Shown: positions 1-64,000 of the stretch, in pieces | How positions within the stretch are numbered: the first letter of the stretch is position 1 | Layout: the number at the start of each line of letters is the position of its first letter | Origin: Escherichia phage vB_EcoM-UFV06 | Reading direction: 5' to 3' (one strand) | Sequence record: OP555980.1 | Length of the DNA stretch: 64,000 nt | Notes under the pieces: model-generated | Databases searched by the model: none | Told to the model about the DNA's origin: nothing | What the model saw: the letters and a program-made list of their open reading frames with translations, nothing else | Program-made: the position numbers and the translations under genes

Positions 1-33
1 TTCATCTATACGTAACATTTCAAATATATTCAT
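1..33 (-). CDS. e: lysozyme e (endolysin), N-terminal 11 codons only; gene runs off the window start
   Basis: Reverse complement of 1-33 reads MNIFEMLRIDE, the T4 lysozyme N-terminus; AGGAGG SD and TATAAATA motifs upstream on minus strand. Confidence 0.7.
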   Translation of the reverse strand, partial: MNIFEMLRIDE

Positions 34-46
34 AATACCTCCTAAG

Positions 47-67
47 TATTTATAGAAGGTATTTATA
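47..67 (-). promoter_or_regulatory. two tandem late-promoter motifs (TATAAATA) upstream of e
   Basis: Plus TATTTATA at 47-54 and 60-67. Confidence 0.5.
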
Positions 68-70
68 AAA

Positions 71-526
71 TTAAAAGAGGTTGTTCATTATTCGGTAAAG
101 TGAAGGACCCATCACATATTGCCACTGAGTACGAGGAATAAGAGCAAAAGCATCCATCTCTGGAATCATAACGCCATCTTTATTTTCAAAATAAGACTCG
201 CAATGGCAATTTCTGAACATCTCATGCTCTACTGGAATCGTATAATAAAATAACTGTAAGTCTTTATTACTAGAATATTTAAATACACCTAGGTCTTCTA
301 GAAGGTCTGGATTATAATTGCTAAAACCGGTCTCTTCTAAGCATTCTCTTTTTGCAGCTTCCAGTGCATTCAAATCAGAACTTTCTACACGTCCCTTTGG
401 AATATCCCAGCGATGTGCCATCATTCCAGGCTTACGAGAACCAGTAACTCGTCCCATAAATAAATCTTTATCTTCTGTCATAAAGATAATACCAGCTGAT
501 AGTGTTTTCATTTTAATTTCCTGCAT
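71..526 (-). CDS. nudE: Nudix hydrolase NudE (e.1)
   Basis: 151 aa as in T4 NudE; Nudix box visible (GRVESSDLNALEAAKRECLEETGF). Confidence 0.85.
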   Translation of the reverse strand: MQEIKMKTLSAGIIFMTEDKDLFMGRVTGSRKPGMMAHRWDIPKGRVESSDLNALEAAKRECLEETGFSNYNPDLLEDLGVFKYSSNKDLQLFYYTIPVEHEMFRNCHCESYFENKDGVMIPEMDAFALIPRTQWQYVMGPSLYRIMNNLF

Positions 527-849
527 TCAGTGATAAAGTTATTTAAATTTTGAGTGTATTTCTTTTCATCAAAAATCTTTTGTTGTCTGCGTAGCCGCCA
601 TGGCATTTCAATGAACGTGTACCATATCCCAGATAATATTGCTGCTGTAAAAATATTAACAAGTATGGTTAAAAGAATCCAATCTCCTATTCTGTCCATT
701 GGATTTTTTATAAAAAAGTAAAATACGAATGATGTCACAGGACCTATTAATACATCAGTAGGAATTAGCTGACGCTTTAGTTCATACTTCACAGGTTCAC
801 TTGGAAGGTATAGTGATGGCTTTGACATATTCTCTACATTCCTTAACAA
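508..849 (-). CDS. hypothetical small membrane protein (e.2-like position); start uncertain
   Basis: 113-aa ORF with hydrophobic segments (FVFYFFI, WILLTILVNIFTAAILSGIW); syntenic with T4 e.x genes. Confidence 0.5.
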   Translation of the reverse strand: MLRNVENMSKPSLYLPSEPVKYELKRQLIPTDVLIGPVTSFVFYFFIKNPMDRIGDWILLTILVNIFTAAILSGIWYTFIEMPWRLRRQQKIFDEKKYTQNLNNFITECRKLK

Positions 850-1402
850 ATTTTTCTAATAATAAATCGCTTTCAAAATTGGGATTTTCCACGAATTTAT
901 CAAAAAGATCATCAACAATAGTTAAGATATTCTTTTTACTAAGAATACACTTATTTTCATGCTTCGTTTCAGAATCAACTATAAGAGTAAAGAAATATTT
1001 CTTGCCCTGAAATTTTACAGTAGTATCAATATAGAATAAATTTGACTTTTGTAAATTACGTTTAAACCATGCATCACTTAAACTATAAACGCCAAGATAA
1101 TCATAATCGTCGTTTAAATAACAGACCGTCCATTCAGGAGAAACAAAATCAGTAAATTCAACGTCAAAATCGCATGTTAATGAATGAATTGATTCAATAC
1201 TGTTAATAAGTATTCCAGGACGTATTAAAGACTTTTTACCTTTATAAAATCCAGAAAGACTTTCATCAGTTTCATATGAAGAACCCCAATAATAATTACG
1301 TCCTTCTGCCATACGTTTAAGAGCATTTAATAATTGATCTGGAACATCAACCTGTCTTTGGAACTCTTCAAACATTGAATTGAAATCACTTTGCATTTTC
1401 AT
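797..1402 (-). CDS. hypothetical protein (e.x family position)
   Basis: 201-aa ORF in minus-strand early gene array; no motif recognised. Confidence 0.5.
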   Translation of the reverse strand: MKMQSDFNSMFEEFQRQVDVPDQLLNALKRMAEGRNYYWGSSYETDESLSGFYKGKKSLIRPGILINSIESIHSLTCDFDVEFTDFVSPEWTVCYLNDDYDYLGVYSLSDAWFKRNLQKSNLFYIDTTVKFQGKKYFFTLIVDSETKHENKCILSKKNILTIVDDLFDKFVENPNFESDLLLEKFVKECREYVKAITIPSK

Positions 1403-1423
1403 TCCTACTTACTTCAAGTAATA

Positions 1424-1437
1424 GGGGCCGAAGCCCC
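1424..1437. terminator. GNRA-tetraloop stem-loop, likely bidirectional terminator/RNA stability element
   Basis: GGGGCCGAAGCCCC. Confidence 0.5.
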
Positions 1438-1443
1438 TTATCA

Positions 1444-2037
1444 TTATTTCAGAGAATTAATATATTCCTGAACATCGGCAGAGGTAGTTTCAACCCCGGA
1501 AATATTACCGTTAAAGGTTTCAACTCGAGCAAGAGTATCTTCAATATCAACCTTAGTCAGTGCTGCAATTTCAACTACATCATCAGCAGTACTAATTCCG
1601 AGGGCATTCGCGGCGCGAGTTTCACGGATATATTCCAATTTAACTGCAAGTTCTTGGCGAGCATCATCCAATTCAACTACTTTCTTGGCGATTTCAATTC
1701 GCATTTCAGCATACCCATCAGCTTTAGTAGTTAACTGCTCAGCTGTTCGACGATATAGCAAGCCGAGTTTAGCATGCATTGTTACATCTTGACCTTCGGA
1801 AAGAAGCTTGCGAATTTCACGCTCTTTTGATTCGGCCTGTCGATTCTTTTCGATAACAAGTTCACGAATACGTTTTTCTTCATTAATAGATTTAACAGAA
1901 GCAGTTTTTAAATCTTTAATTTTATCAAGTAGTTTTGCTGCTGCAGCAGTATACTGTTCTTCAACAGATAGATTTTTAGCCATAGCAGAACCAAGTTTAG
2001 TGCGAATAAACTCAACAATTTTCTTCAGTGTGTTCAT
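1444..2037 (-). CDS. hypothetical coiled-coil protein, possibly PspA/IM30-like
   Basis: 197-aa ORF, long heptad-like charged helices; resemblance to PspA architecture is by eye only. Confidence 0.5.
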
Positions 2038-2080
2038 AGTATTTCCTTAGGTTGATTAAGATTTAAAATCCGTGAGAGTA

Positions 2081-2257
2081 TTATACTCCGGATAGTTTGT
2101 AAACTATTTCAACATCGCCTTTTGCTGCTTTATAACCTTCAGCCCAAGATATAACCGAGTTTTTATCCGAAGATTCAAATTCTGGCATTGGGCTTTCGCC
2201 AATGTTCACGCAGTATGTTTCTTCATTTTCGTCAAACCAAATAATTAAAGTAGTCAT
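2081..2257 (-). CDS. hypothetical small protein (58 aa), not in ORF track
   Basis: ATG at 2257-2255 with GGAG SD 7 nt upstream; reads MTTLIIWFDENEETYCVNIG...KLSGV, stop at 2083-2081. Confidence 0.35.
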   Translation of the reverse strand: MTTLIIWFDENEETYCVNIGESPMPEFESSDKNSVISWAEGYKAAKGDVEIVYKLSGV

Positions 2258-2325
2258 TTATTTCTCCGTTTCTGTATTTGTTTTGATAAGTCTATAATAA
2301 CACCGTCCTTGGTGTTTGTACACAA

Positions 2326-2601
2326 TTATTTCATATTATTGAAATATTCTTCTGCAATTTCGTCGTTATCATGGTAAACTTTAGAAGACAGTTTAACATA
2401 ACCTTCAGCAGTGAACATGTTAATCACAACCTTTACAGTATACCACTGACCATCTTCATTACCCATTACTGCGTAAGTTTCAAACATCGGATGATCAGGA
2501 CCGATAACTTTAATATCATTCACTGTACGACCAAAATCTTCTGAAACACATTTCATAAAGAAGTTGAACAGTTCGCCGTAATTATCCATTTCATTCTCCA
2601 A
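2326..2601 (-). CDS. hypothetical protein
   Basis: 91-aa ORF preceded by early-promoter motif (TTTACA-17-TACTAT) and GGAG SD. Confidence 0.5.
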   Translation of the reverse strand: MENEMDNYGELFNFFMKCVSEDFGRTVNDIKVIGPDHPMFETYAVMGNEDGQWYTVKVVINMFTAEGYVKLSSKVYHDNDEIAEEYFNNMK

Positions 2602-2630
2602 GTTGTTTTCTGTATCAGTAGTTGATAGTT

Positions 2631-2661
2631 GTATAGTACCATAGAAGAACAGGGATGTAAA
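2631..2661 (-). promoter_or_regulatory. early (sigma70-type) promoter, TTTACA-17 bp-TACTAT
   Basis: Minus strand reads ...TTTACAtccctgttcttctatggTACTAT...; upstream of 2326-2601 gene. Confidence 0.5.
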
Positions 2662-2795
2662 CAGTTTTGTGAAAAATTTTTTAAAAAGTTTTGGGGAATT
2701 CTAGGGCAAGGAGGGGAAATTAAAGGATAGGATAATATATTATAAAGGGTAGAAACTAAATGATGCCTAGAGAGGCCTGGAAAGGCTTAGATACC

Positions 2796-2822
2796 AAAAA
2801 GCCCCAACCTTTTGGTCGGGAC
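2796..2822 (-). terminator. intrinsic terminator for minus-strand transcripts
   Basis: Minus strand cccgacc-aaaa-ggttggg followed by gcttttt; just downstream of stop at 2831. Confidence 0.55.
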
Positions 2823-2830
2823 TAAGAATG

Positions 2831-3304
2831 TTATTTGATTTGTTTAGCAGACCAAATGCGGTCTTTAATAATTTTTTGGATGTCTTCAACATACTCAAGA
2901 GAATGAGCATGTGGGTTATCTTTAAAGCTATGAGCACGAGCTAGCTTTTGGCCTTCAGTTTTGATTACTAAAAGCTCTTTAAGGATAGCTTCATATTTGG
3001 AGATAATTCCTTTAACGATATTTTTTTCTTGTGCGACTTTAGGATCTGCTTTAGGAGCAGGTTTACCCGAAGCCTTTGCAAAAGCAGCGCCAGTAGCAAC
3101 TAAACTTTTCCAGGCCATACTAACTGCATTTCCCGTAAATCCTTCCGCTTTCATGTCGCGTGCGAACTGGAATCGTGATTCATCAGAAGCATCTTTGTAA
3201 GAATATTTACCCGCTGCAATGGCTGCTTTTGCGACAGCTTGAATTTCGGTGCTAGATGCTTCATTTAACACCGCTTCATTTAAAAATTGAGTATATGATT
3301 TCAT
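2831..3304 (-). CDS. internal-protein-like head protein with capsid-targeting sequence
   Basis: N-terminus MKSYTQFLNEA resembles the T4 IP targeting sequence MKTYQEFIAE with L-x-E cleavage motif; own TATAAATA upstream; terminator hairpins on both sides. Confidence 0.6.
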   Translation of the reverse strand: MKSYTQFLNEAVLNEASSTEIQAVAKAAIAAGKYSYKDASDESRFQFARDMKAEGFTGNAVSMAWKSLVATGAAFAKASGKPAPKADPKVAQEKNIVKGIISKYEAILKELLVIKTEGQKLARAHSFKDNPHAHSLEYVEDIQKIIKDRIWSAKQIK

Positions 3305-3340
3305 CTTATTTCCTGTTTTAATTCGTGGATTTAATATACT

Positions 3341-3348
3341 TATTTATA
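3341..3348 (-). promoter_or_regulatory. late-promoter motif TATAAATA upstream of internal-protein-like gene
   Basis: Plus TATTTATA at 3341-3348, about 36 nt upstream of ATG at 3304. Confidence 0.45.
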
Positions 3349-3354
3349 CTAAAA

Positions 3355-3378
3355 AGCCCCAACCTTTTGGTCGGGGCT
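3355..3378 (-). terminator. intrinsic terminator (near-identical copy of the 2796-2822 element)
   Basis: AAAAAGCCCCAACCTTTTGGTCGGGGCT versus AAAAAGCCCCAACCTTTTGGTCGGGACT at 2796. Confidence 0.55.
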
Positions 3379-3379
3379 A

Positions 3380-3685
3380 AGCCTTGCGGCAACCTTGTCG
3401 GGGTTCCACCTGCTAAGGCAAGTGTTTGTACGAAACGCCGGGATTCGAACCCGGTTATTAAGCAGTTGACGCTACTCAATATTTTTAAAAGGCCATATCT
3501 CGACCATATCCGAACGTTCCGTCAAAAACGCTACTCGGCTTACGGCAAAGATATTTCCTCGAATCGATAATTCGGTGCGCCGTTTCTGCTGTGATAGTAA
3601 AGAGCCAGAACACAGTAAAACTGTGGGAGGAAACTATACTCCAGGGAACATCAGTCCGACGACTTACCGGTAGCGACCCGGTTTC
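3380..3685 (-). ncRNA. putative small stable RNA(s), rnaC/rnaD-like region
   Basis: About 300 nt without ORF, GC-richer than surroundings; contains tRNA-like T-arm (CCGGGTTCGAATCCCGG on minus strand, plus 3438-3454) with pairing acceptor-like ends; ends at a terminator hairpin. Confidence 0.35.
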
Positions 3686-4036
3686 TTAGTATTCTTTTAA
3701 AGCATCAATTTGTTCACGGCGTTTACGCCATAAATCAATTGCTTCATAAGCAGATTCAGCATTTCGAATTAGCCGACATTTATATAAAGACTTGTGATTT
3801 TGGTATTGCGTAGATAATGGAATTTTATCTAAAAGGTCTTTGCGTTCAAAGTATTCGTAACCATCTAAACCAAATGAACGATTTTTGAGAAATTGCCAAT
3901 GACCATATTCGTTTTCGACATAAACATAATCTGCATGCTGATAAAGCAAATTAATTACACGTTCAGAAATAACAGTATCATTATGATTAAAATAGAATGT
4001 TAAATCATGAACTACTAAATAAACATTACCTTTCAT
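3686..4036 (-). CDS. hypothetical protein
   Basis: 116-aa ORF between tRNA-Arg and the small-RNA region. Confidence 0.5.
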   Translation of the reverse strand: MKGNVYLVVHDLTFYFNHNDTVISERVINLLYQHADYVYVENEYGHWQFLKNRSFGLDGYEYFERKDLLDKIPLSTQYQNHKSLYKCRLIRNAESAYEAIDLWRKRREQIDALKEY

Positions 4037-4054
4037 ATTTTCCTCACTTATAAT

Positions 4055-4130
4055 TGGTCGAGGCAGTAGGGATCGAACCTACGACCCAGGACTTAGAAGG
4101 TCCTTGCTCTTCCTTCTGAGCTATGCCCCG
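4055..4130 (-). tRNA. tRNA-Arg (anticodon UCU), CCA encoded
   Basis: Hand-folded cloverleaf; anticodon loop CTTCTAA; T-arm GTAGG/TTCGATC/CCTAC; acceptor CGGGGCA/TGCCTCG. Confidence 0.8.
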
Positions 4131-4134
4131 TAAT

Positions 4135-4210
4135 TGGGGTGACCGATGGGAGTCGAACCCATGACTACGAGAATCACAATCTCGAGTTCTACCAACTGAA
4201 CTACGGCCAC
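4135..4210 (-). tRNA. tRNA, anticodon GUG (His by code; tentative, no G-1)
   Basis: Cloverleaf with U8, A14, G18G19, T-loop TTCGACT; anticodon loop TTGTGAT; CCA encoded. Confidence 0.55.
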
Positions 4211-4324
4211 ATTAATACCTACTCCAACAATCATGATGTCTTCACACGAAATTAAGAGAAGAGTGATCAGTTCAACCCCTATAATCGCGTCAAGTAGATA
4301 TTAATGTGACAGTTGTCACAAATT

Positions 4325-4399
4325 TGGCGGACGTGATAGGATTCGAACCTATAACCAATCGCTTAACAGGCGATCGCTCTGCCATTGAGCTACACATCC
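4325..4399 (-). tRNA. tRNA-Asn (GUU)
   Basis: Cloverleaf; anticodon stem ATCGC/GCGAT, loop CTGTTAA; T-loop TTCGAAT; CCA encoded. Confidence 0.8.
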
Positions 4400-4403
4400 A
4401 AAT

Positions 4404-4490
4404 TGGTGGGGAGTGATGGAGTCGAACCACCCGAGTCGCAATGACAATGAATTTACAGTCCACACCGCTACCTCTACGGGATAACTCCCC
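4404..4490 (-). tRNA. tRNA-Tyr (GUA), long variable arm
   Basis: 87 nt, 3-bp D-stem, anticodon loop CTGTAAA, 15-nt variable arm, T-loop TTCGACT; CCA encoded. Confidence 0.7.
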
Positions 4491-4496
4491 TTAATT

Positions 4497-4571
4497 TGGT
4501 GGCCCTGGGTGGAATTGAACCACCATCTGGCGATTATGAGTCGCTTGCTTGAACCTTCCAGCTACAGGGCC
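4497..4571 (-). tRNA. tRNA with anticodon CAU (Met or lysidine-modified Ile, as in T4 tRNA-Ile)
   Basis: Cloverleaf; anticodon loop CTCATAA; T-arm GGTGG/TTCAATT/CCACC; acceptor GGCCCTG/CAGGGCC. Confidence 0.75.
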
Positions 4572-4572
4572 T

Positions 4573-4648
4573 TGGTGCTGATTGACGGAATCGAACCGCC
4601 GACATCCTCATTACAAGTGAGGTGCTCTACCTACTGAGCTAAATCAGC
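4573..4648 (-). tRNA. tRNA-Thr (UGU)
   Basis: Cloverleaf; anticodon stem CCTCA/TGAGG, loop CTTGTAA; T-loop TTCGATT. Confidence 0.8.
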
Positions 4649-4653
4649 AAAGC

Positions 4654-4743
4654 TGGCGGAGGCGATAGGATTTGAACCTATGAATCGCCGGAGCGACTGC
4701 CGGTTTTCAAGACCGGTGCATTAAACCACTCTGCCACGCCTCC
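4654..4743 (-). tRNA. tRNA-Ser (UGA), long variable arm
   Basis: 90 nt; anticodon stem CCGGT/ACCGG, loop CTTGAAA; T-loop TTCAAAT; CCA encoded. Confidence 0.8.
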
Positions 4744-4745
4744 AG

Positions 4746-4819
4746 TCTCCATACAAGGATTTGAACCTTGGACCTCCTGATCCCAAATCAGGCGCTCTAC
4801 CAAACTGAGCTACACGGAG
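4746..4819 (-). tRNA. tRNA-Pro (UGG), CCA not encoded
   Basis: Anticodon stem CCTGA/TCAGG, loop TTTGGGA; T-arm CAAGG/TTCAAAT/CCTTG; only 2 nt from tRNA-Ser 5' end. Confidence 0.8.
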
Positions 4820-4829
4820 TAAATTAAAT

Positions 4830-4903
<74 letters not shown>

Positions 4904-4908
4904 AAATT

Positions 4909-4995
4909 TGGTGCGAGAAGTGGGACTCGAACCCACAAGGAAATCATTCCGCAGCATTTTAAGTGCTGTGCCTTTACCAATTTGACCATTCTCGC
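4909..4995 (-). tRNA. tRNA-Leu (UAA), long variable arm
   Basis: 87 nt; anticodon stem CAGCA/TGCTG, loop CTTAAAA; T-loop TTCGAGT; CCA encoded. Confidence 0.8.
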
Positions 4996-4996
4996 G

Positions 4997-5069
4997 CTGG
5001 GAATAAAGGATTCGAACCTTTGCATCTAGCAGTCAAAGTGCTATGCCTTACCAACTTGGCTAATTCCCA
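4997..5069 (-). tRNA. tRNA-Gln (UUG), U1:A72, CCA not encoded
   Basis: Anticodon stem TAGCA/TGCTA, loop CTTTGAC; T-loop TTCGAAT; 1 nt from tRNA-Leu 5' end. Confidence 0.8.
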
Positions 5070-5155
5070 ATTATTAACAAAGGCTCTTTAGCAAGAACCC
5101 TTGATGATAGAGGGTATTAATCAGTGCGGTATGAGTTAATAATAACAAATAATTC

Positions 5156-5680
5156 TTAAAGCAAATTAAACATTTTAACAGTCGGCAAAACAATTTCTTT
5201 TTCTATATAAGAGTATTTAACACTCTCAACTACACGCAAAAAATCATAATCATAATACTCAGAAGCACTGCCTAAAATATTAATAAGTCCTTCAAGCACT
5301 TTATTACCATTCACAAAGAATAAGTCAAATACACGTTCTTCGTCTTCTTCGGATTTATTACCAAGGTCAACTTCTATGTCAAAGACCTTTTTAATGAATT
5401 CTGGATAAAGTTGTTCTGAGAACAGTCCTTCAACCAAGTATTCATAAATAAAAAGCGATTGCTCGCTGAACAAGCCATTACCACAATAACGTTCAGCTTT
5501 AGTACTAGAATGTCTGCTTTTAAACTTCTTTAAAAGATATTGGAATTGTAAGATTTCATGCTCTTCTACGCCAAACAGTGTTTTAGTTTTATAGTTGTCA
5601 CCATCATTTTCCCAGGTAGTGACATCAATTACGTAACCCTGTGGAATTGTAGTACCTAAACAAATATTCATTTTCACCAC
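5156..5680 (-). CDS. hypothetical protein (variable locus between tRNAs and ipI)
   Basis: 174-aa ORF, no capsid-targeting sequence, no motif recognised. Confidence 0.5.
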   Translation of the reverse strand: MVKMNICLGTTIPQGYVIDVTTWENDGDNYKTKTLFGVEEHEILQFQYLLKKFKSRHSSTKAERYCGNGLFSEQSLFIYEYLVEGLFSEQLYPEFIKKVFDIEVDLGNKSEEDEERVFDLFFVNGNKVLEGLINILGSASEYYDYDFLRVVESVKYSYIEKEIVLPTVKMFNLL

Positions 5681-5964
5681 GCTGCATTAATATACGTTTT
5701 CTGAATGCATTCAAGACCTAAAGGATTCTTGAAAATATCATATTCAAGAGGACCTTTTTCTGTTTCAATAAAGAAATCAAAATTTACTGTATTAAATTTA
5801 CGGTCTTCCTTCACTAATTTAACTTGAGAAGATGAACGGTCAACATAAACCTTTTCAACTTCAAAACATGTTAAAACGCCATAATCATCAATCAAGGCTT
5901 TAGCCGCGTCTTGATCATATTTATATCCATTTTCAATGGATGATACTTTCGCATAAAGAATCAT
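5674..5964 (-). CDS. hypothetical protein (variable locus)
   Basis: 96-aa ORF, tightly packed with neighbours. Confidence 0.5.
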   Translation of the reverse strand: MILYAKVSSIENGYKYDQDAAKALIDDYGVLTCFEVEKVYVDRSSSQVKLVKEDRKFNTVNFDFFIETEKGPLEYDIFKNPLGLECIQKTYINAAW

Positions 5965-5966
5965 TA

Positions 5967-6371
5967 TTAACCTTTATCAACAATAGTATGTGTATGGGCA
6001 TTTACGATTTGCCACCAGTCAAAACTATCGCCAAATCGTTTTGATTTATTGTCTTCAATAATTTGGCGTAATTCATCTTCTGTTTCAGCATACGCAATCA
6101 AATCATCATATCCACCGCAAGGATAGTAATTATCGCCTGCGAACAAAAGAAAATTTACTTTAGATGGGTCTACATAATAATGCTCTTTAGGATATTTAGT
6201 TCCTTTCCAATCAGTTACTTCAACATAACGATAAGAAAATCCATTTTTACTTTCAACCCAACTCCACGCTTCAAAAGGAGTATTAAAAACTCTATCAGGT
6301 ATTAAATTACCTTCAAAATGAGAAGGATTTGCATAATCCCCAGCATAAACATAATATTCGTTAATATTCAT
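5967..6371 (-). CDS. hypothetical protein (variable locus)
   Basis: 134-aa ORF; Tyr/Trp-rich; stop abuts next gene start. Confidence 0.5.
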   Translation of the reverse strand: MNINEYYVYAGDYANPSHFEGNLIPDRVFNTPFEAWSWVESKNGFSYRYVEVTDWKGTKYPKEHYYVDPSKVNFLLFAGDNYYPCGGYDDLIAYAETEDELRQIIEDNKSKRFGDSFDWWQIVNAHTHTIVDKG

Positions 6372-6557
6372 TTATTCACCTTTAGAAATTTTATCCATAA
6401 CAATAGCGATTAAACCAATTAAAAATGCTACTACAAGTGAAAAAACATTTTCTGCTGTAGTCAATAATCCGCATATAAATCCAACAAACATTGAAAAACT
6501 AAAAGCGGAAGCAGAAATTGCAATAGCAACATTTCGAATTAATTCACAACGTTTCAT
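6372..6557 (-). CDS. hypothetical small membrane protein
   Basis: 61 aa with two hydrophobic helices; early-promoter motif and GAGGAG SD upstream. Confidence 0.45.
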   Translation of the reverse strand: MKRCELIRNVAIAISASAFSFSMFVGFICGLLTTAENVFSLVVAFLIGLIAIVMDKISKGE

Positions 6558-6585
6558 TTTATTCTCCTCGGTAGTTGATAGGGTA

Positions 6586-6614
6586 ATAGTATCACAACTA
6601 AAACCCTATGTAAA
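6586..6614 (-). promoter_or_regulatory. early promoter, TTTACA-17 bp-TACTAT
   Basis: Same motif family; upstream of 61-aa gene. Confidence 0.5.
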
Positions 6615-6633
6615 CAACTTTGTGAAATATTTA

Positions 6634-6918
6634 TTACAAAAGATTTTTAGCAATAATTTTAAGCTGAGCTACTGAAATATGCTTGGCTTTAAACAAAGCA
6701 GTTTCTTCAGCAGGGGAGATAACGATTGTAGCACCATCTTTCTTAGCGGACCATCCATCACCCAGGTAAACAGTACCTTTGACTTCTTCGCCATCAACCA
6801 GGCTAATCATCGGTTTACCTTCACGTCCTTTGTTTGCTTTAATAACTTCAGAAGTAAGGGTCGCTTCAGTCAAAGTAGAAGCGTTAGTGGTTGAAGTGAA
6901 TTCTTGATAAGTTTTCAT
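6634..6918 (-). CDS. ipI: internal protein I-like, capsid-targeting sequence at N-terminus
   Basis: MKTYQEF... N-terminus; 94 aa; adjacent to 57B as in T4; early-promoter motif upstream. Confidence 0.55.
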   Translation of the reverse strand: MKTYQEFTSTTNASTLTEATLTSEVIKANKGREGKPMISLVDGEEVKGTVYLGDGWSAKKDGATIVISPAEETALFKAKHISVAQLKIIAKNLL

Positions 6919-6948
6919 TTTATTTTCCTAATTAATTTTGATGAGGTA

Positions 6949-6977
6949 ATAGTATCACTACCTCATCAGCATGTAAA
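6949..6977 (-). promoter_or_regulatory. early promoter, TTTACA-17 bp-TACTAT, with embedded 9-bp inverted repeat
   Basis: Minus strand ...gttgTTTACAtgctgatgaggtagtgaTACTATtacctcatc...; upstream of ipI-like gene. Confidence 0.5.
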
Positions 6978-6990
6978 CAACTTTGTGAAA

Positions 6991-7687
<697 letters not shown>

Positions 7688-7688
<1 letters not shown>

Positions 7689-8401
7689 TATAGTACCTTT
7701 AGTGTATTTTTAATTTTAGAAAAAAGTTCTTCAAGAGAACCATCGTTTGTAATTACTAAATCGCCATCACGAATTGGCAATCCAGCTTCTGTAATATGTG
7801 TATCATTGGATTTTTGACCAGGACGAACTACATGAATTACTGTAGCACCCATCGCCCTAGCCGCATCCATTTCATGATCTTGACGAGTATCAGGAACGAT
7901 ATAATAATCATAACCTGAGTTAAATTTATCAAGATAATCTAAAGCAAATAATTTTACCCAATACATGCGGTCGAAGTTATTAACAATCAAATCCGTACCT
8001 AGGGCTTGCATCAGACGACGGACTGACCATTGATCTTCAATATTATTTATAACGTCAGCAATCTTGTTAAATGCTACGAAATTAACTGCGTCATCAAAAA
8101 CAAACACACCTTTAATTGGGCTTTTACCATTAAGATAGCAAAATGCTTGTTCCATAATCGTGATTACTTCTAATTTAGTCAGATTTAAATTAGTCTCACG
8201 ATCATAGTCAATTCCTTCAAACTCTTTACGAGTTAAGCAAGGATAGCCAGTGTTTGCTGCAAATACACCCCATGCATAAGCCAATGCATCCTTAATAGGA
8301 CCAGCAAGTTGGTATTTAACTGCAGAATAATTGCTCATGATAAAATCAGCAGTAGTATCTTTTCCACTACGCTTTACACCACTTAAAAAGATTAGTTTCA
8401 T
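7688..8401 (-). CDS. 1: gp1 deoxynucleoside monophosphate kinase
   Basis: Starts MKLIFLSGVKRSGKDT (P-loop); ATG at 8401-8399; the track ORF extends upstream from a non-ATG start. Confidence 0.85.
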
Positions 8402-8450
8402 GTGTTTCTCCTCAAATTTAATTAAGATTATAACACACAAAACTGAAGCA

Positions 8451-8981
8451 TTAAACTTCTGCTATAATTTTTCCATCTTTTTCTACTTGAAAATAGGTGT
8501 AAGGAATCGTTGCAGTACATACTAAAGCCGGGTCTGAATCTTCCGTATAGCTAAATTCTACTTCAGATAGGTCAGAAACCCAAGGCTTATAAAAATTTAT
8601 TGACATCACGATTTCAGTTTTGCTATTATCTAAGATGTAAAGCGTAATGTACTCAGGACCTGTTTTTTGGGCAGTATTTTCACCTGTAAGATAGTTGCTA
8701 GTTCCTAGCATCCATTCATACATTCCTATCCATGACTTAAGTTCTTCATCAACTATAAATCTCACAATGAGTGGATCATACTCAAATGTAACACCTGGAC
8801 GTTGTGCTCGGCCCAGTCCAAACGGCCCAGTCACGGTATCAGTAACAGGTATCCTAATTCCCGGAATAGGAACTGACTGAGCATTTAAAGTAAAAGCAGA
8901 TGTAGTATTACTATGCGGTATTGATACTACAAAGTTAGTTGTATTTGCTTGGTTAAAAATTTGTTGTAGTGCTTGCGACAT
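8451..8981 (-). CDS. 3: gp3 tail tube terminator/completion protein
   Basis: 176 aa from MSQALQQIFNQ... (ATG at 8981-8979, GAGGA SD); order 1-3-2-4 as in T4. Confidence 0.8.
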   Translation of the reverse strand: MSQALQQIFNQANTTNFVVSIPHSNTTSAFTLNAQSVPIPGIRIPVTDTVTGPFGLGRAQRPGVTFEYDPLIVRFIVDEELKSWIGMYEWMLGTSNYLTGENTAQKTGPEYITLYILDNSKTEIVMSINFYKPWVSDLSEVEFSYTEDSDPALVCTATIPYTYFQVEKDGKIIAEV

Positions 8982-9087
8982 ATATTCCTCATAATGCTTC
9001 ATAAATGTTGGTGGTATAATGGGTCTAAGTCCCTTCCATTCAATTCCAATTAGAACAAACAATAGAAAAGAATGGAAGATAATAGAA

Positions 9088-9912
9088 TTAAATATTTGAC
9101 CAGACTTTGTTTGCAGAGAAACGTTTTCCTTTTGAAACGAACTGCTGAAGTGGCATCAACACAACGTTCGCCCAGTCTTTCGGGGCGATTTCAACAAGGC
9201 TACCCATAATATTACCGGGTATATATGCCTTAATCATTTGGTCTGCACCCCTAAATCCTTTCACTTGACTCCAATCAATTTTTAATTTCGTTTTATTAGT
9301 AATAGTAGGTGTATTTGAGTATTGCTTTAAAAGCTCTTCTAGAAATTGCTGACGAGCTTTAGGTGGAATATAGTGCAAGTTTAATCCGTACATTAAATTA
9401 TGCTTACCTAAACCAAGGTAAATTATCAAAGGAAATTTATCCCAGTAAGGAAGAGTTTCCTTGTGTTTAGCATCATAAGCAAAAGCATATATTCGTCCCG
9501 GCTGCGGGCGAACAACTTTATGTCCTTTTACTTGCTTAATAGTTTCAGCAAACCATTTTCTGGTTTTATTATTAATTGCTGCGCCTTCATTACGAATTTT
9601 ATCACGCAATGTTTGTCTGAATGAATTTATCATAAGCAGTTGTCTTTCTTGCTTATTGAGCTTATTCATTGGTTTTGATTCAAGCTTTTGAATCTTTTCA
9701 GCTGTTTTAATTCCTGAAGCATATTTTGACATTGCCGAAGTAAACGTAGAGTATTTGATTCCTCTTTCTTCAGCAAATTGTTTTCCTGTCATTCCTTTTG
9801 CTTTGGCCTTTTTATATTCAAGACCTATTTGAATCCATTTCTTTTCGTTTAATGATTGCTTAACCTTTGGAACTTGGGGAGTGCTTTCATTAATTATTTG
9901 AAAAATAGCCAT
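9088..9912 (-). CDS. 2: gp2 DNA end-protector protein
   Basis: 274 aa as T4 gp2; synteny. Confidence 0.8.
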
Positions 9913-10364
9913 TATGCCCCCTTAAAGCCAAGAGCTCGTAATCCATCTTCTGTTAGAATTCTAAATTTTATTCCACGCTTTTCAGCTAAAGCTTGCGCTG
10001 CTTTCCATTTGTCAGTGTTCACAGACCAGGTATAAATTTCATTCATAAATCTTTTCTTCGCTGCGGTTGTTAGATGTGCTGGTTTAACTGGTGGTTGTGT
10101 TTCTTTTTTAGGCTTTATTTCAATAAAAAATTCTTGTCCAGAAGAATCTTTCATCCAAATATCCATGAAGTATCTACGTTTTTTCCCTTCGGCATTACAA
10201 AAATAAGGAATTACTGCTGTTTCACTACCCCATGCAATAATTTCTGGATTTTTATCTAACCATTCAAAAAAGAATTTTTCCCAATTTGATCTATACGTAA
10301 TTTTTTTAGGGTCACCTCTATACTTTGATATATTTTTAGGAACCCATTTTCCAGAATATGCCAT
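9912..10364 (-). CDS. 4: gp4 head completion protein
   Basis: 150 aa as T4 gp4; late promoter on minus strand upstream. Confidence 0.8.
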
Positions 10365-10375
10365 TGGATTCTCCT

Positions 10376-10398
10376 TATAAATAGATAATATATTTATA
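10376..10398. promoter_or_regulatory. divergent late promoters for gene 53 (+) and gene 4 (-)
   Basis: TATAAATA at 10376-10383 (+) and TATTTATA at 10391-10398. Confidence 0.5.
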
Positions 10399-10411
10399 AA
10401 CAGGAGGGCCC

Positions 10412-11002
10412 ATGCTCTTTACATTTTTTGATCCGATTGAATATGCGGCCAAAACGGTGAATAAAAACGCGCCGACTATTCCTATGACAGATATTTTTAG
10501 AAACTATAAAGACTATTTCAAACGTGCTCTTGCGGGATACCGCTTACGTACTTATTATATTAAAGGTTCACCTCGTCCCGAAGAATTAGCAAATACTATA
10601 TATGGAAATCCACAGTTGTATTGGGTTTTATTGATGTGTAATGATAATTATGATCCATATTATGGATGGATTACTTCACAAGAAGCTGCTTATCAAGCAT
10701 CTATACAAAAATACAAAAACGTAGGTGGAGACCAAATAGTATATCATGTAAATGAGAACGGTGAAAAATTTTATAATTTAGTATCATACGATGATAATCC
10801 ATATGTTTGGTATGACAAAGGTGATAAAGCTAGAAAATATCCTCAATATGAAGGAGCACTTGCTGCTGTTAATACGTATGAAGCTGCTGTTCTTGAAAAT
10901 GAAAAACTTCGTCAAATAAAAATAATAGCAAAATCAGACATCAATTCATTTATGAACGACCTTATACGTATAATGGAGAAATCTTATGGAAATGATAAGT
11001 AA
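10412..11002 (+). CDS. 53: gp53 baseplate wedge protein
   Basis: 196 aa as T4 gp53; TATAAATA upstream; precedes gene 5. Confidence 0.8.
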   Translation: MLFTFFDPIEYAAKTVNKNAPTIPMTDIFRNYKDYFKRALAGYRLRTYYIKGSPRPEELANTIYGNPQLYWVLLMCNDNYDPYYGWITSQEAAYQASIQKYKNVGGDQIVYHVNENGEKFYNLVSYDDNPYVWYDKGDKARKYPQYEGALAAVNTYEAAVLENEKLRQIKIIAKSDINSFMNDLIRIMEKSYGNDK

Positions 11003-12713
11003 TAACCTTAATTGGTTTGTTGGTGTTGTTGAAGATAGAATGGACCCATTAAAATTAGGTCGTGTTCGTGTTCGTGTGGTTGGTCTGCATCCACCACAAA
11101 GAGCACAAGGTGATGTAATGGGTATTCCAACTGAAAAATTGCCATGGATGTCAGTTATTCAGCCTATAACTTCGGCAGCTATGTCTGGAATTGGAGGTTC
11201 CGTTACTGGACCGGTAGAAGGAACTAGAGTTTATGGTCATTTTTTGGACAAATGGAAAACTAATGGAATTGTTCTTGGCACGTATGGTGGAATAGTTCGC
11301 GAAAAACCGAATAGACTTGAAGGATTTTCTGACCCGACTGGGCAATATCCTAGACGTTTAGGAAATGATACTAACGTACTAAACCAAGGCGGAGAAGTAG
11401 GATATGATTCGTCTTCTAACATTATCCAAGATAGTAACTTAGACACTGCAATAAATCCTGATGATAGACCACTATCAGAGATTCCAACTGATGATAATCC
11501 AAATATGTCAATGGCTGAAATGCTTCGCCGTGATGAAGGATTAAGACTAAAAGTTTATTGGGATACCGAAGGATATCCGACAATTGGTATTGGTCATCTT
11601 ATCATGAAGCAGCCAGTTCGTGATATGGCTCAAATTAATAAAGTTTTATCGAAACAAGTTGGTCGTGAAATTACTGGAAACCCAGGTTCTATTACAATGG
11701 AAGAAGCGGTAACTTTATTTGAACGCGATTTGGCTGATATGCAACGTGACATTAAATCACATTCTAAAGTAGGACCAGTCTGGCAAGCTGTCAACCGTTC
11801 TCGTCAAATGGCATTAGAAAATATGGCATTTCAGATGGGTGTTGGCGGTGTAGCTAAATTTAACACAATGTTAACTGCTATGTTAGCAGGAGATTGGGAA
11901 AAAGCATATAAAGCTGGTCGTGATTCATTGTGGTATCAACAAACAAAAGGCCGTGCATCCCGTGTTACCATGATTATTCTTACGGGGAATTTGGAATCAT
12001 ATGGTGTTGAAGTGAAAACTCCAGCTAGGTCTTTGTCGGCAATGGCTGCTACTGTGGCGAAGTCTTCTGATCCAGCTGACCCTCCTATTCCAAATGACTC
12101 AAGAATTTTATTCAAAGAACCAGTTTCTTCATATAAAGGCGAATATCCTTATGTGCATACAATGGAAACTGAAAGTGGACATATTCAGGAATTTGATGAT
12201 ACCCCTGGGCAAGAACGATATAGATTAGTTCATCCAACTGGAACTTATGAAGAAGTATCACCGTCAGGGAGAAGAACAAGAAAAACTGTTGATAATTTGT
12301 ATGATATAACCAACGCTGATGGTAATTTTTTGGTAGCCGGTGATAAAAAGACTAACGTCGGTGGTTCAGAAATTTATTATAACATGGATAATCGTCTTCA
12401 CCAAATAGATGGAAGCAATACAATATTTGTACGTGGCGATGAAACTAAGACGGTTGAAGGTAATGGAACTATCCTAGTTAAAGGTAATGTTACTATTGTA
12501 GTTGAAGGTAATGCTGACATTACAGTTAAAGGAGATGCTACTACGTTAGTTGAAGGTAATCAAACTAATACAGTAAATGGAAATCTTTCTTGGAAAGTTG
12601 CTGGGACAGTTGATTGGGACGTTGGTGGTGATTGGACAGAAAAAATGGCATCTATGAGTTCTATTTCATCTGGTCAATACACAATTGATGGATCGAGGAT
12701 TGACATTGGCTAA
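10986..12713 (+). CDS. 5: gp5 baseplate hub/cell-puncturing protein with lysozyme domain
   Basis: 575 aa; internal T4-lysozyme-like domain (MAEMLRRDEGLRLKVYWDTEGYPTIGIGHL); C-terminal beta-helix VxGxxxxx repeats. Confidence 0.9.
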   Translation: MEMISNNLNWFVGVVEDRMDPLKLGRVRVRVVGLHPPQRAQGDVMGIPTEKLPWMSVIQPITSAAMSGIGGSVTGPVEGTRVYGHFLDKWKTNGIVLGTYGGIVREKPNRLEGFSDPTGQYPRRLGNDTNVLNQGGEVGYDSSSNIIQDSNLDTAINPDDRPLSEIPTDDNPNMSMAEMLRRDEGLRLKVYWDTEGYPTIGIGHLIMKQPVRDMAQINKVLSKQVGREITGNPGSITMEEAVTLFERDLADMQRDIKSHSKVGPVWQAVNRSRQMALENMAFQMGVGGVAKFNTMLTAMLAGDWEKAYKAGRDSLWYQQTKGRASRVTMIILTGNLESYGVEVKTPARSLSAMAATVAKSSDPADPPIPNDSRILFKEPVSSYKGEYPYVHTMETESGHIQEFDDTPGQERYRLVHPTGTYEEVSPSGRRTRKTVDNLYDITNADGNFLVAGDKKTNVGGSEIYYNMDNRLHQIDGSNTIFVRGDETKTVEGNGTILVKGNVTIVVEGNADITVKGDATTLVEGNQTNTVNGNLSWKVAGTVDWDVGGDWTEKMASMSSISSGQYTIDGSRIDIG

Positions 12714-13242
12714 TATACTTCCAATGAGCGCTGATTTAGGAGAATCCATGGAAGGTTCTTCTATCGACGTCACCTTTACCGCTCAATTAGAAACAGGTGA
12801 AACGTTAGTATCTATAAATATAACTAGTTACGAAGAAACTCCTGGGGTTTTAGTAGAAGAAAGTCGCTTATATGGAACATATGAATCTGTATTTGGTTTC
12901 GGAAATGACGCGTTGAAATATCGTTTAGGTGATGAATTTAAAACTGCTGCTTCATGGGAAGAACTTCCTACTGATTCTGACACCCAGTTGTATTTGTGGA
13001 AAGCTCCTCAAAATCTCCAGAAGACATTCACTTACGAAGTAACATTAATATATGACTACCAAGAACAAAGTGAATCTGGAGGTTCTGGCAGTAATTCTAG
13101 GTCATCTTCTGATACTACTGAACCGACAGATCCTCCTGCTCCGGTAAGAAAAACTCTAGTTAAAAATTATACTAAAACTATAGTTGGAAATTGGAGTCGT
13201 TGGGCTAATAAATTAAGAAGCTATGTGTATGAGAGGTCATAG
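12685..13242 (+). CDS. hypothetical protein, 5.1-like; start uncertain (overlaps gene 5 end)
   Basis: 185-aa ORF between genes 5 and 5.4. Confidence 0.5.
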   Translation: MMDRGLTLANILPMSADLGESMEGSSIDVTFTAQLETGETLVSINITSYEETPGVLVEESRLYGTYESVFGFGNDALKYRLGDEFKTAASWEELPTDSDTQLYLWKAPQNLQKTFTYEVTLIYDYQEQSESGGSGSNSRSSSDTTEPTDPPAPVRKTLVKNYTKTIVGNWSRWANKLRSYVYERS

Positions 13243-13536
13243 ATGTCAGGATTAAGTTATGATAAATGTGTTACTGCTGGTCATGAAGCATGGCCTCCAA
13301 CAGTTGTGAATGCTACACAAAGTAAAGTATTCACTGGAGGAATTGCTGTTCTAATAGCAGGCGATCCAATTACAGAACATACAGAAATCAAAAAGCCATA
13401 TGAAACACATGGCGGAGTGACACAACCTAGAACTTCTAAGGTATATGTCACAGGAAAGAAAGCTGTTCAAATGGCTGATCCAATATCATGCGGTGATACT
13501 GTGGCTCAGGCATCATCTAAAGTATTCATTAAATAG
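13243..13536 (+). CDS. 5.4: gp5.4 PAAR-repeat spike tip protein
   Basis: 97 aa as T4 gp5.4; position immediately before gene 6. Confidence 0.7.
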
Positions 13537-13544
13537 GATTTAAA

Positions 13545-15527
13545 ATGGCAAATACCCCTGTAAATTATCAATTAACAAGAACAGCAAATGCTATTCCCGA
13601 GATATTCGTCGGGGGTACGTTTGCTGAAATAAAACAAAACCTCATTGAATGGCTTAATGGCCAAAATGAATTTTTGGATTACGATTTTGAAGGCTCAAGA
13701 TTAAACGTTCTGTGCGACCTTTTAGCTTATAATACATTGTACATTCAGCAGTTTGGTAATGCTGCTGTGTATGAAAGCTTTATGCGTACTGCTAACTTAC
13801 GAAGTTCAGTTGTTCAGGCTGCACAAGATAATGGATATTTACCTACTTCAAAATCCGCTGCACAGACCGAAATTATGTTAACGTGTACAGATGCATTGAA
13901 TAGAAATTACATTACTATTCCTCGCGGTACTCGCTTTTTAGCATATGCAAAGGATACTTCTGTTAATCCATATAACTTCGTTTCTACCGAAGACGTTATT
14001 GCTATTCGTGATAAAAATAACCAATATTTTCCACGATTAAAATTAGCCCAGGGACGTATAGTAAGAACTGAAATCATTTATGATAAATTAACACCTATTA
14101 TCATTTATGACAAAAACATAGATAGAAACCAAGTTAAACTATACGTTGATGGAGCAGAATGGATTAACTGGACAAGAAAGTCAATGGTTCATGCTGGTTC
14201 TACATCAACAATTTACTACATGCGTGAAACTATTGATGGAAACACTGAATTCTATTTTGGCGAAGGTGAAATTTCTGTTAATGCGGCAGAAGGAGCTCTA
14301 ACTGCTAACTATATTGGAGGTCTTAAACCTACCCAGAACTCTACTATTGTTATTGAGTACATCAGTACTAACGGTGCAGATGCGAATGGTGCAGTCGGAT
14401 TTTCATACGCAGATACATTAACAAATATAACTGTCATCAATATTAACGAAAATCCAAATGATGACCCAGATTTTGTTGGGGCAGATGGCGGTGGCGATCC
14501 AGAAGATATTGAGCGTATTCGCGAATTGGGTACTATTAAACGCGAAACCCAGCAACGCTGCGTAACTGCGACCGACTATGATACATTCGTCTCAGAAAGA
14601 TTCGGTTCTATTATTCAAGCTGTTCAGACTTTCACTGATTCTACTAAACCTGGTTATGCATTTATTGCTGCTAAACCTAAATCAGGACTATATTTAACTA
14701 CTGTGCAACGTGAAGATATTAAAAATTATCTCAAAGACTATAATTTAGCGCCTATTACACCGTCAATTATTTCTCCTAATTATCTTTTTATTAAGACTAA
14801 TTTAAAAGTCACATATGCTTTAAATAAACTACAAGAATCCGAACAGTGGCTTGAAGGTCAAATAATTGATAAAATTGATCGCTATTATACCGAAGATGTA
14901 GAAATTTTTAACTCATCTTTTGCCAAGTCTAAGATGTTAACTTACGTAGATGATGCAGATCATTCTATCATTGGTTCATCAGCGACTATTCAAATTGTTC
15001 GTGAAGTACAAAACTTCTATAAAACGCCTGAAGCAGGTATTAAATACAATAATCAAATAAAAGATCGTTCTATGGAATCTAATACGTTTTCATTTAATTC
15101 TGGACGAAAGGTTGTAAATCCTGATACCGGTTTAGAAGAAGATGTATTATATGACGTTCGTATAGTATCAACAGACCGAGATTCTAAAGGAATTGGTAAA
15201 GTTATTATTGGTCCATTTGCTTCTGGCGATGTTACAGAAAATGAAAACATTCAGCCGTATACAGGCAACGATTTTAACAAATTAGCAAATTCTGATGGAC
15301 GCGACAAATACTATGTTATCGGTGAAATAAATTATCCAGCTGACATGATTTATTGGAATATCGCTAAAATTAATTTAACATCTGAAAAATTTGAAGTTCA
15401 GACTATTGAATTATATTCTGACCCAACCGATGATGTTATCTTTACTCGCGATGGTTCACTGATTGTATTTGAAAATGACTTACGTCCACAATACTTAACT
15501 ATCGATTTGGAGCCTATATCACAATGA
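13545..15527 (+). CDS. 6: gp6 baseplate wedge protein
   Basis: 660 aa as T4 gp6; synteny. Confidence 0.85.
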   Translation: MANTPVNYQLTRTANAIPEIFVGGTFAEIKQNLIEWLNGQNEFLDYDFEGSRLNVLCDLLAYNTLYIQQFGNAAVYESFMRTANLRSSVVQAAQDNGYLPTSKSAAQTEIMLTCTDALNRNYITIPRGTRFLAYAKDTSVNPYNFVSTEDVIAIRDKNNQYFPRLKLAQGRIVRTEIIYDKLTPIIIYDKNIDRNQVKLYVDGAEWINWTRKSMVHAGSTSTIYYMRETIDGNTEFYFGEGEISVNAAEGALTANYIGGLKPTQNSTIVIEYISTNGADANGAVGFSYADTLTNITVININENPNDDPDFVGADGGGDPEDIERIRELGTIKRETQQRCVTATDYDTFVSERFGSIIQAVQTFTDSTKPGYAFIAAKPKSGLYLTTVQREDIKNYLKDYNLAPITPSIISPNYLFIKTNLKVTYALNKLQESEQWLEGQIIDKIDRYYTEDVEIFNSSFAKSKMLTYVDDADHSIIGSSATIQIVREVQNFYKTPEAGIKYNNQIKDRSMESNTFSFNSGRKVVNPDTGLEEDVLYDVRIVSTDRDSKGIGKVIIGPFASGDVTENENIQPYTGNDFNKLANSDGRDKYYVIGEINYPADMIYWNIAKINLTSEKFEVQTIELYSDPTDDVIFTRDGSLIVFENDLRPQYLTIDLEPISQ

Positions 15528-18500
15528 CAGTAAAAGCACCTTCAGTCACTAGTCTCAGAATTTCCAAGTTATCCGCTAATCAGGTGCAAGTACGCTGGGA
15601 TGACGTTGGTGCTAATTTCTACTATTTTGTAGAAATCGCTGAGACAAAATCAAACTCGGGAAAAAATCTCCCGAGTAATCAATATCGTTGGATTAATTTA
15701 GGATATACAGCAAATAATAGTTTCTTTTTTGATGATGCTGATCCATTGACATCATATGTTATTAGAGTAGCTACAGCTGCGCAAGATTTTGAGCAGTCTG
15801 ATTGGATTTATACCGAAGAGTTTGAAACTTTTGCTACAAATGCTTATACATTTCAAAACATGATTGAAATGCAATTAGCCAATAAATTCATTCAGGAAAA
15901 ATTTACTCTTAATAATTCTGATTATGTTAATTTCAATAATGACACAATAATGGCTGCGTTGATGAATGAATCATTTCAGTTCAGCCCATCGTATGCTGAT
16001 GTCTCATCAATCAGTAATTTTATTATTGGTGAAAATGAGTATCATGAAATACAAGGTTCTATTCAGCAAGTATGTAAGGATATTAACCGAGTTTATTTGA
16101 TGGAATCAGAAGGAATTCTATATCTTTTTGAGCGCTATCAACCTGTAGTTAAAGTATCCAATGATAAAGGACAAACCTGGAAAGCTGTAAAGCTCTTCAA
16201 TGACCGTGTAGGATATCCTTTATCTAAGACTGTATATTACCAATCTGCAAACACAACATACGTTCTAGGATATGATAAGATTTTCTATGGCCGTAAATCG
16301 ACTGACGTTAGATGGTCAGCAGATGATGTCAGATTCAGTTCGCAGGATATAACATTTGCTAAATTAGGAGACCAACTTCATTTAGGATTCGATGTTGAAA
16401 TCTTCGCTACTTATGCGACTTTACCAGCGAATGTATATCGTATAGCTGAAGCCATCACTTGTACGGATGATTATATCTATGTTGTTGCCAGAGATAAAGT
16501 TAGATATATAAAAACGAGTAATGCACCTATAGATTCTGACCCGTTATCACCAACATACTCGGAAAGACTTTTTGAACCTGATACAATGACTATAACTGGA
16601 AATCCTAAAGCTGTATGCTATAAAATGGATTCTATCGGTGATAAAGTTTTTGCTCTTATTATTGGTGAAGTTGAAACATTAAATGCTAATCCTAGAACAT
16701 CAAAAATAATTGATTCTGCTGATAAAGGAATATATGTTTTAAATCACGACACAAAAACGTGGAAAAGAGTTTTTGGCAACACCGAAGAAGAAAGAAGACG
16801 TATTCAACCTGGATACGCAAACATGTCAACTGATGGTAAATTAGTTTCTCTGTCTTCGAGTAATTTTAAATTTTTAAGTGATAACATTGTTAATGACCCT
16901 GAAACTGCTGTAAAATACCAGTTAATCGATGCTGTTAAATATGAATTTCCTCGCGAATGGTTAGCTGATAAACATTATCATATGATGGCGTTTATAGCGG
17001 ATGAAAAATCTGATTGGGAGACTTTTACTCCTCAACCGATGAAATACTACGCAGAACCGTTCTTTAATTGGTCTAAAAAATCTAACACTCGTTGTTGGAT
17101 AAACAACTCTGATAAAGCTGTTGTAGTTTATGCAGATTTGAAATACACCAAAGTTATTGAAAATATTCCAGAAACGTCACCAGATAGATTAGTACATGAA
17201 TACTGGGATGATGGCGATTGCACTATAGTAATGCCAAATGTTAAATTCACTGGATTTAAAAAATACGCATCAGGAATGCTTTTTTATAAATCTTCTGGTG
17301 AAATAATTTCTTATTATGATTTTAACTATCGTGTGAGAGATACAGTAGAAATTATTTGGAAGCCGACTGAAGTATTTTTAAAAGCATTTTTACAAAACCA
17401 AGAGCGTGAAACTCCTTGGTCACCAGAAGAAGAACGTGGATTAGCTGACCCTGATTTAAGACCATTAATTGGCACAATGATGCCTGATTCTTATTTGTTA
17501 CAAGATTCTAATTTTGAGGCATTTTGTGAAGCATATATTCAATATCTTTCTGACGGATATGGAACTCAGTATAACAATTTACGAAATTTAATTCGTAACC
17601 AATATCCACGAGAAGAGCATGCGTGGGAATATTTATGGTCAGAAATATATAAAAGAAACATTTATTTAAATGCTGACAAACGCGATGCTGTTGCAAGATT
17701 TTTTGAATCACGTAGCTATGATTTTTATTCTACTAAAGGAATTGAAGCATCATATAAATTTCTTTTTAAAGTTCTTTATAATGAAGAAGTTGAAATTGAA
17801 ATTGAATCGGGAGCAGGTACTGAATATGATGTAATCATTCAATCTGATTCTCTTACAGAAGATTTAGTAGGACAAACTATCTATACTGCAACTGGAAGAT
17901 GTAATGTTACTTATATAGAAAGAAGTTATTCTAACGGTAAATTGCAATGGACCGTGACTATACATAATCTTTTGGGGCGGTTAATAGCAGGACAAGAAGT
18001 TAAAGCAGAAAGACTTCCGGGCTTTGAAGGCGAAATTATTCGTGGGGTTAAAGGAAAAGATTTGCTTCAAAATAATATAGACTATATTAATAGAAGTAGA
18101 TCATATTATGTAATGAAAATTAAATCCAATTTACCTTCTTCCCGCTGGAAATCTGACGTTATTCGTTTTGTTCACCCAGTAGGATTTGGATTTATAGCAA
18201 TCACGCTTTTAACTATGTTTATTAATGTCGGTTTAACTCTTAAACACACAGAGACAATAATTAATAAATATAAAAACTACAAATGGGATTCTGGATTACC
18301 TACTGAATACGCAGACCGTGTAGCTAAATTGACTCCTACCGGTGAAATTGAACATGATTCAGTAACGGGTGAAGCAATTTATGAACCTGGTCCAATGTCC
18401 GGTATAGAATATCCTCTTCCTGGCGACTATAATACCGAAAATAATAATTCAGTATTTCAAGGTCAATTGCCGTCTGAACGACGTAAATTAATGAGTCCTT

Positions 18501-18622
18501 TATTTGATGCATCTGGAACAACATTTGCACAATTTAGAGATTTAGTTAATAAACGTCTAAAAGATAATATAGGAAATCCAAGAGACCCTGAAAATCCAAC
18601 ACAGGTTAAAATAGATGAATGA
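15524..18622 (+). CDS. 7: gp7 baseplate wedge protein
   Basis: 1032 aa as T4 gp7; synteny. Confidence 0.85.
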   Translation: MTVKAPSVTSLRISKLSANQVQVRWDDVGANFYYFVEIAETKSNSGKNLPSNQYRWINLGYTANNSFFFDDADPLTSYVIRVATAAQDFEQSDWIYTEEFETFATNAYTFQNMIEMQLANKFIQEKFTLNNSDYVNFNNDTIMAALMNESFQFSPSYADVSSISNFIIGENEYHEIQGSIQQVCKDINRVYLMESEGILYLFERYQPVVKVSNDKGQTWKAVKLFNDRVGYPLSKTVYYQSANTTYVLGYDKIFYGRKSTDVRWSADDVRFSSQDITFAKLGDQLHLGFDVEIFATYATLPANVYRIAEAITCTDDYIYVVARDKVRYIKTSNAPIDSDPLSPTYSERLFEPDTMTITGNPKAVCYKMDSIGDKVFALIIGEVETLNANPRTSKIIDSADKGIYVLNHDTKTWKRVFGNTEEERRRIQPGYANMSTDGKLVSLSSSNFKFLSDNIVNDPETAVKYQLIDAVKYEFPREWLADKHYHMMAFIADEKSDWETFTPQPMKYYAEPFFNWSKKSNTRCWINNSDKAVVVYADLKYTKVIENIPETSPDRLVHEYWDDGDCTIVMPNVKFTGFKKYASGMLFYKSSGEIISYYDFNYRVRDTVEIIWKPTEVFLKAFLQNQERETPWSPEEERGLADPDLRPLIGTMMPDSYLLQDSNFEAFCEAYIQYLSDGYGTQYNNLRNLIRNQYPREEHAWEYLWSEIYKRNIYLNADKRDAVARFFESRSYDFYSTKGIEASYKFLFKVLYNEEVEIEIESGAGTEYDVIIQSDSLTEDLVGQTIYTATGRCNVTYIERSYSNGKLQWTVTIHNLLGRLIAGQEVKAERLPGFEGEIIRGVKGKDLLQNNIDYINRSRSYYVMKIKSNLPSSRWKSDVIRFVHPVGFGFIAITLLTMFINVGLTLKHTETIINKYKNYKWDSGLPTEYADRVAKLTPTGEIEHDSVTGEAIYEPGPMSGIEYPLPGDYNTENNNSVFQGQLPSERRKLMSPLFDASGTTFAQFRDLVNKRLKDNIGNPRDPENPTQVKIDE

Positions 18623-19718
18623 TTCAAGTGTTATCTATCGTGCGATAGTTACTTCAAAATTTAGAACAGAAAAAATGTTGAATTTTTATAATTCAATTGG
18701 AAGTGGTCCGGATAAAAACACTATCTTTATCACATTTGGAAGATCAGAACCGTGGTCATCAAATGAAAATGAGGTGGGCTTTGCCCCACCTTATCCTACC
18801 GATTCTGTATTAGGTGTAACTGACATGTGGACTCATATGATGGGAACAGTAAAAGTTCTTCCATCAATGCTTGATGCTGTTATTCCTCGCAGAGATTGGG
18901 GAGATACTAGATATCCGGATCCATACACATTTAGAATTAATGATATTGTAGTGTGCAACTCAGCTCCTTACAACGCTACTGAATCAGGCGCAGGCTGGTT
19001 AGTATATCGTTGTTTAGATGTTCCTGATACCGGAATGTGTTCAATAGCATCTTTAACTAATAAGGATGAATGTCTTAAATTAGGTGGAAAATGGACTCCT
19101 TCTGCTAGGTCAATGACTCCTCCTGAAGGCCGAGGAGATGCTGAAGGAACAATTGAACCTGGCGATGGATATGTATGGGAATATCTTTTTGAGATTCCGC
19201 CTGATGTATCTATAAATAGATGCACGAATGAGTATATTGTAGTTCCTTGGCCTGAGGAATTAAAAGAAGACCCGACTAGATGGGGGTATGAAGATAATCT
19301 CACTTGGCAGCAAGATGATTTTGGATTAATTTACCGTGTTAAGGCAAATACTATCCGTTTTAAAGCATATTTAGATTCAGTTTATTTTCCTGAAGCTGCA
19401 TTGCCGGGAAATAAAGGATTTAGACAAATATCAATAATTACGAATCCTCTTGAAGCTAAAGCTCATCCAAATGACCCAAATGATTTTCCTGAAGCTGCAT
19501 TGCCGGGAAATAAAGGATTTAGACAAATATCAATAATTACGAATCCTCTTGAAGCTAAAGCTCATCCAAATGACCCAAATGTTAAAGCTGAAAAGGATTA
19601 TTATGATCCGGAAGATTTAATGAGGCATTCGGGCGAAATGATTTATATGGAAAATAGGCCACCTATTATTATGGCAATGGATCAGACAGAAGAAATCAAT
19701 ATTCTGTTTACATTTTAA
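18615..19718 (+). CDS. 8: gp8 baseplate wedge protein carrying an in-frame 33-aa tandem duplication
   Basis: 367 aa versus 334 in T4 gp8 as I recall it; the excess is one extra copy of FPEAALPGNKGFRQISIITNPLEAKAHPNDPN. Confidence 0.85.
   Translation: MNDSSVIYRAIVTSKFRTEKMLNFYNSIGSGPDKNTIFITFGRSEPWSSNENEVGFAPPYPTDSVLGVTDMWTHMMGTVKVLPSMLDAVIPRRDWGDTRYPDPYTFRINDIVVCNSAPYNATESGAGWLVYRCLDVPDTGMCSIASLTNKDECLKLGGKWTPSARSMTPPEGRGDAEGTIEPGDGYVWEYLFEIPPDVSINRCTNEYIVVPWPEELKEDPTRWGYEDNLTWQQDDFGLIYRVKANTIRFKAYLDSVYFPEAALPGNKGFRQISIITNPLEAKAHPNDPNDFPEAALPGNKGFRQISIITNPLEAKAHPNDPNVKAEKDYYDPEDLMRHSGEMIYMENRPPIIMAMDQTEEINILFTF
19384..19581. repeat. perfect 99-bp direct tandem duplication (2 copies) inside gene 8
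   Basis: 19384-19482 and 19483-19581 identical base-for-base on hand alignment; flanking bases differ (19383 t vs 19482 g; 19483 a vs 19582 t). Confidence 0.9.
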
Positions 19719-19723
19719 ATTAA

Positions 19724-19741
19724 GGGAGCCCATGGGCTCCC
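19724..19741 (+). terminator. stem-loop after gene 8
   Basis: GGGAGCCCATGGGCTCCC followed by TTTTTC. Confidence 0.55.
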
Positions 19742-19749
19742 TTTTTCTT

Positions 19750-19757
19750 TATAAATA
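19750..19757 (+). promoter_or_regulatory. late-promoter motif TATAAATA upstream of gene 9
   Basis: Exact TATAAATA about 25 nt before ATG. Confidence 0.5.
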
Positions 19758-19781
19758 CTATAAACTCATAAGGAAACCGCT

Positions 19782-20648
19782 ATGTTCATTCAAGAACCAA
19801 AGAAATTGATTGATACCGGCGAAATTGGTAACGCTTCTACTGGTGATATCTTATTCGACGGTGGTAATAAAATTAATAGTGATTTTAACGCAATTTATAA
19901 CGCGTTTGGCGATCAACGTAAAATGGCAGTAGCAAATGGCACTGGAGCAGATGGTCAAATTATCCATGCTACTGGATATTATCAAAAACACTCTATTGCA
20001 GAGTATGCAACTCCAGTAAAAGTTGGCACTAGGCATGATATTGATACCTCTACTGTAGGTGTTAAAGTTATCATTGAAAGAGGCGAACTTGGCGACTGCG
20101 TTGAATTTATTAACTCAAATGGATCAATATCAGTTACTAATCCTTTAACGATTCAAGCTATTGATTCAATTAAAGGCGTTTCAGGTAATTTAGTAGTAAC
20201 TAGTCCATATAGTAAAGTTACCTTACGTTGTATTTCATCTGATAATTCTACGTCGGTTTGGAATTATTCTATTGAAAGTATGTTTGGTCAAAAGGAATCA
20301 CCTGCTGAAGGTACATGGAATATTTCTACATCTGGATCAGTTGACATTCCACTATTTCATCGCACTGAATACAATATGGCTAAATTGCTAGTTACGTGCC
20401 AATCAGTAGATGGAAGAAAAATTAAAACAGCAGAAATAAATATTCTTGTGGATACTGTTAATTCAGAAGTTATTTCTTCTGAGTATGCTGTCATGCGAGT
20501 TGGAAATGAAACAGAAGAAGACGAAATCGCTAATATTGCATTTAGTATTAAAGAAAATTACGTAACGGCGACTATAAGTTCTTCAACTGTCGGTATGAGA
20601 GCAGCAGTTAAAGTTATCGCTACGCAGAAAATCGGGGTGGCTCAATAA
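19782..20648 (+). CDS. 9: gp9 baseplate protein, long tail fibre socket
   Basis: 288 aa as T4 gp9; TATAAATA at 19750-19757. Confidence 0.85.
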   Translation: MFIQEPKKLIDTGEIGNASTGDILFDGGNKINSDFNAIYNAFGDQRKMAVANGTGADGQIIHATGYYQKHSIAEYATPVKVGTRHDIDTSTVGVKVIIERGELGDCVEFINSNGSISVTNPLTIQAIDSIKGVSGNLVVTSPYSKVTLRCISSDNSTSVWNYSIESMFGQKESPAEGTWNISTSGSVDIPLFHRTEYNMAKLLVTCQSVDGRKIKTAEINILVDTVNSEVISSEYAVMRVGNETEEDEIANIAFSIKENYVTATISSSTVGMRAAVKVIATQKIGVAQ

Positions 20649-22453
20649 TGAAACAAAATATTAATATCGGTAATGTTGTAGATGATGGTACCGGTGACTA
20701 CCTGCGTAAAGGTGGTATAAAAATAAATGAAAACTTTGATGAGCTTTATTATGAACTCGGTGATGGTAATGTTCCATATTCAGCCGGTGCCTGGAAAACT
20801 TATAATGCTTCATCTGGGCAAACATTAAAAGCTGAATGGGGAAAATCATACGCTATTAATACTTCGTCTGGAAGAGTAACACTGCAACTTCCTAAAGGAA
20901 CTGTTAATGATTATAATAAAGTAATTAGAGCTAGGGATGTATTTGCAACATGGAATGTTAATCCAGTTACTTTAGTAGCCTCTTCTGGTGATACTATCAA
21001 AGGATCATCGTCATCGGTTGAAATTAACGTTCAATTTAGTGATTTAGAGCTAGTTTATTGCGCTCCGGGTCGTTGGGAATATGTCAAAAATAAACAAATT
21101 GACAAAATTATTAGTTCAGACATTAGCAATGTAGCTCGTAAAGAATTTTTAGTCGAAGTTCAAGGACAAACAGACTTTTTAGATATTTTCCGTGGAACTA
21201 GTTATAATGTTAATAACATCAGAGTAAAACACCGCGGTAACGAATTGTATTACGGCGATGTTTTTAGCGAAAACAGTGACTTTGGCTCTCCAGGGGAAAA
21301 TGAAGGAGAATTGGTTCCTCTTGATGGATTTAATATTAGATTAAGACAGCCTTGTAATATTGGTGACACTGTTCAAATTGAAACATTTATGGATGGTGTA
21401 TCGCAGTGGAGAAGTTCATACACAAGACGTCAAATAAAAGTATTAGATTCAAAATTAACATCAAAAACTTCTTTGGAAGGAAGTATTTACGTTACTGATT
21501 TATCGACAATGAAATCAATTCCATTCTCCGCATTTGGATTAATTCCAGGAGAACCTATTAATCCTAATTCTCTTGAAGTTCGTTTTAATGGAATTTTACA
21601 ACAACAAGCTGGAACAGCAGGATATCCTCTGTTTTTATGTGAAGGCGCTAATTCAGATACACAAGAAGGATGTATATCTCTTGGTGGTGAATGGAAAGAA
21701 TCAAACACAGATTATTCTATAGAATATGAAGATGGAAAACCGATCAGTCTTTTATTTGATAGAAAATTTGAATCAGGTGATATAATCGTTATAACATGGT
21801 TCAATAATGATTTAGGAACTCTTTTGGAAAAAGATGACATTATTGAATTAACTGATGAACGCTATGTTAGCAAAGGATCATCTACTGAAGTTACTGGTGA
21901 TGTAGCCTTAACTGATTTTGATAAAATCGGTTGGCCAAATGTTGAAAAAGTTGATTCTTATACTAGAACATATAATTCAATATCATCTATTTTCGATAGC
22001 ATTTATCCCATTGGTTCAATTTATGAAAATGCTATAAACCCAAATAATCCGGTGACTTATATGGGATTTGGTTCATGGAAATTATTTGGTAAAGGACAAG
22101 TTTTAGTAGGATGGAATGATGATGTTACGGATCCAAACTTTGCATTAAATAACAATGATTTAGATTCTAGCGGAAATCCTTCGCATACTGCCGGTGGAAC
22201 AGTTGGAACAACATCAGTGACACTTGAGAACGCAAATCTTCCTGCGACTAAAACTGATGAAAAAGTTTTAATTGAAGATGAAAACGGATCAGTTATTATT
22301 GGAGGTTGCCAATATGACCCAGATGAAACTGGTCCTATATATACAAAATATCGTGAAGACTACGCAACAACAAACTCTTCACATACTCCTCCTGCTAATA
22401 TTAGTAATATTCAACCGTCTATTACTGTATACCGTTGGATAAGGATTGCATAA
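20648..22453 (+). CDS. 10: gp10 baseplate wedge protein
   Basis: 601 aa (T4 gp10 is 602); synteny. Confidence 0.85.
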
Positions 22454-23112
22454 TGAGTTTACTTAATAATAAAGCGGGAGTTATTTCCCGCTTAGCAGAT
22501 TTTCTTGGTTTTAGAACTAAGAAAAATGATATTTCGGTTATGAATAATCAGCCGGTAGGTGCTGTAACAATTTCACAAATAGCAAAAGGTTTTTATGACC
22601 CAAATGTAGAATCTGCTATCAATGATGTTAGAAATATGGCAGAGCAACAGGTTGGAGCTGTATTAGTTAATATAAGTGGCGTATCTCCTACCGGCGTGCA
22701 GCAAACAGACTATTGGTCATTTGAAGGAACTGTTACTGATACTTCAGCCAAACCAGGTGACCCAGTTATTGTTAATATGTTTGGCATTCCTGTTAAAGCT
22801 ACTAATGGAATGACTTCAATCGAATTTACCAGTGCCGTTAGAACAGCTCTGCAGGAAATGGTTGCAAAATTTATTGCAATTGATTCATTTGAAGACCATC
22901 CTACCATAGGAAATAAAATACAAGTTAAGTATTTAGATAACCAAGAACATATCTTAGAACAATACTCTGATAAAGGAATTACTTTCAAACAGGAAATAAT
23001 TTCTCCTTCTAAACCTGGGTATGGAACTTGGCAATTATTAGGTGCGCAAACTGTTACGCTAGATAGTCACACCCAACCTACAGTATTTTATTATTTTGAG
23101 AGAATAGCATGA
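22453..23112 (+). CDS. 11: gp11 baseplate wedge/short tail fibre connector
   Basis: 219 aa from ATG at 22453 ([10 protein letters not shown]...), ATGA overlap with gene 10 stop. Confidence 0.85.
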
Positions 23113-24659
23113 GTAACAATACATATCAGCACGTATCAAATGAATCAAAATACGTTAAATTCGATCCTGCAGGATCGAATTTTCCTGACACTGTCACGAC
23201 AGTGCAGTCAGCATTATCAAAAATAAGTAATATCGGCGTAAATGGTATTCCTGATGCAACTATGGAAGTTAAAGGAATAGCAATGATTGCATCGGAGCAA
23301 GAGGTTTTAGATGGAACTAATAATTCTAAAATCGTTACACCAGCTACATTAGCAACAAGATTATTGTATCCAAATGCTACTGAAACTAAATATGGATTAA
23401 CGCGCTATTCAACAAATGAAGAAACTTTAGAAGGCTCAGATAATAATTCATCAATAACGCCGCAAAAACTGAAATACCATACTGACGATGTATTCCAAAA
23501 TAGGTATTCATCTGAATCATCAAATGGAGTTATTAAAATATCATCTACTCCTGCGGCTTTGGCTGGTATAGATGATACTACGGCGATGACTCCGTTGAAA
23601 ACCCAAAAACTCGCAATAAAATTAATTTCGCAAATAGCTCCTTCAGAAGACACAGCATCAGAATCTGTTAGAGGTGTAGTTCAGTTATCAACTGTCGCTC
23701 AAACTCGTCAAGGAACTCTCCGCGAAGGATATGCAATTTCTCCGTATACCTTTATGAATTCTGTTGCAACACAAGAATATAAGGGTGTTATACGTTTAGG
23801 AACACAATCAGAAATTAACAGTAATTTGGGAGATGTTGCAGTAACAGGTGAAACATTAAATGGTCGAGGAGCTACCGGTTCTATGCGTGGGGTAGTAAAA
23901 TTAACGACGCAAGCCGGTATTGCCCCTGAAGGTGATAGCTCTGGAGCATTAGCATGGAACGCAGATGTAATTAATACTCGCGGTGGACAAACTATTAATG
24001 GTTCTTTAAATTTAGATCATTTAACAGCAAATGGAATTTGGTCGCGCGGCGGAATGTGGAAAAATGGCGATCAACCTGTTGCCACTGAAAGATATGCGTC
24101 CGAAAGGGTTCCAGTTGGAACTATTATGATGTTTGCTGGAGATTCAGCTCCTCCTGGTTGGATTATGTGTCATGGTGGAACCGTGTCAGGAGATCAATAT
24201 CCTGATTATAGAAACACAGTTGGAACGAGATTTGGTGGCGATTGGAATAATCCTGGCATTCCTGATATGCGAGGTCTTTTCGTCAGAGGAGCTGGTACTG
24301 GTGGTCATATTTTAAATCAACGAGGGCAAGATGGTTACGGGAAGGATAGACTTGGTGTAGGATGTGACGGAATGCATGTTGGCGGTGTTCAAGCACAACA
24401 GATGTCATACCATAAACATGCTGGTGGTTGGGGAGAATACCAAAGACATGAAGCTCCATTTGGCGCGTCCGTTTATCAAGGATATCTTGGAACTAGAAAA
24501 TATGCCGACTGGGATAATGCTTCATACTTCACTAATGATGGATTTGAATTAGGTGGACCGAGAGATGCCCTTGGTACACTTAATCGTGAAGGATTAATTG
24601 GTTATGAAACTAGACCATGGAATATATCATTAAACTATATTATTAAAATTCATTACTAA
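23109..24659 (+). CDS. 12: gp12 short tail fibre
   Basis: 516 aa (T4 gp12 is 527); synteny between 11 and wac. Confidence 0.85.
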
Positions 24660-24668
24660 GGATTACAA

Positions 24669-26126
24669 ATGATTGAATTAAAAGATTTACCTTTTGTTGA
24701 TAGCGTTCCTGACGAAGGTCAGGAGCGTATTTCATGGATTAAAAATGGTGAAGAAATACTAGGAGCTAGTACTAAGTATGGAAACGATGGATCAATGAAT
24801 AGACCAACTGTGTCCGTATTTAAAAATGTTGAGGTTCTTGATGAAAATATAGGAATTCTTAAAACTGCCGTTGAAACATCACAGGAAGATATTAAAACAA
24901 TTCAAGGCATTTTGGATGTATCTGGAGATATCGAAGCACTATCACAGATTAGCGTTAATAAAAATGACATATCAAATTTAAAGACGCTTACGAATGAACA
25001 CACTGATATATTAAATGGTACAAATGCCACTGTTGACCGCATTCTTTCTGATATAGGTCCATTTAATGAACACGCAAATTCAGTTTATAGAACAGTTCGA
25101 AATGATTTGTTATGGATTAAAAGAGAATTAGGGCAATATGCTGGACAAGATATTAATGGTCTTCCTGTTGTAGGAAATAGCAGCACGGGTATGAAGCACC
25201 GTATCATTAATAATACAGATGCTATAACTTCCCAAGGAATACGTCTAAGTGATTTGGAAGAAAAATTTATTGAATCTGATGTAGGTTCACTGACAATTGA
25301 AGTTGGAAATCTTAGACAAGAACTTGGACAAAGACCATCTTCATTTAGTGAAAGCATATATTCACGTGTGCATAATTTAGATCAATCGCAGATTAATCTT
25401 AGTTCCGAAATTAAATCTATCAAAACTTCTATTGGATATCCAGGAAATACTTCAATAATCACAGATGTCAATGTCAATAGTCAAGAAATTTCAGCTTTAA
25501 ATGATGAACTAAATAAAAGTGGCGGCGTTAAACAGCGATTAACTGTTATTGAAACATCGATTGGTTCAGATGATATTCCTTCTAGTATTAAAGGTCAAAT
25601 TAAAGATAATACAACTTCTATTGAATCTTTAAATGGAATTGTAGGTGAAAACACCTCGTCCGGTTTAAGAGCTAACGTTTCATGGCTAAATCAGATAGTT
25701 GGAACTGATTCTAGCGGAGGTCAACCTTCTCCTCCGGGGTCTCTTTTAAATAGAGTTTCAACAGTTGAAACCTCTGTTAATAGACTTAACAATGATGTTC
25801 AAAACTTACAGGTTGAAATTGGTAATAACAATTCCGGAATTAAAGGGCAAGTTGTAACACTAAATAAATTAGTAAATGGAACAAATCCGAATGGTTCAAC
25901 TGTCGAAGAACGCGGATTGACTAATTCAATAAAAGCTAATGAGACTAACATTTCTTCAATTAATCAAGAGATTCGTAGTATTAAAGGTAATGTGTCCTCA
26001 TTACAGAGGGATGTCCAGACTTTACAAGAAGCTGGTTATATTCCTGAAGCTCCAAAAGATGGTCAAGCTTACGTTCGTAAAGACGGCGAATGGGTATTGC
26101 TTTCTACCTTTTTATCACCAGCATAA
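24669..26126 (+). CDS. wac: fibritin (whisker antigen control)
   Basis: 485 aa coiled-coil; C-terminal foldon [27 protein letters not shown]. Confidence 0.9.
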
Positions 26127-26157
26127 CATGGGGCCGCAAGGCCCTAAAGGATTTTAA

Positions 26158-27859
<1,702 letters not shown>

Positions 27860-27900
27860 TAAATATTATAAACTAATTAAAGCCCAGATTAGGAGAAATC

Positions 27901-31038
<3,138 letters not shown>

Positions 31039-31069
31039 ATATATTAAAGCATATTAAAGAGGATTAAAA

Positions 31070-33049
31070 ATGACTTTATTATCTCCGGGCATTGAGCTCA
31101 AAGAAACTACGGTTCAAAGCACCGTGGTTAATAACTCTACTGGTACAGCAGCTTTGGCCGGTAAATTCCAGTGGGGTCCTGCTTTTCAGATTAAACAGGT
31201 TACAAATGAAGTAGATTTAGTTAATACTTTTGGTCAACCAACCGCTGAAACTGCTGACTATTTTATGTCTGCGATGAATTTCTTGCAGTACGGAAATGAC
31301 TTACGAGTAGTTCGTGCTGTTGATAGAGATACCGCTAAAAACTCATCTCCGATTGCTGGTAATATTGAATACACAATTTCTACCCCAGGTAGTAACTATG
31401 CAGTTGGAGATAAAATCACGGTCAAATATGTTTCAGATGATATTGAAACTGAAGGTAAAATTACTGAAGTAGACGCAGATGGAAAAATTAAGAAAATTAA
31501 TATTCCTACTGCAAAAATTATCGCTAAAGCAAAAGAAGTCGGTGAATATCCAACACTAGGTTCTAACTGGACTGCAGAAATTTCTTCATCTTCTTCCGGT
31601 TTAGCTGCAGTAATAACTCTTGGAAAAATTATTACTGATTCCGGTATTTTATTAGCTGAAATCGAGAGCGCTGAAACTGCTATGACAGCAGTTGATTTTC
31701 AGGCAAATCTTGAAAAATATGGAATTCCAGGAGTAGTAGCTCTCTATCCAGGCGAATTAGGCGATAAAATTGAAATTGAAATCGTATCTAAAGCTGACTA
31801 TGCGAAAGGCGCTTCTGCATTACTCCCAATTTATCCAGGTGGTGGTACTCGTGCATCTACTGCTAAAGCGGTGTTTGGATATGGACCACAAACTGATTCA
31901 CAGTACGCTATTATAGTTCGTCGAAATGATGCTATTGTTCAAAGCGTTGTTCTTTCAACTAAGCGTGGTGAAAAAGATATTTACGATAGTAACATCTATA
32001 TCGATGACTTTTTCGCAAAAGGTGGTTCAGAATATATTTTTGCAACTGCACAAAACTGGCCAGAAGGCTTCTCTGGAATTTTAACTCTGTCTGGTGGATT
32101 ATCATCAAATGCTGAAGTAACAGCAGGAGATTTGATGGAAGCTTGGGACTTCTTTGCTGACCGTGAATCTGTTGACGTTCAACTGTTTATTGCGGGTTCT
32201 TGTGCTGGTGAATCTTTAGAAACAGCATCTACTGTCCAAAAACACGTCGTTTCAATTGGTGATGCTCGCCAGGATTGCTTAGTATTGTGCTCACCACCGC
32301 GTGAAACTGTAGTTGGAATTCCTGTAACCCGTGCTGTTGATAACTTAGTCAATTGGAGAACTGCAGCAGGTTCATACACTGATAATAACTTTAATATCAG
32401 TTCAACCTACGCAGCAATTGATGGCAACTACAAATATCAGTATGACAAATATAATGATGTGAATCGTTGGGTCCCATTAGCAGCTGATATTGCTGGATTG
32501 TGTGCAAGAACTGATAACGTATCTCAGACTTGGATGTCTCCAGCTGGTTATAATCGTGGCCAGATTCTTAACGTTATTAAACTTGCTATTGAAACTCGCC
32601 AGGCTCAGCGCGACCGTTTATACCAAGAAGCTATCAACCCGGTAACTGGTACAGGTGGTGATGGTTACGTATTGTATGGTGATAAAACAGCTACTTCTGT
32701 TCCTTCTCCATTTGATCGTATTAACGTTCGTCGTCTGTTTAATATGTTGAAAACGAATATCGGACGTAGTTCAAAATATCGTTTGTTCGAATTAAACAAT
32801 GCGTTTACTCGTTCATCATTCCGCACAGAAACTGCCCAGTACTTACAGGGAATTAAAGCTCTCGGTGGAATTTATGAATATCGTGTAGTTTGCGATACAA
32901 CAAATAACACTCCGTCAGTAATTGATAGAAATGAGTTTGTTGCAACATTCTACATCCAACCGGCTAGAAGCATTAACTACATTACCTTAAACTTCGTAGC
33001 AACTGCTACCGGTGCAGATTTCGATGAGTTAACTGGTCTTGCAGGTTAA
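31070..33049 (+). CDS. 18: gp18 tail sheath protein
   Basis: 659 aa as T4 gp18. Confidence 0.9.
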   Translation: MTLLSPGIELKETTVQSTVVNNSTGTAALAGKFQWGPAFQIKQVTNEVDLVNTFGQPTAETADYFMSAMNFLQYGNDLRVVRAVDRDTAKNSSPIAGNIEYTISTPGSNYAVGDKITVKYVSDDIETEGKITEVDADGKIKKINIPTAKIIAKAKEVGEYPTLGSNWTAEISSSSSGLAAVITLGKIITDSGILLAEIESAETAMTAVDFQANLEKYGIPGVVALYPGELGDKIEIEIVSKADYAKGASALLPIYPGGGTRASTAKAVFGYGPQTDSQYAIIVRRNDAIVQSVVLSTKRGEKDIYDSNIYIDDFFAKGGSEYIFATAQNWPEGFSGILTLSGGLSSNAEVTAGDLMEAWDFFADRESVDVQLFIAGSCAGESLETASTVQKHVVSIGDARQDCLVLCSPPRETVVGIPVTRAVDNLVNWRTAAGSYTDNNFNISSTYAAIDGNYKYQYDKYNDVNRWVPLAADIAGLCARTDNVSQTWMSPAGYNRGQILNVIKLAIETRQAQRDRLYQEAINPVTGTGGDGYVLYGDKTATSVPSPFDRINVRRLFNMLKTNIGRSSKYRLFELNNAFTRSSFRTETAQYLQGIKALGGIYEYRVVCDTTNNTPSVIDRNEFVATFYIQPARSINYITLNFVATATGADFDELTGLAG

Positions 33050-33065
33050 TACAGTGCATTCTAAA

Positions 33066-33083
33066 GGCCTGTTTCGACAGGCC
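33066..33083 (+). terminator. stem-loop after gene 18
   Basis: GGCCTGTTTCGACAGGCC. Confidence 0.5.
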
Positions 33084-33084
33084 A

Positions 33085-33151
33085 TATAAATACACTATAT
33101 CCTTAATTCTTTAATTCTATATGCCCTAGGTTAAACATAGGGATATAAATA
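33085..33151 (+). promoter_or_regulatory. two late-promoter motifs upstream of gene 19
   Basis: TATAAATA at 33085-33092 and 33144-33151. Confidence 0.5.
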
Positions 33152-33165
33152 CTACAGAGGCTAAT

Positions 33166-33657
33166 ATGTTTGTAGATGATGTAACACGAGCGTTTGAATC
33201 TGGTGATTTTGCTCGACCTAACTTATTCCAAGTAGAAATTTCTTATCTTGGACAAAATTTTACGTTCCAATGTAAAGCCACTGCTTTACCAGCTGGTATT
33301 GTAGAAAAAATTCCAGTCGGATTTATGAACCGTAAAATTAACGTGGCAGGCGATCGTACATTCGATGACTGGACTGTTACAGTAATGAACGATGAAGCTC
33401 ATGATGCTCGCCAGAAGTTTGTTGATTGGCAAAGCATTGCCGCAGGACAAGGAAACGAAATTACTGGTGGAAAACCTGCAGAGTATAAAAAGAGCGCTAT
33501 TGTTCGCCAATATGCTCGTGACGCTAAAACAGTAACAAAAGAAATTGAAATTAAAGGTCTATGGCCTACTAACGTGGGTGAACTTCAATTAGATTGGGAT
33601 TCAAACAATGAAATCCAAACATTTGAAGTAACTCTTGCTCTCGATTATTGGGAATAA
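33166..33657 (+). CDS. 19: gp19 tail tube protein
   Basis: 163 aa as T4 gp19; two TATAAATA motifs upstream. Confidence 0.9.
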   Translation: MFVDDVTRAFESGDFARPNLFQVEISYLGQNFTFQCKATALPAGIVEKIPVGFMNRKINVAGDRTFDDWTVTVMNDEAHDARQKFVDWQSIAAGQGNEITGGKPAEYKKSAIVRQYARDAKTVTKEIEIKGLWPTNVGELQLDWDSNNEIQTFEVTLALDYWE

Positions 33658-33689
33658 AATGAATGGGGAGAAATCCCCATCCTGCTTAA

Positions 33690-35314
<1,625 letters not shown>

Positions 35315-35315
<1 letters not shown>

Positions 35316-35560
35316 TGGAAGGTTTAATTGAAGCTATTAAATCAAACGACCTCGTAGCCGCTCGTAAATTATTTGCTGAAGCCATGGCTGCAAGAACGAC
35401 TGATTTAATTAAAGAAGAAAAAATCACTATCGCTCGTAATTTCTTAATCGAGGGTGAAGAACCTGAAGACGAGGATGAAGATGAAGATGATGACGAAGAT
35501 AGCGATGATAAAGACGACAAAAAAGACAAAGACTCTGACGAAGACGAGGATGATGAATAA
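35315..35560 (+). CDS. 67: gp67 prohead core protein
   Basis: 81 aa with acidic C-terminal tail; between 20 and 68. Confidence 0.75.
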
Positions 35561-35985
35561 TGATTCTAATCCCTGAAACTCATGAATTAGTTCTCGAGAA
35601 TGTCGAAGCACTTATTCCTGAAGCACAGGGTCGCTTTGACGAGTTGTCTTCTGCTTTAAATAAAGACGATATAAATAAAATTATCGAGAATATGCTTGAT
35701 GATGAAACTGATTTAGCGGTTGCATTAGCTTCTATTAATGAAAATATGCCGTTAAATGAATTTATCGTTAAACATGTTTCTGCCCGTGGTGAAATTACTC
35801 GCACTAAAGATCGCAAAACCCGCGAACGTAATGCATTTCAAACTACCGGGTTGTCTAAAGCAAAACGTAGACAAATTGCTCGTAAAGCTACCAAAACGAA
35901 GATTGCCAATCCAGCAGGTCAATCTCGTGCTCAGCGTAAGCGTAAAAAAGCTCTCAAACGCCGTAAAGCATTAGGATTAAGCTAA
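35560..35985 (+). CDS. 68: gp68 prohead core protein
   Basis: 141 aa, basic C-terminus; synteny. Confidence 0.75.
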
Positions 35986-36623
35986 TGAATGAACCCCAAT
36001 TACTAATTGAAACTTGGGGTCAACCTGGCGAAATTATTGATGGCGTACCAATGCTTGAATCCCATGATGGAAAAGACTTAGGTTTAAAACCTGGTTTATA
36101 CATCGAAGGAATATTCATGCAAGCGGAAGTCGTCAATAGAAATAAACGTCTTTATCCAAAACGTATATTAGAAAAAGCGGTAAAAGACTATATCAATGAG
36201 CAAGTTTTAACTAAACAAGCTCTCGGAGAATTAAATCATCCTCCACGCGCTAATGTTGACCCGATGCAAGCCGCTATCATTATAGAAGATATGTGGTGGA
36301 AAGGAAATGACGTATACGGACGAGCTCGTGTTATTGAAGGTGACCATGGTCCTGGAGATAAATTAGCAGCTAATATTCGTGCCGGATGGATTCCAGGAGT
36401 TTCTTCTCGTGGATTAGGTTCATTGACTGACACAAATAAAGGTTATCGTATCGTAAACGAAGGATTCAAATTAACTGTAGGTGTTGATGCAGTATGGGGT
36501 CCAAGTGCTCCAGATGCATGGGTAACTCCTAAGGAAATTACAGAATCACAGACGGCGGAAGCCGATACAAGTGCCGATGACGCCTATATGGCTCTCGCAG
36601 AGGCCATGAAAAAAGCGTTATAA
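35985..36623 (+). CDS. 21: gp21 prohead core protease
   Basis: 212 aa as T4 gp21. Confidence 0.85.
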   Translation: MNEPQLLIETWGQPGEIIDGVPMLESHDGKDLGLKPGLYIEGIFMQAEVVNRNKRLYPKRILEKAVKDYINEQVLTKQALGELNHPPRANVDPMQAAIIIEDMWWKGNDVYGRARVIEGDHGPGDKLAANIRAGWIPGVSSRGLGSLTDTNKGYRIVNEGFKLTVGVDAVWGPSAPDAWVTPKEITESQTAEADTSADDAYMALAEAMKKAL

Positions 36624-36653
36624 ATATTATTATCTAAACAACAGGACTACAAA

Positions 36654-37463
36654 ATGCTTAAAGAACAACTGATTGCCGAAGCGCAGAAAATTGATGCTTC
36701 CGTTGCTCTTGATAGTATTTTCGAATCAGTTAATATTTCTCCGGAAGCAAAAGAAACTTTCGGCACTGTATTCGAAGCTACCGTCAAGCAGCACGCCGTT
36801 AAATTAGCTGAATCTCATATCGCTAAAATTGCTGAAAAAGCAGAAGAAGAAGTAGAAAAAAATAAAGAAGAAGCAGAAGAAAAAGCTGAGAAGAAAATCG
36901 CTGAGCAAGCTTCTAAATTCCTTGACCATCTTGCAAAAGAATGGCTCACTGAAAATAAATTAGCAGTAGATAAAGGTATCAAAGCCGAACTGTTTGAATC
37001 CATGCTTGGTGGATTGAAAGAGCTCTTCGTTGAACACAACGTTGTTGTTCCAGAAGAATCAGTTGATGTTGTAGCTGAAATGGAAGAAGAACTGCAAGAA
37101 CATAAAGAAGAATCAGCTCGTCTGTTCGAAGAACTCAATAAGCGTGACGCATATATCAATTATGTGCAGCGTGAAGTGGCATTGAGCGAAAGTACTAAAG
37201 ATCTGACTGAGTCTCAAAAAGAAAAAGTCTCTGCTCTGGTCGAAGGTATTGATTATTCAGATGCATTCTCAAGCAAATTGAGTGCCATCGTAGAAATGGT
37301 GAAGAAATCTAATAAAGATGAAAGCACTATTACTGAGAGTATAAATACTCCTGATACTGAAGCAGCCGGACTGAATTTCGTCACTGAAGCTGTAGAAGAT
37401 AAATCTGCGCAAGGTGCAGAAGATATTGTAAGTGTATATGCGAAAGTCGCATCTCGTTTCTAA
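36654..37463 (+). CDS. 22: gp22 prohead scaffold protein
   Basis: 269 aa as T4 gp22; Glu/Lys-rich helical. Confidence 0.85.
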   Translation: MLKEQLIAEAQKIDASVALDSIFESVNISPEAKETFGTVFEATVKQHAVKLAESHIAKIAEKAEEEVEKNKEEAEEKAEKKIAEQASKFLDHLAKEWLTENKLAVDKGIKAELFESMLGGLKELFVEHNVVVPEESVDVVAEMEEELQEHKEESARLFEELNKRDAYINYVQREVALSESTKDLTESQKEKVSALVEGIDYSDAFSSKLSAIVEMVKKSNKDESTITESINTPDTEAAGLNFVTEAVEDKSAQGAEDIVSVYAKVASRF

Positions 37464-37481
37464 TTTTAAAGGTTAACACAA

Positions 37482-39047
37482 ATGACTATCAAAACTAAAG
37501 CTGAACTTTTGAACAAATGGAAGCCATTACTGGAAGGTGAAGGTTTACCGGAAATTGCTAATAGCAAACAAGCGATTATCGCTAAAATCTTTGAAAACCA
37601 GGAAAAAGATTTCCAGACAGCTCCGGAATATAAAGACGAAAAAATTGCTCAGGCATTCGGTTCTTTCTTAACAGAAGCTGAAATCGGTGGTGACCACGGT
37701 TACAATGCTACCAACATCGCTGCAGGTCAGACTTCTGGCGCAGTAACCCAGATTGGCCCGGCTGTTATGGGTATGGTACGTCGTGCTATTCCTAACCTGA
37801 TTGCTTTCGATATTTGTGGTGTTCAGCCAATGAACAGCCCGACTGGTCAGGTATTCGCACTGCGCGCAGTATATGGTAAAGATCCAATCGCTTCCGGCGC
37901 TAAAGAAGCATTCCACCCAATGTATGGTCCAGATGCAATGTTCTCTGGTCAGGGTGCTGCTAAGAAATTCGCTGCTTTGAAAGCAAGTGATACTCTTGAA
38001 GTTGGAACTATTTACACCCACTTCTTCCAGGACACTGGTACAGTATATCTGCAAGCTACAGAAGCTAAACAAATTGATTCAGGCGCATCTGACGCAGCTA
38101 AATTAGATGCTGAAATTAAGAAACAAATGGAAGCAGGTGTACTGGTAGAAATCGCTGAAGGTATGGCTACTTCTATCGCTGAACTTCAGGAAGGTTTTAA
38201 CGGTTCTACCGATAACCCATGGAATGAAATGGGCTTCCGTATCGATAAGCAAGTTATCGAAGCTAAATCTCGTCAGCTGAAAGCTGCTTACTCTATTGAA
38301 TTAGCACAAGACCTCCGCGCTGTTCACGGTATGGATGCTGATGCTGAACTGTCTGGTATTCTGGCTACAGAAATTATGCTGGAAATCAACCGTGAAGTTG
38401 TTGATTGGATTAACTACTCCGCTCAGGTTGGTAAATCTGGTATGACCCTGACTCCGGGTTCTAAAGCTGGTGTATTCGACTTCCAGGACCCAATCGATAT
38501 TCGTGGTGCTCGCTGGGCGGGTGAATCCTTTAAAGCTCTGTTGTTCCAGATTGACAAAGAAGCAGTTGAAATTGCTCGTCAGACCGGTCGTGGTGAAGGT
38601 AACTTCATTATTGCTTCCCGTAACGTAGTTAACGTTCTGGCTTCAGTTGATACCGGCATTTCTTATGCTGCACAGGGTCTGGCTACCGGCTTTAACACTG
38701 ATACTACCAAGTCAGTATTTGCTGGTGTTCTGGGTGGTAAATACCGTGTATATATCGACCAGTATGCTAAACAGGATTATTTCACTGTAGGTTATAAAGG
38801 TCCGAACGAAATGGATGCTGGTATTTACTACGCTCCATATGTAGCTCTGACTCCACTGCGTGGTTCTGATCCGAAGAACTTCCAACCGGTAATGGGGTTC
38901 AAAACTCGTTACGGTATCGGTATCAACCCATTTGCAGAATCCGCTGCTCAGGCTCCGGCTTCTCGCATTCAGAGTGGTATGCCTTCTATCCTGAACAGCC
39001 TTGGTAAGAACGCTTACTTCCGCCGTGTATATGTTAAAGGTATCTAA
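37482..39047 (+). CDS. 23: gp23 major capsid protein
   Basis: 521 aa; MTIKTKAELLNKWKPLLEGEGLPEIANSKQAIIAKIFENQEKDFQTAPEYKDEKIAQAFGSFLTEAEIGG matches T4 gp23 as recalled. Confidence 0.95.
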   Translation: MTIKTKAELLNKWKPLLEGEGLPEIANSKQAIIAKIFENQEKDFQTAPEYKDEKIAQAFGSFLTEAEIGGDHGYNATNIAAGQTSGAVTQIGPAVMGMVRRAIPNLIAFDICGVQPMNSPTGQVFALRAVYGKDPIASGAKEAFHPMYGPDAMFSGQGAAKKFAALKASDTLEVGTIYTHFFQDTGTVYLQATEAKQIDSGASDAAKLDAEIKKQMEAGVLVEIAEGMATSIAELQEGFNGSTDNPWNEMGFRIDKQVIEAKSRQLKAAYSIELAQDLRAVHGMDADAELSGILATEIMLEINREVVDWINYSAQVGKSGMTLTPGSKAGVFDFQDPIDIRGARWAGESFKALLFQIDKEAVEIARQTGRGEGNFIIASRNVVNVLASVDTGISYAAQGLATGFNTDTTKSVFAGVLGGKYRVYIDQYAKQDYFTVGYKGPNEMDAGIYYAPYVALTPLRGSDPKNFQPVMGFKTRYGIGINPFAESAAQAPASRIQSGMPSILNSLGKNAYFRRVYVKGI

Positions 39048-39062
39048 TCTTTGACGATTTAA

Positions 39063-39078
39063 GGGACCTTCGGGTCCC
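39063..39078 (+). terminator. stem-loop/terminator after gene 23
   Basis: GGGACCTTCGGGTCCC followed by T-rich tract. Confidence 0.6.
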
Positions 39079-39095
39079 TTTAGTTGTTTTTATGG

Positions 39096-39103
39096 TATAA
39101 ATA
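39096..39103 (+). promoter_or_regulatory. late-promoter motif upstream of gene 24
   Basis: TATAAATA after the gp23 terminator hairpin. Confidence 0.5.
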
Positions 39104-39130
39104 AATCATATAAACTGAAAGGAAAGCGCA

Positions 39131-40414
39131 ATGGCTAAAATCAACGAACTTCTGCGCGAATCAACCACAACGAATAGCAACTCAATCGGTCGCCCAAATC
39201 TCGTTGCTTTGACTCGCGCTACCACTAAATTAATATATTCTGACATTGTAGCAACGCAAAGAACTAATCAACCTGTTGCTGCTTTTTATGGTATCAAATA
39301 CCTTAACCCAGACAACGAATTTACATTTAAAACTGGTGCTACTTATGCTGGCGAAGCTGGATATGTAGACCGAGAACAAATCACAGAATTAACAGAAGAG
39401 TCTAAATTAACTCTCAATAAAGGCGATTTATTCAAATATAATAATATCGTTTATAAAGTATTAGAAGATACACCATTTGCTGATATTGAAGAAAGTGATT
39501 TAGAATTAGCTCTTCAGATTGCAATTGTTCTTTTAAAGGTTCGTCTATTTTCTGACGCAGCGTCAACAAGCAAATTTGAAAGCTCTGATAGTGAAATTGC
39601 GGATGCTAGATTCCAGATTAATAAATGGCAAACCGCAGTTAAATCTCGCAAACTTAAAACTGGTATCACAGTTGAATTAGCACAAGATTTAGAAGCAAAC
39701 GGATTCGATGCTCCTAATTTCTTAGAAGATTTGCTTGCAACCGAAATGGCAGATGAAATCAATAAAGATATTCTGCAGTCTTTGATTACAGTATCAAAAC
39801 GTTATAAAGTTACAGGAATTACTGATACTGGATTCATTGATTTGAGTTATGCATCTGCACCTGAAGCTGGTCGTTCATTATACCGAATGGTATGCGAAAT
39901 GGTTTCACATATCCAGAAAGAATCAACTTATACTGCAACGTTCTGTGTTGCTTCAGCTCGTGCTGCTGCGATTCTTGCTGCATCAGGTTGGTTAAAACAT
40001 AAACCAGAAGATGATAAATATCTTTCACAAAATGCCTATGGGTTCTTAGCTAATGGTTTGCCGCTTTATTGCGATACTAACAGCCCATTAGATTATGTAA
40101 TCGTTGGCGTAGTAGAAAATATCGGTGAAAAAGAAATTGTTGGATCAATTTTCTATGCTCCATATACAGAAGGTCTCGACTTAGATGACCCTGAACATGT
40201 AGGTGCATTTAAAGTTGTGGTTGATCCAGAAAGCTTACAACCGTCTATCGGTTTATTAGTTAGATATGCTTTATCTGCAAATCCTTACACCGTAGCAAAA
40301 GATGAAAAAGAAGCAAGAGTAATTGATGGTGGAGACATGGATAAAATGGCGGGTCGTTCAGATTTGTCTGTTTTATTAGGTGTTAAGCTACCGAAAATTA
40401 TCATTGATGAATAA
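39131..40414 (+). CDS. 24: gp24 capsid vertex protein
   Basis: 427 aa, paralogous to gp23; TATAAATA at 39096-39103. Confidence 0.9.
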   Translation: MAKINELLRESTTTNSNSIGRPNLVALTRATTKLIYSDIVATQRTNQPVAAFYGIKYLNPDNEFTFKTGATYAGEAGYVDREQITELTEESKLTLNKGDLFKYNNIVYKVLEDTPFADIEESDLELALQIAIVLLKVRLFSDAASTSKFESSDSEIADARFQINKWQTAVKSRKLKTGITVELAQDLEANGFDAPNFLEDLLATEMADEINKDILQSLITVSKRYKVTGITDTGFIDLSYASAPEAGRSLYRMVCEMVSHIQKESTYTATFCVASARAAAILAASGWLKHKPEDDKYLSQNAYGFLANGLPLYCDTNSPLDYVIVGVVENIGEKEIVGSIFYAPYTEGLDLDDPEHVGAFKVVVDPESLQPSIGLLVRYALSANPYTVAKDEKEARVIDGGDMDKMAGRSDLSVLLGVKLPKIIIDE

Positions 40415-40420
40415 AACAAA

Positions 40421-40436
40421 GGGACCGAAAGGTCCC
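40421..40436. terminator. bidirectional terminator between gene 24 (+) and rnlB (-)
   Basis: GGGACCGAAAGGTCCC with flanking A-run and T-run. Confidence 0.6.
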
Positions 40437-40443
40437 TTTTTAT

Positions 40444-41448
40444 TTAGCTCACCAACTCAATCCAAGCCGGACGAAGTACATCTTGTACCATTTTAACTAA
40501 TTCCTTTTTAACCAAAGAAGGATTATCCGCTTGAGTTAGAGTAATACCTTCACGAGAAGTTTCTTCCAAAATATCTTGAACAGTTAATCCCATCACCTTT
40601 CCAAAATCTTTTGGACCAATTTCGCCAATTTTGGAAATAACGTTATTTACTCGGTTCAATGTAACATAACAAGCTAAAATTCCAACCAATTTATTATCAG
40701 CTTCTGACAATTCAACTTTAGCTTTAATAGGCTTATCAGACTTTTTCTTTTCACTAAATTTAGAGTTCTTGCATTTGATGGCCACACGATTGCGATTAGG
40801 CAGCCAAGAAGGATAACAAGGTTTCAATACATATCCTTCAGCAGTAAATACTTCGCCTTTTGCTTCGGCATTCCAAACGCATTTATTTGCATCAACTAAT
40901 CCAGCATGGTCTACTGTAAAATTATAATCTTGGACGACAGAATCTAAATCATTTGGCAATTTAATAAGCTCTTCAAATTTACCGCGACCTAAAAGTGGAG
41001 CCATTTTAAATTTAAATGTATTACAGAATGATTCCATCATATAATCATCGACATAAGTCACATCACCACTTTCTGTAGTGACAATAATGTCAAATACATA
41101 AAAATCTTTATCACCATAATCAACATTCTTCTGAATGCCAGGACCAGCGAATTCGCCAAATACCTGATAAGTCACAACAGCTGAAGTTTCCATAATATCT
41201 TGTACTGCTTTAATGGAATCAGCGTAATTCTTTAGAATAATTTCATACCCAAAGAAATCTTCAGCAGGAAGAATCGGTCCAGTACGTTTAGCGCAAGTTA
41301 ATTTATCACGCTCAATAATCAATGAGAAATTTGTGCCGTGAATCTTTTCACGAGCTACCCATTCGCCGCCAGTCAATCCCAAGCTATAAAGTTTTTCAAT
41401 AAATTTAGAGTTGTAATGATTTTCAAGACTGCTATACTTTTTAAACAT
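40444..41448 (-). CDS. rnlB: RNA ligase 2
   Basis: 334 aa; nucleotidyltransferase lysine motif EKIHGTNF. Confidence 0.85.
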
Positions 41449-41457
41449 AATTAATCC

Positions 41458-41736
41458 TCAAAATGTAATTTCTAACCAATCACCATCACGCTGATCACTA
41501 TTGACTTTAAAATTAAATCCTTCTTTTCTCAACCAATCACCAATTTCTTCAGTAATCAATTTATCGCGAGCAGTACAATAATAACTAAAATATGTTTTAC
41601 CTTGTTCAGCTGCTTTATTAGCAAGTTCTGAAAAATCTTTAATAAAGCACTCTAGCTTAAACTGTTTGCTTTTTAATGCTTTTTCGCGTAATTGATTAGC
41701 AAAAGATTCATTTTCATAAAGATCATACTGTTCCAT
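41458..41736 (-). CDS. hypothetical protein (24.2 position)
   Basis: 92-aa ORF downstream of rnlB region. Confidence 0.5.
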   Translation of the reverse strand: MEQYDLYENESFANQLREKALKSKQFKLECFIKDFSELANKAAEQGKTYFSYYCTARDKLITEEIGDWLRKEGFNFKVNSDQRDGDWLEITF

Positions 41737-41938
41737 TTTTCACCTTTTTATTGATATGTCTTTTTCTATAGACAACTTTTTCTCGAGTTTCAAATTTATT
41801 CTTAGCAGTCATAGCTCGAGCCCATAATACAGCCACTTCTTTTGCCTGTAAGTTCAATTCACGAGCAATTTCAATGAATGACTTTCCAGACTCATGAAGA
41901 GTAAACACCACAACCTCAGTTCTCATAATCAATCTCAT
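41723..41938 (-). CDS. hypothetical protein (24.3 position)
   Basis: 71-aa ORF. Confidence 0.5.
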   Translation of the reverse strand: MRLIMRTEVVVFTLHESGKSFIEIARELNLQAKEVAVLWARAMTAKNKFETREKVVYRKRHINKKVKNGTV

Positions 41939-42027
41939 GTTATTGAGTTGGTGCCATTATATACATCGTTTTCTGATTGTGTTTTGTGTGCTTTCAAAAT
42001 GAAGAAAGGGGCCGAAGCCCCTTACGA

Positions 42028-43445
42028 TTATGGATAGGTATAGATGATACCAGTTTCTAAAGCTGTTTTGTGAATGATGTATCCATTACGCGATTCTTGG
42101 ACATCAACTTCTGGATAGTCTTTCATCATCTTCTGAAGCGTATAACGATGCAAGTAGTACTTACTATCTGGGTCGTCAGTTTTCCAATCTTTACCTTCTT
42201 CAGTCATTTTTTGGATTTCATCCATAACCCACCAACCGCACCAGATATAAGCTGAAGTACGGTGCGGAAGAGGATGAACATAAGGCAATTCACCTTCTGG
42301 TTCTGGAGCAACTTTATCAGTCACTTGAACTTGACCTGTTGTTTTAACTGTTTTGCTATCATAATCAGTTGCTGTAACGACAGCAGTAACTTCAATAGTT
42401 TGACTTCCAACAGATGAGGTATCGACAGTATATACGTTAGTTGACCCTTCTACAGGAGAAGAATCTTTCTTCCACGAGTAAGTAATTTGTGCTTCTTCTG
42501 GAGCATCCGTAACATTAGCAGTAAATGTAGCCGAAGCATCTTGCTGAACGTTAATAGAAGGAGGAGTCAATGTAACCTGTGGATTCATTGTCTTCTTATT
42601 AACTGTCAATGATACTTCATTAGAAGTAACTTCCTTTTCATTGTAATTTTCTGCTGTTACTTGGGCTACGCATTTAATTCTTTTTACTCCACTTGTAGTT
42701 GGAGTATAGCTAAATGTAGAGTTAGTTTCTCCACCAACTTGTGAATCATCTACATACCATTTATATGTAGCAGACGCTCCATCAGGTTGAGAAGCTAAGG
42801 CAGCAGTAAATTGAACTGGGGTTCCAATTACTCCAGCTGAAGGACTAGCAGGAGTTACTGCCAATGTAGTTGTCTGTGTCTTTTTATTAACAGTCAGTGA
42901 TACTTCATTCGAAGTAACGGTTTTTTCATCATAATTTGTCGCGGTTACTTGAGCTACACACTTGATTTTTTTAACTCCGCTTGCGGCAGGAGTGTAATTG
43001 AATGTAGCAGAAGTCGCTTCGTCTACAGGAGAACTGTCAACGTACCATTGATACGTAGCAGATGCACCTGATGGCTGCGAAGCTAAAGCAGCGGTAAATT
43101 TAACAGCTGTTCCAATTACTCCTGCTGGAGGACTATTGGGAGTTACGGCTAAGGTAGTCGTCTGAGTTTTGTTTTTGACTGTGATAGTTGTAGTAGCTTC
43201 TGCTGTTTCAGCTTCAGATTCTGGAACTGTATTTGTTGCAACAACTTTAATAGTCTTTTGACCAGCAGGACCTTTTAATACATAATCAAAAGTTGCTTCA
43301 GACCCATCTTGTGGAGCATTATCTACACTCCAAGCATAAGTAATAGTTCCACCTCCAGTTTCACCACGGGTGCAGCAGTAAACTGCTTGGTTTCATCAAT
43401 AACTCCTGACGGTGCTTTAGGAGTTATATCAACTGTAAAAGCCAT
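42028..43445 (-). pseudogene. hoc: hoc (highly immunogenic outer capsid protein), interrupted by a frameshift near codon 29
   Basis: ATG at 43445 gives MAFTVDITPKAPSGVIDETKQFTAAP then stops at 43325-43323 after 40 codons; rest of Hoc (Ig-like domains and C-terminal ...PYVHPLPHRTSAYIWCGWWVMDEIQ...IIYTYP) is open in another frame from 43392 to 42028 with no ATG before a TTG at 42864; span is 1418 nt (2 mod 3). Confidence 0.7.
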
Positions 43446-43454
43446 AAGTTATCC

Positions 43455-44135
43455 TTATTTTAATGTTACGAAAGAAGAATTGCGTGTTTCACGAATTAAA
43501 ACTGATCCGTCGCGATTAATGTAATAAATTAAGCTAAACAAAGTTTGGTGTGCTGACGCGTGTTCAAAACTAGTTGGATGAGATTTCCAATCAGGAGTTT
43601 CAGCGATCCATTGATAAATCCACCAAGGAACCGTACAGAATCCTGGATTTTTCCCCAATAATTGAAGATTCGGGCTAAAGTTTTCCGGAAGAGTAAATAC
43701 AGACGGCTTTTCAGATTCAATAATCTCAGCTACAGCTTGTTCAAACTTTTCTTCAACAAAAGGAGTGTCTTCAATCAAAACATCAGTATTTTCAGGAATT
43801 TTATCCGTTTCTACAACTTCAATTTTAATATCAGATTTAACTGGAGAATCAATCAGAAGCGCTGCTTCTGGATTAACTTCTTCATCGTCATATTTTAATC
43901 CCTCTGCAGCATCAGCAGCATCAATTAAGTCTTTAATAGATAACCCATCAGTCTCTGGCATAGGTTCACTAGCGAGCTTCTGGAGGGCTTCTTCAATATC
44001 AACAACGATATTATCAAAAGATTTATTCTTTTTGACCTTTATACCAAACTGTTCAGCATATTCAGCTAATTTAGCTTTAGCTTCTTTATTATCATCAAGA
44101 GCCTTCAGCTCTGCAATATAATCTTTATCTATCAT
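43455..44135 (-). CDS. inh: Inh, inhibitor of prohead protease
   Basis: 226 aa as T4 Inh; position between hoc and uvsW. Confidence 0.7.
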   Translation of the reverse strand: MIDKDYIAELKALDDNKEAKAKLAEYAEQFGIKVKKNKSFDNIVVDIEEALQKLASEPMPETDGLSIKDLIDAADAAEGLKYDDEEVNPEAALLIDSPVKSDIKIEVVETDKIPENTDVLIEDTPFVEEKFEQAVAEIIESEKPSVFTLPENFSPNLQLLGKNPGFCTVPWWIYQWIAETPDWKSHPTSFEHASAHQTLFSLIYYINRDGSVLIRETRNSSFVTLK

Positions 44136-44150
44136 AATATTTCCTCAGTA

Positions 44151-44158
44151 TAAATATA
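44151..44158 (+). promoter_or_regulatory. late-promoter motif upstream of uvsW
   Basis: TATAAATA about 28 nt before ATG. Confidence 0.5.
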
Positions 44159-44185
44159 GATATATTTATTACATGGTATTTAGAC

Positions 44186-45697
44186 ATGACTGACATTAAA
44201 GTACATTTTTATGATTTTAGTCACGTGAGAATTGATTGTGAAGAAAGTACATTTCATGAACTCCGTGATTTCTTTTCGTTTGAGGCCGATGGATATAGAT
44301 TTAACCCTCGCTTCAGATATGGCAACTGGGATGGACGAATCCGTCTTTTAGATTATAATCGCCTTCTTCCATTCGGCTTAGTCGGGCAAATTAAAAAGTT
44401 CTGTGATAACTTTGGCTATAAAGCCTGGATTGACCCACAAATTAACGAAAAAGAAGAATTATCAAGAAAAGATTTTGATGAATGGCTTTCTAAATTAGAA
44501 ATCTATTCAGGAAATAAAAGAATTGAACCACACTGGTATCAAAAAGATGCAGTGTTCGAAGGATTAGTTAATCGTCGTAGAATTCTTAATCTTCCAACAT
44601 CTGCAGGTAAATCTTTAATTCAAGCTTTGCTTGCACGTTATTATTTGGAAAATTATGAAGGTAAAATTCTTATCATTGTTCCAACAACTGCTCTGACAAC
44701 TCAGATGGCTGATGACTTTGTTGACTATCGTTTATTCAGTCATGCAATGATAAAGAAAATTGGTGGCGGAGCATCAAAAGATGATAAATATAAAAATGAT
44801 GCACCAGTCGTTGTTGGTACATGGCAAACTGTAGTAAAACAACCAAAAGAATGGTTCTCACAATTTGGAATGATGATGAATGATGAATGTCATCTTGCTA
44901 CAGGAAAAAGTATTTCATCTATCATATCAGGTTTAAATAACTGCATGTTCAAATTTGGTCTATCAGGTTCATTACGTGATGGCAAAGCCAATATCATGCA
45001 GTATGTTGGAATGTTCGGTGAAATATTTAAGCCAGTAACGACTTCTAAATTAATGGAAGATGGGCAAGTAACTGAGCTAAAAATTAATAGTATTTTTCTT
45101 CGTTATCCTGATGAGTTCACTACTAAATTAAAGGGAAAAACTTACCAAGAAGAAATAAAAATTATTACTGGGCTCAGTAAAAGAAATAAATGGATCGCTA
45201 AATTAGCTATTAAGCTTGCGCAAAAAGATGAAAACGCTTTTGTCATGTTTAAACATGTATCGCACGGTAAAGCTATTTTCGATTTAATTAAAAATGAATA
45301 CGATAAAGTTTATTACGTATCAGGGGAAGTTGATACCGAAACCCGCAATATAATGAAAACCTTAGCTGAAAATGGTAAAGGAATAATTATAGTAGCTAGT
45401 TATGGTGTATTTTCTACTGGTATTTCAGTTAAAAATCTGCATCACGTTGTTTTAGCGCACGGTGTTAAATCAAAAATCATTGTATTACAAACAATCGGTC
45501 GTGTATTACGTAAGCATGGTTCTAAAACAATCGCAACTGTCTGGGACCTCATAGATGATTGTGGTGTTAAGCCAAAATCTGCTAATACGAAAAAGAAATA
45601 TGTTCATTTGAACTATCTTTTAAAACACGGCATTGATCGTATTCAGCGCTACGCAGATGAAAAATTCAATTACGTAATGAAAACAGTTAATTTATAA
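44186..45697 (+). CDS. uvsW: UvsW helicase
   Basis: 503 aa; Walker A LPTSAGKS, DECH box; TATAAATA at 44151-44158. Confidence 0.9.
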   Translation: MTDIKVHFYDFSHVRIDCEESTFHELRDFFSFEADGYRFNPRFRYGNWDGRIRLLDYNRLLPFGLVGQIKKFCDNFGYKAWIDPQINEKEELSRKDFDEWLSKLEIYSGNKRIEPHWYQKDAVFEGLVNRRRILNLPTSAGKSLIQALLARYYLENYEGKILIIVPTTALTTQMADDFVDYRLFSHAMIKKIGGGASKDDKYKNDAPVVVGTWQTVVKQPKEWFSQFGMMMNDECHLATGKSISSIISGLNNCMFKFGLSGSLRDGKANIMQYVGMFGEIFKPVTTSKLMEDGQVTELKINSIFLRYPDEFTTKLKGKTYQEEIKIITGLSKRNKWIAKLAIKLAQKDENAFVMFKHVSHGKAIFDLIKNEYDKVYYVSGEVDTETRNIMKTLAENGKGIIIVASYGVFSTGISVKNLHHVVLAHGVKSKIIVLQTIGRVLRKHGSKTIATVWDLIDDCGVKPKSANTKKKYVHLNYLLKHGIDRIQRYADEKFNYVMKTVNL

Positions 45698-45722
45698 GGG
45701 CTTCGGCCCTTTGGAGAAAAAG

Positions 45723-45956
45723 ATGTTACTAGAATTTAAACAATTTCTTTATGAAGCTTCTATTGATGAATTTATGGGTAAAATTGCCTCTTGTCAAACA
45801 TTAGAAGGTTTAGAAGAACTTGAAGCTTATTATAAGAAAAGAGTCAAAGAAACTGAATTAAAAGATACTGATGACATCTCTGTGAGAGATGCTTTGGCAG
45901 GAAAAAGAGCTGAATTAGAAGATTCAGACGATGATGAAGTAGAAGAAAGTTTTTAA
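45723..45956 (+). CDS. uvsW.1: UvsW.1 small acidic protein
   Basis: ATG at 45723 with GGAG SD; about 77 aa; follows uvsW. Confidence 0.6.
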   Translation: MLLEFKQFLYEASIDEFMGKIASCQTLEGLEELEAYYKKRVKETELKDTDDISVRDALAGKRAELEDSDDDEVEESF

Positions 45957-46011
45957 ATAAAAAAGGCCCAACCAAAAAAGGAAGGGCCAAAACTATAGAC
46001 TAAAGGTCACA

Positions 46012-46179
46012 CTATAGCAAAAGTTGTGTTTCATTTAATTGTTCTTCCGAACTTTCTGAAACTGGTAGTTCTTTAATGTAATTATAGCAAGGCCCAGGAT
46101 GTACAGGACCTTTGTCTGTTTCAACAACCAATGCAGAATCGATTGGAGTTTTACAGACAACACAAATCTTATCTGACAT
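46012..46179 (-). CDS. hypothetical small Cys-containing protein (uvsY.-2 position)
   Basis: 55 aa from ATG at 46179-46177 with AAGGAGA SD; CxxC...C pattern; late promoter upstream. Confidence 0.55.
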   Translation of the reverse strand: MSDKICVVCKTPIDSALVVETDKGPVHPGPCYNYIKELPVSESSEEQLNETQLLL

Positions 46180-46204
46180 GATTGTCTCCTTTTGAATATA
46201 GTAA

Positions 46205-46212
46205 TATTTATA
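46205..46212 (-). promoter_or_regulatory. late-promoter motif upstream of the uvsY.-2-position gene
   Basis: Plus TATTTATA at 46205-46212. Confidence 0.4.
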
Positions 46213-46302
46213 AACCCATTTTAATCCGCATTTCTTGTACACGGATTAAGCAAGCTTCCATCTCTGCTAATAGTCGAAATACTTCTTTATAATCTGTCAT
46301 AT

Positions 46303-46530
46303 TTACCCCATATCTCTCATATGCATATCAATGCCCATATCTTTAGAATAAAAATATTCATCAAGATATCCGGCAAATTTTCCTTTAATATAAAGAACAT
46401 CTTCACCACATGGGTGGTCGGCCAGGATACGAATATCCTGACGCTTAAGATTATGCTTTTTCATTAAGAATTGAATTTCCGTTTCAAATTCTTCTTCATA
46501 ATTAAAAGCATCATCAATGCTATATCTCAT
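46303..46530 (-). CDS. hypothetical protein (uvsY.-1 position)
   Basis: 75-aa ORF directly downstream of uvsY. Confidence 0.55.
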   Translation of the reverse strand: MRYSIDDAFNYEEEFETEIQFLMKKHNLKRQDIRILADHPCGEDVLYIKGKFAGYLDEYFYSKDMGIDMHMRDMG

Positions 46531-46943
46531 TATTTTCCAGCCTCAAATGCTCGCATGTCTTGAATATGCTTAATAGCAAATCCACGTGATTTAATAGCAT
46601 CAAGAGCTCCGCTACAGAAATCTAATAAAATTCCCCAATATTGTAATGAAGTATCAACCTTTAAAACATCCTTATCAGCTGATAGGACTGTCTTCATTTC
46701 TGATTTCTCGTAACGATCCATACTAAATTCATCACCATCTCCTCGTCCCGAGTAGTAATCTAATTTAGCTTTAAGAGCAACTTTTTTCTGTGCTTCAATT
46801 CTAAGCATTTCCTTTTTAATACTTGAATGCTTATTAAGCCATTTACTATATAACATCACATTATTAGCTGCTTCATACTGTAATTTAGTCGAATCTATAA
46901 ACACATCTTTCTTCAATTCTTCTTGAAGATCTTCTAATCTCAT
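46530..46943 (-). CDS. uvsY: UvsY recombination mediator
   Basis: 137 aa as T4 UvsY. Confidence 0.85.
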   Translation of the reverse strand: MRLEDLQEELKKDVFIDSTKLQYEAANNVMLYSKWLNKHSSIKKEMLRIEAQKKVALKAKLDYYSGRGDGDEFSMDRYEKSEMKTVLSADKDVLKVDTSLQYWGILLDFCSGALDAIKSRGFAIKHIQDMRAFEAGK

Positions 46944-47009
46944 ATTGTTCTCTATTCAATTGTTATTGGATGGACTTAGATTCATTATACCACGTTTTAA
47001 CGTGAAGCA

Positions 47010-47408
47010 TTATACCCTATTACTGGAAGCCAGTTGCAGTTTTATCTGCTCAATATCATCAGGATTATCGATGACCGAAAAGCGTATTTCTACTATCAGA
47101 GTATAATCATCATAAACCGGTATTACATTAACTGCTAATTTATCAATACGTGGCTCATAGTTTCTTACTGCGCTTTCGATATTGCGCTCAACCGTGTCAG
47201 CAGTAAGAGGAGTCATATTCTCAAAAAGCTGGTCAGATAAATCACATCCAAATTCAGGGTCAAACGGTCTTGAACCTTTTCTTGTTGTAATAATTCCTAA
47301 AAGACTATTTTTAATTGACCTTAATCCAAGTGATCTTGAAACGTCTTTGTTCCAATCCATTTTCATCTCTGGGTCAATATCAGAATAAAGCTTATTAATA
47401 TTTGCCAT
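47010..47408 (-). CDS. 25: gp25 baseplate wedge protein
   Basis: 132 aa as T4 gp25. Confidence 0.85.
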   Translation of the reverse strand: MANINKLYSDIDPEMKMDWNKDVSRSLGLRSIKNSLLGIITTRKGSRPFDPEFGCDLSDQLFENMTPLTADTVERNIESAVRNYEPRIDKLAVNVIPVYDDYTLIVEIRFSVIDNPDDIEQIKLQLASSNRV

Positions 47409-48034
47409 TACAATAGCTCAAAGAATTCTTTGAGTCCTCTTATTACATGAGCGTGAGTTTTTCCACACTCTGGACATTTAATTGGAACAGCCAAATAAAC
47501 AGTAGGCTTTAAAAGAATATCTTTTATAGCTACAATATCTGACTCTGTGATGATAGAATATAAATCTTCCAACTCTTTTTCATTCAAGTCTTCAACTGGA
47601 ATGCTTTCCCCGTTAGCGTGAATCGTTTCTATACATGATACTATCATGTGGGCTATATTTTTATCATCAAAAATTTTAGGGTAATGGAATTTAATTTTAA
47701 TGTCACCCAGTGTATACCAGAGGTCTTCTGGTGCATCTATTTGTGTATGTAATAGATTTATATGGGTTGGTATTTCAGTTCCGCAGGTGCACTTCCAGGA
47801 GTTTTCGTGATTAACTTCGCCAAGAGAATGTGCCCATAAATGAATCAACAATAGTTCTGATTCTTGACGATTTAAATCTTTTGCATTTGTGCAGTCTTTG
47901 ATTAGCTTTTTAACAATTACTTCTACGGAACCATTATTTTTGGCAGTAATAAGTTCTAGATATTCTTTAAGCGTGAATGCGCGACAATTGATTATTTTAG
48001 AACCAACTCTCACATCAAATTTGTATTCATACAT
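47408..48034 (-). CDS. 26: gp26 baseplate hub protein
   Basis: 208 aa as T4 gp26; divergent late promoter shared with gene 51. Confidence 0.8.
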
Positions 48035-48054
48035 ATTTAGCTCCTTTATTTATC

Positions 48055-48066
48055 ATATTTATAAAT
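48055..48066. promoter_or_regulatory. overlapping divergent late promoters for gene 26 (-) and gene 51 (+)
   Basis: TATTTATAAATA: TATAAATA on plus at 48059-48066 and on minus at 48055-48062. Confidence 0.55.
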
Positions 48067-48084
48067 AGAATAAAAGGAGCATCT

Positions 48085-48837
48085 ATGGCAAACATTATTC
48101 GTTGTAAATTACCAGATGGTGTTCATCGTTTTAAACCATTTACGGTAGAAGATTATCGAGATTTTTTGTTAGTTCGAAACGATATAGAACATCGGTCACC
48201 ACAAGAACAAAAAGAAGTAATTGCTGATTTAATTGCTGATTATTTTGGAGACTATCCAAAGACTTGGCAACCATTTATATTTTTGCAGGTATTTGTAGGT
48301 TCAATAGGTAAAACTAAAGTACCAGTCACATTTGTATGTCCAAAATGTAAAAAAGAAAAGACAGTTCCATTTGAAATATATCAAAAAGAATTAAAGGAAC
48401 CTATTTTTGATGTAGCTAATGTTAAAATTAAATTAAATTTTCCTTCTGAGTTTTATGAAAATAAAGCAAAGATGATTACTGAAAATATTCATTCTGTTCA
48501 AGTAGATGAAATGTGGTATGATTGGAAGGAAATTAGTGAATCAAGTCAAATAGAACTTGTTGACGCCATCGAGATAGAAACATTAGAAAAAATTCTCGAT
48601 GCAATGAATCCTATTAATTTAACATTGCACATGTCGTGTTGCGATAAGTACATTAAAAAATACACTGATATAGTAGATGTGTTTAAGCTATTAGTTAATC
48701 CAGATGAGATATTTACTTTTTATCAAATCAATCACACGCTTGTAAAAAGTAATTATAGCTTAAATTCAATAATGAAAATGATTCCTGCCGAGCGCGGATT
48801 CGTATTAAAACTGATTGAGAAGGATAAACATCAATGA
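48085..48837 (+). CDS. 51: gp51 baseplate hub assembly protein
   Basis: 250 aa (T4 gp51 is 249); TATAAATA at 48059-48066. Confidence 0.8.
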
Positions 48838-50006
48838 GTATGTTACAACGTCCTGGATATCCAAATCTCAGCGTTAAATTATTTGAGAGTTATGACGCTT
48901 GGAGTAATAATAGATTTGTTGAATTAGCTGCTACTATTACCACATTAACTATGCGTGACTCTCTTTATGGTCGAAATGAAGGAATGCTGCAGTTTTATGA
49001 TTCTAAAAACATCCATACAAAAATGGATGGAAATGAAATAATTCAGATTTCTGTAGCTAATGCAAACGATATTAATAATGTTAAAACACGAATTTATGGA
49101 TGCAAGCATTTTTCCGTGTCAGTAGATTCAAAAGGCGATAACATCATTGCTATTGAATTGGGAACTATTCATTCTATAGAAAATCTTAAATTTGGTAGAC
49201 CATTTTTCCCTGATGCCGGTGAATCTATAAAGGAAATGCTTGGCGTAATTTATCAAGATCGTACATTATTAACTCCAGCGATAAATGCTATTAATGCTTA
49301 TGTTCCTGATATTCCATGGACTAGCACATTTGAAAACTATTTGTCATATGTAAGAGAAGTTGCTCTAGCGGTAGGAAGCGATAAGTTCGTGTTTGTATGG
49401 CAAGACATCATGGGAGTTAACATGATGGACTATGATATGATGATAAATCAAGAACCATATCCAATGATTGTCGGTGAGCCAACTTTAATAGGTCAATTCG
49501 TCCAAGAATTGAAATATCCATTAGCATATGATTTTGTTTGGTTGACTAAATCAAACCCGCATAAACGCGATCCAATGAAAAATGCTACTATCTATGCTCA
49601 TTCATTTTTAGATTCTTCATTACCAATGATTACTACAGGAAAGGGTGAAAACTCTATTGTAGTGTCAAGGTCAGGTGCTTATTCTGAAATGACTTATAGA
49701 AATGGATATGAAGAAGCTATTCGTCTTCAGACTATGGCGCAGTATGATGGTTACGCTAAATGTTCTACTGTCGGTAATTTTAACTTGACTCCTGGCGTTA
49801 AAATTATTTTTAATGATAGTAAAAACCAATTTAAAACAGAATTTTACGTTGATGAAGTTATTCACGAATTATCAAATAATAATTCCGTAACTCATCTTTA
49901 TATGTTCACTAATGCAACGAAACTGGAAACAATCGACCCAGTTAAGGTTAAAAATGAATTTAAAACTGATACTACCACTGAAGAAAGTAGTTCTTCCGAT
50001 AAGTAA
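48834..50006 (+). CDS. 27: gp27 baseplate hub protein
   Basis: 390 aa (T4 gp27 is 391). Confidence 0.85.
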
Positions 50007-50487
50007 TAAAGAAGTTTCTATTCCTAAGATGGGTCTTAAACATTATAACATTTTAAAAGATGTTAAAGGTCCTGATGAAAATTTAAAGCTTCTTATTGAT
50101 TCTATTTGTCCAAATTTATCACCGGCAGAAGTTGATTTCGTTTCTATTCATTTGCTAGAATTTAATGGAAAGATTAAATCTCGTAAAGAAATAGATGGTT
50201 ATACTTATGATATTAATGACGTTTATGTATGTCAAAGATTGGAATTTCAATACCAAGGAAATACATTTTATTTTAGACCTCCTGGAAAATTTGAACAATT
50301 TTTAACTGTAAGCGATATGTTATCCAAATGCTTGCTTAAGGTCAATGATGAAGTTAAAGAAATTAATTTTCTTGAGATGCCAGCATTTGTTTTAAAATGG
50401 GCAAATGATATTTCTACAACTTTAGCAATTCCTGGCCCTAATGGTCCAATAACCGGAATTGGCAATATTATTGGATTATTTGAATGA
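49954..50487 (+). CDS. 28: gp28 baseplate hub distal protein
   Basis: 177 aa from ATG at 49954 (MNLKLILP...); overlaps gene 27 3' end. Confidence 0.75.
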
Positions 50488-52256
50488 AAAAGCCACAAGA
50501 AATGCAAACGATGCGTAGAAAAGTTATTTCAGATAATAAACCAACACAGGAAGCGGCTAAATCCGCTTCTAATACTTTATCTGGTCTTAATGACATTTCT
50601 ACAAAATTAGATGATGCTCAAGCTGCCTCTGAATTAATAGCTCAAACTGTCGAAGAAAAATCGAATGAAATAGTTGGAGCAATTGATAACGTTGAAAGCG
50701 CAGTAAGTGATACTACTGCCGGTTCTGAGTTAATTGCTGAAACTGTTGAAATTGGCAACAATATTAATAAAGAAATCGGTGAATCGCTCGGAAGCAAATT
50801 AGATAAATTAACAAGTTTACTGGAACAAAAAATTCAGACAGCTGGAATTCAGCAAACTGGAACGAGTTTAGCAGTAGTCGAAAATGCTATTCCTGTTAAA
50901 GTCGTCGAGGATGATACAGCTGAATCTGTGGGTCCTTTATTACCGGCTCCTGAAGCAGTTAATAATGATCCTGATGCTGATTTTTTCCCTACTCCTCAGC
51001 CAATTGAACAAAAACAAGAGTCTCCAGAAGAGAAGCAAAAAAGAGACGCATTTAACTTAAAAATATCTAATGCATTAGATAAATTAACAAAGACAGTTGA
51101 TTTCGGATTTAAGAAATCTATTTCAATTACTGATAAAATATCTAGTATGCTATTTAAGTATACCGTCAGTGCTGCTATTGAAGCTGCTAAAATGGTTGCA
51201 TTGATAATGGCTGTTGTTATTGGAATAGACCTGCTGATGGTTCATTTTAAATACTGGTCAGATAAATTTTCAAAAGCCTGGGATTTATTTGGTACTGATT
51301 TTACTAAATTCTCTAGCGAAACCGGAACATGGGGTCCTTTATTACAGAGCATCTTTGATTCTATTGATAAAATTAAACAACTTTGGGAAGCTGGAGATTG
51401 GGGCGGATTAACAGTAGCTATTGTTGAAGGGCTTGGAAGTGTTCTTTATAATTTAGGAGAGCTTATTCAATTAGGTATGGCTAAATTATCTGCAGCAATT
51501 CTTCGAGTCATTCCTGGCATGAAGGATACTGCTGATGAAGTAGAAGGAAGAGCATTAGAAAATTTCCAAAATTCTACTGGAGCATCTCTTAATAAAGAAG
51601 ACCAAGAAAAAGTAGCAAATTATCAAGATAAACGAATGAATGACGATCTTGGCCCAATAGCAAAAGGATTAGACAAAATTGCGAACTGGAAAACTCGTGC
51701 ATCTAACTGGATTCGTGGTGTAGATAATAAAGAAGCATTGACTACTGACGAAGAACGTGCAGCAGAAGAAGAAAAATTAAAACAACTTTCACCGGAAGAA
51801 AGAAAAAATGCTTTAATGAAAGCTAATGAAGCTCGTGCTGCGATGATTCGTTTTGAAAAATACGCTGATTCAGCTGATATGAGCAAAGACTCGACAGTTA
51901 AATCAATTGAAGCTGCTCATGAAGACCTTAAAAAACGAATGAATGATCCGGATTTAAATAATTCACCAGCGGTTAAAAAAGAACTTGCTTCTAGATTTGC
52001 TAAAATTGATGCCACTTATCAAGAGCTCAAGAAAAATCAACCTGAAGCAAAACCTGAAACTTCTGCTAAATCACCAGAAGCAAAACAGGTCCAGGTGATT
52101 GAAAAGAACAAAGCACAACAAGCTCCTGTTCAACAAGCATCTCCTTCAATCAATAATACTAATAATGTTATTAAGAAAAATACTGTCGTTCATAACATGA
52201 CACCTGTCACAAGCACAACTGCTCCTGGTGTATTTGGCGCGACGGGAGTTAATTAA
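50484..52256 (+). CDS. 29: gp29 tail tube length tape measure
   Basis: 590 aa as T4 gp29. Confidence 0.85.
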   Translation: MKKPQEMQTMRRKVISDNKPTQEAAKSASNTLSGLNDISTKLDDAQAASELIAQTVEEKSNEIVGAIDNVESAVSDTTAGSELIAETVEIGNNINKEIGESLGSKLDKLTSLLEQKIQTAGIQQTGTSLAVVENAIPVKVVEDDTAESVGPLLPAPEAVNNDPDADFFPTPQPIEQKQESPEEKQKRDAFNLKISNALDKLTKTVDFGFKKSISITDKISSMLFKYTVSAAIEAAKMVALIMAVVIGIDLLMVHFKYWSDKFSKAWDLFGTDFTKFSSETGTWGPLLQSIFDSIDKIKQLWEAGDWGGLTVAIVEGLGSVLYNLGELIQLGMAKLSAAILRVIPGMKDTADEVEGRALENFQNSTGASLNKEDQEKVANYQDKRMNDDLGPIAKGLDKIANWKTRASNWIRGVDNKEALTTDEERAAEEEKLKQLSPEERKNALMKANEARAAMIRFEKYADSADMSKDSTVKSIEAAHEDLKKRMNDPDLNNSPAVKKELASRFAKIDATYQELKKNQPEAKPETSAKSPEAKQVQVIEKNKAQQAPVQQASPSINNTNNVIKKNTVVHNMTPVTSTTAPGVFGATGVN

Positions 52257-52264
52257 GGAATAAT

Positions 52265-53359
52265 ATGGCAATTGTTAAAGAAATAACTGCTGATTTAATT
52301 AAAAAGTCCGGTGAAACAATTTCAGCCGGACAGAGTACTAAATCAGAAGTAGGAACTAAAACATACACAGCCCAGTTTCCAACTGGGCGTGCTAGTGGTA
52401 ATGACACTACAGGGGACTTCCAGGTAACAGATCTATATAAGAATGGATTATTATTTACTGCATACAATATGTCATCTAGGGATTCTGGAAGTCTTAGAAC
52501 GATGAGATCTAACTACTCTTCTTCATCTTCGAGTATTTTACGTACAGCCAGAAACACTATCAGTAATACAGTATCAAAACTATCAAATGGACTAATATCA
52601 GATAATAATTCAGGAACAATAAGTAAAGTTCCTGTTGCAAATATTCTTTTACCTAGATCTAAATCTGACGTCGATACGTCATCACATAGATTTAATGATG
52701 TTCAAGATAGTCTTATTACAAAAGGCGGAGGTACTGCTACTGGTGTGCTAAGCAATATGGCTTCAACCGCAGTATTTGGAGCGTTGGAAAGTATAACACA
52801 AGGTATAATGGCTGATAATAATGAACAGATCTATACAACAGCCAGAAGCATGTACGGCGGTGCTGAAAATAGAACAAAAGTGTTCACTTGGGATTTGACT
52901 CCACGCTCAACAGAAGATTTAATGGCTATTATTAATATCTATCAGTATTTTAACTATTTTTCTTACGGTGAAACTGGTAAATCTCAATATGCTGCTGAAA
53001 TAAAAGGATATTTAGATGAGTGGTATCGTTCTACATTTATTGAACCATTAACGCCAGAAGACGCGATTAAAAACAAGACGTTATTTGAAAAAATGACATC
53101 GAGTTTAACGAACGTTCTTGTAGTTTCAAACCCGACAATTTGGATGGTGAAAAACTTTGGTGCAACTTCTAAATTTGATGGAAAGACTGAAGTATTCGGT
53201 CCATGCCAAATACAGAGTATTAGATTTGATAAAACACCAAATGGTAACTTTAATGGATTAGCTATTGCTCCTAACCTTCCAAGTTCTTTTACACTCGAGA
53301 TTACTATGAGAGAGATTATTACGTTAAACCGTGCTTCTTTATATACGGGGACTTTCTAA
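52265..53359 (+). CDS. 48: gp48 baseplate-tail tube junction protein
   Basis: 364 aa as T4 gp48. Confidence 0.85.
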   Translation: MAIVKEITADLIKKSGETISAGQSTKSEVGTKTYTAQFPTGRASGNDTTGDFQVTDLYKNGLLFTAYNMSSRDSGSLRTMRSNYSSSSSSILRTARNTISNTVSKLSNGLISDNNSGTISKVPVANILLPRSKSDVDTSSHRFNDVQDSLITKGGGTATGVLSNMASTAVFGALESITQGIMADNNEQIYTTARSMYGGAENRTKVFTWDLTPRSTEDLMAIINIYQYFNYFSYGETGKSQYAAEIKGYLDEWYRSTFIEPLTPEDAIKNKTLFEKMTSSLTNVLVVSNPTIWMVKNFGATSKFDGKTEVFGPCQIQSIRFDKTPNGNFNGLAIAPNLPSSFTLEITMREIITLNRASLYTGTF

Positions 53360-54324
53360 TGTATTCTTTAGAGGAATTTAATAATCAAGCAATAAACGCA
53401 GACTTCCAACGTAATAATATGTTCAGCTGTGTTTTTGCTACAACTCCATCAACTAAAAGCTCATCGTTAATAAGCTCAATTAGTAACTTTGCTTATAATA
53501 ACTTGGGTCTAAATTCAGATTGGTTGGGATTAACTCAAGGTGATATTAATCAGGGAATTACCACGCTAATTACTGCTGGCACACAAAAACTAATAAGAAA
53601 ATCGGGAGTCAGTAAATATCTTATTGGCGCTATGAGTCAGCGTACTGTTCAGAGTTTATTAGGCTCATTTACAGTTGGTACATATTTAATTGACTTCTTT
53701 AACATGGCATATAACTCATCTGGATTGATGATATACTCTGTAAAAATGCCAGAGAATAGATTATCCTATGAAACTGACTGGAACTATAATTCTCCTAATA
53801 TTCGTATAACTGGAAGAGAATTAGACCCTTTGGTTATTTCATTCAGAATGGATTCAGAAGCTTGTAACTATCGTGCAATGCAAGACTGGGTTAACGCTGT
53901 TCAAGACCCAGTAACTGGATTGCGTGCTTTGCCGCAAGATGTCGAGGCAGATATTCAGGTTAATCTTCATTCTCGCAATGGATTACCTCATACTGCGGTG
54001 ATGTTCACTGGATGCATTCCAATATCAGTGAGCGCTCCTGAGTTATCATATGATGGAGATAACCAAATAACTACATTTGACGTTACTTTTGCGTATAGAG
54101 TGATGCAGGCTGGAGCAGTTGATAGACAAGCTGCCCTTGAATGGCTTGAATCTGCTACTATAAATGGTATTCAAAGCGTTCTCGGAAATAGTGGAGGTGT
54201 TACTGGACTATCTAATTCGCTTTCACGACTTAGTAGATTAGGGGGAACTGCAGGAAGCATTTCAAATATTAATACTATGACAGGAATTGTCAATTCGCAA
54301 AGTAAAATATTAGGAGCAATATAA
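53359..54324 (+). CDS. 54: gp54 baseplate-tail tube initiator
   Basis: 321 aa (T4 gp54 is 320). Confidence 0.85.
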   Translation: MYSLEEFNNQAINADFQRNNMFSCVFATTPSTKSSSLISSISNFAYNNLGLNSDWLGLTQGDINQGITTLITAGTQKLIRKSGVSKYLIGAMSQRTVQSLLGSFTVGTYLIDFFNMAYNSSGLMIYSVKMPENRLSYETDWNYNSPNIRITGRELDPLVISFRMDSEACNYRAMQDWVNAVQDPVTGLRALPQDVEADIQVNLHSRNGLPHTAVMFTGCIPISVSAPELSYDGDNQITTFDVTFAYRVMQAGAVDRQAALEWLESATINGIQSVLGNSGGVTGLSNSLSRLSRLGGTAGSISNINTMTGIVNSQSKILGAI

Positions 54325-54328
54325 CAAT

Positions 54329-54346
54329 GGGGACCGAAAGGTCCCC
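54329..54346. terminator. stem-loop between gene 54 (+) and minus-strand genes
   Basis: GGGGACCGAAAGGTCCCC. Confidence 0.55.
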
Positions 54347-54352
54347 ATATTT

Positions 54353-54643
54353 TTATTTACGGAATGAAATAAAAGCAGCAACTGAAGCAACAGAGGTTTC
54401 TTCAATATAAACCTCAATTTTTACCGGAGCTTCTGACTCAAATTTACCTGTTACTACACCTTGGAAAATACTTTCAGTCTGTTCTGGCTTTGAAAAATTT
54501 TCAGAAGGAAAAATTCCAAACTTTTTATCGGTTCCGAAAATTTTAATAAATTCATCATAAACTGCTTCATTGAAAGCGTTATCAGCGGGAATAACGCCTT
54601 CAACGACGAGTTCTTGACCTAAAAAGCGCAAAGAAGATTTCAT
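54353..54643 (-). CDS. hypothetical protein (alt.-x position)
   Basis: 96-aa ORF; early-promoter motif TTTACA-17-TATAAT upstream. Confidence 0.5.
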   Translation of the reverse strand: MKSSLRFLGQELVVEGVIPADNAFNEAVYDEFIKIFGTDKKFGIFPSENFSKPEQTESIFQGVVTGKFESEAPVKIEVYIEETSVASVAAFISFRK

Positions 54644-54674
54644 TTTGTGTTCCTCATGTTATGTCAGTAAGATT

Positions 54675-54703
54675 ATTATAACACAACACGAGGGACTTGT
54701 AAA
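54675..54703 (-). promoter_or_regulatory. early promoter, TTTACA-17 bp-TATAAT
   Basis: Minus strand ...TTTACAagtccctcgtgttgtgtTATAAT...; upstream of 96-aa gene. Confidence 0.5.
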
Positions 54704-56761
54704 CTACATTTTGAACTTTTTAGACATTCCGTTGATGTTAACCAAAGAAGCTAAGATTTGAGAAACTTCGTTTTCCTCTTCTTTTGATTCTTCTACAAGG
54801 AATTGATTAAATCCAGCCATTGGACGAACTTCACCAGTTTCCATCAGATGGTCGCCATCATATACTGATTCTTCTAATTGTTCAGAAGGAGGAACGATTG
54901 TACCTTCGATTAGATACTTGTTATAAGCAGTTTCTTTCATCATGTACGTACTTACTTTATTAATCTTCAGTAAAATTCCACGCGGCAAAATAACTTCAGC
55001 TTCGGATGGAAATCCTGATAAATGACCTGGAACGATAACTTTAACTCGTTCAGCTCCTTTAATTACCATACCTACATTAGTTTCAGCGTCTTCATTCGCA
55101 TATGTAGAATGACTACCCATATGCATTAAATCTTCAGCATCAACTGAACCTTCTCCTTCACCAGAAAATACTGCTCCGGAATCATCTAAGGCCATATAAT
55201 TTTTACCATATTCACCGAAGATATTTGGCTTGAGTGAAGTAGATACAAAGTTCTTGAAATAGAACATTTTATTTTCTATATTATGACGTAAAGTTTTAAA
55301 GGTAACTTCTTGCCCACGATAAAGAGTAGTTCCTGGAGGAAGAACTGAACCTTTAGAAAATGCAGAATCCAGCGTCTCAATATGTTTAATAGCTCGTTCC
55401 ATATATTCTTCACGGGTAGAATCAGGTTTACCTAGAAGGAACGAGTTCATTTCAACATATGAATCTGCGCAATAATCTTCAATTACATCAGACTCAGCCT
55501 GAGTTAATCCTTTTGGAGTTACTTCAGTGCTTGCATATTCATATGCCTGAGCAGCAGATTCATCAATTAATTTATAAATTCCATTCATTACAAATTGAAT
55601 AATAGCTGTCTTTTCATCTGGTGTAGCTTTAGAACCTTTAACTAAATCATTGACAATTTTCTTAATAACATCAAAGCTATTAGAAATATTAATGTCAGCA
55701 AGATCGCTTAAAATTTTATCAGTTTTATAATCAAAGAATTCTTTATTCTTTAAATATTCTTGAGAACCTTGATATGTTATATCGCTCTGCAGCTTGATAG
55801 ATGGATCGCGTAAACGTGCATGGGCCAATGCAATATGATTTCGGAAGCTTTCGAGTTCATAATCACTAGATTTAAAACGAGAAGCACTTCTCATACCACC
55901 GATAGCTCCTTTGCTAAAGTTTGAACCAACCTGAATAACGCCAGAGTTCATTGGTCCTTCTGCTTTATATACCGGAACTTTAGATTCAAACTCTTGATAT
56001 TTCTTAGCAGCGAAGCTATCACCCTGAAGTGAAGCATCAACAGTAGAATATTGAGCTTGTGCTGCTAATCGACGACTAATTTTAGTTTTCTGAATAACAG
56101 CTTGATCCGTGCGCTTATCATTTTCTAAAGCAATAGAAGCAGCAACAGCAACAGCTTTAGGAACAGCATTACCTGTTTTAACGTCTACATAAACATCACC
56201 AACCTTTGATTCAACTTTTGTGAATAACTCGGTTGAAATAGGAGGTACACCTGGAATGTCTTCTAAATTGGCATTTTTACGGTAAACCATAATATATGCG
56301 TACTTTTTATCATAATCCCAGATTTCCTTTAAAAGAACATATCGACCTGCTCCTTTAGTACGTACTAAACGGTCAGCAATAACTTGCATTTGCCGAGCAG
56401 CGCCATTTGTTTTACTTTTTAGTACGCGGAATAAGCATGCATCAATTTTATACTGTTTCATTGTTTGAAGAGCAGTATCAAAAACAGCATTAATGACGCC
56501 AATTGGATTTCCACCCAAGTTTTTAAGCTTAACTAATGATAGTTTCTCATTAACACCTATCATTACGATATGCATCATTTTGTCGCCTGGCTTAACGTTT
56601 TTATTCGTATCACCGCCAGAGGTGTATGTACAAAATCTAAATCCAGGAAGCACGCTTTCTTCACCTGCTTGAATAGCAAAAATTTGAGGTATTTTATGCT
56701 TAGGATTTAAGTTAACAACCGGCGCCGAAGCGCCGTCAAATAATTCTGTAATAAGTTCCAT
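54704..56761 (-). CDS. Alt-like mono-ADP-ribosyltransferase, paralog 2
   Basis: 685 aa; N-terminus MELITELFD shared with neighbour; Arg-STS-ExE signature (LYRGQ, FVSTSL, SEAEVILPRG). Confidence 0.8.
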   Translation of the reverse strand: MELITELFDGASAPVVNLNPKHKIPQIFAIQAGEESVLPGFRFCTYTSGGDTNKNVKPGDKMMHIVMIGVNEKLSLVKLKNLGGNPIGVINAVFDTALQTMKQYKIDACLFRVLKSKTNGAARQMQVIADRLVRTKGAGRYVLLKEIWDYDKKYAYIMVYRKNANLEDIPGVPPISTELFTKVESKVGDVYVDVKTGNAVPKAVAVAASIALENDKRTDQAVIQKTKISRRLAAQAQYSTVDASLQGDSFAAKKYQEFESKVPVYKAEGPMNSGVIQVGSNFSKGAIGGMRSASRFKSSDYELESFRNHIALAHARLRDPSIKLQSDITYQGSQEYLKNKEFFDYKTDKILSDLADINISNSFDVIKKIVNDLVKGSKATPDEKTAIIQFVMNGIYKLIDESAAQAYEYASTEVTPKGLTQAESDVIEDYCADSYVEMNSFLLGKPDSTREEYMERAIKHIETLDSAFSKGSVLPPGTTLYRGQEVTFKTLRHNIENKMFYFKNFVSTSLKPNIFGEYGKNYMALDDSGAVFSGEGEGSVDAEDLMHMGSHSTYANEDAETNVGMVIKGAERVKVIVPGHLSGFPSEAEVILPRGILLKINKVSTYMMKETAYNKYLIEGTIVPPSEQLEESVYDGDHLMETGEVRPMAGFNQFLVEESKEEENEVSQILASLVNINGMSKKFKM

Positions 56762-56764
56762 GAT

Positions 56765-58858
56765 TTATCCTTGAACGAACTTGTAAGGCATGTTTGTAAT
56801 ATCTATGCAAGACGCAATAATTCCAAGAGATGATTCTACTTTCTGTTTAATATTTGATGAAACAAATGATGCAAAGTCAACTCTGTCTTCTATTTCAATA
56901 TCACCTGTCATTGCAACCAATTCACCAGTTTCCATTAAATGGTCTCCATCATAGATTACCGATTCGGTGAGCTCTTCCGTGGTCATAACTTCAGCTTGAA
57001 TGAGTTTTGTATTATTAGATGTTGTTCCGTCATTATTAGAAGCATCGATTATTTTATTAACTTTGACCATCAATCCACGCGGTAGAATAACTTCAGCTTC
57101 TGTTGCTATTCCGAGACTTCCTGGATATACAACATTAACTTTATGAGCTCCATCAATTGCCCATCCTATTTGAACTTTAACATATTCAGGATTTTCTTTA
57201 TACGCTCTTATTTCGTTTGGATTAATAGTTATTCCTTCTTCATTTTTATCAACTGTTAATTCATTGCGAGCTTCTGGTTCTAAAAGACCAATACCAGCAT
57301 GTGTGATTCCAAAACGTCCAAAAATGATAGGAGTTAAAGAAGTAGATACAAAATTTCTGAAGTAGAACACTTTATTTTTAACTAACGCTTCATATATAGG
57401 AGCAGTCATACTTTGAGCACGATAAACTGTAATGCCTTCTGGTATACGGTCACCATTTTCAAAAGCTGAATCTAAGTTATTTATAGCAGATTCAATTTCT
57501 TTTTCACTCATTACATCGTATCGTTCTGGATTGTAACGACCTAAAAGAAGATTATTGATGTCAGTATATCCTGAACCGCAATATTCTCTAATGCCACGCT
57601 TTTGTGATGGAGTATATTTAGAACCATCGCGGGCAATAGTAATATCAATCATTGGACCAGCACCAATTCCAGAAAAACTGTAAATCATTCGTTTGAGGAA
57701 TTTAGTTTTTGCTGCGTTCCAGGAATTTTTAGTTATTTCTTCCCAGACTTCATCTGGTTGTCCTTTACGATTTTTATTATGATTAGCAAGCCATTTATCT
57801 TTATAATCTTCAAAGAATTGATTTACAGCTGCTGCGTATTTCTCTAAACATTTTATTGAAGTAGTTGGTTCATTTTTAATTGCATTAAAAATTACTTCTT
57901 TAATTTTTTCTGAAACTTCACCGACTTGACTCATTGGAAAGAATTTATAATCATAGTGAAGTTCATCTGCCGTTCCTTCAGCAATAATTTTTGCTGCCTT
58001 TGTTTTAGAAGCTAATGAATTAATTCCAATTTTCATTTCTTCTGCTTCGGGAATTAAAGGTGCAGTAGCTGGTTTATTAAAATTAGCTGCTGTAGATTCA
58101 TACTTCTGGAATAATTCACTTTCAAATCTAGAAGATTCCAATGACTGACTTTGTGCAATTGCTCTACGGGAAATTTTAACTTTAACGATTACAGCTTGGT
58201 CAGAACGTTTATCATTTTCTTGCGCAATAGATGCTGCAATTGCTTCATTTTTAGTTACTTGAGCTCCAGTATCTTTATTGATATAAACATCACCGACCTT
58301 CGATTCAACTTTAGTAAAGAGTTCAGTGCTAATTTCTGGAACTCCTGGAATGTCTTCTAATGATACATTTTTGCGATGTATAAGAATATATGCATACTTT
58401 TTATCGTAATCCCAGAGTTCCTTAAGAAGGACGTATCTGCCACCTGAACGACTACGGATAAGTCTATCAGCAATAACTTGAATTTGTCGAGCTTGGCCAG
58501 CAGTTTTAGACTTAAGAATACGAAGCATGCAGGCATCAATTTTATATTGACGCATCGTTTGCATTGCAACAGTAAAAACTGAATTGATATAATTAATTGG
58601 GCTTGGACCAAGACCTTTTAATTTAGCAATTGAGCCTTTAGCAGTTAATGTAAAAGGAACAATATGCATCATTTTATCGCCCATCTTTAAATCGCGATTA
58701 GTATCACCTCCAGATGTATAGGTACATAAACGAAAGCCTGGTTGTTCAATTGCATCATCAACATGAACTGAAAAAATTTGTGGTATTTTCTTCTTTGGAT
58801 TTAAGTTTGTAATCGGAAGAGTAGTATCTTCGTCAAATAATTCTGTAATAAGTTCCAT
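56765..58858 (-). CDS. alt: Alt ADP-ribosyltransferase (head-packaged RNAP-modifying enzyme)
   Basis: 697 aa; MELITELFD N-terminus; VYRAQ, FVSTSL, TEAEVILPRG; TATAAATA on minus strand upstream. Confidence 0.8.
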   Translation of the reverse strand: MELITELFDEDTTLPITNLNPKKKIPQIFSVHVDDAIEQPGFRLCTYTSGGDTNRDLKMGDKMMHIVPFTLTAKGSIAKLKGLGPSPINYINSVFTVAMQTMRQYKIDACMLRILKSKTAGQARQIQVIADRLIRSRSGGRYVLLKELWDYDKKYAYILIHRKNVSLEDIPGVPEISTELFTKVESKVGDVYINKDTGAQVTKNEAIAASIAQENDKRSDQAVIVKVKISRRAIAQSQSLESSRFESELFQKYESTAANFNKPATAPLIPEAEEMKIGINSLASKTKAAKIIAEGTADELHYDYKFFPMSQVGEVSEKIKEVIFNAIKNEPTTSIKCLEKYAAAVNQFFEDYKDKWLANHNKNRKGQPDEVWEEITKNSWNAAKTKFLKRMIYSFSGIGAGPMIDITIARDGSKYTPSQKRGIREYCGSGYTDINNLLLGRYNPERYDVMSEKEIESAINNLDSAFENGDRIPEGITVYRAQSMTAPIYEALVKNKVFYFRNFVSTSLTPIIFGRFGITHAGIGLLEPEARNELTVDKNEEGITINPNEIRAYKENPEYVKVQIGWAIDGAHKVNVVYPGSLGIATEAEVILPRGLMVKVNKIIDASNNDGTTSNNTKLIQAEVMTTEELTESVIYDGDHLMETGELVAMTGDIEIEDRVDFASFVSSNIKQKVESSLGIIASCIDITNMPYKFVQG

Positions 58859-58882
58859 GTTATCCTCTCTAGTGTTTATTCT

Positions 58883-58890
58883 ATTTATAA
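58883..58890 (-). promoter_or_regulatory. late-promoter motif upstream of alt
   Basis: Plus TATTTATA; about 25 nt upstream of alt ATG at 58858. Confidence 0.5.
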
Positions 58891-58914
58891 AATTAAAGGC
58901 CCGAAGGCCTTTAA

Positions 58915-59100
58915 TTAATAGAGAGCTAAAAGAGTACGATATACTTCAAACTTTGGACCTTTTTCATATGGATCAAATCTTTCCGTGAATTCATCATATG
59001 CTAGTTTATCTGGGAATTCAAGAATAACCTGCGATACCGCAGTGGAAACATCTCCACCTTCTTTTTGAGCCACGACAATTGTTTCTAAGTAAGCTTTCAT
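58915..59100 (-). CDS. hypothetical small protein
   Basis: 61-aa ORF overlapping stop of gene 30 by 4 nt. Confidence 0.45.
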   Translation of the reverse strand: MKAYLETIVVAQKEGGDVSTAVSQVILEFPDKLAYDEFTERFDPYEKGPKFEVYRTLLALY

Positions 59101-60560
59101 AAACCAGTTACCTCATGAAAATCGCCAAATACATCTTCGAACGTATTAGCTTTAGTTTTATCTTCACGTAAACGAATTGCAATTGGAAGAAATAGCTTAA
59201 CGTAATCAGTACGTCCATCTAATTTTACCCAGCCGTTGCATTCGCACTCTAGAATTTTTCCAATATAATAATTTTGGTTTTCCATAATGCGAGTACGATC
59301 AAGTTCATGCGATTTTATACCGGCTTTATCTTTTAAGCCTGAACCAGCATTTACTTTAATTTTTCCACACTCTGATTCAAGAATGAAACCACCTGCTTTA
59401 GTAGGGTCTTTACGGTGAGGATAAATTCCTACAATTTTTAAATCAACATCAATTACTTCTTTAAATTTATAAAGATTTTTTGAACGAGCATTTTCCCATA
59501 ATCCATCGATATTTTTGAGAATAATACCTTCAAGACCTTGGTCAATATACTTTTTATAAATTACCTTAGCTTCATCTAGGTTATTTACTATCTGGTTTTC
59601 AATTAAAATTACTTTATCATAGCCTGATGTCATTTGTTCTAGTTTAGAAAAACGTACATCATATTTTAAACGAAATGCTGGAAGACCATATATTTCTACT
59701 AATGGAACATAGTCCCAGACCTGAAACTTCATGCATTGTGCTTCTTTTTCCGAAATGGTTCCCTTTAAAGATTTATTAGCGATTCCATTAGAAGTAGTAC
59801 GTGATTCAGCTACTTCGGCGAATTCTTTAGCTTTACTAATTTCAGGATAAGCATCAAAAAGAAAATCTAGGCCTTCTGGCTCCTTTTTAACCTGCTCATG
59901 GTATACCAATTCGCCATCAATTAACACACCTTCTGGATGAATCTGGCGAGCTTCTGCAGTCATTTTGATTAACTCTTCTTTAAGAAGATCTAATCCTAGA
60001 TATTCATTGCCAGCTCGTGATAAAAGACGAACATCATCTAATTCATCACCTCTGACTTCAGCAAAACAGCGAGCTCCATCAGCTTTTAGCTGTGCAAAGG
60101 CTGGAAATTTGATATTCTTATTAATGCCTTTTTCGTCATAAGAACTTGCTAGCATTTGAGGTTGTTCAGGAATTAAACCTGGCCAAACTTTGTTTGCAAT
60201 AGATACTGATGCACCGCATTCAAGGTCTCGCATCATCACCCGACGCAAAACTTCAACATCATCTTTTTTACCATCGGTGATATATCCGATTAATTCCTCA
60301 ATTGCCGCATTTCCAGTCAATTTCCGAGTAGCTAACGTGAATTCAATGAAGTCAAGCATATCGGTAAGAGTCAACATTCCAAAACTCTGGGTAGTAATAC
60401 CCGGTTTAGGCCATTTCTTGATATAATACTGTAACCCACGAGAATAAGTCAGACGATATACTCGTTTAAGCAATTCATTATCTTTATTCTTTTCAAGAAT
60501 TGCTTGCTTCTGCTTAGTTGAACCAATAGATGCTATTTCGTTCAGAATTTTAAGAATCAT
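59097..60560 (-). CDS. 30: ATP-dependent DNA ligase
   Basis: 487 aa; near-identical to T4 DNA ligase as recalled (MILKILNEIASIGSTKQKQAILEKNK...; adenylation lysine motif KADGAR). Confidence 0.95.
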   Translation of the reverse strand: MILKILNEIASIGSTKQKQAILEKNKDNELLKRVYRLTYSRGLQYYIKKWPKPGITTQSFGMLTLTDMLDFIEFTLATRKLTGNAAIEELIGYITDGKKDDVEVLRRVMMRDLECGASVSIANKVWPGLIPEQPQMLASSYDEKGINKNIKFPAFAQLKADGARCFAEVRGDELDDVRLLSRAGNEYLGLDLLKEELIKMTAEARQIHPEGVLIDGELVYHEQVKKEPEGLDFLFDAYPEISKAKEFAEVAESRTTSNGIANKSLKGTISEKEAQCMKFQVWDYVPLVEIYGLPAFRLKYDVRFSKLEQMTSGYDKVILIENQIVNNLDEAKVIYKKYIDQGLEGIILKNIDGLWENARSKNLYKFKEVIDVDLKIVGIYPHRKDPTKAGGFILESECGKIKVNAGSGLKDKAGIKSHELDRTRIMENQNYYIGKILECECNGWVKLDGRTDYVKLFLPIAIRLREDKTKANTFEDVFGDFHEVTGL

Positions 60561-60826
60561 TGTTCATCCTTTAGAGTTTGGTTTACAGCTCTATTATAAA
60601 TCAATTCATCATTAAGCTCAGTCAAAGACCTGTGGTACGTGGTTCTAACTTTATTTCCTTGCATCCAGTGCTTGACGTAAATGAAACCTTGCTCTACACA
60701 TTTTTTAAAAATTCGTTCGTCTTTTTGAGCTCGGAATTCTGGATTGCATCTAAAAAATTGATTTACGTGACCGTAATCACGTGTAGTATTACCTTCATTT
60801 TCATAAATAGTATGAACAACAAACAT
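60557..60826 (-). CDS. hypothetical protein (30.1 position)
   Basis: 89-aa ORF. Confidence 0.5.
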   Translation of the reverse strand: MFVVHTIYENEGNTTRDYGHVNQFFRCNPEFRAQKDERIFKKCVEQGFIYVKHWMQGNKVRTTYHRSLTELNDELIYNRAVNQTLKDEQ

Positions 60827-61668
60827 TAGAATGCTCCTTGTAAAATATTATCACCACTAGTAGGTCTATTATACAAATACTCTATGCCACCGGGTTTAAT
60901 ATAATTCCATGTCTGAAACGGATACACATGATATGGATGTGTATAATATGGATGGTATGGATTTAATCCAGGAGTTCTCCAGGTAGTGTTCCAAGGAAAA
61001 GAATCGTTTTTAATCATCTTTTCAATTACATCTTTTATAGCTTTTTCACTATCAAAACTTTCTTTATTTTCCTTCGATGGAAAAAGCTTATTCTCTACAT
61101 CATTCCATGTATAAACTCGCTGTGCAGTTTTTGGAATACTGTCACGCTCCCCTCGAGCCATCCAATAAACAGGAACATTTAATATTTCACTCGCATGATC
61201 GCAGTGGTGAGCGAGATCGTCAATATAACAAATTACGTTATATTTCTCTTTTGCCTTTTTGAATAACTCTTCTTTTGAAGAATCATGACCACACATCAAT
61301 ACTTCTGAGAAGGCACCAGGAAAAAGAGCATTCAAATTAAATTGACGATTCAGCAGAGCGTCAATAGAATCACCCAGTGCTGTAACAGCTACAAAATTAT
61401 AATCTTCTTTTAATTTGTTAATTACACACAGGGCATCTTTATATGGAGACAAATAGCGAATAAAATCTGAACGATTATACTTTTCGATTAATTTAACACC
61501 AAGTTCTTCATCGCAATTAAAGAGCTTACCAGGAGAAATAAATTTTTCATCCTGAATCATTTTTAAAATATGTTCTAACGGAAGATTATATTTTTGGGCA
61601 AAATAAGGAAGGCCTGATTGCCAGCTTAAACACACCCCGTCAATATCAGTCAAAATAGTAGGCTTCAT
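60826..61668 (-). CDS. HAD-superfamily hydrolase-like protein (30.2 position)
   Basis: 280 aa; N-terminal motif LTDIDGV (DxDG[TV]) typical of HAD phosphatases. Confidence 0.55.
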   Translation of the reverse strand: MKPTILTDIDGVCLSWQSGLPYFAQKYNLPLEHILKMIQDEKFISPGKLFNCDEELGVKLIEKYNRSDFIRYLSPYKDALCVINKLKEDYNFVAVTALGDSIDALLNRQFNLNALFPGAFSEVLMCGHDSSKEELFKKAKEKYNVICYIDDLAHHCDHASEILNVPVYWMARGERDSIPKTAQRVYTWNDVENKLFPSKENKESFDSEKAIKDVIEKMIKNDSFPWNTTWRTPGLNPYHPYYTHPYHVYPFQTWNYIKPGGIEYLYNRPTSGDNILQGAF

Positions 61669-62129
61669 AGAGAGTCTCTTAATAGGTTTAACACATCAAT
61701 AAATTCAGCTTCGGTTAGTATTGTATCATCTTTTGTTAGACCACTAGCCATGCTGTGCTTCAAAACTTTTCCTTTTGAGGCTTGTAAGGCATCACGAAAC
61801 CCCTTGTTTTGAATCGCTGCTTCAAAATATGCATTTGTATACAACTCTTTCCATGCTGCAGAGTATCTTGAAAAGGGAATTCCAAGCCAGAAAAGCGTCC
61901 CACGGTCCGCAGCTCTTGCATAAGCTCTTCCACTTTGCTGGGCGGCCAAGCCGGAGAGCCTAAATATACGACGTTGTTGTTCAACATTTTTCACCTTGCA
62001 TCCTTGGAGGAATCCTTCAAGACCTCCGAATTGAATACCATCCATGACGAAAGGCCATTGGGCGAAATTACTTAATGCACACGATGGCCATCTAAAATTG
62101 CTTCTAATCTCTAACTCAGACATTTTCAA
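61665..62129 (-). CDS. NADAR/YbiA-family (DUF1768) protein (30.3 position)
   Basis: 154 aa; SNFAQWPFVMDGIQF matches the YbiA/NADAR core (SNFAAWP..DG) as recalled. Confidence 0.6.
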   Translation of the reverse strand: MKMSELEIRSNFRWPSCALSNFAQWPFVMDGIQFGGLEGFLQGCKVKNVEQQRRIFRLSGLAAQQSGRAYARAADRGTLFWLGIPFSRYSAAWKELYTNAYFEAAIQNKGFRDALQASKGKVLKHSMASGLTKDDTILTEAEFIDVLNLLRDSL

Positions 62130-62322
62130 TACTTATAATTTCAACATCAGCCCAATGACCATAGCAAGGAAGACGAAATTCAACTGGCCAGTTAGGGTCC
62201 TTTTCTAATATAATAGACTTAACTTGTGGTTCTTCATGTTCATCAGTATATGGATTTTTATCTGTTACTTTATATGTGACCTTAATGTATTGAATTCCAA
62301 AAATCTTATTAATTATATTCAT
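62116..62322 (-). CDS. hypothetical protein
   Basis: 68-aa ORF in 30.x array. Confidence 0.45.
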   Translation of the reverse strand: MNIINKIFGIQYIKVTYKVTDKNPYTDEHEEPQVKSIILEKDPNWPVEFRLPCYGHWADVEIISIENV

Positions 62323-62516
62323 ACTAATTCCTTTAATCCGTAAATAGGAGACAATTCATCACCCATACGAAGGTCTTCATTTCCATCTACCCAGGAAACA
62401 ATATAAGCCTCTTTTATTTGAACACCACTCCATTTAAACGGAGGTAGAACCTTAGAAATTAATCCAGGTATACCAACTCCCTTTAATTCAACAGTTTGAC
62501 CTAAAAAGAATTTCAT
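62319..62516 (-). CDS. hypothetical protein
   Basis: 65-aa ORF in 30.x array. Confidence 0.45.
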   Translation of the reverse strand: MKFFLGQTVELKGVGIPGLISKVLPPFKWSGVQIKEAYIVSWVDGNEDLRMGDELSPIYGLKELV

Positions 62517-62803
62517 TAGAACCTCATCTGAAAACCATGCGATTTAACATTACCGCCGCCAATATCAGAAATATTAATTTCACGCGCAATCGAAGGATCG
62601 ATGTCAATTTCACGATTAAGTTTAGCGATAGCTAAAGTATCACGCCCATTTACAGTACGGAACTCTAAAGGACAAACCACATCAACGTAATTTTTAATCG
62701 ATTCACTGGTAGGTTGCAAATGAGCAGGAAGGTCTTTGGGCGCCTTTGAGAAAACCACTTCACAGAAATTTTTGCGGGTGTCAAAATAAGTAGTCATAAA
62801 CAT
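62516..62803 (-). CDS. hypothetical protein
   Basis: 95-aa ORF; GNRA hairpin upstream. Confidence 0.5.
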   Translation of the reverse strand: MFMTTYFDTRKNFCEVVFSKAPKDLPAHLQPTSESIKNYVDVVCPLEFRTVNGRDTLAIAKLNREIDIDPSIAREINISDIGGGNVKSHGFQMRF

Positions 62804-62844
62804 AATATTTTCCTCAGTAAGGGGCCGAAGCCCCTCATTTATTT

Positions 62845-63210
62845 TTAAATATCAAATTCGTTAAGAACTACATCAAAGATTGCTTCAAGATGCTCAGGTT
62901 TAGCTCTGTTACTCAGAATATGACGAATCCAAGTTTTAACCAAAAGCTTACGATTATCACCATTCCAGCAAGGATGAGTCCCTAAATCGCGTTGACGAAA
63001 ATCATCATCCAAAGCGATTTTGAAGTTGGAACCTTCCATTGTGATTGAAACCGTGATGCCATTTTCAAATCGCATATAAACATAATTAGGAGTCATATAC
63101 TGTTCAATTTCGCATACTGATCCATTTTGATGTTTCCAAAGGCAAATAGTATCAATAGAACCTGCAATACCATTAGAAACATATTTACGTTCAAAGTTGA
63201 TGTAGTTCAT
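62845..63210 (-). CDS. hypothetical protein
   Basis: 121-aa ORF. Confidence 0.5.
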   Translation of the reverse strand: MNYINFERKYVSNGIAGSIDTICLWKHQNGSVCEIEQYMTPNYVYMRFENGITVSITMEGSNFKIALDDDFRQRDLGTHPCWNGDNRKLLVKTWIRHILSNRAKPEHLEAIFDVVLNEFDI

Positions 63211-63278
63211 TTTTGTTCTCCGAGATGTTTAATTGCGGTACAGGTATATAATATCATATCCTGTACCAAAGTAAACAA

Positions 63279-63611
63279 TTATTTTACTACTTTCCAGTGC
63301 TGCATGTCAAGTTTACCGACTTTTTTCATCTTCTCAATTAAGCGTTCGGCACGTTGGCGAGCTGTAACATAATACCATTCACCTAATTCATTTTGTTCAA
63401 TTTTTCCAACGATTACTGTATTCAATTCATAAATCCAACCAGTAAAGAAATTATGAACTTGAATTGTAAAGGTGAAATCTGTTCCCATACCTTCTGTTGT
63501 TTCTACTTCAATAATATCACCTTCAACTGCCATTAAGAACCACATAGTTTCGTTATATTCACCATTGAAGCATTTAGCTTTAACTGAAGCGTTCAGATTA
63601 ATCGTTTTCAT
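63279..63611 (-). CDS. hypothetical protein
   Basis: 110-aa ORF; early-promoter motif TTTACA-17-TAGTAT and GGAG SD upstream. Confidence 0.5.
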   Translation of the reverse strand: MKTINLNASVKAKCFNGEYNETMWFLMAVEGDIIEVETTEGMGTDFTFTIQVHNFFTGWIYELNTVIVGKIEQNELGEWYYVTARQRAERLIEKMKKVGKLDMQHWKVVK

Positions 63612-63638
63612 TTTATTCTCCTTTGTTTGTGTAAGATA

Positions 63639-63667
63639 ATACTATCACAAAGGAACCATACTGTAAA
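63639..63667 (-). promoter_or_regulatory. early promoter, TTTACA-17 bp-TAGTAT
   Basis: Same motif family upstream of 63279-63611 gene. Confidence 0.5.
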
Positions 63668-63697
63668 CAACTTTATGCAATCGTTGGAAAATAAAAA

Positions 63698-63717
63698 AGG
63701 ACTCCCGAAGGAGTCCT
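63698..63717. terminator. stem-loop
   Basis: AGGACTCCCGAAGGAGTCCT preceded by A-run. Confidence 0.5.
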
Positions 63718-63721
63718 CAAC

Positions 63722-63898
63722 TTATGCTTTCTGCTTACCAAAACGAGAAGCATCATCTCGAAGAACCGCACGTGCTCGGCGCATGATCTTCTCAACAGTT
63801 TGATTGATACGAGAGTTCGACCCACGCTTGTAGCCAGCGCGTTTAGAATCACCAACTTTCTTTTCAACTGCTTTCTTTGCTTTAACTTGTTTTGCCAT
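63722..63898 (-). CDS. hypothetical small basic protein
   Basis: 58 aa from ATG at 63898-63896 (MAKQVKAKKAVEKK...), Lys/Arg-rich. Confidence 0.45.
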   Translation of the reverse strand: MAKQVKAKKAVEKKVGDSKRAGYKRGSNSRINQTVEKIMRRARAVLRDDASRFGKQKA

Positions 63899-64000
63899 TA
63901 TAAATTCTCTTTTAAATGAAAATGCAGGACTTATTGGCATTGCCTGCGCAAGCCCTCAAGGGGAACATAGGTTTTTGGGTATTTAACGACCAGGATAACC

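What the first reader, a model, noticed from the sequence alone, without database searches (positions are those of the whole stretch)
1444..2037. Coiled-coil protein with PspA/IM30-like architecture among early genes
The 197-aa protein is almost entirely charged helix with a short amphipathic N-terminus, reminiscent of phage-shock protein A. If real, a phage-encoded PspA-like factor could stabilise the inner membrane during infection or interfere with host envelope-stress signalling. Resemblance is judged by eye only.
Basis: inference. Interest (0 to 1): 0.4.

Follow-up and report, generated by a model that had tools for sequence, protein, structure and literature searches.

The report
T4 e.6: a phage PspA-like protein

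Summary
The ORF at 1444..2037 (minus strand, 197 aa) is real. It is the orthologue of phage T4 gene e.6 (98.5% aa identity) in a Tequatrovirus genome. The protein is detected in T4 infection (early RNA, middle protein), and homologues occur in about 1,100 phage records.

- **Profile-profile alignment:** the e.6 family aligns collinearly with PspA/Vipp1 from residue 1 to about 140 (hhalign probability 92%, E 6e-7). Reversed and shuffled controls score 19-25 against 48.6.
- **Structure:** AlphaFold2 gives an N-terminal amphipathic helix plus a long helical hairpin, and the top eight Foldseek PDB hits are all Vipp1.

The homology is not new. A 2021 genome announcement reported HHpred 99.9% between a T4 e.6 homologue and E. 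coli PspA. A 2022 paper proposed renaming PHROG 1203 "phage shock protein A", with an anti-abortive-infection role.

Function is untested, and CRISPRi knock-down in T4 shows no fitness cost in the laboratory. My best inference is a stand-alone, phage-supplied inner-membrane stabiliser that preserves the proton-motive force after host transcription is shut off. The reading is correct, the finding is modestly interesting, and it is already known at the annotation level.

The parts
1444..2037 (-). e.6 coding sequence (197 aa plus stop), a PspA/IM30-like protein of PHROG 1203
   Evidence: ORF list. PHROG 1203 E 1.6e-87. 98.5% aa identity to T4 e.6. Annotated e.6 in phage Aplg8 at the syntenic position.
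1972..2031 (-). Residues 3-22: N-terminal amphipathic helix alpha0, the putative membrane anchor
   Evidence: AF2 helix 3-22, at low pLDDT as expected for an unpacked helix. Hydrophobic moment 0.45 against 0.42 for PspA. Aligned to PspA alpha0 by hhalign. Net charge +4, family mean +3.5, against 0 in enteric PspA.
1798..1965 (-). Residues 25-80: helix alpha1, first arm of the hairpin
   Evidence: AF2 helix 25-80 with pLDDT 82-95. hhalign columns aligned to PspA alpha1.
1783..1797 (-). Residues 81-85: hairpin tip (EGQDV)
   Evidence: AF2 loop 81-85. hhalign places it opposite the PspA tip 'KERED'. It is the main site of insertions and deletions in the family.
1603..1782 (-). Residues 86-145: helix alpha2/3, second arm of the hairpin, carrying the most conserved family motif [12 protein letters not shown]
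   Evidence: AF2 helix 86-145. Invariant K90, L91, L94 and R96. Aligned to the PspA 'LARAAL..K' segment.
1447..1602 (-). Residues 146-197: short C-terminal helices, possibly shortened alpha4 and alpha5
   Evidence: AF2 helices 151-159, 166-173 and 186-196. The C-terminal region alone is not significant against PspA (prob 2.3%). A forced extension pairs 'D..L.RVETF' with PspA 'DEAMARFESF', and 'DV..Y..SLK' with 'I..QLAQLKAK'. The alignment to Vipp1 extends to e.6 residue ~169.
2041..2048 (-). Shine-Dalgarno sequence AAGGAAAT, 3 nt upstream of the ATG
   Evidence: Read directly from the sequence.
1421..1441 (-). GC-rich UUCG-loop hairpin directly after the e.6 stop codon; a weak terminator or RNA-stabilising hairpin, since no U-tract follows
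   Evidence: Pattern scan. RNA fold -14.3 kcal/mol, z = -2.9. Listed as the 'e.6' terminator in sister phage UFV13 (PMC5931544).
2633..2661 (-). T4 early-type sigma-70 promoter (TTTACA, 17 nt spacer, TG-TACTAT) heading the e.8-e.7-e.6 unit
   Evidence: Consensus scan and the sequence 'ctgTTTACAtccctgttcttctatgGTACTATac'. T4 e.6, e.7 and e.8 RNAs are classed as early. The promoter assignment itself is inference.
2326..2589 (-). e.8 homologue (phrog_2678), co-transcribed upstream gene
   Evidence: ORF list. The PHROG match covers residues 5-91, so the ATG at 2589 is the likely start. Annotated e.8 in Aplg8.
2081..2257 (-). 58-aa gene in the e.7 position (phrog_5461), immediately upstream of e.6

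Best explanation
The gene is the orthologue of T4 e.6, a compact (197 aa), highly diverged, phage-specific member of the PspA/IM30/Vipp1 branch of the ESCRT-III superfamily.

**Shown:**
- It keeps the family's N-terminal amphipathic helix alpha0 and the long alpha1-alpha2/3 hairpin, in the same order and register as PspA.
- It is transcribed early and the protein accumulates by mid-infection in T4.
- It travels alone, with no conserved pspB/C/F-like neighbour.
- Knock-down has no fitness cost in the laboratory.

**Inferred mechanism:**
1. T4 shuts off host transcription within minutes, so the infected cell cannot induce its own sigma-54-dependent psp operon. This rests on established T4 biology, not on a test run here.
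2. The phage supplies its own PspA-like effector instead.
3. The cationic alpha0 docks on the cytoplasmic face of the anionic inner membrane at stressed or leaky sites.
4. The hairpins polymerise ESCRT-III-style into a coat that limits proton leakage.
5. The proton-motive force is thereby kept up during infection. Threats to it include puncture by infecting or superinfecting tails, overload with phage membrane proteins, premature holin triggering, and membrane-depolarising abortive-infection effectors.
6. The benefit would be conditional, which would explain both dispensability in the laboratory and strong conservation in nature.
For: **Identity**
- 100% DNA identity of the region to Escherichia phage vB_EcoM-UFV09.
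- 98.5% aa identity to T4 e.6, with synteny.

**Homology to PspA**
- hhalign gives 92.1%, E 6.3e-7, 138 collinear columns from residue 1.
- Reversed and shuffled controls reach at most 24.7 against 48.6.
- Vipp1 alone gives 89%. The distal half of the family alone gives 94%.
- An hmmsearch of the family profile against PDB sequences finds weak but collinear Vipp1 hits (query 4-143 to chain 4-145, E 1.8-4.4).
- Foldseek ranks 1-8 are all Vipp1, followed by CdvB2.
- Published: HHpred 99.9% to 4WHE_A and HHblits against pdb70.

**Architecture**
- AF2 helices 3-22, 25-80 and 86-145.
- alpha0 hydrophobic moment 0.45, and net charge +4 against 0 in enteric PspA.

**Expression**
- Early RNA and middle protein in T4.
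- An early-type promoter at 2633-2661.

**Stand-alone gene**
- The neighbours differ completely in RB43 (between nrdD and nrdG) and in Aeromonas phage 65 (next to genes 31 and cd).

**Conditional role**
- CRISPRi-ART knock-down of T4 e.6 is classed 'Not Fit', meaning no fitness cost was detected.
- Conservation is strong: 22 invariant columns over 30 sequences down to 47% identity.

**Precedent**
- Other phages carry canonical PspA/IM30 genes, for example Acinetobacter phage ME3.
Against: - No experiment addresses membrane binding, oligomerisation or any phenotype.
- Single-profile HMM methods see nothing. No Pfam PF04012 hit at E<=10 was found for any of 30 family members. There was no NCBIfam PspA hit, and a profile search of 1.84 billion proteins returned only the phage family.
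- hhalign against enteric PspA alone gives only 42%, and the T4-proximal half of the family alone gives 18%. The signal therefore depends on profile diversity.
- Foldseek E-values are marginal (1e-3 at best) and the rmsd values are large.
- The C-terminal 52 residues do not match PspA alpha4/alpha5 significantly, although alpha5 contacts matter for ESCRT-III-type polymerisation.
- The PspA 'EDP' junction motif is not conserved as such.
- No fitness cost on knock-down is also what a gene without an important role would show.
Confidence: 0.5

Rival explanations
1. Regulatory mimic or decoy. e.6 uses its PspA-like hairpin to bind host Psp components: the AAA+ activator PspF, which PspA normally inhibits through residues 1-144, or the sensors PspB/PspC. 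It would thereby block or hijack the host envelope-stress response rather than act on the membrane itself.
For: The region of e.6 that aligns with PspA (residues 1-138 to PspA 1-140) coincides with the crystallised PspA fragment 1-144 of entry 4WHE. From memory of Osadnik et al. 2015, not read here, that fragment is the minimal PspF-binding domain. The hosts listed are mostly Enterobacterales and Aeromonas. From memory, not tested here, these carry PspF-PspABC systems. The protein is made from early transcripts.
Against: T4 shuts off host transcription early (established knowledge). Repressing a sigma-54 host operon would therefore add little, and freeing host PspA could not raise its level. 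Identity to E. coli PspA is only 10-13% over the aligned columns, so conservation of a specific PspF-binding surface is not evident. The strongly cationic alpha0 points to lipid binding. No interaction data exist.
Confidence: 0.15
2. Dedicated counter-defence or lysis-timing factor. e.6 is not a general membrane guardian. It would antagonise one class of membrane-depolarising abortive-infection effector, as proposed for PHROG 1203 in PMC9409062. Alternatively it would modulate T4's own holin and lysis-inhibition system.
For: The anti-Abi hypothesis is published for the Kuttervirus homologue. The gene is patchy in Kuttervirus (4 of 15 genomes) and mobile between genome contexts, as accessory counter-defence genes often are. 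It is dispensable in a defence-poor laboratory host. In T4-like genomes it lies a few genes from the endolysin gene e.
Against: Among T4-like phages the gene is nearly universal (1,099 records) and highly conserved, unlike typical fast-evolving counter-defence genes. No target system is known. Proximity to gene e is weak evidence, because the neighbourhood is not conserved in distant phages. This reading overlaps mechanistically with the best explanation and differs only in specificity.
Confidence: 0.2
3. A generic coiled-coil protein with no real evolutionary or functional tie to PspA. The resemblance would reflect shared heptad composition. The true role would be something else, such as a scaffold, or the 'host specificity protein' and 'tail completion protein' labels seen in some records.
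Against: Reversed-sequence and block-shuffle controls preserve composition and local periodicity, yet they score 19-25 against 48.6. The alignment is end-anchored and collinear from residue 1, with the hairpin tips coinciding. Foldseek's first eight hits out of 705 are all Vipp1. An independent HHpred result of 99.9% is published. I found no evidence behind the 'host specificity' and 'tail completion' labels, and the gene is expressed early rather than late.
Confidence: 0.05

Closest known systems
T4 e.6 family: PHROG 1203, UniProt P39224, Klebsiella phage Metamorpho gp163, Salmonella phage SeF3a Gp_125
   Same: This is the same protein family. It is 98.5% identical to T4 e.6, gives a full-length PHROG 1203 match and occupies the same genomic slot between e.5 and e.7/e.8. 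The PspA homology has already been stated for Metamorpho gp163 and for SeF3a Gp_125.
   Different: There are only a few substitutions relative to T4. The neighbouring e.7-position gene and the e.2-e.4 region differ from T4.
E. coli PspA (Pfam PF04012; PDB 4WHE, residues 1-144)
   Same: The order of elements is the same: amphipathic alpha0, a junction, then the alpha1-alpha2/3 hairpin with the tip at the same position. The profile-profile alignment is collinear over about 140 residues. The alpha0 hydrophobic moments are comparable.
   Different: - Identity is about 10-13%, below every single-HMM threshold.
- e.6 is 197 aa against 222, with a shortened C-terminal region that is not significantly similar.
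- alpha0 carries net charge +4 against 0.
- There is no psp operon context and no PspB/C/F partners.
- It is expressed from a phage early promoter, not a sigma-54 promoter.
Cyanobacterial Vipp1/IM30 (Synechocystis sll0617, PDB 7O3W; Nostoc Vipp1, PDB 6ZVR)
   Same: This is the best structural match: Foldseek ranks 1-8, prob 1.0, 14-17% identity. It is also the best single-sequence hhalign target, at 89% over 166 columns reaching into alpha4. Both have a positively charged alpha0.
   Different: e.6 lacks the Vipp1-specific C-terminal extension (alpha6). TM-scores are only 0.43-0.53 with large rmsd, because the AF2 monomer is compared with polymer conformers. Ring or rod assembly by e.6 is unknown.
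ESCRT-III proper (archaeal CdvB/CdvB2; yeast Snf7)
Canonical phage-encoded PspA/IM30 proteins, e.g. Acinetobacter phage vB_AbaM_ME3 A0A172Q0S7 (229 aa)
   Same: This is a phage-borne member of the same superfamily. It shows fold similarity to the e.6 model (Foldseek BFVD rank 8, prob 0.99, E 0.04).
   Different: The ME3 protein is of PspA length and is named 'PspA/IM30 family protein' in its UniProt record. That suggests a more recent capture or a less diverged lineage. e.6 is a separate, older, phage-specific clade that is not recognised by Pfam.

Membership tests
T4 e.6 family (PHROG 1203) | Full-length match to the family HMM and high identity to T4 e.6 | tested here: met
   PHROG 1203 E 1.6e-87, residues 1-197 on profile 1-199/200. 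98.5% aa identity to T4.
T4 e.6 family (PHROG 1203) | Syntenic position in Tequatrovirus genomes, between e.5 and e.7/e.8 and downstream of the tRNA cluster | tested here: met
   Annotated region of phage Aplg8, window ORFs, tRNAs at 4055-5069.
PspA/IM30 family (Pfam PF04012) | Score above the Pfam gathering threshold for PF04012 | tested here: not met
   No PF04012 hit at E<=10 for the window protein or for any of 30 family members. A control PspA sequence scored 166.5 bits. e.6 is therefore a remote homologue, not a Pfam-defined member.
PspA/IM30 family (Pfam PF04012) | Profile-profile homology across alpha0-alpha3 in the same order and register | tested here: met
   hhalign prob 92.1%, E 6.3e-7, 138 columns. 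Controls reach at most 24.7 against 48.6. 89% against Vipp1 alone, but only 42% against enteric PspA alone. Published HHpred 99.9%.
PspA/IM30 family (Pfam PF04012) | Long alpha1-alpha2/3 helical hairpin fold | tested here: met
PspA/IM30 family (Pfam PF04012) | N-terminal amphipathic helix alpha0 for membrane binding | tested here: met
   Helix 3-22. Hydrophobic moment 0.45 against 0.42 for PspA and 0.57 for Vipp1, with a family mean of 0.40. Membrane binding itself was not tested.
PspA/IM30 family (Pfam PF04012) | C-terminal helices alpha4 and alpha5 that mediate inter-subunit contacts | tested here: inconclusive
   Three short helices are predicted at 151-196. The C-terminal region alone gives hhalign prob 2.3%. 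A forced extension gives plausible motif pairing. The Vipp1 alignment reaches residue ~169.
PspA/IM30 family (Pfam PF04012) | Self-assembly into rings or rods, with membrane binding and protection | not testable with these tools
   This needs purified protein with EM and liposome assays, or at least multimer modelling. Only monomer prediction was available.
Enterobacterial Psp system (pspF-pspABCDE) | Operon context with PspB/PspC sensors and the PspF activator | tested here: not met
   The neighbours are e.5, an e.7-position gene and e.8, all of unknown function. The context is entirely different in RB43 and Aeromonas phage 65.
ESCRT-III superfamily (Snf7/CHMP/CdvB) | Structural similarity to ESCRT-III core domains beyond generic helical hairpins | tested here: inconclusive

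The most novel reading that the evidence does not exclude
e.6 is an autonomous, virus-encoded ESCRT-III-type polymer that T4-like phages deploy minutes after infection to reseal and armour the host inner membrane. A strongly cationic alpha0 and a shortened C-terminus would make it independent of the host PspBC/PspF circuitry. By holding the proton-motive force it would neutralise a whole class of membrane-depolarising abortive-infection effectors and prevent premature holin firing. That would make it a general, mechanism-level counter-defence rather than an inhibitor of a single system.
Probability: 0.25. Interest if true: 0.7.

Novelty: already known. Interest (0 to 1): 0.35.

Why it matters
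PspA/Vipp1 proteins are the bacterial arm of the ESCRT-III membrane-remodelling superfamily. A phage-specific version is conserved in about 1,100 T4-like and related phage genomes. It sits in the best-studied phage of all and still carries the label 'hypothetical protein'.

If e.6 does protect the inner membrane, three things would follow:
- It would explain how T4 keeps the cell energised after it has silenced the host's own stress responses.
- It could reveal a generic way for phages to blunt defence systems that kill by depolarisation.
- It would give a minimal 197-residue PspA for structural work.

At a practical level, the widely propagated 'host specificity protein' label should be replaced by 'PspA/IM30-like protein'.

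The claim is limited. The homology has already been noted in print (PMC7862958, PMC9409062), knock-down has no laboratory phenotype, and the function is entirely untested.

Tried and rejected
**Searches that gave nothing**
- **Single-sequence and single-profile searches.** These were Pfam, NCBIfam, phmmer against the PDB and an hmmsearch of the family profile against 1.84 billion representatives. None linked e.6 to PspA; one search returned only the roughly 200-aa phage family (45 representatives). The one exception was a set of weak collinear Vipp1 hits in the PDB (E 1.8-4.4).
- **AFDB50 Foldseek.** The library was unavailable.
- **Diverse PspA sequences.** The search for homologous proteins with E. 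coli PspA and a genome-contig scan returned only Enterobacterales sequences (78% identity or more). The PspA profile therefore stayed shallow (Neff 1.8) and my hhalign probability (92%) is lower than the published HHpred figure (99.9%).
- **Literature.** I found no experimental work on e.6 or on phage PspA. The one hit looked off-topic from its title and abstract and was not read.

**Tests that came out inconclusive**
- **C-terminal-only hhalign.** It was not significant.

**Ideas rejected**
- **Late promoter for e.6.** The nearest TATAAATA on the minus strand (3341-3348) serves a different ORF, and a terminator separates it from e.6.
- **'Host specificity protein' and 'tail completion protein' annotations.** I found no evidence behind them, and the gene is expressed early.
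- **Recent capture of the host pspA gene.** Identity to E. coli PspA is only about 10-13%.

Full report
**1. What is at the coordinates**

The window is a Tequatrovirus (T4-like) genome. Its first 6 kb are 100% identical to Escherichia phage vB_EcoM-UFV09 and its sister isolates, and 95-97% identical to many Shigella and Escherichia T4-like phages.

The ORF at 1444..2037 on the minus strand encodes 197 aa from ATG to TAA. A strong Shine-Dalgarno sequence (AAGGAAAT) lies 3 nt upstream of the ATG. A GC-rich UUCG-loop hairpin follows directly after the stop codon. The same hairpin is tabulated as the 'e.6' terminator in sister phage UFV13 (PMC5931544).

The protein is the orthologue of phage T4 gene e.6. 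It is 98.5% identical to the T4 sequence and is annotated e.6 at the syntenic position in phage Aplg8, between e.5 and e.8, with nudE and e on one side and the tRNA cluster on the other.

It matches PHROG 1203 ('unknown function') end to end at E 1.6e-87. tblastn finds it in 1,099 phage records from Escherichia, Klebsiella, Shigella, Aeromonas, Enterobacter, Yersinia, Citrobacter, Salmonella, Cronobacter and other hosts, down to 33% identity.

In T4 the protein is detected by mass spectrometry and classed 'early RNA, middle protein' (PMC9697503 supplement).

**2.

- 34% of residues are charged.
- Two AlphaFold2 runs were made, on a 30-sequence and a 52-sequence alignment (mean pLDDT 75 and 79). 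Both give about 83% helix: helix 3-22, a junction, helix 25-80, a five-residue turn, helix 86-145, then three short helices.
- Residues 2-19 have a hydrophobic moment of 0.45, comparable with E. coli PspA (0.42) and Synechocystis Vipp1 (0.57).
- An early-type promoter (TTTACA-17-TG-TACTAT, 2633-2661) heads the e.8, e.7-position, e.6 unit.

The description is accurate.

**3. Testing the PspA idea**

*Searches that failed to find the link.* Pfam shows no PF04012 hit at E<=10 for this protein or for any of 30 family members. NCBIfam shows none. A phmmer search of PDB sequences finds nothing. A profile search of 1.84 billion representative proteins returns only the compact phage family, 45 representatives of about 200 aa each.

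*First hint.* An hmmsearch of the family profile against PDB sequences listed Vipp1 chains at E 1.8-4.4. This is insignificant, but the match is collinear (query 4-143 to chain 4-145).

*The decisive test: profile-profile comparison.* A 52-sequence e.6 family alignment (A2, down to 18% identity to the query) was compared with a small PspA/Vipp1 alignment (A3). A3 holds five enterobacterial PspA sequences plus Synechocystis Vipp1 as printed from the PDB.

| Comparison | Probability | E-value | Aligned columns |
|---|---|---|---|
| A2 vs A3 (PspA + Vipp1) | 92.1% | 6.3e-7 | 138 (e.6 1-138 to PspA 1-140) |
| A2 vs Vipp1 alone | 89.1% | 2.3e-6 | 166 |
| Divergent half of the family vs A3 | 94.1% | 1.3e-7 | 153 |
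| A2 vs enteric PspA alone | 41.7% | 2.7e-4 | 167 |
| T4-proximal half of the family vs A3 | 17.8% | 1.4e-3 | 61 |

In the main comparison alpha0 lies on alpha0 and the hairpin tip EGQ-D lies opposite KERED. The signal depends on profile diversity, but it is always anchored at residue 1.

*Controls.* Coiled coils give false positives, so I ran the following controls.

| Control | Score (real = 48.6) |
|---|---|
| One alignment reversed | 19.2 and 19.4 (probability 1.2-1.3%) |
| Both alignments reversed | 45.1, restoring the match as expected |
| 40 column shuffles | maximum 19.4 |
| 40 shuffles of 14-column blocks | maximum 24.7 |

These had E 1.2e-3 to 1.7e-2, probability 0.99-1.00 and 14-17% identity. 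Archaeal ESCRT-III CdvB2 followed.

In the viral structure library the first five hits are e.6-family proteins, including Ackermannviridae-type phages. Rank 8 is a protein named 'PspA/IM30 family protein' from Acinetobacter phage ME3.

**4. What differs from PspA**

- The C-terminal 52 residues are shorter than the alpha4-alpha5 region of PspA. Alone they are not significantly similar (probability 2.3%). A forced extension pairs 'D..L.RVETF' with PspA 'DEAMARFESF' and 'DV..Y..SLK' with 'I..QLAQLKAK'. This is suggestive only.
- alpha0 is markedly cationic. The net charge of the first 22 residues is +4 here and averages +3.5 in the family (range +1 to +5), against 0 in enteric PspA and +2 in Vipp1.
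- Identity to E. coli PspA is about 10-13%, so this is an old phage lineage and not a recent capture.
- There is no psp-operon context. The neighbours are genes of unknown function. The neighbourhood is entirely different in RB43 (between nrdD and nrdG) and in Aeromonas phage 65 (beside genes 31 and cd). The gene evidently works without a dedicated phage partner.

**5. What the literature already says**

A 2022 paper on Salmonella phages found by HHblits against pdb70 that Gp_125 of Kuttervirus SeF3a, a member of phrog_1203, 'is homologous to PspA'. It noted the gene in 4 of 15 Kuttervirus genomes and proposed the annotation 'phage_shock_protein_A' for the PHROG. It also hypothesised an anti-abortive-infection role through preservation of the proton-motive force (PMC9409062).

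I found no experimental study. The CRISPRi-ART genome-wide knock-down of T4 lists e.6 as 'unknown function, phrog_1203', with prior essentiality 'UNKNOWN' and the result 'Not Fit', meaning no detectable fitness cost (PMC11879866 supplement).

The homology is therefore already known, although it has not reached the database annotations. These still read 'hypothetical protein' or an unsupported 'host specificity protein'.

**6. How it most likely works**

*Shown.* The protein has PspA-like alpha0 plus hairpin architecture. Its RNA is early and the protein accumulates by mid-infection. The gene is stand-alone. It is strongly conserved yet dispensable in the laboratory.

*Inferred.* T4 abolishes host transcription within minutes (established T4 biology), so the host cannot mount its own sigma-54/PspF-dependent Psp response. 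The phage therefore brings its own effector. The cationic amphipathic alpha0 would bind the anionic inner leaflet at stressed sites. The hairpins would polymerise ESCRT-III-style and reduce proton leakage. This would sustain the proton-motive force that T4 needs for macromolecular synthesis and for holding its holin in check.

The benefit would show mainly under membrane insult. Such insults include tail puncture at high multiplicity, superinfection, phage membrane-protein load and depolarising defence effectors. I put about 0.9 on the homology and about 0.5 on this effector mechanism.

*Rivals.*
- A PspF/PspBC-binding decoy (0.15). This is weakened by host shut-off and by the very low identity.
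- A narrowly specific counter-defence or lysis-timing factor (0.2). This overlaps mechanistically with the main model.
- An unrelated coiled coil (0.05). This is contradicted by the controls and by the Foldseek ranking.

**7. Verdict**

Novelty is low because the link is in print. The remaining interest is that a conserved early gene of the best-studied phage encodes a minimal ESCRT-III/PspA-type protein whose function nobody has tested. The experiments to do so are straightforward.

Noticed in passing
window 2800-3378 (minus strand): A 157-aa ORF (2831..3304, phrog_2280, unknown function) is bracketed by two nearly identical ~36-nt terminator hairpins, at 3355-3378 and 2800-2823. A perfect T4 late-promoter consensus TATAAATA (3341-3348) precedes it. 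It looks like a late-expressed cassette inserted with duplication of the rnaC-side terminator.
   Followed up: partly
window 2081-2257 (minus strand): The gene in the e.7 position is a 58-aa protein of phrog_5461. It is not T4 e.7, which is 336 nt and belongs to phrog_7266. This looks like a gene replacement immediately upstream of e.6.
   Followed up: partly
window 508-849 (minus strand): A 113-aa TTG-start ORF matches only the C-terminal half of membrane-protein phrog_2203 (profile positions 80-166) plus phrog_35580. It overlaps the 3' end of e.5 by 53 nt. T4 e.3 and e.4 have no counterpart here, which suggests a deletion or fusion in the e.2-e.4 region.
   Followed up: no
window 4055-5069 (minus strand): The cluster holds 11 tRNA genes (Arg, His, Asn, Tyr, Met, Thr, Ser, Pro, Gly, Leu, Gln). 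From memory, T4 has eight, so this set is larger. It matches the set annotated in phage Aplg8.
   Followed up: no
window 1421-1441: The hairpin after e.6 (GGGGCC-UUCG-GGCCCC) has no U-tract, and the e.5 ribosome-binding site follows it within about 20 nt. It may therefore act as a partial terminator or an mRNA-stabilising 3' structure rather than a full stop.
   Followed up: partly
public records of e.6 homologues: Many GenBank and UniRef entries label this protein 'host specificity protein', and one labels it 'tail completion protein'. I found no supporting evidence for these labels, and early expression argues against a virion role. They appear to be propagated mis-annotations.
   Followed up: partly
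BFVD entry A0A172Q0S7, Acinetobacter phage vB_AbaM_ME3: An unrelated myophage carries a 229-aa protein that UniProt already names 'PspA/IM30 family protein'. Phages therefore seem to have acquired PspA-type genes at least twice.
   Followed up: no

What the first reader, a model, noticed from the sequence alone, without database searches (positions are those of the whole stretch)
2796..3378. Internal-protein-like gene as a self-contained cassette flanked by two near-identical terminator hairpins
The 157-aa ORF starts MKSYTQFLNEA, a variant of the T4 internal-protein capsid-targeting sequence with a gp21-type L-x-E cleavage site. It has its own TATAAATA (plus 3341-3348) and is bracketed by two copies of the same 28-bp element (AAAAAGCCCCAACCTTTTGGTCGGG[A/G]CT at 2796 and 3351). 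Flanking direct repeats are a plausible substrate for cassette exchange by recombination. The product is probably injected with the DNA and could be an anti-restriction protein.
Basis: partly seen in the sequence, partly recalled or inferred. Interest (0 to 1): 0.5.

Follow-up and report, generated by a model that had tools for sequence, protein, structure and literature searches.

The report
Unannotated injected-protein gene cassette in T4-like phage
A small gene in this T4-like phage carries the address tag that sends proteins into the phage head for injection, and it sits as a swappable cassette between two copies of one terminator; this kind of arrangement is known, but this family and this site are not annotated.

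Summary
Window 2831-3304 (- strand) encodes a 157-aa protein starting MKSYTQFLNE|AVLNE|A. A TATAAATA late-promoter motif lies 37 nt upstream. The gene lies between two copies of a 36-nt element (34/36 identical, 555 bp apart). Each copy is a hairpin plus T-run terminator on the - strand, and the window holds no other copy.

The window is a Tequatrovirus, identical here to phage vB_EcoM-UFV09. T4 matches both flanks but has one copy of the element and no gene, so the window holds exactly one extra 555-bp unit. T2 and T6 records span the site at the empty length.

The slot lies between the rnaC RNA gene and e.8. In other relatives it holds one or two cassettes of at least four kinds, three with the same head-targeting leader. 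Unrelated mature proteins share a near-identical hairpin/late-promoter/leader module of about 115 nt.

All 13 family representatives found keep the leader. A 98%-identical ortholog was detected in phage fD1 virions. The Bas37 ortholog is non-essential.

Verdict: a real, unannotated member of the T4 internal (injected) protein class, in a third cassette locus. An anti-defence role rests on analogy only. The principle was described in 1994 and 2010, so this is a new member of a known kind.

The parts
3346..3381 (-). Upstream copy of the 36-nt repeat. It is an intrinsic-terminator hairpin (stem-loop 3355-3378, then CTTTTT). It ends the tRNA/rnaD/rnaC transcription unit and abuts the late promoter.
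   Evidence: T4 has the same hairpin as a single copy at this place
3341..3348 (-). T4-type late promoter motif TATAAATA. It starts 2 nt after the T-run of the upstream hairpin, and its first three bases (TAT, 3346-3348) lie inside the repeat.
   Evidence: The same hairpin-TTTTT-(A/G)G-TATAAATA arrangement stands before this gene family in other Tequatrovirus, Dhakavirus-like and Jiaodavirus phages.
3309..3314 (-). Shine-Dalgarno-like AGGAAA, 4 nt before the ATG
   Evidence: read from the sequence
3260..3304 (-). Leader codons 1-15 (MKSYTQFLNE|AVLNE|). This is a capsid-targeting-sequence-like peptide with two L-x-E cleavage motifs. The second pentapeptide is absent from the 153/154-aa alleles.
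2831..3304 (-). 157-aa ORF (stop included). The predicted mature product A16-K157 is 15.5 kDa with pI 9.6. It is all-helical, with an N domain (about 18-75), a Pro/Lys linker (76-87) and a C-terminal helical hairpin (88-154).
   Evidence: PHROG 2280 'unknown function'; no Pfam, PDB or PADLOC hit
2791..2826 (-). Downstream copy of the 36-nt repeat. This terminator hairpin (stem-loop 2800-2823) closes the cassette, and GGTAT|CTAAG marks the junction with the conserved flank.
3382..3686 (-). Context: homologs of the T4 stable RNAs rnaC and rnaD. They form the upstream boundary of the slot.
   Evidence: 90.5% identity to T4 70825-71168; T4 annotation; no Rfam family
2326..2589 (-). Context: e.8 homolog, with its own early-promoter-like site at 2633-2661. 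It forms the downstream boundary of the slot.
35985..36623 (+). Trans-acting partner: the prohead protease gp21, which would remove the leader.
   Evidence: Pfam PF03420 Peptidase_S77, E 1.5e-111
6634..6918 (-). Sibling internal-protein gene ipI in the same window. It is also bracketed by direct repeats.
   Evidence: Pfam IPI_T4, E 1.3e-51; 54-nt repeats at 6575-6628 and 6938-6991

Best explanation
The ORF encodes a so far unannotated family of T4-type internal head proteins.

How the gene is expressed. It is an autonomous late transcription unit: terminator hairpin, TATAAATA, ribosome-binding site, 15-codon targeting leader, mature part, terminator hairpin.

How the protein would work.
- Late in infection the leader (MKSYTQFLNE|AVLNE|A) takes the protein into the scaffolding core of the prohead.
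- The phage protease gp21 cuts after the L-x-E motifs.
- The basic 15.5-kDa helical product stays in the head and is injected with the DNA at the next infection.
- There it most probably neutralises a host defence that acts on incoming DNA. This last step rests on analogy with the other internal proteins.

How the cassette moves.
- The gene occupies a hot-spot slot between rnaC and e.8. The slot is empty in T4, and apparently in T2 and T6 (record spans only).
- Cassettes are gained, lost and exchanged there by homologous recombination.
- The crossovers fall in the repeated hairpin (36 nt here) and in the shared hairpin/late-promoter/5'UTR/leader module.

Shown here: the anatomy, the leader, the presence of the protease, purifying selection, the slot polymorphism and the shared modules.
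From the literature: virion association of the ortholog and its dispensability.
Inferred: cleavage, injection, the anti-defence role and the actual recombination events.
For: Anatomy.

Leader.
- The strict motif MK[ST]Y..F occurs in only two places in all six reading frames of the window: this ORF and ipI.
- Similarity to T4 IPI, IPII and IPIII and to other leader-bearing proteins is confined to the first 11-13 residues, as is typical of this class.
- gp21, gp22 and gp23 are in the window.

Family.
- tblastn finds the protein in 511 phage records.
- The 50%-identity library holds only 13 representatives. The six new ones retrieved are 108-177 aa and carry leader-like N-termini such as MLKFNEFLAE, MINFSDFLNE, MKSFSSFLNE and MISFNEFV..ITE.
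- dN/dS is 0.07-0.21 overall: 0.02-0.05 in the C domain and 0.16-0.27 in the N domain.

Virion. fD1 g140 (157 aa, differing at 3 residues) is flagged PPAP, meaning at least 2 peptides and a mean spectral count of at least 2 (PMC8309999 Table S3).

Dispensable. In bas37_0244, 29 of 34 TA sites tolerated insertions (bioRxiv 10.1101/2025.11.20.689424).

Cassette.
- Window 2326-2825 matches T4 70360-70859, and window 3346-3686 matches T4 70825-71168. The two matches overlap by 35 bp on T4, which is the single repeat copy.
- In a 60-row sample across 771 records, 7 records have the empty-site length, among them T2L, T4, T6 and PST. 19 have an insertion of about 555 bp, 4 have about 685 bp, and about 8 are larger.
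- Bas37 and Sfk20, and loci L007, L008 and L014, carry this gene plus a second leader-bearing gene of 187 aa.
- Dhakavirus-like loci carry other cassettes in varying order: a 205-aa leader-bearing protein and a 184-aa membrane protein. All are bounded by copies of one hairpin.
- The 5' module is near-identical between the type A gene of L011 and the unrelated type C gene of L010 up to the end of the leader. The type D gene of L010 and the type A gene of L013 share the module up to the ATG.
- A Jiaodavirus homolog lies in the syntenic place with the same hairpin-TATAAATA junction.

Analogy for function. Ip1, Ip2 and Ip3 each block a distinct GmrSD enzyme (PMC12373910). Bas37_0260 blocks McrBC.
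Against: - No direct evidence of cleavage or injection.
- The fD1 particle-associated list is generous: 113 of 277 proteins, including rIIB. Presence there is supportive, not decisive.
- The Bas37 ortholog showed no host-specific fitness effect on CFT073 (log2FC -0.11) or CFE299 (-0.30), and it is not among the hits named in that paper. I did not read the other four comparisons.
- No sequence or fold similarity to any known anti-defence protein.
- The leader deviates from the T4 consensus at 5 of 11 positions, and its targeting competence is untested.
- The direction of change (insertion or deletion) and the recombination mechanism are inferred from comparison only.
- The downstream repeat is absent in the Jiaodavirus relative.
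Confidence: 0.72

Rival explanations
1. The protein is packaged but is not a counter-defence factor. It would be a basic head-filling or DNA-condensing component, or a protein that helps DNA ejection. Its cassette variability would then reflect relaxed constraint rather than an arms race.
For: - The mature protein is basic (pI 9.6, 24 K+R against 16 D+E).
- The C domain is under very strong purifying selection (dN/dS 0.02-0.05), unlike a typical fast-evolving inhibitor surface.
- No host-specific phenotype in the two HIDEN-SEQ comparisons read.
- ip4-10 gave no reproducible inhibition of a GmrSD panel (PMC12373910 Supplementary Fig. 9). Whether this family was among them is unknown.
Against: - All four internal proteins with a known function inhibit type IV restriction (PMC12373910).
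- The gene is absent from T4, and apparently from T2 and T6, which assemble and eject normally.
- It is dispensable in Bas37.
- The N domain evolves about ten times faster than the C domain at non-synonymous sites, and the two domains are recombined between lineages.
Confidence: 0.2
2. The protein is an ordinary late cytoplasmic protein. The leader-like N-terminus is inherited from a recombination module but no longer functions, and the mass-spectrometry signal is carry-over.
For: - The fD1 list contains non-structural proteins such as rIIB.
- The leader differs from the T4 consensus at Ser3, Thr5, Gln6, Leu8 and Asn9.
- The non-packaged protein UvsW.1 also has a vaguely similar N-terminus.
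Against: - The leader and at least one L/I-x-E site are kept in every family member retrieved, across several genera, although the mature N-terminus varies.
- The leader region has dN/dS of 0.12-0.49, below 1.
- Late promoter timing fits prohead assembly.
Confidence: 0.08
3. The two hairpins are only functional terminators that look alike because of shared constraint. Gain and loss of the gene would be driven by something else, such as co-conversion by nearby homing endonucleases (SegB-type in the tRNA region) or illegitimate recombination.
For: - Homing-endonuclease genes sit in the adjoining tRNA region of relatives: segB in T4, an HNH-type gene g141 in fD1, and bas37_0256.
- SegB is reported to drive preferred inheritance of the tRNA region (Brok-Volchanskaya 2008, cited in PMC4122927).
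- The Jiaodavirus relative has a different downstream hairpin.
Against: - Identity covers loop and flanking bases that a terminator does not need (34/36).
- The T4 empty site equals exactly one repeat copy.
- The junctions of four different cassette types fall inside the hairpin or promoter module.
- No endonuclease gene lies inside the cassette.
- Co-conversion could spread cassettes but does not explain the junction positions.
Confidence: 0.12

Closest known systems
T4 internal proteins IPI, IPII and IPIII (Ip1-3)
   Same: - N-terminal leader of about 10 residues followed by an L/I-x-E cleavage motif.
- Small, non-essential, basic proteins in the accessory genome near the tRNA/e region.
- Mature parts unrelated to one another.
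   Different: - No similarity beyond the leader and no IPI_T4 Pfam domain.
- A different locus (rnaC|e.8), which is empty in T4.
- The leader variant is MKSYTQFLNE, with a duplicated cleavage pentapeptide.
- The target is unknown.
Polymorphic IP loci of T-even phages (Repoila et al. 1994, EMBO J 13:4181; Ip4-Ip10)
   Same: Interchangeable ORFs with a conserved leader, flanked by short homology blocks that hold a late promoter and a terminator. These blocks were proposed to mediate shuffling. This is my recollection of the abstract; the general point is cited in PMC4122927 and PMC12373910.
   Different: - That work concerned the two T4 IP loci (ipI and ipII/ipIII). The present slot lies between them.
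- None of the 21 named members read in this protein's database cluster (40 of 216 members read) carries an Ip name, whereas two other leader-bearing proteins of the same phage do: IpIV/Ip4 and IpII-like/Ip10.
- I could not read the 1994 paper, so identity with one of Ip5-Ip9 is not strictly excluded.
PeSL elements (promoter-early stem-loop; Arbiol 2010 PMC2839356; Comeau 2014 PMC4122927)
   Same: - A composite terminator/promoter motif flanks accessory ORFs.
- A single motif is left at the empty site in a close relative.
- Recombination between flanking copies is proposed, and was shown there as mini-circles.
   Different: - The promoter here is a late one (TATAAATA), not a sigma-70-type early promoter.
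- Only the hairpin part is duplicated downstream.
- The shared module extends into the coding leader.
- Mini-circles have not been tested here.
Bas37_0260, a leader-bearing McrBC inhibitor at the ipI locus (HIDEN-SEQ preprint 10.1101/2025.11.20.689424)
   Same: A newly recognised internal-protein-type gene of a Tequatrovirus with no homology to IPI-III except the leader. The same phage also carries an ortholog of the present gene (bas37_0244).
   Different: A different locus and sequence. A function is shown for 0260, while 0244 had no phenotype in the conditions read.
Integron gene cassettes (analogy only)
   Same: An array position where single-gene cassettes of unrelated function are inserted, lost and reordered at short repeated sites.
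   Different: There is no integrase and no attC/attI. Each cassette has its own promoter and terminator. Exchange is presumably by the phage's general homologous recombination.

Membership tests
T4-type internal (injected) head proteins | N-terminal capsid targeting sequence resembling MKTYQEFIAE | tested here: met
   - MKSYTQFLNE matches T4 IPII/IPIII in 5 of 10 positions, plus T>S and I>L.
- The strict motif MK[ST]Y..F occurs only here and in ipI in all six reading frames of the window.
- It is conserved in all homologs retrieved.
T4-type internal (injected) head proteins | gp21 cleavage motif (L/I-x-E followed by a small residue) at the end of the leader | tested here: met
   L8-N9-E10|A11 and L13-N14-E15|A16. 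The shorter alleles keep one site.
T4-type internal (injected) head proteins | The phage encodes the prohead protease and scaffolding core | tested here: met
   gp21 at 35985-36623 (PF03420, E 1.5e-111) and gp22 at 36654-37463 (PF25623)
T4-type internal (injected) head proteins | Expressed late, in step with prohead assembly | tested here: inconclusive
   TATAAATA lies 37 nt upstream and directly follows a terminator. This is a motif only; no transcript data were examined.
T4-type internal (injected) head proteins | Physically present in mature virions | tested here: inconclusive
   The ortholog fD1 g140 is flagged particle-associated by LC-MS/MS (PMC8309999 Table S3). That list holds 113 of 277 proteins, including rIIB.
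T4-type internal (injected) head proteins | Leader removed by proteolysis; mature protein injected with the DNA | not testable with these tools
   This needs N-terminal mapping of virion protein and injection assays.
T4-type internal (injected) head proteins | Dispensable on laboratory hosts | tested here: met
   In bas37_0244, 29 of 34 TA sites were hit and the gene was called 'Non-essential'. The gene is absent from T4, and T2L and T6 records span the site at the empty length.
PeSL mobile regulatory cassettes | Stem-loop terminator joined to an early (sigma-70-type) promoter and a ribosome-binding site | tested here: not met
   The stem-loop is present, but the joined promoter is the late motif TATAAATA. 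No -35/-10 pair was found there.
PeSL mobile regulatory cassettes | Copies flank an accessory ORF, and a close relative has a single copy with no ORF | tested here: met
   Window against T4. Seven of the sampled records have the empty-site length.
PeSL mobile regulatory cassettes | Formation of circular excision products between flanking copies | not testable with these tools
   This needs inverse PCR on infected cells.
IP-locus cassettes of Repoila et al. 1994 | Conserved leader plus flanking homology blocks containing a late promoter and a terminator | tested here: met
   A module of about 115 nt is shared between unrelated cassettes, and the hairpin is repeated downstream. The definition is taken from my memory of the abstract, because the paper is not held.
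IP-locus cassettes of Repoila et al. 1994 | Located in the ipI or ipII/ipIII locus | tested here: not met
   The gene lies between rnaC and e.8. This is 3.3 kb from ipI in the window and separated from the e-proximal IP locus by nudE-e.8.
Type IV restriction (GmrSD/McrBC) inhibitors | Sequence or fold similarity to IPI* or another known inhibitor | tested here: not met
   No Pfam, PADLOC, PDB-sequence or Foldseek match. BLASTP to IPI, IPII and IPIII matches the leader only.
Type IV restriction (GmrSD/McrBC) inhibitors | Relieves restriction of glucosyl-hmC DNA by a defined enzyme | not testable with these tools
   This needs plaque assays. There was no effect of insertions on K-12 against CFT073 or CFE299 in Bas37.

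The most novel reading that the evidence does not exclude
The rnaC|e.8 slot is a third, so far unrecognised internal-protein cassette site of Tevenvirinae. A terminator/late-promoter/leader module acts there as a portable recombination and expression adaptor. The 157-aa family would be an injected inhibitor of a host defence not yet matched to any phage counter-measure. Its fast-evolving, recombining N domain would be the specificity determinant, and its highly conserved C domain would be the common effector or packaging part.
Probability: 0.3. Interest if true: 0.6.

Novelty: new member of a known kind. Interest (0 to 1): 0.4.

Why it matters
Every internal protein of T-even phages with a known function disarms a host restriction system at the moment of DNA entry. 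They are therefore prime candidates for new anti-defence activities and for host-range engineering of therapeutic phages.

This family is carried by roughly 60% of the phage records that match this locus: 467 records cover at least 80% of the protein, out of 771 records with the locus. It is labelled 'hypothetical' in every name I saw. It is missing from T4, and apparently from T2 and T6, which probably explains why it was overlooked.

The slot shows in sequence detail how a common terminator/promoter/leader adaptor lets unrelated payloads be swapped. The same adaptor could be used to load foreign proteins into phage heads.

Tried and rejected
- Searches on the 157-aa protein that found nothing: Pfam, PADLOC, PDB sequences with a profile. 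Foldseek of the AlphaFold model against the PDB gave a best E of 1.8, all generic helical bundles. No functional inference was drawn from any of these.
- PHROGs gave only 'unknown function'.
- Rfam found no family for the rnaC/rnaD stretch.
- IMG/VR yielded only 10 loci for e.8, so prevalence was estimated from the GenBank phage collection instead.
- Repoila et al. 1994 is not in the library. Its content is cited second-hand and from memory.
- The fPS-2 paper contains no proteomics.
- I first took the loose leader-like hit at 45723 for gp67. Pfam shows it is UvsW.1, and this was corrected.
- Transposon-like or target-site-duplication origin was rejected. The repeat is a functional hairpin already present at the empty site, and the cassette holds no transposase or endonuclease gene.
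- Only two of the six Bas37 fitness comparisons were read, for budget reasons.
Full report
**What the window is.** The stretch 2600-3700 is 100% identical to Escherichia phage vB_EcoM-UFV09/05/10/11 (Tequatrovirus), and 771 phage records match it. Genes here run on the - strand in T4 order:
- nudE (71-526)
- e.5 and e.6 homologs
- e.8 (2326-2589)
- the finding
- rnaC/rnaD homologs (about 3382-3686)
- a 116-aa ORF
- eleven tRNA genes (4055-5069)
- trna.2-4
- ipI (6634-6918)
- 57B, 57A and gene 1

**The observation.**
- The ORF 2831-3304 (-) encodes 157 aa starting MKSYTQFLNEAVLNEASS.
- On the - strand the upstream sequence reads AGCCCCGACCAAAAGGTTGGGGCTTTTTAG-TATAAATA-(22 nt)-AGGAAA-TAAG-ATG.
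- The 28-bp element occurs only at 2796 and 3351 in the 64 kb, with a chance expectation of 0.
- The repeat extends to 36 nt, 34/36 identical, with a period of 555.
- Both copies are strong hairpins followed by a T-run (-24.1 and -17.0 kcal/mol; no shuffle folds as well). They are the two best terminator-like sites in 2000-7500.
- TATAAATA is enriched in the window, 24 against 8.8 expected.
- In whole genomes a 51-nt query around the hairpin occurs once or twice per record.

**Is the leader real?**
- T4 IPII and IPIII start MKTYQEFIAEA. This ORF shares M, K, Y, F, E and A, plus T>S and I>L, and has two L-N-E|A sites.
- The strict pattern MK[ST]Y..F occurs in only two places in all six reading frames of the window: this ORF and ipI.
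- A looser pattern also picked up UvsW.1.
- The protease that cuts such leaders (gp21, PF03420, E 1.5e-111) lies at 35985-36623, next to the scaffold gp22 and the capsid proteins gp23 and gp24.
- BLASTP against T4 IPI, IPII and IPIII and other leader-bearing proteins matches only the first 11-13 residues. That is the known hallmark of this class (PMC3012670).

**The family.**
- tblastn finds the protein in 511 phage records: Escherichia, Shigella, Yersinia, Salmonella, Citrobacter and Serratia phages, plus partial matches in Klebsiella phages.
- A profile search of 1.84 billion representatives found only 13. The six new ones retrieved are 108-177 aa, and each starts with a leader of the same type: MLKFNEFLAE, MINFSDFLNE, MKSFSSFLNE, MISFNEFV..ITE.
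- The AlphaFold model (mean pLDDT 75) is all-helical. It has an N domain (about 18-75), a disordered Pro/Lys linker and a C-terminal helical hairpin.
- Klebsiella and Yersinia phage relatives share the N domain but carry a different C domain.
- The gene is under purifying selection (dN/dS 0.07-0.21). The C domain is very constrained (0.02-0.05) and the N domain evolves faster (0.16-0.27).
- The two domains have discordant synonymous distances between lineages, for example 1.24 against 0.145. This indicates recombination inside the gene.
- No Pfam, PADLOC, PDB or fold match gives a functional clue.
- None of the 21 named members read in its 216-member database cluster (40 members read) is called anything but 'hypothetical' or 'uncharacterized'.
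- By contrast, two other leader-bearing proteins of the same phage, just outside the window, carry the names IpIV/Ip4 and IpII/Ip10.

**Experimental data from the literature.**
- In Yersinia phage fD1 the ortholog g140 (157 aa, differing at 3 residues) is listed as particle-associated by LC-MS/MS, with 'no similar protein in T4' (PMC8309999 Table S3). That list is wide (113 proteins, including rIIB), so this is support, not proof.
- In phage Bas37 (KarlGJung) the ortholog bas37_0244 tolerated transposon insertions at 29 of 34 sites.
- It showed no significant change on the uropathogenic strains CFT073 and CFE299 relative to K-12 (bioRxiv 10.1101/2025.11.20.689424).
- The same study shows that another leader-bearing protein, Bas37_0260 at the ipI locus, inhibits McrBC.
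- Silas et al. show that T4 Ip1, Ip2 and Ip3 each inhibit a distinct GmrSD enzyme (PMC12373910).

**The cassette.**
- T4 aligns with window 2326-2825 (95.4%) and with 3346-3686 (90.5%). The two alignments overlap by 35 bp on T4. T4 therefore has one copy of the hairpin, and the window has exactly one extra 555-bp unit.
- The junction reads GGGGCTTTTT(A/G)GTAT|AAATA... upstream and ...GGGGCTTTTTGGTAT|CTAAG downstream. The duplicated segment thus reaches into the late promoter.
- I searched with the two flanks joined and sampled 60 rows across the 771 records.
  - Seven records have the empty-site length: T2L, T4, T6, PST, ACG-C40, SHFML-11 and G2133.
  - Nineteen have an insertion of about 555 bp.
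  - Four have about 685 bp, probably the 187-aa gene alone (inferred from size).
  - About eight are larger.
- Bas37 and Sfk20, and loci L007, L008 and L014, carry this gene followed by a second cassette. It encodes a 187-aa protein, MKTYAEFLTEAAKL..., with its own hairpin. This protein is found in 165 records.
- Dhakavirus-like loci carry two further kinds, in different orders. One is a 205-aa leader-bearing protein, MKTYNEFLNESVLNEAGVRM..., found in 139 records. The other is a 184-aa membrane protein without a leader. All are bounded by copies of one hairpin.
- The hairpin, TATAAATA, 5'UTR and 16 leader codons are near-identical between the type A gene of L011 and the unrelated 205-aa gene of L010. 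Similarity stops exactly after the second L-x-E-A.
- The membrane-protein gene of L010 shares the hairpin, promoter and UTR with the type A gene of L013.
- A Jiaodavirus (Klebsiella phage phiKp_22) has its homolog at the syntenic position after the tRNA cluster, with the same GGGGCTTTTTAGTATAAATA junction but a different downstream hairpin.
- The family's presence in this slot in three genera suggests that the empty site in T4 (and apparently T2 and T6) arose by loss. This is an inference.

**How it most likely works.**
- The upstream hairpin ends the tRNA/stable-RNA transcript.
- The late promoter directly behind it times expression to head assembly.
- The leader docks the protein into the scaffolding core, and gp21 trims it.
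- The mature basic protein is injected with the DNA.
- The downstream hairpin insulates e.8, which has its own early-type promoter (2633-2661).
- Gain, loss and replacement occur by homologous recombination in the repeated hairpin and in the shared promoter/leader module. T4-type phages recombine very actively.
- The anatomy, the polymorphism and the module sharing are shown. Processing, injection, the anti-defence function and the recombination events themselves are inferred.

**Comparison with what is known.**
- Interchangeable internal-protein genes, with a conserved leader and flanking promoter/terminator homology, were described for the two T4 IP loci by Repoila et al. in 1994. That work is cited in PMC4122927 and PMC12373910. 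The paper itself could not be read.
- Recombination between flanking terminator/promoter motifs (PeSLs), including excised mini-circles, was shown for RB49 and phi1 (PMC2839356).
- The present case differs in three ways:
  - the locus, rnaC|e.8, is a third site;
  - the promoter is late rather than early, so it is not a PeSL by definition;
  - this protein family is unnamed and unannotated.
- I found no paper in the library that describes this slot or this family.

**Verdict.** It is a new member of a known kind, not a new principle. Its main value is as a well-defined, widespread and unassigned candidate injected protein. It is also a clean example of adaptor-mediated cassette exchange.

Noticed in passing
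window 6575-6628 and 6938-6991 (around ipI, 6634-6918); also 2656-2674: ipI is itself bracketed by 54-nt direct repeats (81% identical, spacing 363). Each holds an early-promoter-like module (TTTCACAAAGTTGTTTACA ... TACTAT). A third copy stands before e.8, and a fourth, with 2 mismatches, at 63662-63680. This arrangement is closer to a classical PeSL than the finding is.
   Followed up: partly
L003 730-1293 (phage KarlGJung/Bas37, bas37_0243); absent from the window: The sibling cassette gene is a 187-aa leader-bearing protein that occupies the same slot in 165 phage records. HIDEN-SEQ calls it 'Essential' in Bas37 (1 of 48 TA sites hit; mean counts 0.2 against 472 for its neighbour). Yet T4 and the window's phage lack it. 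This is unexplained.
   Followed up: partly
window 45723-45956 (+): UvsW.1: the first 20 residues (MLLEFKQFLYEASIDEFMGK) lie outside the Pfam UvsW-1 domain. They loosely resemble a capsid-targeting leader with an L-x-E|A site. It may be chance.
   Followed up: no
window 797-1402 and 1444-2037 (e.5 and e.6 homologs): Insertions in the Bas37 orthologs bas37_0239 and bas37_0240 are strongly depleted on the uropathogenic strain CFT073 (log2FC -3.6 and -6.5, adjusted p 0) but not on CFE299. These neighbours of the finding therefore look like host-specific factors. The authors built a bas37_0240 deletion.
   Followed up: no
L010 1636-2190, L011 2326-2880 (Dhakavirus-like loci); not in the window: A 184-aa predicted membrane protein (MKLLKYLSWILLVPLDF...) without a leader uses the same hairpin/TATAAATA module and the same slot, in either order relative to the leader-bearing genes. 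One record calls it 'holin'.
   Followed up: no
window 3382-3686: The rnaC/rnaD homologs (90.5% identical to T4) have no Rfam family. In the closest GenBank record they are annotated as two small hypothetical proteins, and in phage G4507 as a 94-nt 'tRNA-Lys'. ARAGORN calls no tRNA there.
   Followed up: partly
window 3260-3274 (codons 11-15 of the ORF): The pentapeptide AVLNE repeats the cleavage motif of the preceding FLNE. It is present in the 157-aa alleles and missing in the 153/154-aa alleles, so the leader length itself is polymorphic.
   Followed up: partly
L016 3672-4145 and 4162-4479 (same phage, just left of the window): The phage has two more leader-bearing proteins, between a vs.8-like gene and e. 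One is an IpIV/Ip4 (DUF7412) homolog of 157 aa, and the other is a 105-aa IpII-like/Ip10 homolog. No denV, ipII or ipIII of the T4 type appears in the annotation list, which I did not check further. The phage thus has at least four internal-protein-type genes in three loci.
   Followed up: partly
window 3686-4036 (-): A 116-aa ORF (PHROG 3355, unknown function) sits between rnaD and tRNA-Arg, where T4 has nothing. The tRNA set also differs from that of T4: His, Asn, Tyr and Met are present, and there is no segB.
   Followed up: no

Follow-up and report, generated by a model that had tools for sequence, protein, structure and literature searches.

A non-coding block beside the tRNA cluster of Escherichia phage vB_EcoM-UFV06 aligns with the T4 stable RNAs rnaD and rnaC

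Between a 116-aa gene next to a tRNA cluster and an intrinsic terminator, the genome of Escherichia phage vB_EcoM-UFV06 (OP555980.1) carries a block of about 300 nt that holds no credible open reading frame, and the question is what it encodes. A sequence-only reading of the surrounding 64,000 nucleotides (here called the window) had noted a GC-richer block with a tRNA-like T-arm. It suggested candidate stable small RNAs, possibly T4 rnaC and rnaD, or else an unusual or intron-containing tRNA. T4 species 2 RNA (rnaD) and species 1 RNA (rnaC) are small stable RNAs that were discovered in the 1970s. Species 1 RNA is 140 nt in size, and a species 2-1 precursor is processed by RNase P. Both RNAs are abundant in T4, and their role has been a question for about 50 years. 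One study places T4 RNAC and RNAD among the late RNAs and shows a northern blot for RNAC (PMC9697503), and the role of both is still listed as unknown in reviews (PMC3014915).

Identity of the block

The block at 3380-3685 very probably (probability about 0.85) comprises orthologues of T4 species 2 RNA (rnaD, 3689..3574) and species 1 RNA (rnaC, 3567..3429), encoded on the minus strand at the distal end of the tRNA cluster, with transcription ending at 3378..3355 (Table 1). It can be aligned over its whole length with the rnaD, rnaC, trailer and terminator annotations of T4 in NC_000866 and X03016, and gene order across the rnaD-rnaC block is the same as in T4. Alignment and synteny bear out the suggestion of T4-type stable small RNAs, and the block is a real feature already known from T4. 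The window is 100% identical to Tequatrovirus Escherichia phage vB_EcoM-UFV09, phage Aplg8 has the same layout with annotated rnaD and rnaC, and at least 80% of the block is present in about 680 phage records. For both RNAs the boundaries were drawn by homology alone, and between the two T4 annotations they shift by 1–2 nt per end. In X03016, species 1 spans exactly the stretch between the first stem base and the discriminator, both included; applied here, these limits give an rnaC of 137 nt (3566..3430), with the opening base pair of the acceptor at one end and the discriminator U at the other.

The rnaC orthologue differs from T4 rnaC (NC_000866 70908-71046, X03016 4741-4877) by only two substitutions over 139 nt, one of which turns a G.U into an A-U pair in hairpin 2. 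It occupies the same place, after rnaD and before the operon terminator, and shares its trailer and predicted fold with T4. Covariance model R1, made from 22 homologues, gave a single match in the window, at rnaC, with 163.8 bits. Rfam, searched at E ≤ 1 on 3 kb and at E ≤ 10 on the block, gave no family for rnaD or rnaC, nor for divergent homologues, and neither RNA is included in Rfam 15.

As in T4, the rnaD orthologue lies immediately upstream of rnaC and has the 5' hairpin and the basal helix. Sequence conservation with T4 covers 48 nt at the 5' end and 25 nt at the 3' end, whereas the central, apical hairpin is a different sequence variant, of which at least four exist among relatives; the 3' end is CACCG here and CACCA in T4. 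Searches with nhmmer using the window rnaD returned homologues at E values of 6e-32 to 3e-11, and T4 at 7e-14. In T4 the 116-aa ORF is absent and tRNA-Arg abuts rnaD, whereas here the ORF separates the two. Because rnaD is preceded by this ORF and not by tRNA-Arg, its 5' end may form differently from that of T4. The neighbouring 116-aa and 157-aa ORFs had no Pfam match and match only PHROGs of unknown function.

The block codes for RNA and not for protein, as indicated by a folding excess on the minus strand only, tRNA-like GC content and compensatory substitutions in helices. GC content is 0.477 at 3350-3649 against 0.32–0.37 in flanking coding DNA, which agrees with the GC-richer block noted earlier; the tRNA cluster has 0.45–0.52. 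The minus strand folds far better than shuffled controls (z = -3.78 over 307 nt; z = -4.55 for the rnaC part alone), whereas the plus strand shows no excess over such controls (z = -0.72).

The terminator, with its 10-bp stem and T-run on the minus strand at 3378..3355, is present as the sequence-only reading had placed it and serves the tRNA/stable-RNA transcription unit. Trailer and terminator together fold with z = -4.43, a structure that comes here from folding and not from covariation. The trailer also contains a degenerate partial copy of the terminator sequence, and it is retained in phage TH41, which has no rnaC. The GAAUUA spacer between rnaD and rnaC is presumed to be removed during processing.

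A search for a promoter of rnaD's own found a MotA-box-like TGCTTTA at 3704..3698 that has no convincing -10 element. The sole perfect late-promoter match, TATAAATA (3348..3341), is found downstream of the terminator, where it serves the next gene.

Table 1. Features of the rnaD-rnaC locus in window coordinates
Feature	Coordinates	Strand	Basis or remark
11 tRNA genes, upstream cluster	4055..5069	-	Context
116-aa ORF, phrog_3355	3686..4036	-	Between tRNA-Arg and rnaD
rnaD (T4 species 2 RNA) orthologue, 116 nt	3574..3689	-	Alignment to NC_000866 71053-71171, X03016 4615-4734
rnaD 5' hairpin ACCGG-GUCGCUA-CCGGU, 5 bp, 7-nt loop	3666..3682	-	Only the closing pair varies
Spacer GAAUUA, 6 nt	3568..3573	-	Equals the AAUUA(U) gap between species 2 and 1 in X03016
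rnaC (T4 species 1 RNA) orthologue, 139 nt by NC_000866 boundaries	3429..3567	-	Homology
Predicted acceptor stem, 5' strand CGAUUCG	3560..3566	-	Pairs with 3437..3431
Predicted arm 1, 3-bp helix (AGG/CCU) then long irregular hairpin	3490..3559	-	tRNA D-arm position
Loop 1 UUGACG, apical	3520..3525	-	Complementary to loop 2 over all 6 nt
Predicted hairpin 2, 10 bp	3456..3481	-	tRNA anticodon/variable-arm position; 'pot. stem-loop structure' in X03016
Loop 2 CGUCAA	3466..3471	-	Proposed kissing partner of loop 1
T arm CCGGG-UUCGAAU-CCCGG	3438..3454	-	Genuine
Predicted acceptor stem, 3' strand CGUUUCG	3431..3437	-	Followed by discriminator U (3430) and ACA (3429..3427)
Trailer with 7-bp hairpin CACUUGC-CUUA-GCAGGUG	3379..3428	-	Near-identical in T4
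Intrinsic terminator, 10-bp stem, loop AAAA, U-run	3378..3355 (feature 3350..3378)	-	'pot. terminator' in X03016

Predicted structures of rnaC and rnaD

Comparison of 29 rnaC sequences from at least nine phage genera (alignment A4) supports a cloverleaf-like four-way junction, in which the acceptor stem would form from the RNA's own ends and the T arm would lie beside the acceptor 3' strand. The share of paired cells in A4 is 92.9%, falling to 37–44% with the 3' partners slid, and compensatory change is seen in 33 of 52 pairs, with the observed values reached in 0 of 500 shuffles; these nested-pair counts are biased upward because A4 was fitted to the nested structure of the model, outside which the loops lie. 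The MFE fold agrees with the comparative structure.

The predicted acceptor stem has 7 bp, including two conserved U.U mismatches, and would stack coaxially on a T arm whose loop matches UUCRANY. Acceptor pair 3:70 is A-U in 12 of the 29 sequences, G-C in 16 and G.U in one. Phage PM2 has A-U for C-G at 1:72 and U-A for both U.U mismatches. The 3' tail reads U-ACA in 27/29 sequences and U-CCA in Marfavirus VAC36 and Mosugukvirus PM2. In E. coli, tRNA-Gly and tRNA-Cys also have U73. The T-stem middle pair covaries (G-C 14, U-A 13, A-U 1, U-G 1; n = 29). The perfect T-arm that drew attention to the block is indeed there on the minus strand at 3438-3454, and it is unique in the window even when two mismatches are allowed, with 0 expected by chance. 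A 70-nt irregular hairpin and a 10-bp hairpin would replace the D and anticodon arms, and there is no anticodon loop. Helices 2–5 of arm 1 are 92.7–100% paired, with compensatory change in 20 of 24 pairs; in hairpin 2 the figure is 9 of 10.

Like canonical tRNA (RF00005), rnaC has a four-way junction topology and a 7-bp acceptor stem, whose 3' strand directly adjoins a 5-bp T stem with a UUCGAAU loop; it also resembles tRNA in having just one discriminator base and in lying within tRNA arrays. It differs in its length of 137–139 nt, in the two acceptor U.U mismatches and in its junction linkers (0, 9 and 1 nt, against 2, 1 and 4–5 nt in tRNA), and neither tRNA covariance models nor ARAGORN detect it. 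A D arm was not found, nor was a 5-bp anticodon stem with a 7-nt loop, and the Rfam tRNA model gave no match.

The two hairpin loops of rnaC (loops 1 and 2) are complementary, which suggests that they form a kissing-loop contact. UUGACG and CGUCAA are unchanged in 27/29 homologues although their closing stems differ, and all 6 bp are possible in 28 of the 29 sequences. Marfavirus loops read UUGGCG and CGCCAA, a compensatory change from A-U to G-C, and PM2 keeps 4 bp of the pairing. The proposed helix is drawn from complementarity and this one lineage with compensatory change, since the other positions never vary and carry no information. Pairing may occur within one rnaC molecule, which would lock the two arms together, or between two molecules, which would make a dimer. 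Arm 1 is about 24 bp, roughly 2.5 times hairpin 2, so an intramolecular contact would need a sharp bend. No earlier description of the contact was met in the literature covered.

For rnaD, the alignment of 17 sequences (A3) has 95.7% of cells paired against 26–47% in slid controls, and compensatory change in 9 of 29 pairs. The fold consists of a small 5' hairpin and a long hairpin that is closed by the 3' end and has a fast-evolving tip, and it is not tRNA-like. The closing pair of the 5' hairpin covaries (A-U, G-C or G-U), while the basal helix is invariant and therefore uninformative on covariation. On the plus strand, a terminator scan flags the bases of this 5' hairpin as 'terminator-like'.

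Distribution, maturation and possible roles

Phages of at least nine genera, with different Enterobacterales as hosts, carry members of the rnaC family. The rnaC homologues of Karam-, Winkler-, Gelderland- and Mosugukviruses are flanked by tRNA genes, from which they are separated by a few to about 20 nt, and many genera encode rnaC and no rnaD. A loose viral pattern gave more than 100 chance matches, and its match L121, in Edwardsiella phage PEi20, is a genuine divergent homologue. In a search for host mimicry, the block had no blastn match in 5,426 complete E. coli genomes. Bacterial homologues were sought with a 23-base structured pattern over 185,579 genomes; none of the 30 matching loci was confirmed by nhmmer, and all are accordingly regarded as chance matches.

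Host tRNA-maturation machinery would excise both RNAs from a polycistronic transcript. For rnaC, the 5' end would come from RNase P cleavage on the 5' side of the acceptor stem, and the 3' end from trimming back to the discriminator U, after which CCA may be added. Such trimming followed by addition of CCA is how T4 tRNAs with no encoded CCA are matured (PMC11143913). Maturation of the tRNA type may be how rnaD and rnaC accumulate as stable RNAs, as in T4.

At a guess, to which we give clearly less than even odds, rnaC acts in trans as a non-decoding tRNA mimic. Its target, which it might titrate or recruit, would be a factor recognising the acceptor/T-arm half of tRNA, for example a host tRNA-directed defence enzyme or a processing enzyme. 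A fuller proposal, which is speculative and doubtful as it stands, treats the rnaC family as a distinct, widely conserved class of non-decoding tRNA mimics in enterobacterial T4-like phages. Its U73 acceptor/T-arm minihelix would be CCA-tailed and perhaps aminoacylated in vivo, and its body would be locked by the 6-bp kissing loops. In trans, it would offer a decoy or substrate to some host factor attacking or sensing the acceptor end of tRNAs (a tRNA-directed defence toxin, for example), or it would be an aminoacyl carrier outside decoding. In the same proposal, rnaD would be a second host-range determinant, given its fast-evolving tip and a convergent SNP. When a T4-like phage was evolved on semi-permissive E. 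coli, all lines acquired the same rnaD SNP (PMC12685909), which is a hint of a role in host interaction. We guess that rnaD is a host-interaction RNA whose variable tip may be under diversifying pressure.

Improbable, by our estimate, is that rnaD and rnaC are stable by-products with no role in trans, acting as processing signals or 3' protective elements in cis or persisting as decaying tRNA relics. Both RNAs do lie inside or at the end of tRNA operons, unrelated hairpins replace the rnaD centre in different lineages, and the T loop has degenerated in Winklervirus sequences and in one further lineage of uncultured-phage contigs. T4 deletion mutants without the rnaC/rnaD region are viable, and 50 years have passed with no function found. 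Phage TH41 has an ORF in place of rnaC, and this loss means that rnaC is dispensable in at least some hosts. However, rnaC is kept in at least nine genera with extensive compensatory change and near-invariant loops, and a relic would not retain 33 covarying pairs together with two complementary 6-nt loops. A 3' protective role does not fit Karam-like phages, where rnaC lies in mid-array and not at the 3' end, and the convergent rnaD SNP under host adaptation indicates a phenotype. For work on the role of the two RNAs, the comparative model offers several handles: the true acceptor stem and the conserved U.U pairs in it, the tail (U73-ACA/CCA), the complementary near-invariant loops and the many genera with rnaC but no rnaD.

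Readings as tRNA, tmRNA, YrlA RNA or protein

It is highly unlikely that the 3' 93 nt of rnaC (3522..3430) form an unusual class-II-like or intron-containing tRNA, with cggaacg/cgtttcg as acceptor stem and hairpin 2 as a long variable arm. The sequence-only reading had pointed to these acceptor-like ends about 90 nt apart. Both 7-mers are present (plus strand 3515-3521 and 3431-3437, spanning 91 nt) and complementary, and the T arm is perfect, but the proposed pairing is not conserved. The internal strand places an A.C at pair 3 in 8/22 homologues, loses 3 of 7 pairs in phage PEi20 and has no compensatory change in any of the 7 pairs. The 5'-terminal CGAUUCG pairing covaries instead, and the internal cggaacg bases pair and covary inside the central hairpin of rnaC. 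On these comparative grounds the internal-acceptor fold is rejected.

The Rfam tRNA-Sec model aligns exactly to the 93-nt stretch, but with 16.6 bits (E = 1.2), far under its gathering score of 47, and the D and anticodon arms are unaligned. In 3 of 29 homologues ARAGORN predicts a tRNA at the corresponding stretch, and at least one GenBank record (H186) has a tRNA-Phe feature at the matching stretch. However, the three ARAGORN calls have differing 'anticodons' (tta, gaa and cat), all in an unpaired A/U-rich linker, and the program finds no such tRNA in the window or in T4. The mature T4 RNA begins 45 nt further upstream. No group I or other Rfam intron family was detected, and no internal deletion restores the D and anticodon arms. 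The earlier suggestion of an unusual or intron-containing tRNA is not supported by the ARAGORN result, the tRNA-Sec score and the acceptor pairing.

Like the tRNA-like domain of tmRNA (SsrA), rnaC is non-decoding, would use its own ends as an acceptor stem next to a T arm, and is predicted to be matured by RNase P. It differs in size (about 139 nt, against more than 230 nt for tmRNA) and has no G3.U70 pair (A-U here, G.U only in PM2), no pseudoknots and no tag reading frame. ARAGORN found no tmRNA in the window or in 29 homologues, and Rfam gave no tmRNA match. The 11-mer GCUUAAUAACC, which we take to be common to rnaC and the end of the E. coli tmRNA tag, was rejected as a link; the stretch is the covarying 3' strand of hairpin 2 and varies among homologues.

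YrlA (Y RNA-like, RF02553) RNAs are likewise stable non-coding RNAs with a tRNA-mimicking module, and some are phage-encoded. YrlA, however, carries its tRNA-like part internally and uses its ends for the Ro-binding stem, whereas the ends of rnaC would form the acceptor stem. RF02553 had no match at the locus at E ≤ 10, and weak YrlA matches fall on real tRNAs.

The earlier statement that the block contains no ORF holds for credible ORFs; mechanical ORFs do overlap it (53, 42, 32 and 32 aa, and 81 aa on the plus strand), all starting with TTG or GTG. The two hypothetical proteins that GenBank MZ291552.2, an identical record, places here on the minus strand (a 53-aa ORF at 3318-3479 and a 42-aa ORF at 3485-3613) are scarcely credible: both ORFs were called by PHANOTATE and a 'hypothetical protein' lies under the block in many related records, but the start codons are TTG and GTG, the 53-aa frame crosses the rnaC T arm, trailer and terminator hairpin and cannot be conserved in other genera since a tRNA gene directly follows rnaC there, variation is compensatory in RNA helices and not at codon third positions, and the homologous T4 products are characterised as RNAs.

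Annotation of the block should read rnaD/rnaC ncRNA. MZ291552.2 and many relatives carry spurious 'hypothetical protein' CDSs, and part of rnaC is entered as tRNA-Phe or tRNA-Met in some relatives. Alignment A4 and model R1 could seed an Rfam family.

Identity of the block

The non-coding block at about 3380–3685 is the T4 rnaD (species 2) and rnaC (species 1) gene pair, a feature already known and rediscovered here. In T4 (NC_000866), misc_RNAs rnaD and rnaC directly follow tRNA-Arg. Locus alignment placed both orthologues on the window's minus strand, and the 50-nt trailer between rnaC and the terminator (3428..3379) is near-identical in the window and T4. Phage Aplg8 shares the window's layout and is annotated so: tRNA-Arg, a gap of ~365 bp, rnaD, rnaC, and terminator. 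The guess of the sequence-only reading that these were T4 rnaC/rnaD stable RNAs was borne out by the T4 alignment and the shared gene order. The original T4 tRNA-region record (X03016) gives species 1 as CGAUUCG...CGUUUCGU, 137 nt, from the first acceptor-stem base to the base past the last pair.

The same reading correctly noted a GC-richer block (0.477 at 3350–3649 vs 0.32–0.37 in flanking genes, and similar to the tRNA cluster), a strong intrinsic terminator (3378..3355, minus strand; 10-bp stem, AAAA loop, U-run), and a perfect T arm, CCGGG-UUCGAAU-CCCGG. The T-arm sequence occurs once in the window with ≤2 mismatches, and no occurrence is expected by chance. The claim that the block has no ORF needs qualification: mechanical ORFs of 32–81 aa overlap it, all starting at TTG or GTG. 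Only on the minus strand does folding exceed that of shuffled controls (z = -3.78, vs -0.72 on the plus strand); the rnaC part taken by itself reaches z = -4.55.

About 680 phage records contain 80% or more of the block. No similar sequence was found in E. coli genomes, nor among 185,579 bacterial and archaeal genomes scanned with a pattern, and Rfam 15 has no family for rnaC or rnaD. The window matches Escherichia phage vB_EcoM-UFV09 (Tequatrovirus) at 100% identity. Misannotation of the locus is systematic. In the GenBank record identical to the window, two small block ORFs over rnaC and rnaD are annotated as CDSs, and OK210076.1 carries a tRNA-Phe feature over the 3′ part of rnaC.

Folds of rnaC and rnaD

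Homologues of rnaC came from viral and metagenome contigs scanned for patterns and from phage records searched with blastn, and were verified by nhmmer and a covariance model. The alignment holds 29 distinct sequences from Tequatrovirus and at least eight further genera (Gaprivervirus/Mosigvirus-like, Karamvirus, Winklervirus, Kanagawavirus, Gelderlandvirus, Moonvirus, Marfavirus, and Mosugukvirus). For structure prediction, a check suggested beforehand, RNAalifold and the single-sequence minimum-free-energy fold agreed on rnaC.

Features of the locus and of rnaC homologues (L-numbers are loci of relatives, with their own coordinates)
Feature	Position	Strand	Details
11 tRNA genes	5069..4055	minus	ARAGORN and Rfam
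116-aa ORF	4036..3686	minus	between tRNA cluster and block
rnaD	3689..3574	minus	locus alignment to T4 rnaD
rnaD leader			7 nt
rnaD 5′ hairpin	3682..3666	minus	5 bp, 7-nt loop; closing pair covaries
rnaD long hairpin			closed by GUCGUCG with CGGCG-CAC at 3′ end
rnaC	3567..3429	minus	locus alignment to T4 rnaC
rnaC acceptor stem	3566..3560 with 3437..3431	minus	7 bp, two U.U mismatches
rnaC arm 1	3559..3490	minus	3-bp helix and long irregular hairpin; no linker after acceptor 5′ strand
rnaC loop 1	3525..3520	minus	apical on arm 1; UUGACG
rnaC linker	between arm 1 and hairpin 2	minus	9 nt, A/U-rich
rnaC hairpin 2	3481..3456	minus	10 bp
rnaC loop 2	3471..3466	minus	on hairpin 2; CGUCAA
rnaC T arm	3454..3438	minus	one A after hairpin 2; abuts acceptor 3′ strand
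rnaC tail	3430 (discriminator U)	minus	then ACA
157-aa ORF	3304..2831	minus	phrog_2280
Degenerate T loops	L003 2511-2650; L242 1126-1263; L007 5960-6099		UGCAUCC, 6-nt UGCAUC, or UGCAUGC
ARAGORN tRNA calls on rnaC	L006 7816-7911; L014 943-1038; L144 8491-8585

Because the alignment was made to fit the nested structure, its nested-pair figures are somewhat inflated: standard pairs fill 92.9% of rnaC paired cells vs 37–44% with 3′ partners slid 1–3 columns, and 33/52 pairs show compensatory change vs a mean of 16.2 in shuffles (0/500 shuffles reached the observed values). The result agrees with that of an earlier 22-sequence MAFFT alignment. Winklervirus sequences have lost the T-loop consensus UUCGAAU, as has another lineage, made up of contigs from uncultured phages; in both, the T stem and all other rnaC elements are intact.

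Loops 1 and 2 are Watson-Crick complementary at 6/6 positions. Both are unchanged in 27/29 sequences and span entirely different closing stems (e.g., PEi20, Melville, Kosakonia 305, NM4.3, and VPA32). In the Marfavirus Klebsiella phage VAC36 they read UUGGCG/CGCCAA, a compensatory A-U to G-C change, and Pectobacterium phage PM2 retains the central four of the six pairs. When the two loops are scored as a helix, pairs form in 99.4% of cells across the 29 sequences, a count unbiased by the alignment because the loops lie outside the model structure. From these sequences we infer a kissing-loop contact. Within one rnaC molecule, arm 1 would have to bend back, which is plausible given its bulges; alternatively, the contact would join two molecules as a dimer. 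No earlier description of it was met, the 1970s literature lying beyond the search's reach.

rnaD is not tRNA-like. Its paired cells are filled at 95.7% vs 26–47% in slid controls, with compensatory change at 9/29 pairs and an invariant basal helix. The tip of the long hairpin has at least four unrelated variants among close relatives, and the window's variant is not T4's. A tRNA immediately precedes rnaD in several relatives and in T4, where tRNA-Arg and rnaD are 1 nt apart and homing endonuclease segB lies upstream of tRNA-Arg instead. In the window, rnaD comes after the stop codon of the 116-aa ORF (phrog_3355, function unassigned, no Pfam match), and its 5′ end may form differently because an ORF, not a tRNA, precedes it. 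Junctions of tRNA and stable-RNA genes seem to be gene-insertion hot spots.

When minus-strand 3666–3689 and 3431–3458 are compared, the rnaD 5′ hairpin (AACCGGGU-CGCUA-CCGG) resembles the rnaC T arm (AACCGGGU-UCGAAUC-CCGG), and each strand of the rnaC acceptor stem has a complement near the rnaD 5′ end, in GAAAC and CGGGUCG. The cause may be an ancient duplication or a different way of folding the precursor. A MotA-box-like TGCTTTA (3698–3704, minus strand) lies ~10 nt upstream of rnaD without a clear -10 element.

Likeness to tRNA

The acceptor ends proposed beforehand, cggaacg (plus 3515–3521) and cgtttcg (plus 3431–3437), are complementary over a 91-nt span; comparative data favor 5′-terminal CGAUUCG instead. 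The internal pairing has A.C at its third pair in 8/22 sequences, loses 3/7 pairs in Edwardsiella phage PEi20, and shows compensatory change at 0/7 pairs. Within the central hairpin, the internal cggaacg bases covary with the strand facing them. In the favored stem, pair 3:70 is A-U in 12, G-C in 16, and G.U in 1 of the 29 sequences. The PM2 homologue (L248 529–667), the most divergent, has a fully paired acceptor (AGGUUCG/CGAAUCU) in which 1:72 is A-U and both U.U mismatches are U-A; it encodes U-CCA and G3.U70, the alanine identity pair.

The internal alternative accounts for weak tRNA-like signals, which are treated as artefacts of tRNA-likeness. Rfam tRNA-Sec matches 3430–3522 at 16.6 bits vs a gathering score of 47. 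ARAGORN calls the 3′ ~95 nt of rnaC a tRNA in 3/29 homologues (tRNA-Phe or tRNA-Met among the calls), with a different "anticodon" each time (tta, gaa, and cat), always within the unpaired linker. The suggestion of an unusual or intron-containing tRNA was dropped; rnaC resembles tRNA in its acceptor/T half only and falls outside both classes. It is likewise neither a tmRNA nor a YrlA RNA, and ARAGORN predicted no tmRNA.

All 29 sequences have U as the discriminator; ACA comes next in 27 of them, and VAC36 and PM2 have CCA there. The encoded 137 nt plus an ACA or CCA tail give 140 nt, matching the size reportedly given for rnaC in the original sequencing paper.

Distribution, proposed processing, and possible role

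In Karam-, Winkler-, Gelderland-, and Mosugukviruses, rnaC is flanked on both sides by tRNA genes, a few to ~20 nt away (e.g., tRNA-Trp, rnaC, tRNA-Gly in Karam- and Gelderlandviruses), and rnaD is undetectable. This placement fits release by tRNA-processing enzymes. From established tRNA biology, the rnaC acceptor stem would be cut on its 5′ side by RNase P, and nucleases would trim the 3′ end of rnaC back to the discriminator. T4 tRNAs without encoded CCA are trimmed, and CCA is added by host enzymes (PMC11143913). The CCA-adding enzyme and enzymes that modify the T loop could potentially act on the acceptor/T minihelix. The outcome would be two stable RNAs, like those of T4. Possibly new are the structure backed by covariation, the contact between the loops, the U73-ACA/CCA tail, and the occurrence of rnaC without rnaD across many Tevenvirinae genera.

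T4 RNAC and RNAD are late RNAs, with a northern blot for RNAC (PMC9697503), and reviews and recent papers assign neither a role (PMC3014915; PMC12685909). As a best guess, to which we give about one chance in three, rnaC would be a non-decoding tRNA mimic that titrates or recruits a factor recognizing the tRNA acceptor/T half. Escherichia virus TH41 (Gaprivervirus; L005 1611–2116) amounts to a naturally occurring knockout or replacement of rnaC, with ~500 bp in its place (a structured leader and a 127-aa ORF without PHROG or Pfam match); rnaD, trailer, and terminator are retained. This loss counts against any essential role. The sole functional hint found concerns rnaD: when a T4-like phage was evolved on a semi-permissive host, all lines acquired an identical SNP in this gene (PMC12685909). 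The significance of the locus grows only if the tRNA-mimic or kissing-loop hypotheses yield a function.

The 114-nt spacer between tRNA-Asn and tRNA-His (4211–4324, minus strand), in an otherwise tightly packed array, has no tRNA or Rfam match. Two transcription units in a row terminate at near-identical 24-nt hairpins (3355–3378 and 2800–2823, minus strand; AGCCCCGACCAAAAGGTTGGGGCT and AGTCCCGACC...), and the rnaC trailer holds a degenerate partial copy (3389–3406, minus strand; CCCCGACAAGGUUG). It seems that the terminator cassette was duplicated. Just past the terminator at 3355–3378 and before the 157-aa ORF is TATAAATA (3341–3348, minus strand), which fits the T4 late-promoter motif perfectly.

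Follow-up and report, generated by a model that had tools for sequence, protein, structure and literature searches.

Four small genes between ipI and the tRNA cluster of a Tequatrovirus: probably a conserved T-even accessory block rather than acquired cargo

Four tightly packed reading frames lie between the gene for internal protein I (ipI) and a cluster of tRNA genes in the 64,000-nucleotide stretch of Escherichia phage vB_EcoM-UFV06 (OP555980.1) analysed here (the window), and they raise the question of whether they are foreign genes exchanged at a plastic locus or a resident part of the T-even genome. An initial annotation had favoured the former, describing them as non-T4-like genes at a hypervariable locus and as the likeliest site in the window of an undescribed anti-defence or host-modulating function. 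The source of the window is a Tequatrovirus, and its DNA at 5070-6640 is 100% identical to that of Escherichia phage vB_EcoM-UFV09. Our analysis indicates that the region is very likely the part of the T-even tRNA region that encodes proteins and lies nearest the promoter, a known, conserved block of dispensable early accessory genes and not acquired cargo. The result is mainly of value as a correction: these genes do not merit a flag as novel cargo.

Identity and layout of the block

The features of the locus are as follows.
4055..5069, minus strand: tRNA cluster of 11 co-oriented genes (Gln, Leu, Gly, Pro, Ser, Thr, Met, Tyr, Asn, His, Arg), without segB
5070..5155, minus strand: 86-nt spacer from the ORF171 stop to tRNA-Gln, with a short hairpin (ACCCT...AGGGT), nearly identical in T4
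5156..5671, minus strand: ORF171, of the RB32ORF135c and RB69ORF151c type; PHROG 2290, 2.1e-68 over 164/165 positions
5674..5964, minus strand: trna.2, 96 aa, acidic; 89.6% identity to T4 Trna.2 (NP_049746, UniProt P13324); PHROG 2023, 1.3e-47
5967..6371, minus strand: trna.3, 134 aa, acidic, in two halves; 85.3% identity to T4 Trna.3 (NP_049747); PHROG 1411, 2.7e-50
5967-6155, minus strand: conserved C-terminal half of trna.3 (residues 73-134), NFLLFAGDNYYPxGGYxDL...FDWWQIV
6156-6371, minus strand: allelically variable N-terminal half of trna.3 (residues 1-72)
6372..6557, minus strand: trna.4, 61 aa; 61/61 residues (100%) identical to T4 Trna.4 (NP_049748); PHROG 1692, 6e-35, positions 1-61
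6543..6628, no strand assigned: downstream copy of a direct repeat, holding a promoter, a hairpin (ATAGGGT...ACCCTAT), a ribosome-binding site and first codons
6586..6614, minus strand: T4-type early sigma-70 promoter (TTTACA, 17-nt spacer, TACTAT, upstream TG; 9/12 consensus matches plus the TG)
6634..6918, minus strand: ipI, internal protein I (anti-GmrSD); Pfam IPI_T4 1.3e-51, 90.5% identity to T4 IPI
6991..7446, minus strand: 57B, the anti-CBASS phosphodiesterase Acb1; Pfam Acb1 1.1e-59, 98.7% identity to T4 57B

By sequence comparison, three of the four reading frames (ORF61, ORF134 and ORF96) are T4 trna.4, trna.3 and trna.2, placed between ipI and tRNA-Gln as in T4. Specifically, the genes at 72,628-73,514 of the T4 record aligned with the window in an identity check, and the T4 genes share with those of the window their position, order, strand, spacing and type of early promoter. 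Given the identities listed above and the T4 map position, the label non-T4-like has to be dropped. Unlike T4, the window carries an extra gene, ORF171, after trna.2; exactly this segment, at about 5176-5691 of the window, is missing from T4. PHROG families match all four proteins with E values of 1e-35 to 1e-68, and the genes are carried by 803 (trna.2), 763 (trna.3), 790 (trna.4) and 583 (ORF171) phage records, with trna.2, trna.3 and trna.4 confined to Tevenvirinae and close relatives. The gene order 1-57A-57B-[ip genes]-trna.4-trna.3-trna.2-(ORF171)-tRNAs is kept in JS10, CM8, KIT03, ASO78A, T6, IME341, MLF4 and HY126, and RB32 is annotated with the three trna genes under these names plus ORF135c. 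We regard the identity and anatomy of the block, T4 trna genes plus ORF171, as close to certain. The description of the locus as hypervariable does not fit the block as a whole, which is syntenic in all Tevenvirinae loci examined and occurs in ~760-800 phage records, but it does fit the neighbouring ip cassette. What varies is this cassette, the tRNA cluster, whether ORF171 is carried, and the N-terminal half of trna.3.

The reading frames themselves were correctly delimited at the outset, all four on the minus strand at 5156-5680 (174 aa from a GTG), 5674-5964 (96 aa), 5967-6371 (134 aa) and 6372-6557 (61 aa), and their tight packing was evident in our analysis as well: the stop codon of trna.4 directly adjoins the ATG of trna.3 (6372/6371), and 2-nt spacers separate the other pairs. 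The reported overlap at 5674-5680 proved to be an artefact of choosing the longest reading frame. ORF171 has an alternative GTG start at 5680, giving 174 aa; because the ATG at 5671 (171 aa) is the annotated start in UFV09 and RB32 and homologues begin there, we consider the latter start the most likely. Shine-Dalgarno-like GGAG/AGGT/GGTG sequences precede every start (4/4), and the four packed genes, in the order trna.4, trna.3, trna.2 and ORF171, would probably be translationally coupled. As had been noted, none of the four proteins has a capsid-targeting leader of the MKTYQEF type that is cleaved by the prohead protease; their N-termini read MKRCELI, MNINEYY, MILYAKV and MNICLGT, while ipI, by contrast, starts with MKTYQEF. 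The three soluble proteins are all acidic, with a pI of 4.6-4.8.

ORF171 and the adjacent tRNA genes

ORF171 belongs to the RB32ORF135c/RB69ORF151c/44RRORF127c family; it is 99% identical to RB32ORF135c, which likewise lies directly after trna.2, and we see no material difference between the two. The gene is patchy among Tequatroviruses, being present in some and absent from others, and it also stands next to trna.2 in a Mosigvirus-like phage and in Dhakavirus; in Klebsiella and Aeromonas phages it lies close to tRNA genes. Because of this wider occurrence, a loss in T4 is more parsimonious than a gain here, and ORF171 is an old Straboviridae gene that is missing from T4. An exhaustive profile search recovered at least 1006 representatives of 50%-identity clusters (E<=1e-3), with relatives down to ~25% identity in which the invariant residues are kept. 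No domain fusions were found among the best 150 of the 1006 representatives, all of which are stand-alone proteins of 118-200 aa. In 185,579 bacterial species genomes, a scan with a degenerate DNA pattern returned 15 loci, of which three are true ORF171 members, all on metagenome-assembled contigs; a bacterial genome scan with the ORF171 alignment (A2) returned zero relatives.

The family is marked by the motif GY..(V/I)T(T/S)WEND(G/A)D.Y.T, together with GN and RV.E, and E21, D23 and D25 are invariant across 120 diverse members. On the strength of these residues we infer that ORF171 may bind a ligand or a metal through the E-x-D-x-D turn. The structural model of ORF171 is poor (pLDDT 59.6) and was built from a shallow alignment. 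We also considered, by eye, a HAD-type (DxDxT) or EF-hand-type site and rejected both, as the spacing of the motif matches neither and the predicted hairpin topology is against them. A PDB match to a GFP-based calcium sensor was likewise discarded as a chance match to the GFP string '...DDGNYKT...'. What is new about the family is its size, its E/D/D residues, how nearly absent it is from bacterial genomes and how often it adjoins tRNA genes; the gene itself is already recorded in RB32 and RB69, and trna.2-4 have long been catalogued in T4.

This adjacency suggests a reading in which the tRNA link is functional, so that ORF171, and possibly its neighbours, would act directly on tRNA, maturing, repairing or protecting that of phage or host, or else would inhibit tRNA-cleaving defence nucleases of the host. 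Among 45 ORF171 representatives that are <60% identical to one another, 23 have co-oriented tRNA genes within 5 kb, some of them on 300-500 kb contigs that are probably from jumbo phages and one in a cyanophage; they comprise 11/11 T4-like representatives and 12/34 from other lineages (binomial P 7e-5, which assumes a 10% background rate and has no whole-genome null behind it). In Klebsiella phage Roth04, the homologue lies inside the tRNA cluster. The genes near family members encode NAMPT (3), RNA ligase 1 (3), a CCA-adding-type nucleotidyltransferase (3), RNA ligase 2 (2), a NadR-like protein (2), Thg1 and PNKP; the RNA ligases, the nucleotidyltransferase, Thg1 and PNKP among them speak for a tRNA-directed function, and a metal-dependent activity would fit the invariant acidic turn. 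Against such a function, 22 of the 34 representatives outside the T4-like group have no tRNA within 5 kb, small accessory genes generally collect in the tRNA regions of large phages, ORF171 has zero similarity to known RNA-processing folds or families, T4 keeps eight tRNAs despite its loss of ORF171, and the remaining three genes are restricted, as stated above, to Tevenvirinae and close relatives. The association could be a side effect of accessory-gene clustering, and on balance we consider a dedicated tRNA service by the block improbable. Under our preferred reading of a conserved accessory block, the role of ORF171 would be tied to a tRNA/RNA-repair/NAD-salvage accessory module of large lytic phages.

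The DNA on the tRNA side of ORF171 is close to that of T4 (96.6% identity at 5000-5175), and an Rfam search of 2500-7600 returned tRNAs only. In the 86-nt spacer at 5070-5155 our scan detected nothing resembling a terminator; the annotators of ASO78A placed a predicted terminator at the equivalent site, just before tRNA-Gln. The T4 literature of the 1980s places the promoter for the T4 tRNAs ~1 kb upstream, and transcripts from the promoter at 6586-6614 probably run on into the co-oriented tRNA genes.

The promoter repeat, the ip cassette and the origin of the block

The early-promoter motif at 6586-6614 is present on the minus strand as initially described, and a motif of the identical type occurs again at 6977-6949, upstream of ipI. 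In the mechanism that we propose, this immediate-early sigma-70-type promoter would drive trna.4 and the genes downstream from within a repeat that also closes the ipI cassette. The partner copy of the repeat lies at 6904-6991, so that the two copies bracket ipI (D1, 54 nt, 81% identity; D2, 26 nt, 81%), and folding of the hairpin of the repeat gives -17.4 kcal/mol (z -2.3). This arrangement resembles the promoter-early stem-loop (PeSL) elements described for T-even phages (PMC2839356, Arbiol et al. 2010; PMC4122927, Comeau et al. 2014), in which an exchangeable gene is flanked on either side by an early promoter with a stem-loop; this is found for ipI and not for the four genes. As in the ip cassettes and PeSL hyperplastic regions of T-even phages (PMC2839356, PMC4122927), the promoter of the window sits in one promoter-plus-hairpin repeat copy; in contrast to them, the four genes lie outside the bracket, have no capsid-targeting leader and are syntenically stable. 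Because the repeats enclose ipI only and end at the trna.4 start, and because the order of the four genes is stable, we place these genes as neighbours of the plastic region and not as part of it.

The plasticity of the adjacent cassette speaks for the reading in which all four genes arrived by horizontal transfer as non-T4-like cargo at a hypervariable locus, each probably a new gene for anti-restriction or host takeover like IPI. Exchangeable anti-defence genes do lie nearby: ipI stands between repeats, the ip gene sets between 57B and trna.4 differ among RB32, CM8, T6 and KIT03, 43-bp direct repeats flank the ip genes in RB32 according to its annotators, and plasticity of the cassette between two repeat copies is also described in the HIDEN-SEQ preprint, in which Bas37_0260 of the ipI locus inhibits McrBC. 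Moreover, ORF171 is found in only some Tequatroviruses. Yet trna.4, trna.3 and trna.2 are T4's own genes in place, at 85-100% identity, synteny is kept across the Tevenvirinae loci, the repeats bracket ipI alone, and loss of ORF171 in T4 is the simpler explanation of its distribution. The comparison with T4 largely refutes acquisition of the block as cargo, which we consider very improbable. The initial annotation had itself named an opposite outcome, namely conserved tRNA.x proteins at the T4 position and no host-range phenotype on deletion; the conservation and position were largely borne out, and the available knock-down data concern fitness on a laboratory host.

These knock-down data are from CRISPRi-ART in T4, in which trna.2, trna.3 and trna.4 scored as 'Not Fit', that is, as having no fitness effect in the laboratory host (PMC11879866 supplement), and trna.2-4 are, from these published data, dispensable in T4. 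In comparisons with relatives, dN/dS was 0.00 for trna.4, 0.09-0.33 for trna.2, 0.21-0.37 for trna.3 and 0.04-0.18 for ORF171, values that show purifying selection on all four and mark them as real genes. For trna.4, 428 of 790 phage records have proteins at >=99% identity, and ten comparisons gave 1-6 synonymous and zero non-synonymous changes (dN 0 vs dS 0.02-0.16). That the four are chance, non-functional reading frames in the leader of a tRNA transcript, as their small sizes, the absence of known domains and the T4 knock-down without a phenotype might suggest, is refuted by these dN/dS values together with the detection of Trna.2 by mass spectrometry in T4-infected cells (PMC13275509), and is also opposed by the ribosome-binding site of each gene, the PHROG matches and the invariant residues that ORF171 relatives keep at ~25% identity, leaving this reading a negligible probability.

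Individual proteins and possible roles

For none of the four proteins is a function established, as the initial annotation had already said: scans against Pfam, NCBIfam and PADLOC gave nothing significant (TusC, REase_II and DUF7554 fell far below the cut-offs), PDB sequence searches with three profiles (A1, A2 and A3) gave no relatives, and a BFVD structure search returned uncharacterised phage proteins only. We found no literature on the function of trna.3 or trna.4. Precomputed Pfam tags are attached to relatives of trna.2 (PF27001) and trna.3 (PF26894). The trna.4 product has two hydrophobic segments, at residues ~9-33 and ~38-54 (Kyte-Doolittle, 15-residue windows up to 3.0), and is predicted to be, probably, a two-helix inner-membrane hairpin.

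The two halves of trna.3 differ in their variability. The columns of its C-terminal motif are invariant in the trna.3 alignment (A1), and the C-terminal domain is found alone in unrelated phages; the AlphaFold2 model of the trna.3 protein has a pLDDT of 77.5. The N-terminal halves, on the other hand, are only 29-50% identical among phages with flanking genes 94-100% identical, and dN is 0.42-0.76 in this half vs 0.17-0.19 in the C-terminal half. At least three old N-terminal alleles occur in otherwise near-identical genomes, and nucleotide homology to MLF4 is lost at 6144-6370. Compared with T4, the gene in the window is a mosaic, with a T4-like N-terminal half (92% identity, dS 0.13) and a C-terminal half at 78% (dS 0.56) that is identical to that of Salmonella phage SG1 and Escherichia phage EC121. 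The N-terminal alleles are swapped by recombination. Because dS between alleles is saturated at 1.0-1.5 and dN/dS is <1, the alleles are old and not fast-evolving, and positive selection is not supported. A constrained C-terminal domain with a swappable N-terminal half is the pattern expected for a modular host-interaction protein, in which the variable half would recognise the target. We also asked whether trna.3 is an internal duplication and rejected this (local score z 0.7; 458/2000 shuffles equally good).

Trna.2 is one of only two T4 proteins that were enriched in a pulldown of the wild-type defence protein DRT1 relative to its RT-inactive mutant (PMC13275509). Because T4 is still sensitive to DRT1 and its escape mutants map to dda (PMC13275509), Trna.2 does not inhibit DRT1 effectively, and its enrichment may be incidental. 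We regard Trna.2 as a modest lead, having been found with active DRT1.

Taken together with the preferred reading of a conserved accessory block, we suggest that the products would act as early accessory factors that bind host or defence components, outside core phage metabolism. An accessory, host-directed role seems to us somewhat favoured, and a specifically counter-defence role rather doubtful. A more detailed scheme, in which ORF171 is a partner of phage tRNA clusters or of RNA-repair or NAD-salvage modules that, for example, neutralises or repairs damage from tRNA-targeting host defences, trna.3 is a modular inhibitor with a swappable N-terminal half that determines the host target, and Trna.2 is a true ligand of the DRT1 defence filament, is speculative and unlikely. 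The ORF171 family comprises at least 1006 clusters, is restricted to phages and without a relative in Pfam or PDB, keeps an invariant acidic motif and adjoins tRNA genes unusually often; it is a reasonable target for structural and deletion work.

Several observations hint at a host-directed role, namely the flanking ipI and Acb1/57B genes, the recovery of Trna.2 with active DRT1, the divergent N-terminal alleles of trna.3 and the acidic character of the proteins. The strong conservation of trna.4, trna.2 and ORF171, unlike that of typical arms-race proteins, speaks against an arms race for the whole block. Small acidic phage inhibitors of host defence (IPI, Dmd, AcrIIC3 and p56) count among the closest known systems.

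The four-gene block between tRNA-Gln and ipI

Four ORFs are arranged end to end with a Shine-Dalgarno-like sequence ahead of every start, and the coordinates given for them and for the early promoter in the initial annotation were accurate.

Genes of the block and their promoter. Identities to T4 are at the amino-acid level; phage record counts are from translated searches of the phage collection.
5156-5680, minus strand: ORF171 (longest-ORF call); PHROG 2290; 583 records
5674-5964, minus strand: trna.2 (ORF call); PHROG 2023; 89.6% identity to T4; 803 records
5967-6371, minus strand: trna.3 (ORF call); PHROG 1411; 85.3% identity to T4; 763 records
6372-6557, minus strand: trna.4 (ORF call); PHROG 1692; 100% identity to T4; 790 records
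6614-6586, minus strand: T4-type early promoter, TTTACA, 17 nt, TACTAT, with upstream TG (motif scan)

Because the identical phage UFV09 as well as RB32 are annotated in this way and homologues begin there, the start of the first ORF is most likely the ATG at 5671, giving 171 aa (hence ORF171) instead of the 174 aa originally proposed at this location. Within its coding sequence (5454-5475, minus strand), we noted two overlapping terminator-like hairpins, each followed by a T-run; the number of terminator-like sites in the region is not above the shuffled-sequence level.

The initial annotation described the four genes as non-T4-like and their locus as hypervariable. The T4 reference record has trna.2, trna.3, and trna.4 at exactly the same spot, between tRNA-Gln and ipI, with flanking ipI and 57B at 90.5% and 98.7% identity, and T4 lacks window positions ~5176-5691, which is precisely ORF171. 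RB32 is annotated with the same three gene names, and its fourth gene is RB32ORF135c, "similar to RB69ORF151c, 44RRORF127c". Moreover, Escherichia phage vB_EcoM-UFV09 and three sister isolates share 5070-6640 at 100% identity, this segment matches 831 phage records, and the order 1-57A-57B-[ip genes]-trna.4-trna.3-trna.2-(ORF171)-tRNAs, in which ip stands for internal protein, is held in Tequatrovirus, Dhakavirus, and a Mosigvirus-like phage. Based on the identities to T4, the record counts, and the conserved order across genera, we conclude that "non-T4-like" is wrong, three of the four being T4 genes at the T4 position, and that the block is not hypervariable. The observation itself is real; the genes were already catalogued without an assigned function, and all four PHROGs are annotated as unknown function. 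The outcome is a correction of the label together with three modest leads, i.e. the ORF171 family, the trna.3 alleles, and a link between Trna.2 and DRT1.

All four ORFs are real genes. Pairwise dN/dS was 0.00 for trna.4 (1-6 synonymous and 0 non-synonymous changes in ten comparisons), 0.09-0.33 for trna.2, 0.21-0.37 for trna.3, and 0.04-0.18 for ORF171, and the Trna.2 protein has been observed in cells infected with T4 (PMC13275509). The region is best read as the conserved, protein-coding part at the head of the T-even tRNA region; its immediate-early promoter would drive four small genes that are coupled, with the co-oriented tRNAs behind them. Transcriptional read-through from the four genes into the tRNAs is plausible from this layout, and older T4 work is consistent with it.

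Flanks of the block

The proposal that the internal-protein neighbourhood is an exchange hot spot holds for the ip cassette and not for the four-gene block.

Repeats and RNA genes on the two sides
6543-6628 and 6904-6991: direct repeat around ipI, ~85 nt, 81% identity (repeat comparison)
4055-5069, minus strand: tRNA cluster, 11 tRNAs, without the segB homing endonuclease
3429-3567 and 3574-3686, minus strand: homologues of T4 rnaC (98.6% identity) and rnaD (78.8%), in an ORF-poor gap

Each repeat copy contains an early promoter and a hairpin, and the repeat also holds a ribosome-binding site and first codons; the pair matches published promoter-early stem-loop (PeSL) cassettes (PMC2839356, PMC4122927), and ipI with its bracketing repeats is an exchange cassette of the PeSL type. 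Between 57B and trna.4, relatives carry from one to five different ip genes, and the HIDEN-SEQ preprint describes high conservation on both sides of the ipI locus.

On the other side, tRNAs and homing-endonuclease genes are gained and lost among relatives. The Met, Tyr, Asn, and Arg tRNA genes of the window cluster are among those described for the T2L-type arrangement, the one displaced by SegB homing (PMC2330249), and tRNA-His is present in addition; no gene was detected in the 114-nt gap between tRNA-His and tRNA-Asn (4211-4324). The rnaC and rnaD homologues, which no Rfam model detected in the window, are split from tRNA-Arg by a 116-aa ORF (3686-4036, minus strand, PHROG 3355), whereas in T4 they directly adjoin it. 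Of note, a homologue of this ORF is called "trna.2 protein" in the Shigella phage CM8 record, and "trna.1/trna.2" denote T2L ORFs inside the tRNA cluster in the SegB paper (PMC2330249); these are unrelated to T4 trna.2. Upstream of trna.4, CM8 carries two copies of ipI, a truncated fragment of 57B, Ip5, and Ip8 (locus L013, 9-1579), and its tRNA cluster contains HNH and SegB-like endonuclease genes, which illustrates the plasticity of both flanks next to a stable four-gene block.

We also observed a 157-aa ORF (2831-3304, minus strand; PHROG 2280) with the N-terminus MKSYTQFLNEA, resembling an internal-protein capsid-targeting leader. Its counterpart RB32ORF133c is annotated with a flanking 34-bp imperfect direct repeat, and this ORF could represent another cassette of the internal-protein type, lying beyond the tRNA cluster.

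Alleles of trna.3 and roles of the four proteins

Alleles were compared among phages with 57B at 99%, trna.4 at 100%, and trna.2 at >90% identity to the window.

Identity of trna.3 classes to the window copy (N-terminal half, residues 1-72; C-terminal half)
Class A (T4, RB32, T6): 92-93%; 78-80%
Class B: about 50%; 73%
Class C: 29-31%; 73-75%

In MLF4, nucleotide homology to the window is lost exactly over 6144-6370. Between classes, dS is saturated in both halves (1.0-1.4; ~0.1-0.2 in flanking genes), while dN differs between the halves, at 0.42-0.76 (N-terminal) against 0.17-0.19 (C-terminal). The classes are old alleles moved by recombination, with constraint on the C-terminal half and either weak constraint on or diversification of the N-terminal half; dN/dS stays below 1 and gives no sign of positive selection. 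The window copy is a recombinant in its own right: dS to T4 is only 0.13 over the N-terminal half but 0.56 over the much more diverged C-terminal half (78% amino acid identity). This C-terminal half is shared without change by Salmonella phage SG1 and Escherichia phage EC121, and the protein designated P0006 has the opposite combination of halves.

Trna.4 has two hydrophobic segments by hydropathy and is probably a small inner-membrane hairpin, while Trna.3, Trna.2, and ORF171 are acidic (pI 4.6-4.8). CRISPRi-ART knock-down in T4 gave scores of -0.63, -0.02, and 0.57 for trna.2, trna.3, and trna.4, respectively; all three were classed "Not Fit", i.e. without fitness effect in the laboratory host, and their prior essentiality status was entered as unknown (PMC11879866, supplement). 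Of the T4 proteins, only Inh and Trna.2 showed enrichment with wild-type DRT1 versus the RT-inactive mutant, and T4 escape mutations in that study mapped to dda (PMC13275509). We found no literature on trna.3 or trna.4 function. The four proteins are dispensable accessory factors. Because of their size, acidity, early expression, neighbours (ipI, the Acb1 gene 57B, and tRNAs), the trna.3 alleles, and the DRT1 pull-down, we lean towards a host-directed role; that this role is specifically counter-defence is a tentative and rather doubtful suggestion.

The ORF171 family

ORF171 is carried by some Tequatroviruses and missing from others. In Dhakavirus JS10 and in a Mosigvirus-like phage the gene adjoins trna.2, and Klebsiella and Aeromonas phages have it close to tRNA clusters or within them; for this reason, loss from T4 is the more economical history. 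With an exhaustive profile search, the family reached 1006 cluster representatives at E<=1e-3 and 482 at the stricter E<=1e-10; every one of the 150 best listed is a stand-alone protein, 118-200 aa long. When 185,579 species genomes of bacteria and archaea were scanned twice, true members numbered only three, each from a metagenome-assembled contig; the family is in effect restricted to phages. Family members had no meaningful match in Pfam, and the family profile found nothing in the PDB. Comparison of 120 diverse members showed E21, D23, and D25 as the sole invariant residues, with conservation of 90% or more at G12, W20, N22, G34, F50, G64, N65, R146, and V147. This fixed acidic turn suggests a candidate ligand- or metal-binding site rather than a fast-evolving interaction surface.

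Among 45 representatives with <60% mutual identity, a tRNA gene in the same orientation is found no more than 5 kb away in 11/11 T4-like lineages and 12/34 other lineages, the latter including 300-500 kb contigs and cyanophage S-CBWM1; in 10 of these 12 the distance is at most 2 kb. Against a 10% background, 12/34 gives a binomial P of 7e-5, where the background is an assumed, generous value and the lineages are not fully independent. In the 149 same-strand ORFs around the 34 non-T4-like representatives, the domains seen most often were NAMPT/NAPRTase, RNA ligase 1, the PolyA_pol head domain of CCA-adding type, and AAA ATPase (three each), RNA ligase 2 and NadR-like NUDIX plus cytidylyltransferase (two each), and Thg1 and PNKP phosphatase (one each). 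Placement thus tends towards the tRNA/RNA-repair/NAD-salvage accessory region of large lytic phages, reflecting either a shared function or a shared address. A direct part for ORF171 in tRNA biology is a serious but less likely alternative.

In ENA contig KOPF15-1 scaffold_266 (L022), the run at 3528-10600 comprises a NadR-like gene (cytidylyltransferase and NUDIX), cREC_REC, a distant ORF171 homologue, NAMPT, a Dda-like PIF1 helicase, and RNA ligase 1. Two of these, the NadR-like gene and NAMPT, resemble the published phage NAD+ reconstitution pathway and here adjoin RNA-repair genes.

Follow-up and report, generated by a model that had tools for sequence, protein, structure and literature searches.

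The 99-bp duplication in gene 8 of Escherichia phage vB_EcoM-UFV06 (OP555980.1) is almost certainly an untrimmed assembler overlap: sequence comparison with three sister genomes points to an assembly artefact rather than to a biological feature of the baseplate wedge protein gp8. The window referred to throughout is the whole stretch of that record that we analysed, 64,000 nucleotides in length. An earlier sequence-only reading of the window had offered three origins for the repeat: an event of very recent date, an artefact of assembly, or engineering. The second of these is borne out by four private duplications of the same 99-bp length, one in each of four records of essentially one genome, while the other two find no support.

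The repeat in gene 8 and its predicted product

In the deposited sequence, gene 8 (18615..19718, plus strand) encodes a baseplate wedge subunit of 367 aa that includes a 33-aa duplicated segment, as identified from the open reading frame and from phmmer and PHROG matches. The first copy of the 99-bp unit lies at 19384..19482 and the second, identical copy at 19483..19581, both on the plus strand; they were recovered from the raw sequence, with Tandem Repeats Finder and in a scan for tandem duplications, and the second copy is also evident from the sister comparison. Tandem Repeats Finder returned a period of 99 with 2.0 copies, 100% matches and 0 indels. In the raw sequence the unit, which runs from ATTTTCC to CCCAAATG, occurs twice with the copies directly adjacent, and the flanks (GTTT on the left, TTAAAG on the right) do not allow the repeat to be extended by even 1 base. 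These results, together with the reading frame, confirm the perfect in-frame two-copy repeat with differing flanks that had been described from the sequence. A chance origin of 99 identical bases is excluded (~4^-99), and the window holds no other perfect tandem duplication with a period of 40-300.

The new junction, at 19482..19483 on the plus strand, joins CCCAAATG to ATTTTCC; its 20-mer is CCCAAATGATTTTCCTGAAG, and the doubled gene encodes the junction peptide HPNDPNDFPEAALPGNK. Microhomology at the junction between G19482 and A19483, sought as a sign of slippage or recombination, amounted to zero, as did the divergence between the copies. Taken alone, these two observations are weak evidence against a natural duplication. 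Dropping either copy gives a gene 8 of 1005 bp, as in the sister records.

With phmmer, the 367-aa product aligns to T4 gp8 (PDB 1n7z, 334 aa; E = 1e-247) in two stretches that together cover all 334 residues: gp8 residues 1-288 come first, followed by query residues 291-367, which correspond to gp8 258-334. The inserted 33 aa thus consist of D plus gp8 258-289, and the lengths given earlier for the two proteins (367 and 334 aa) are upheld by the alignment. The product also matches PHROG 977, baseplate wedge subunit (E = 9e-206). Over residues 1-288 and 258-334 it is nearly identical to the T4 protein, with one substitution (N/D at alignment residue 148), and the genes flanking gene 8 are annotated as T4 genes 7 and 9. 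What sets the UFV06 record apart from T4 gp8 is only the repeat of residues 258-289 and the junction Asp, and this difference we conclude not to be real. The exact 367-aa protein is present in NCBI as UYL84018.1 ('baseplate wedge subunit', phage vB_EcoM-UFV06), the single occurrence returned by an exact-sequence look-up; the gene-position index had no entry for it. Modelled by AlphaFold2 from its sequence alone, the 367-aa protein gave a mean pLDDT of 30.3 and a pTM of 0.18, which makes the model unusable for placing the segment in the fold.

One duplication per sister record

UFV06 is a sister isolate of UFV09 (MZ291552.2), UFV10 (OP555981.1) and UFV11 (OP555982.1), from the same Brazilian laboratory and submission batch, and its accession number directly precedes that of UFV10. 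Over positions 8000-32000 the window is 100.0% identical to all three sisters, except that in each of them the span is 99 bases shorter. Compared with UFV09 over its whole 64 kb, the window shows five differences: the 99 bp, three substitutions (two in gp12, at 24495 and 24501, and a third at 43260) and a 1-bp indel that follows 43367. The three substitutions are the sole point differences found in 64 kb, and the two in the short tail fiber gene 12 hold against UFV10 too. The sisters agree among themselves just as closely. Over 72 kb the identity of UFV10 to UFV11 is 100%, with one boundary mismatch beside the UFV10 duplication, and over 36 kb its identity to UFV09 is likewise 100%, in both cases setting aside the duplications and the record's first base.

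Scanning large parts of the sister genomes for perfect tandem duplications (lower period limit 30 or 40, upper limit 300) revealed that every one of the four records has exactly one such duplication in the stretch scanned, always with a period of 99 and each time in a different place. In UFV06 it lies in gp8 (19384-19581 of the window). In UFV10 it falls at 11793-11991, within a CDS labelled 'ribosyltransferase' that corresponds to a modA-type ADP-ribosyltransferase; in UFV11 at 55601-55798, in a small hypothetical ORF of 273 bp (174 bp in UFV10); and in version 2 of the UFV09 record at 148775-148972, in the CDS of the long tail fiber protein gp34. Each of these four loci is missing its duplication in the other sister records. 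A length that never varies, seen once in each isolate and each time at an unrelated locus of one genome, indicates a fixed software parameter rather than a biological process.

The record lengths tell the same story. UFV09, UFV10 and UFV11 each measure 165,859 bp and UFV06 measures 165,858 bp, that is, 165,859 minus the 1-bp indel; these lengths fit exactly one 99-bp redundancy per record on a unique genome of ~165,760 bp. Moreover, all of the records begin no more than 11 nt from the rIIA stop codon, a common start which implies that they were rotated to the T4 convention. As for their annotation, the product names in PATRIC-annotated sister records such as MZ291552.2 are unreliable and call for caution: T4 early genes that are unrelated to one another bear the label 'thioredoxin' or 'molybdenum ABC transporter' in long runs, for example, and gp10 is called hypothetical.

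We also searched a collection of 50,697 phage records for the junctions. Gene 8 matched 654 of them, and the best 40 matches listed all span 1005 bp, or 1014 bp in the case of phage UFV05, so these records hold a single copy of the 99-bp unit. The sequence-only reading had named a natural allele shared with reference gp8 homologs as the finding that would count against it; among these best 40 of 654 no such allele was found. When a 100-bp query centred on the UFV06 junction was used, 411 records matched, and the best 15 of the 411 all did so in two pieces. Among the gene 8 and junction matches listed, then, no independent isolate or assembly has the same gp8 junction. The UFV10 junction was matched in one piece by its own record only, and so was that of UFV09 (E = 2e-56, against 1e-23 for the rest). 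Among the matches listed, none of the four junctions turned up in a second record.

Origin of the duplication

How could a fixed parameter write 99 extra bases into a gene? T4-type genomes are circularly permuted, UFV06 is a Tequatrovirus, and 99 is a routine k value for assemblers. From such a genome, a short-read de Bruijn-graph assembler would give a loop. In linear form, the contig made from this loop begins and ends with the same k bases, an overlap of 99 bp if the largest k was 99. If the contig was subsequently rotated to the rIIA start, the old end would have been joined to the old start; left untrimmed, the k-base overlap would then show up inside the record as a perfect tandem duplication of 99 bp, wherever the assembler had cut the circle. 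Copy 1 (19384..19482) would in that case be one of the two terminal k-mers of the original circular contig. Assembler, k value and rotation step are all inferred here, as is the reason why the cut fell where it did. The literature searched did not yield the assembly method used for the UFV phages; the paper on optimising UFV09 production gives no assembly details, and the Platon paper contains no explicit statement on k-mer overlaps.

The position of the unit's 3' end offers a clue to why the cut would have fallen in gene 8. Alignment and search place a 9-bp repeat tract there, CCAAATGAC followed by CCAAATG (encoding PNDPN), at 19467..19482 and again at 19566-19581 on the plus strand. In UFV05 (OP572230.1, ~1584-1608) the CCAAATGAC unit occurs three times, encoding PNDPNDPN in a gp8 of 337 aa, and the 9 extra bases equal the last 9 bases of the 99-bp unit at the same spot. 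The three-unit allele is also found in the Yersinia phages PYps11T and PYPS2T and in Escherichia phage HP3.1. Its presence in these unrelated phages identifies it as a natural short-repeat length polymorphism of the gp8 loop, and for the same reason a partly trimmed overlap remnant is the less likely account of the 9 bases in UFV05. Read from left to right, the two-unit and three-unit alleles agree up to the final base of the duplicated 99-mer and part at precisely that point, which makes this 99-mer a branching vertex in a k = 99 graph. It is very unlikely that the end of the unit coincides by chance with the sole indel site in ~166 kb. A minor three-unit subpopulation, or carry-over from a co-sequenced UFV05 library, could have branched the graph at this 99-mer, and such branching at the polymorphic repeat probably placed the cut inside gene 8.

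Against the untrimmed overlap stands, first, the possibility that the duplication is real: illegitimate recombination or slippage during replication would very recently have doubled the 99 bp of gene 8 in tandem and in frame, and gp8 would tolerate the addition as an extension of its surface. T4 is known to generate tandem duplications, the sequence stands in a public 'complete genome' record, and the 3' boundary falls in the PNDPN loop, which naturally varies by 3 aa; since natural variants of this loop accommodate 3 additional residues, a real insertion where the segment ends would in itself not be absurd. The reading frame is kept as well, a point in favour of a real event that does not discriminate, given that 99 is divisible by 3 and any 99-bp artefact would stay in frame. 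On the other side, each of three sisters with the same genome has a perfect 99-bp duplication of its own at an unrelated locus, and independent biological events would neither share a length nor come once per isolate. To this are added the junction without microhomology, the undiverged copies, the lack of the junction in any other of the 654 gp8-containing records (among the matches listed) and the occurrence of the exact protein on one contig. A genuine duplication of this kind is therefore highly improbable. Equally hard to credit is its more specific form, in which the UFV06 stock would carry a 33-aa duplication (gp8 258-289) that is only days to weeks old and is tolerated by gp8 although this wedge protein is essential, and the equal-length duplications of the sisters would be unrelated artefacts.

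A second possibility is an artefact of another kind, such as an error of manual editing or contig joining, or the outcome of a population mixed at the 9-bp repeat, where two contigs, for instance, might have ended and been merged by hand. It would fit the end of the unit exactly at the polymorphic repeat and the 9 extra bases, equal to the unit's last 9, that UFV05 from the same laboratory has at that spot. Yet the exact figure of 99 recurs at three sister loci where no comparable boundary repeat was noted, which argues for a fixed parameter k rather than for ad hoc joins, and we give this possibility hardly any weight. Were it correct, the practical conclusion would be unchanged, the duplication being not biological either way. 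An insertion engineered or planted into the window is rejected, as the exact 367-aa protein is in NCBI.

Short repeats born of assembly have been met in other phages. Internal repeats of ~79 bp arose in short-read-only assemblies of przondovirus genomes and were refuted by Sanger sequencing (PMC10438801). Like the UFV06 duplication, they are short and perfect and lie inside deposited or draft phage genomes; unlike it, they were found to have no read support, concern a phage group with defined terminal repeats and have another length, and their artefactual nature was tested experimentally rather than deduced from sequence (PMC10438801). Another precedent is a 127-bp overlap, also a perfect direct repeat of a routine k length that occurs once per circular or circularly permuted assembly, at an arbitrary position that varies between assemblies of the same genome. 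The UFV06 overlap differs in being internal instead of at the record ends and in measuring 99 rather than 127 bp; rotation to rIIA would have put it inside a gene, where it mimics an in-frame tandem duplication.

Consequences for the records and the hoc region

If the duplication is an untrimmed overlap, the true UFV06 gp8 is the ordinary 334-aa protein, and the repeat has no biological significance. The suggestion that the additional 33 aa alter baseplate assembly, or form a tolerated surface loop, is thereby left with nothing to explain. The implications are instead for the databases. At least four public records described as 'complete genome' are flagged here for errors of this type (UFV06, UFV10, UFV11 and version 2 of UFV09), which give false or lengthened products: the 367-aa gp8 in UFV06, the modA-type ADP-ribosyltransferase in UFV10, the small ORF in UFV11 and gp34 in UFV09. 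Such false proteins have spread into protein databases, as in the case of UYL84018.1. A simple screen for genome scans would be to take circular or permuted genomes that have been rotated and look for a single perfect tandem repeat of a typical k-mer length (55, 77, 99 or 127); a repeat of this sort should be presumed to be an untrimmed assembler overlap unless reads show otherwise.

The record of UFV09 also has a history of its own. In MZ291552.2 most proteins keep their QWT accessions, and only about 15 of the ~98 CDS in the range of the window have new UXR accessions. A protein is given a new accession solely if its sequence has been altered. All three of the loci that differ from the window (gp8, gp12 and an ORF of the hoc region at 107170-107358) are among those with new accessions, and hence the sequences there were different in version 1 of UFV09, plausibly in the manner that UFV06 still shows. 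This suggests that the depositors revised the gp8, gp12 and hoc-region sites in UFV09.

The head decoration gene hoc itself (42028-43445 of the window, minus strand) looks broken. Upstream there are only short ORFs, and the sole match to the Hoc-like PHROG 1149 in the region is that of a 278-aa ORF, which starts with TTG and corresponds to the C-terminal part of this PHROG. Relative to version 2 of UFV09, the window has in this region the substitution at 43260 and the 1-bp deletion after 43367. The broken hoc gene could be a real pseudogene or reflect further sequence errors.
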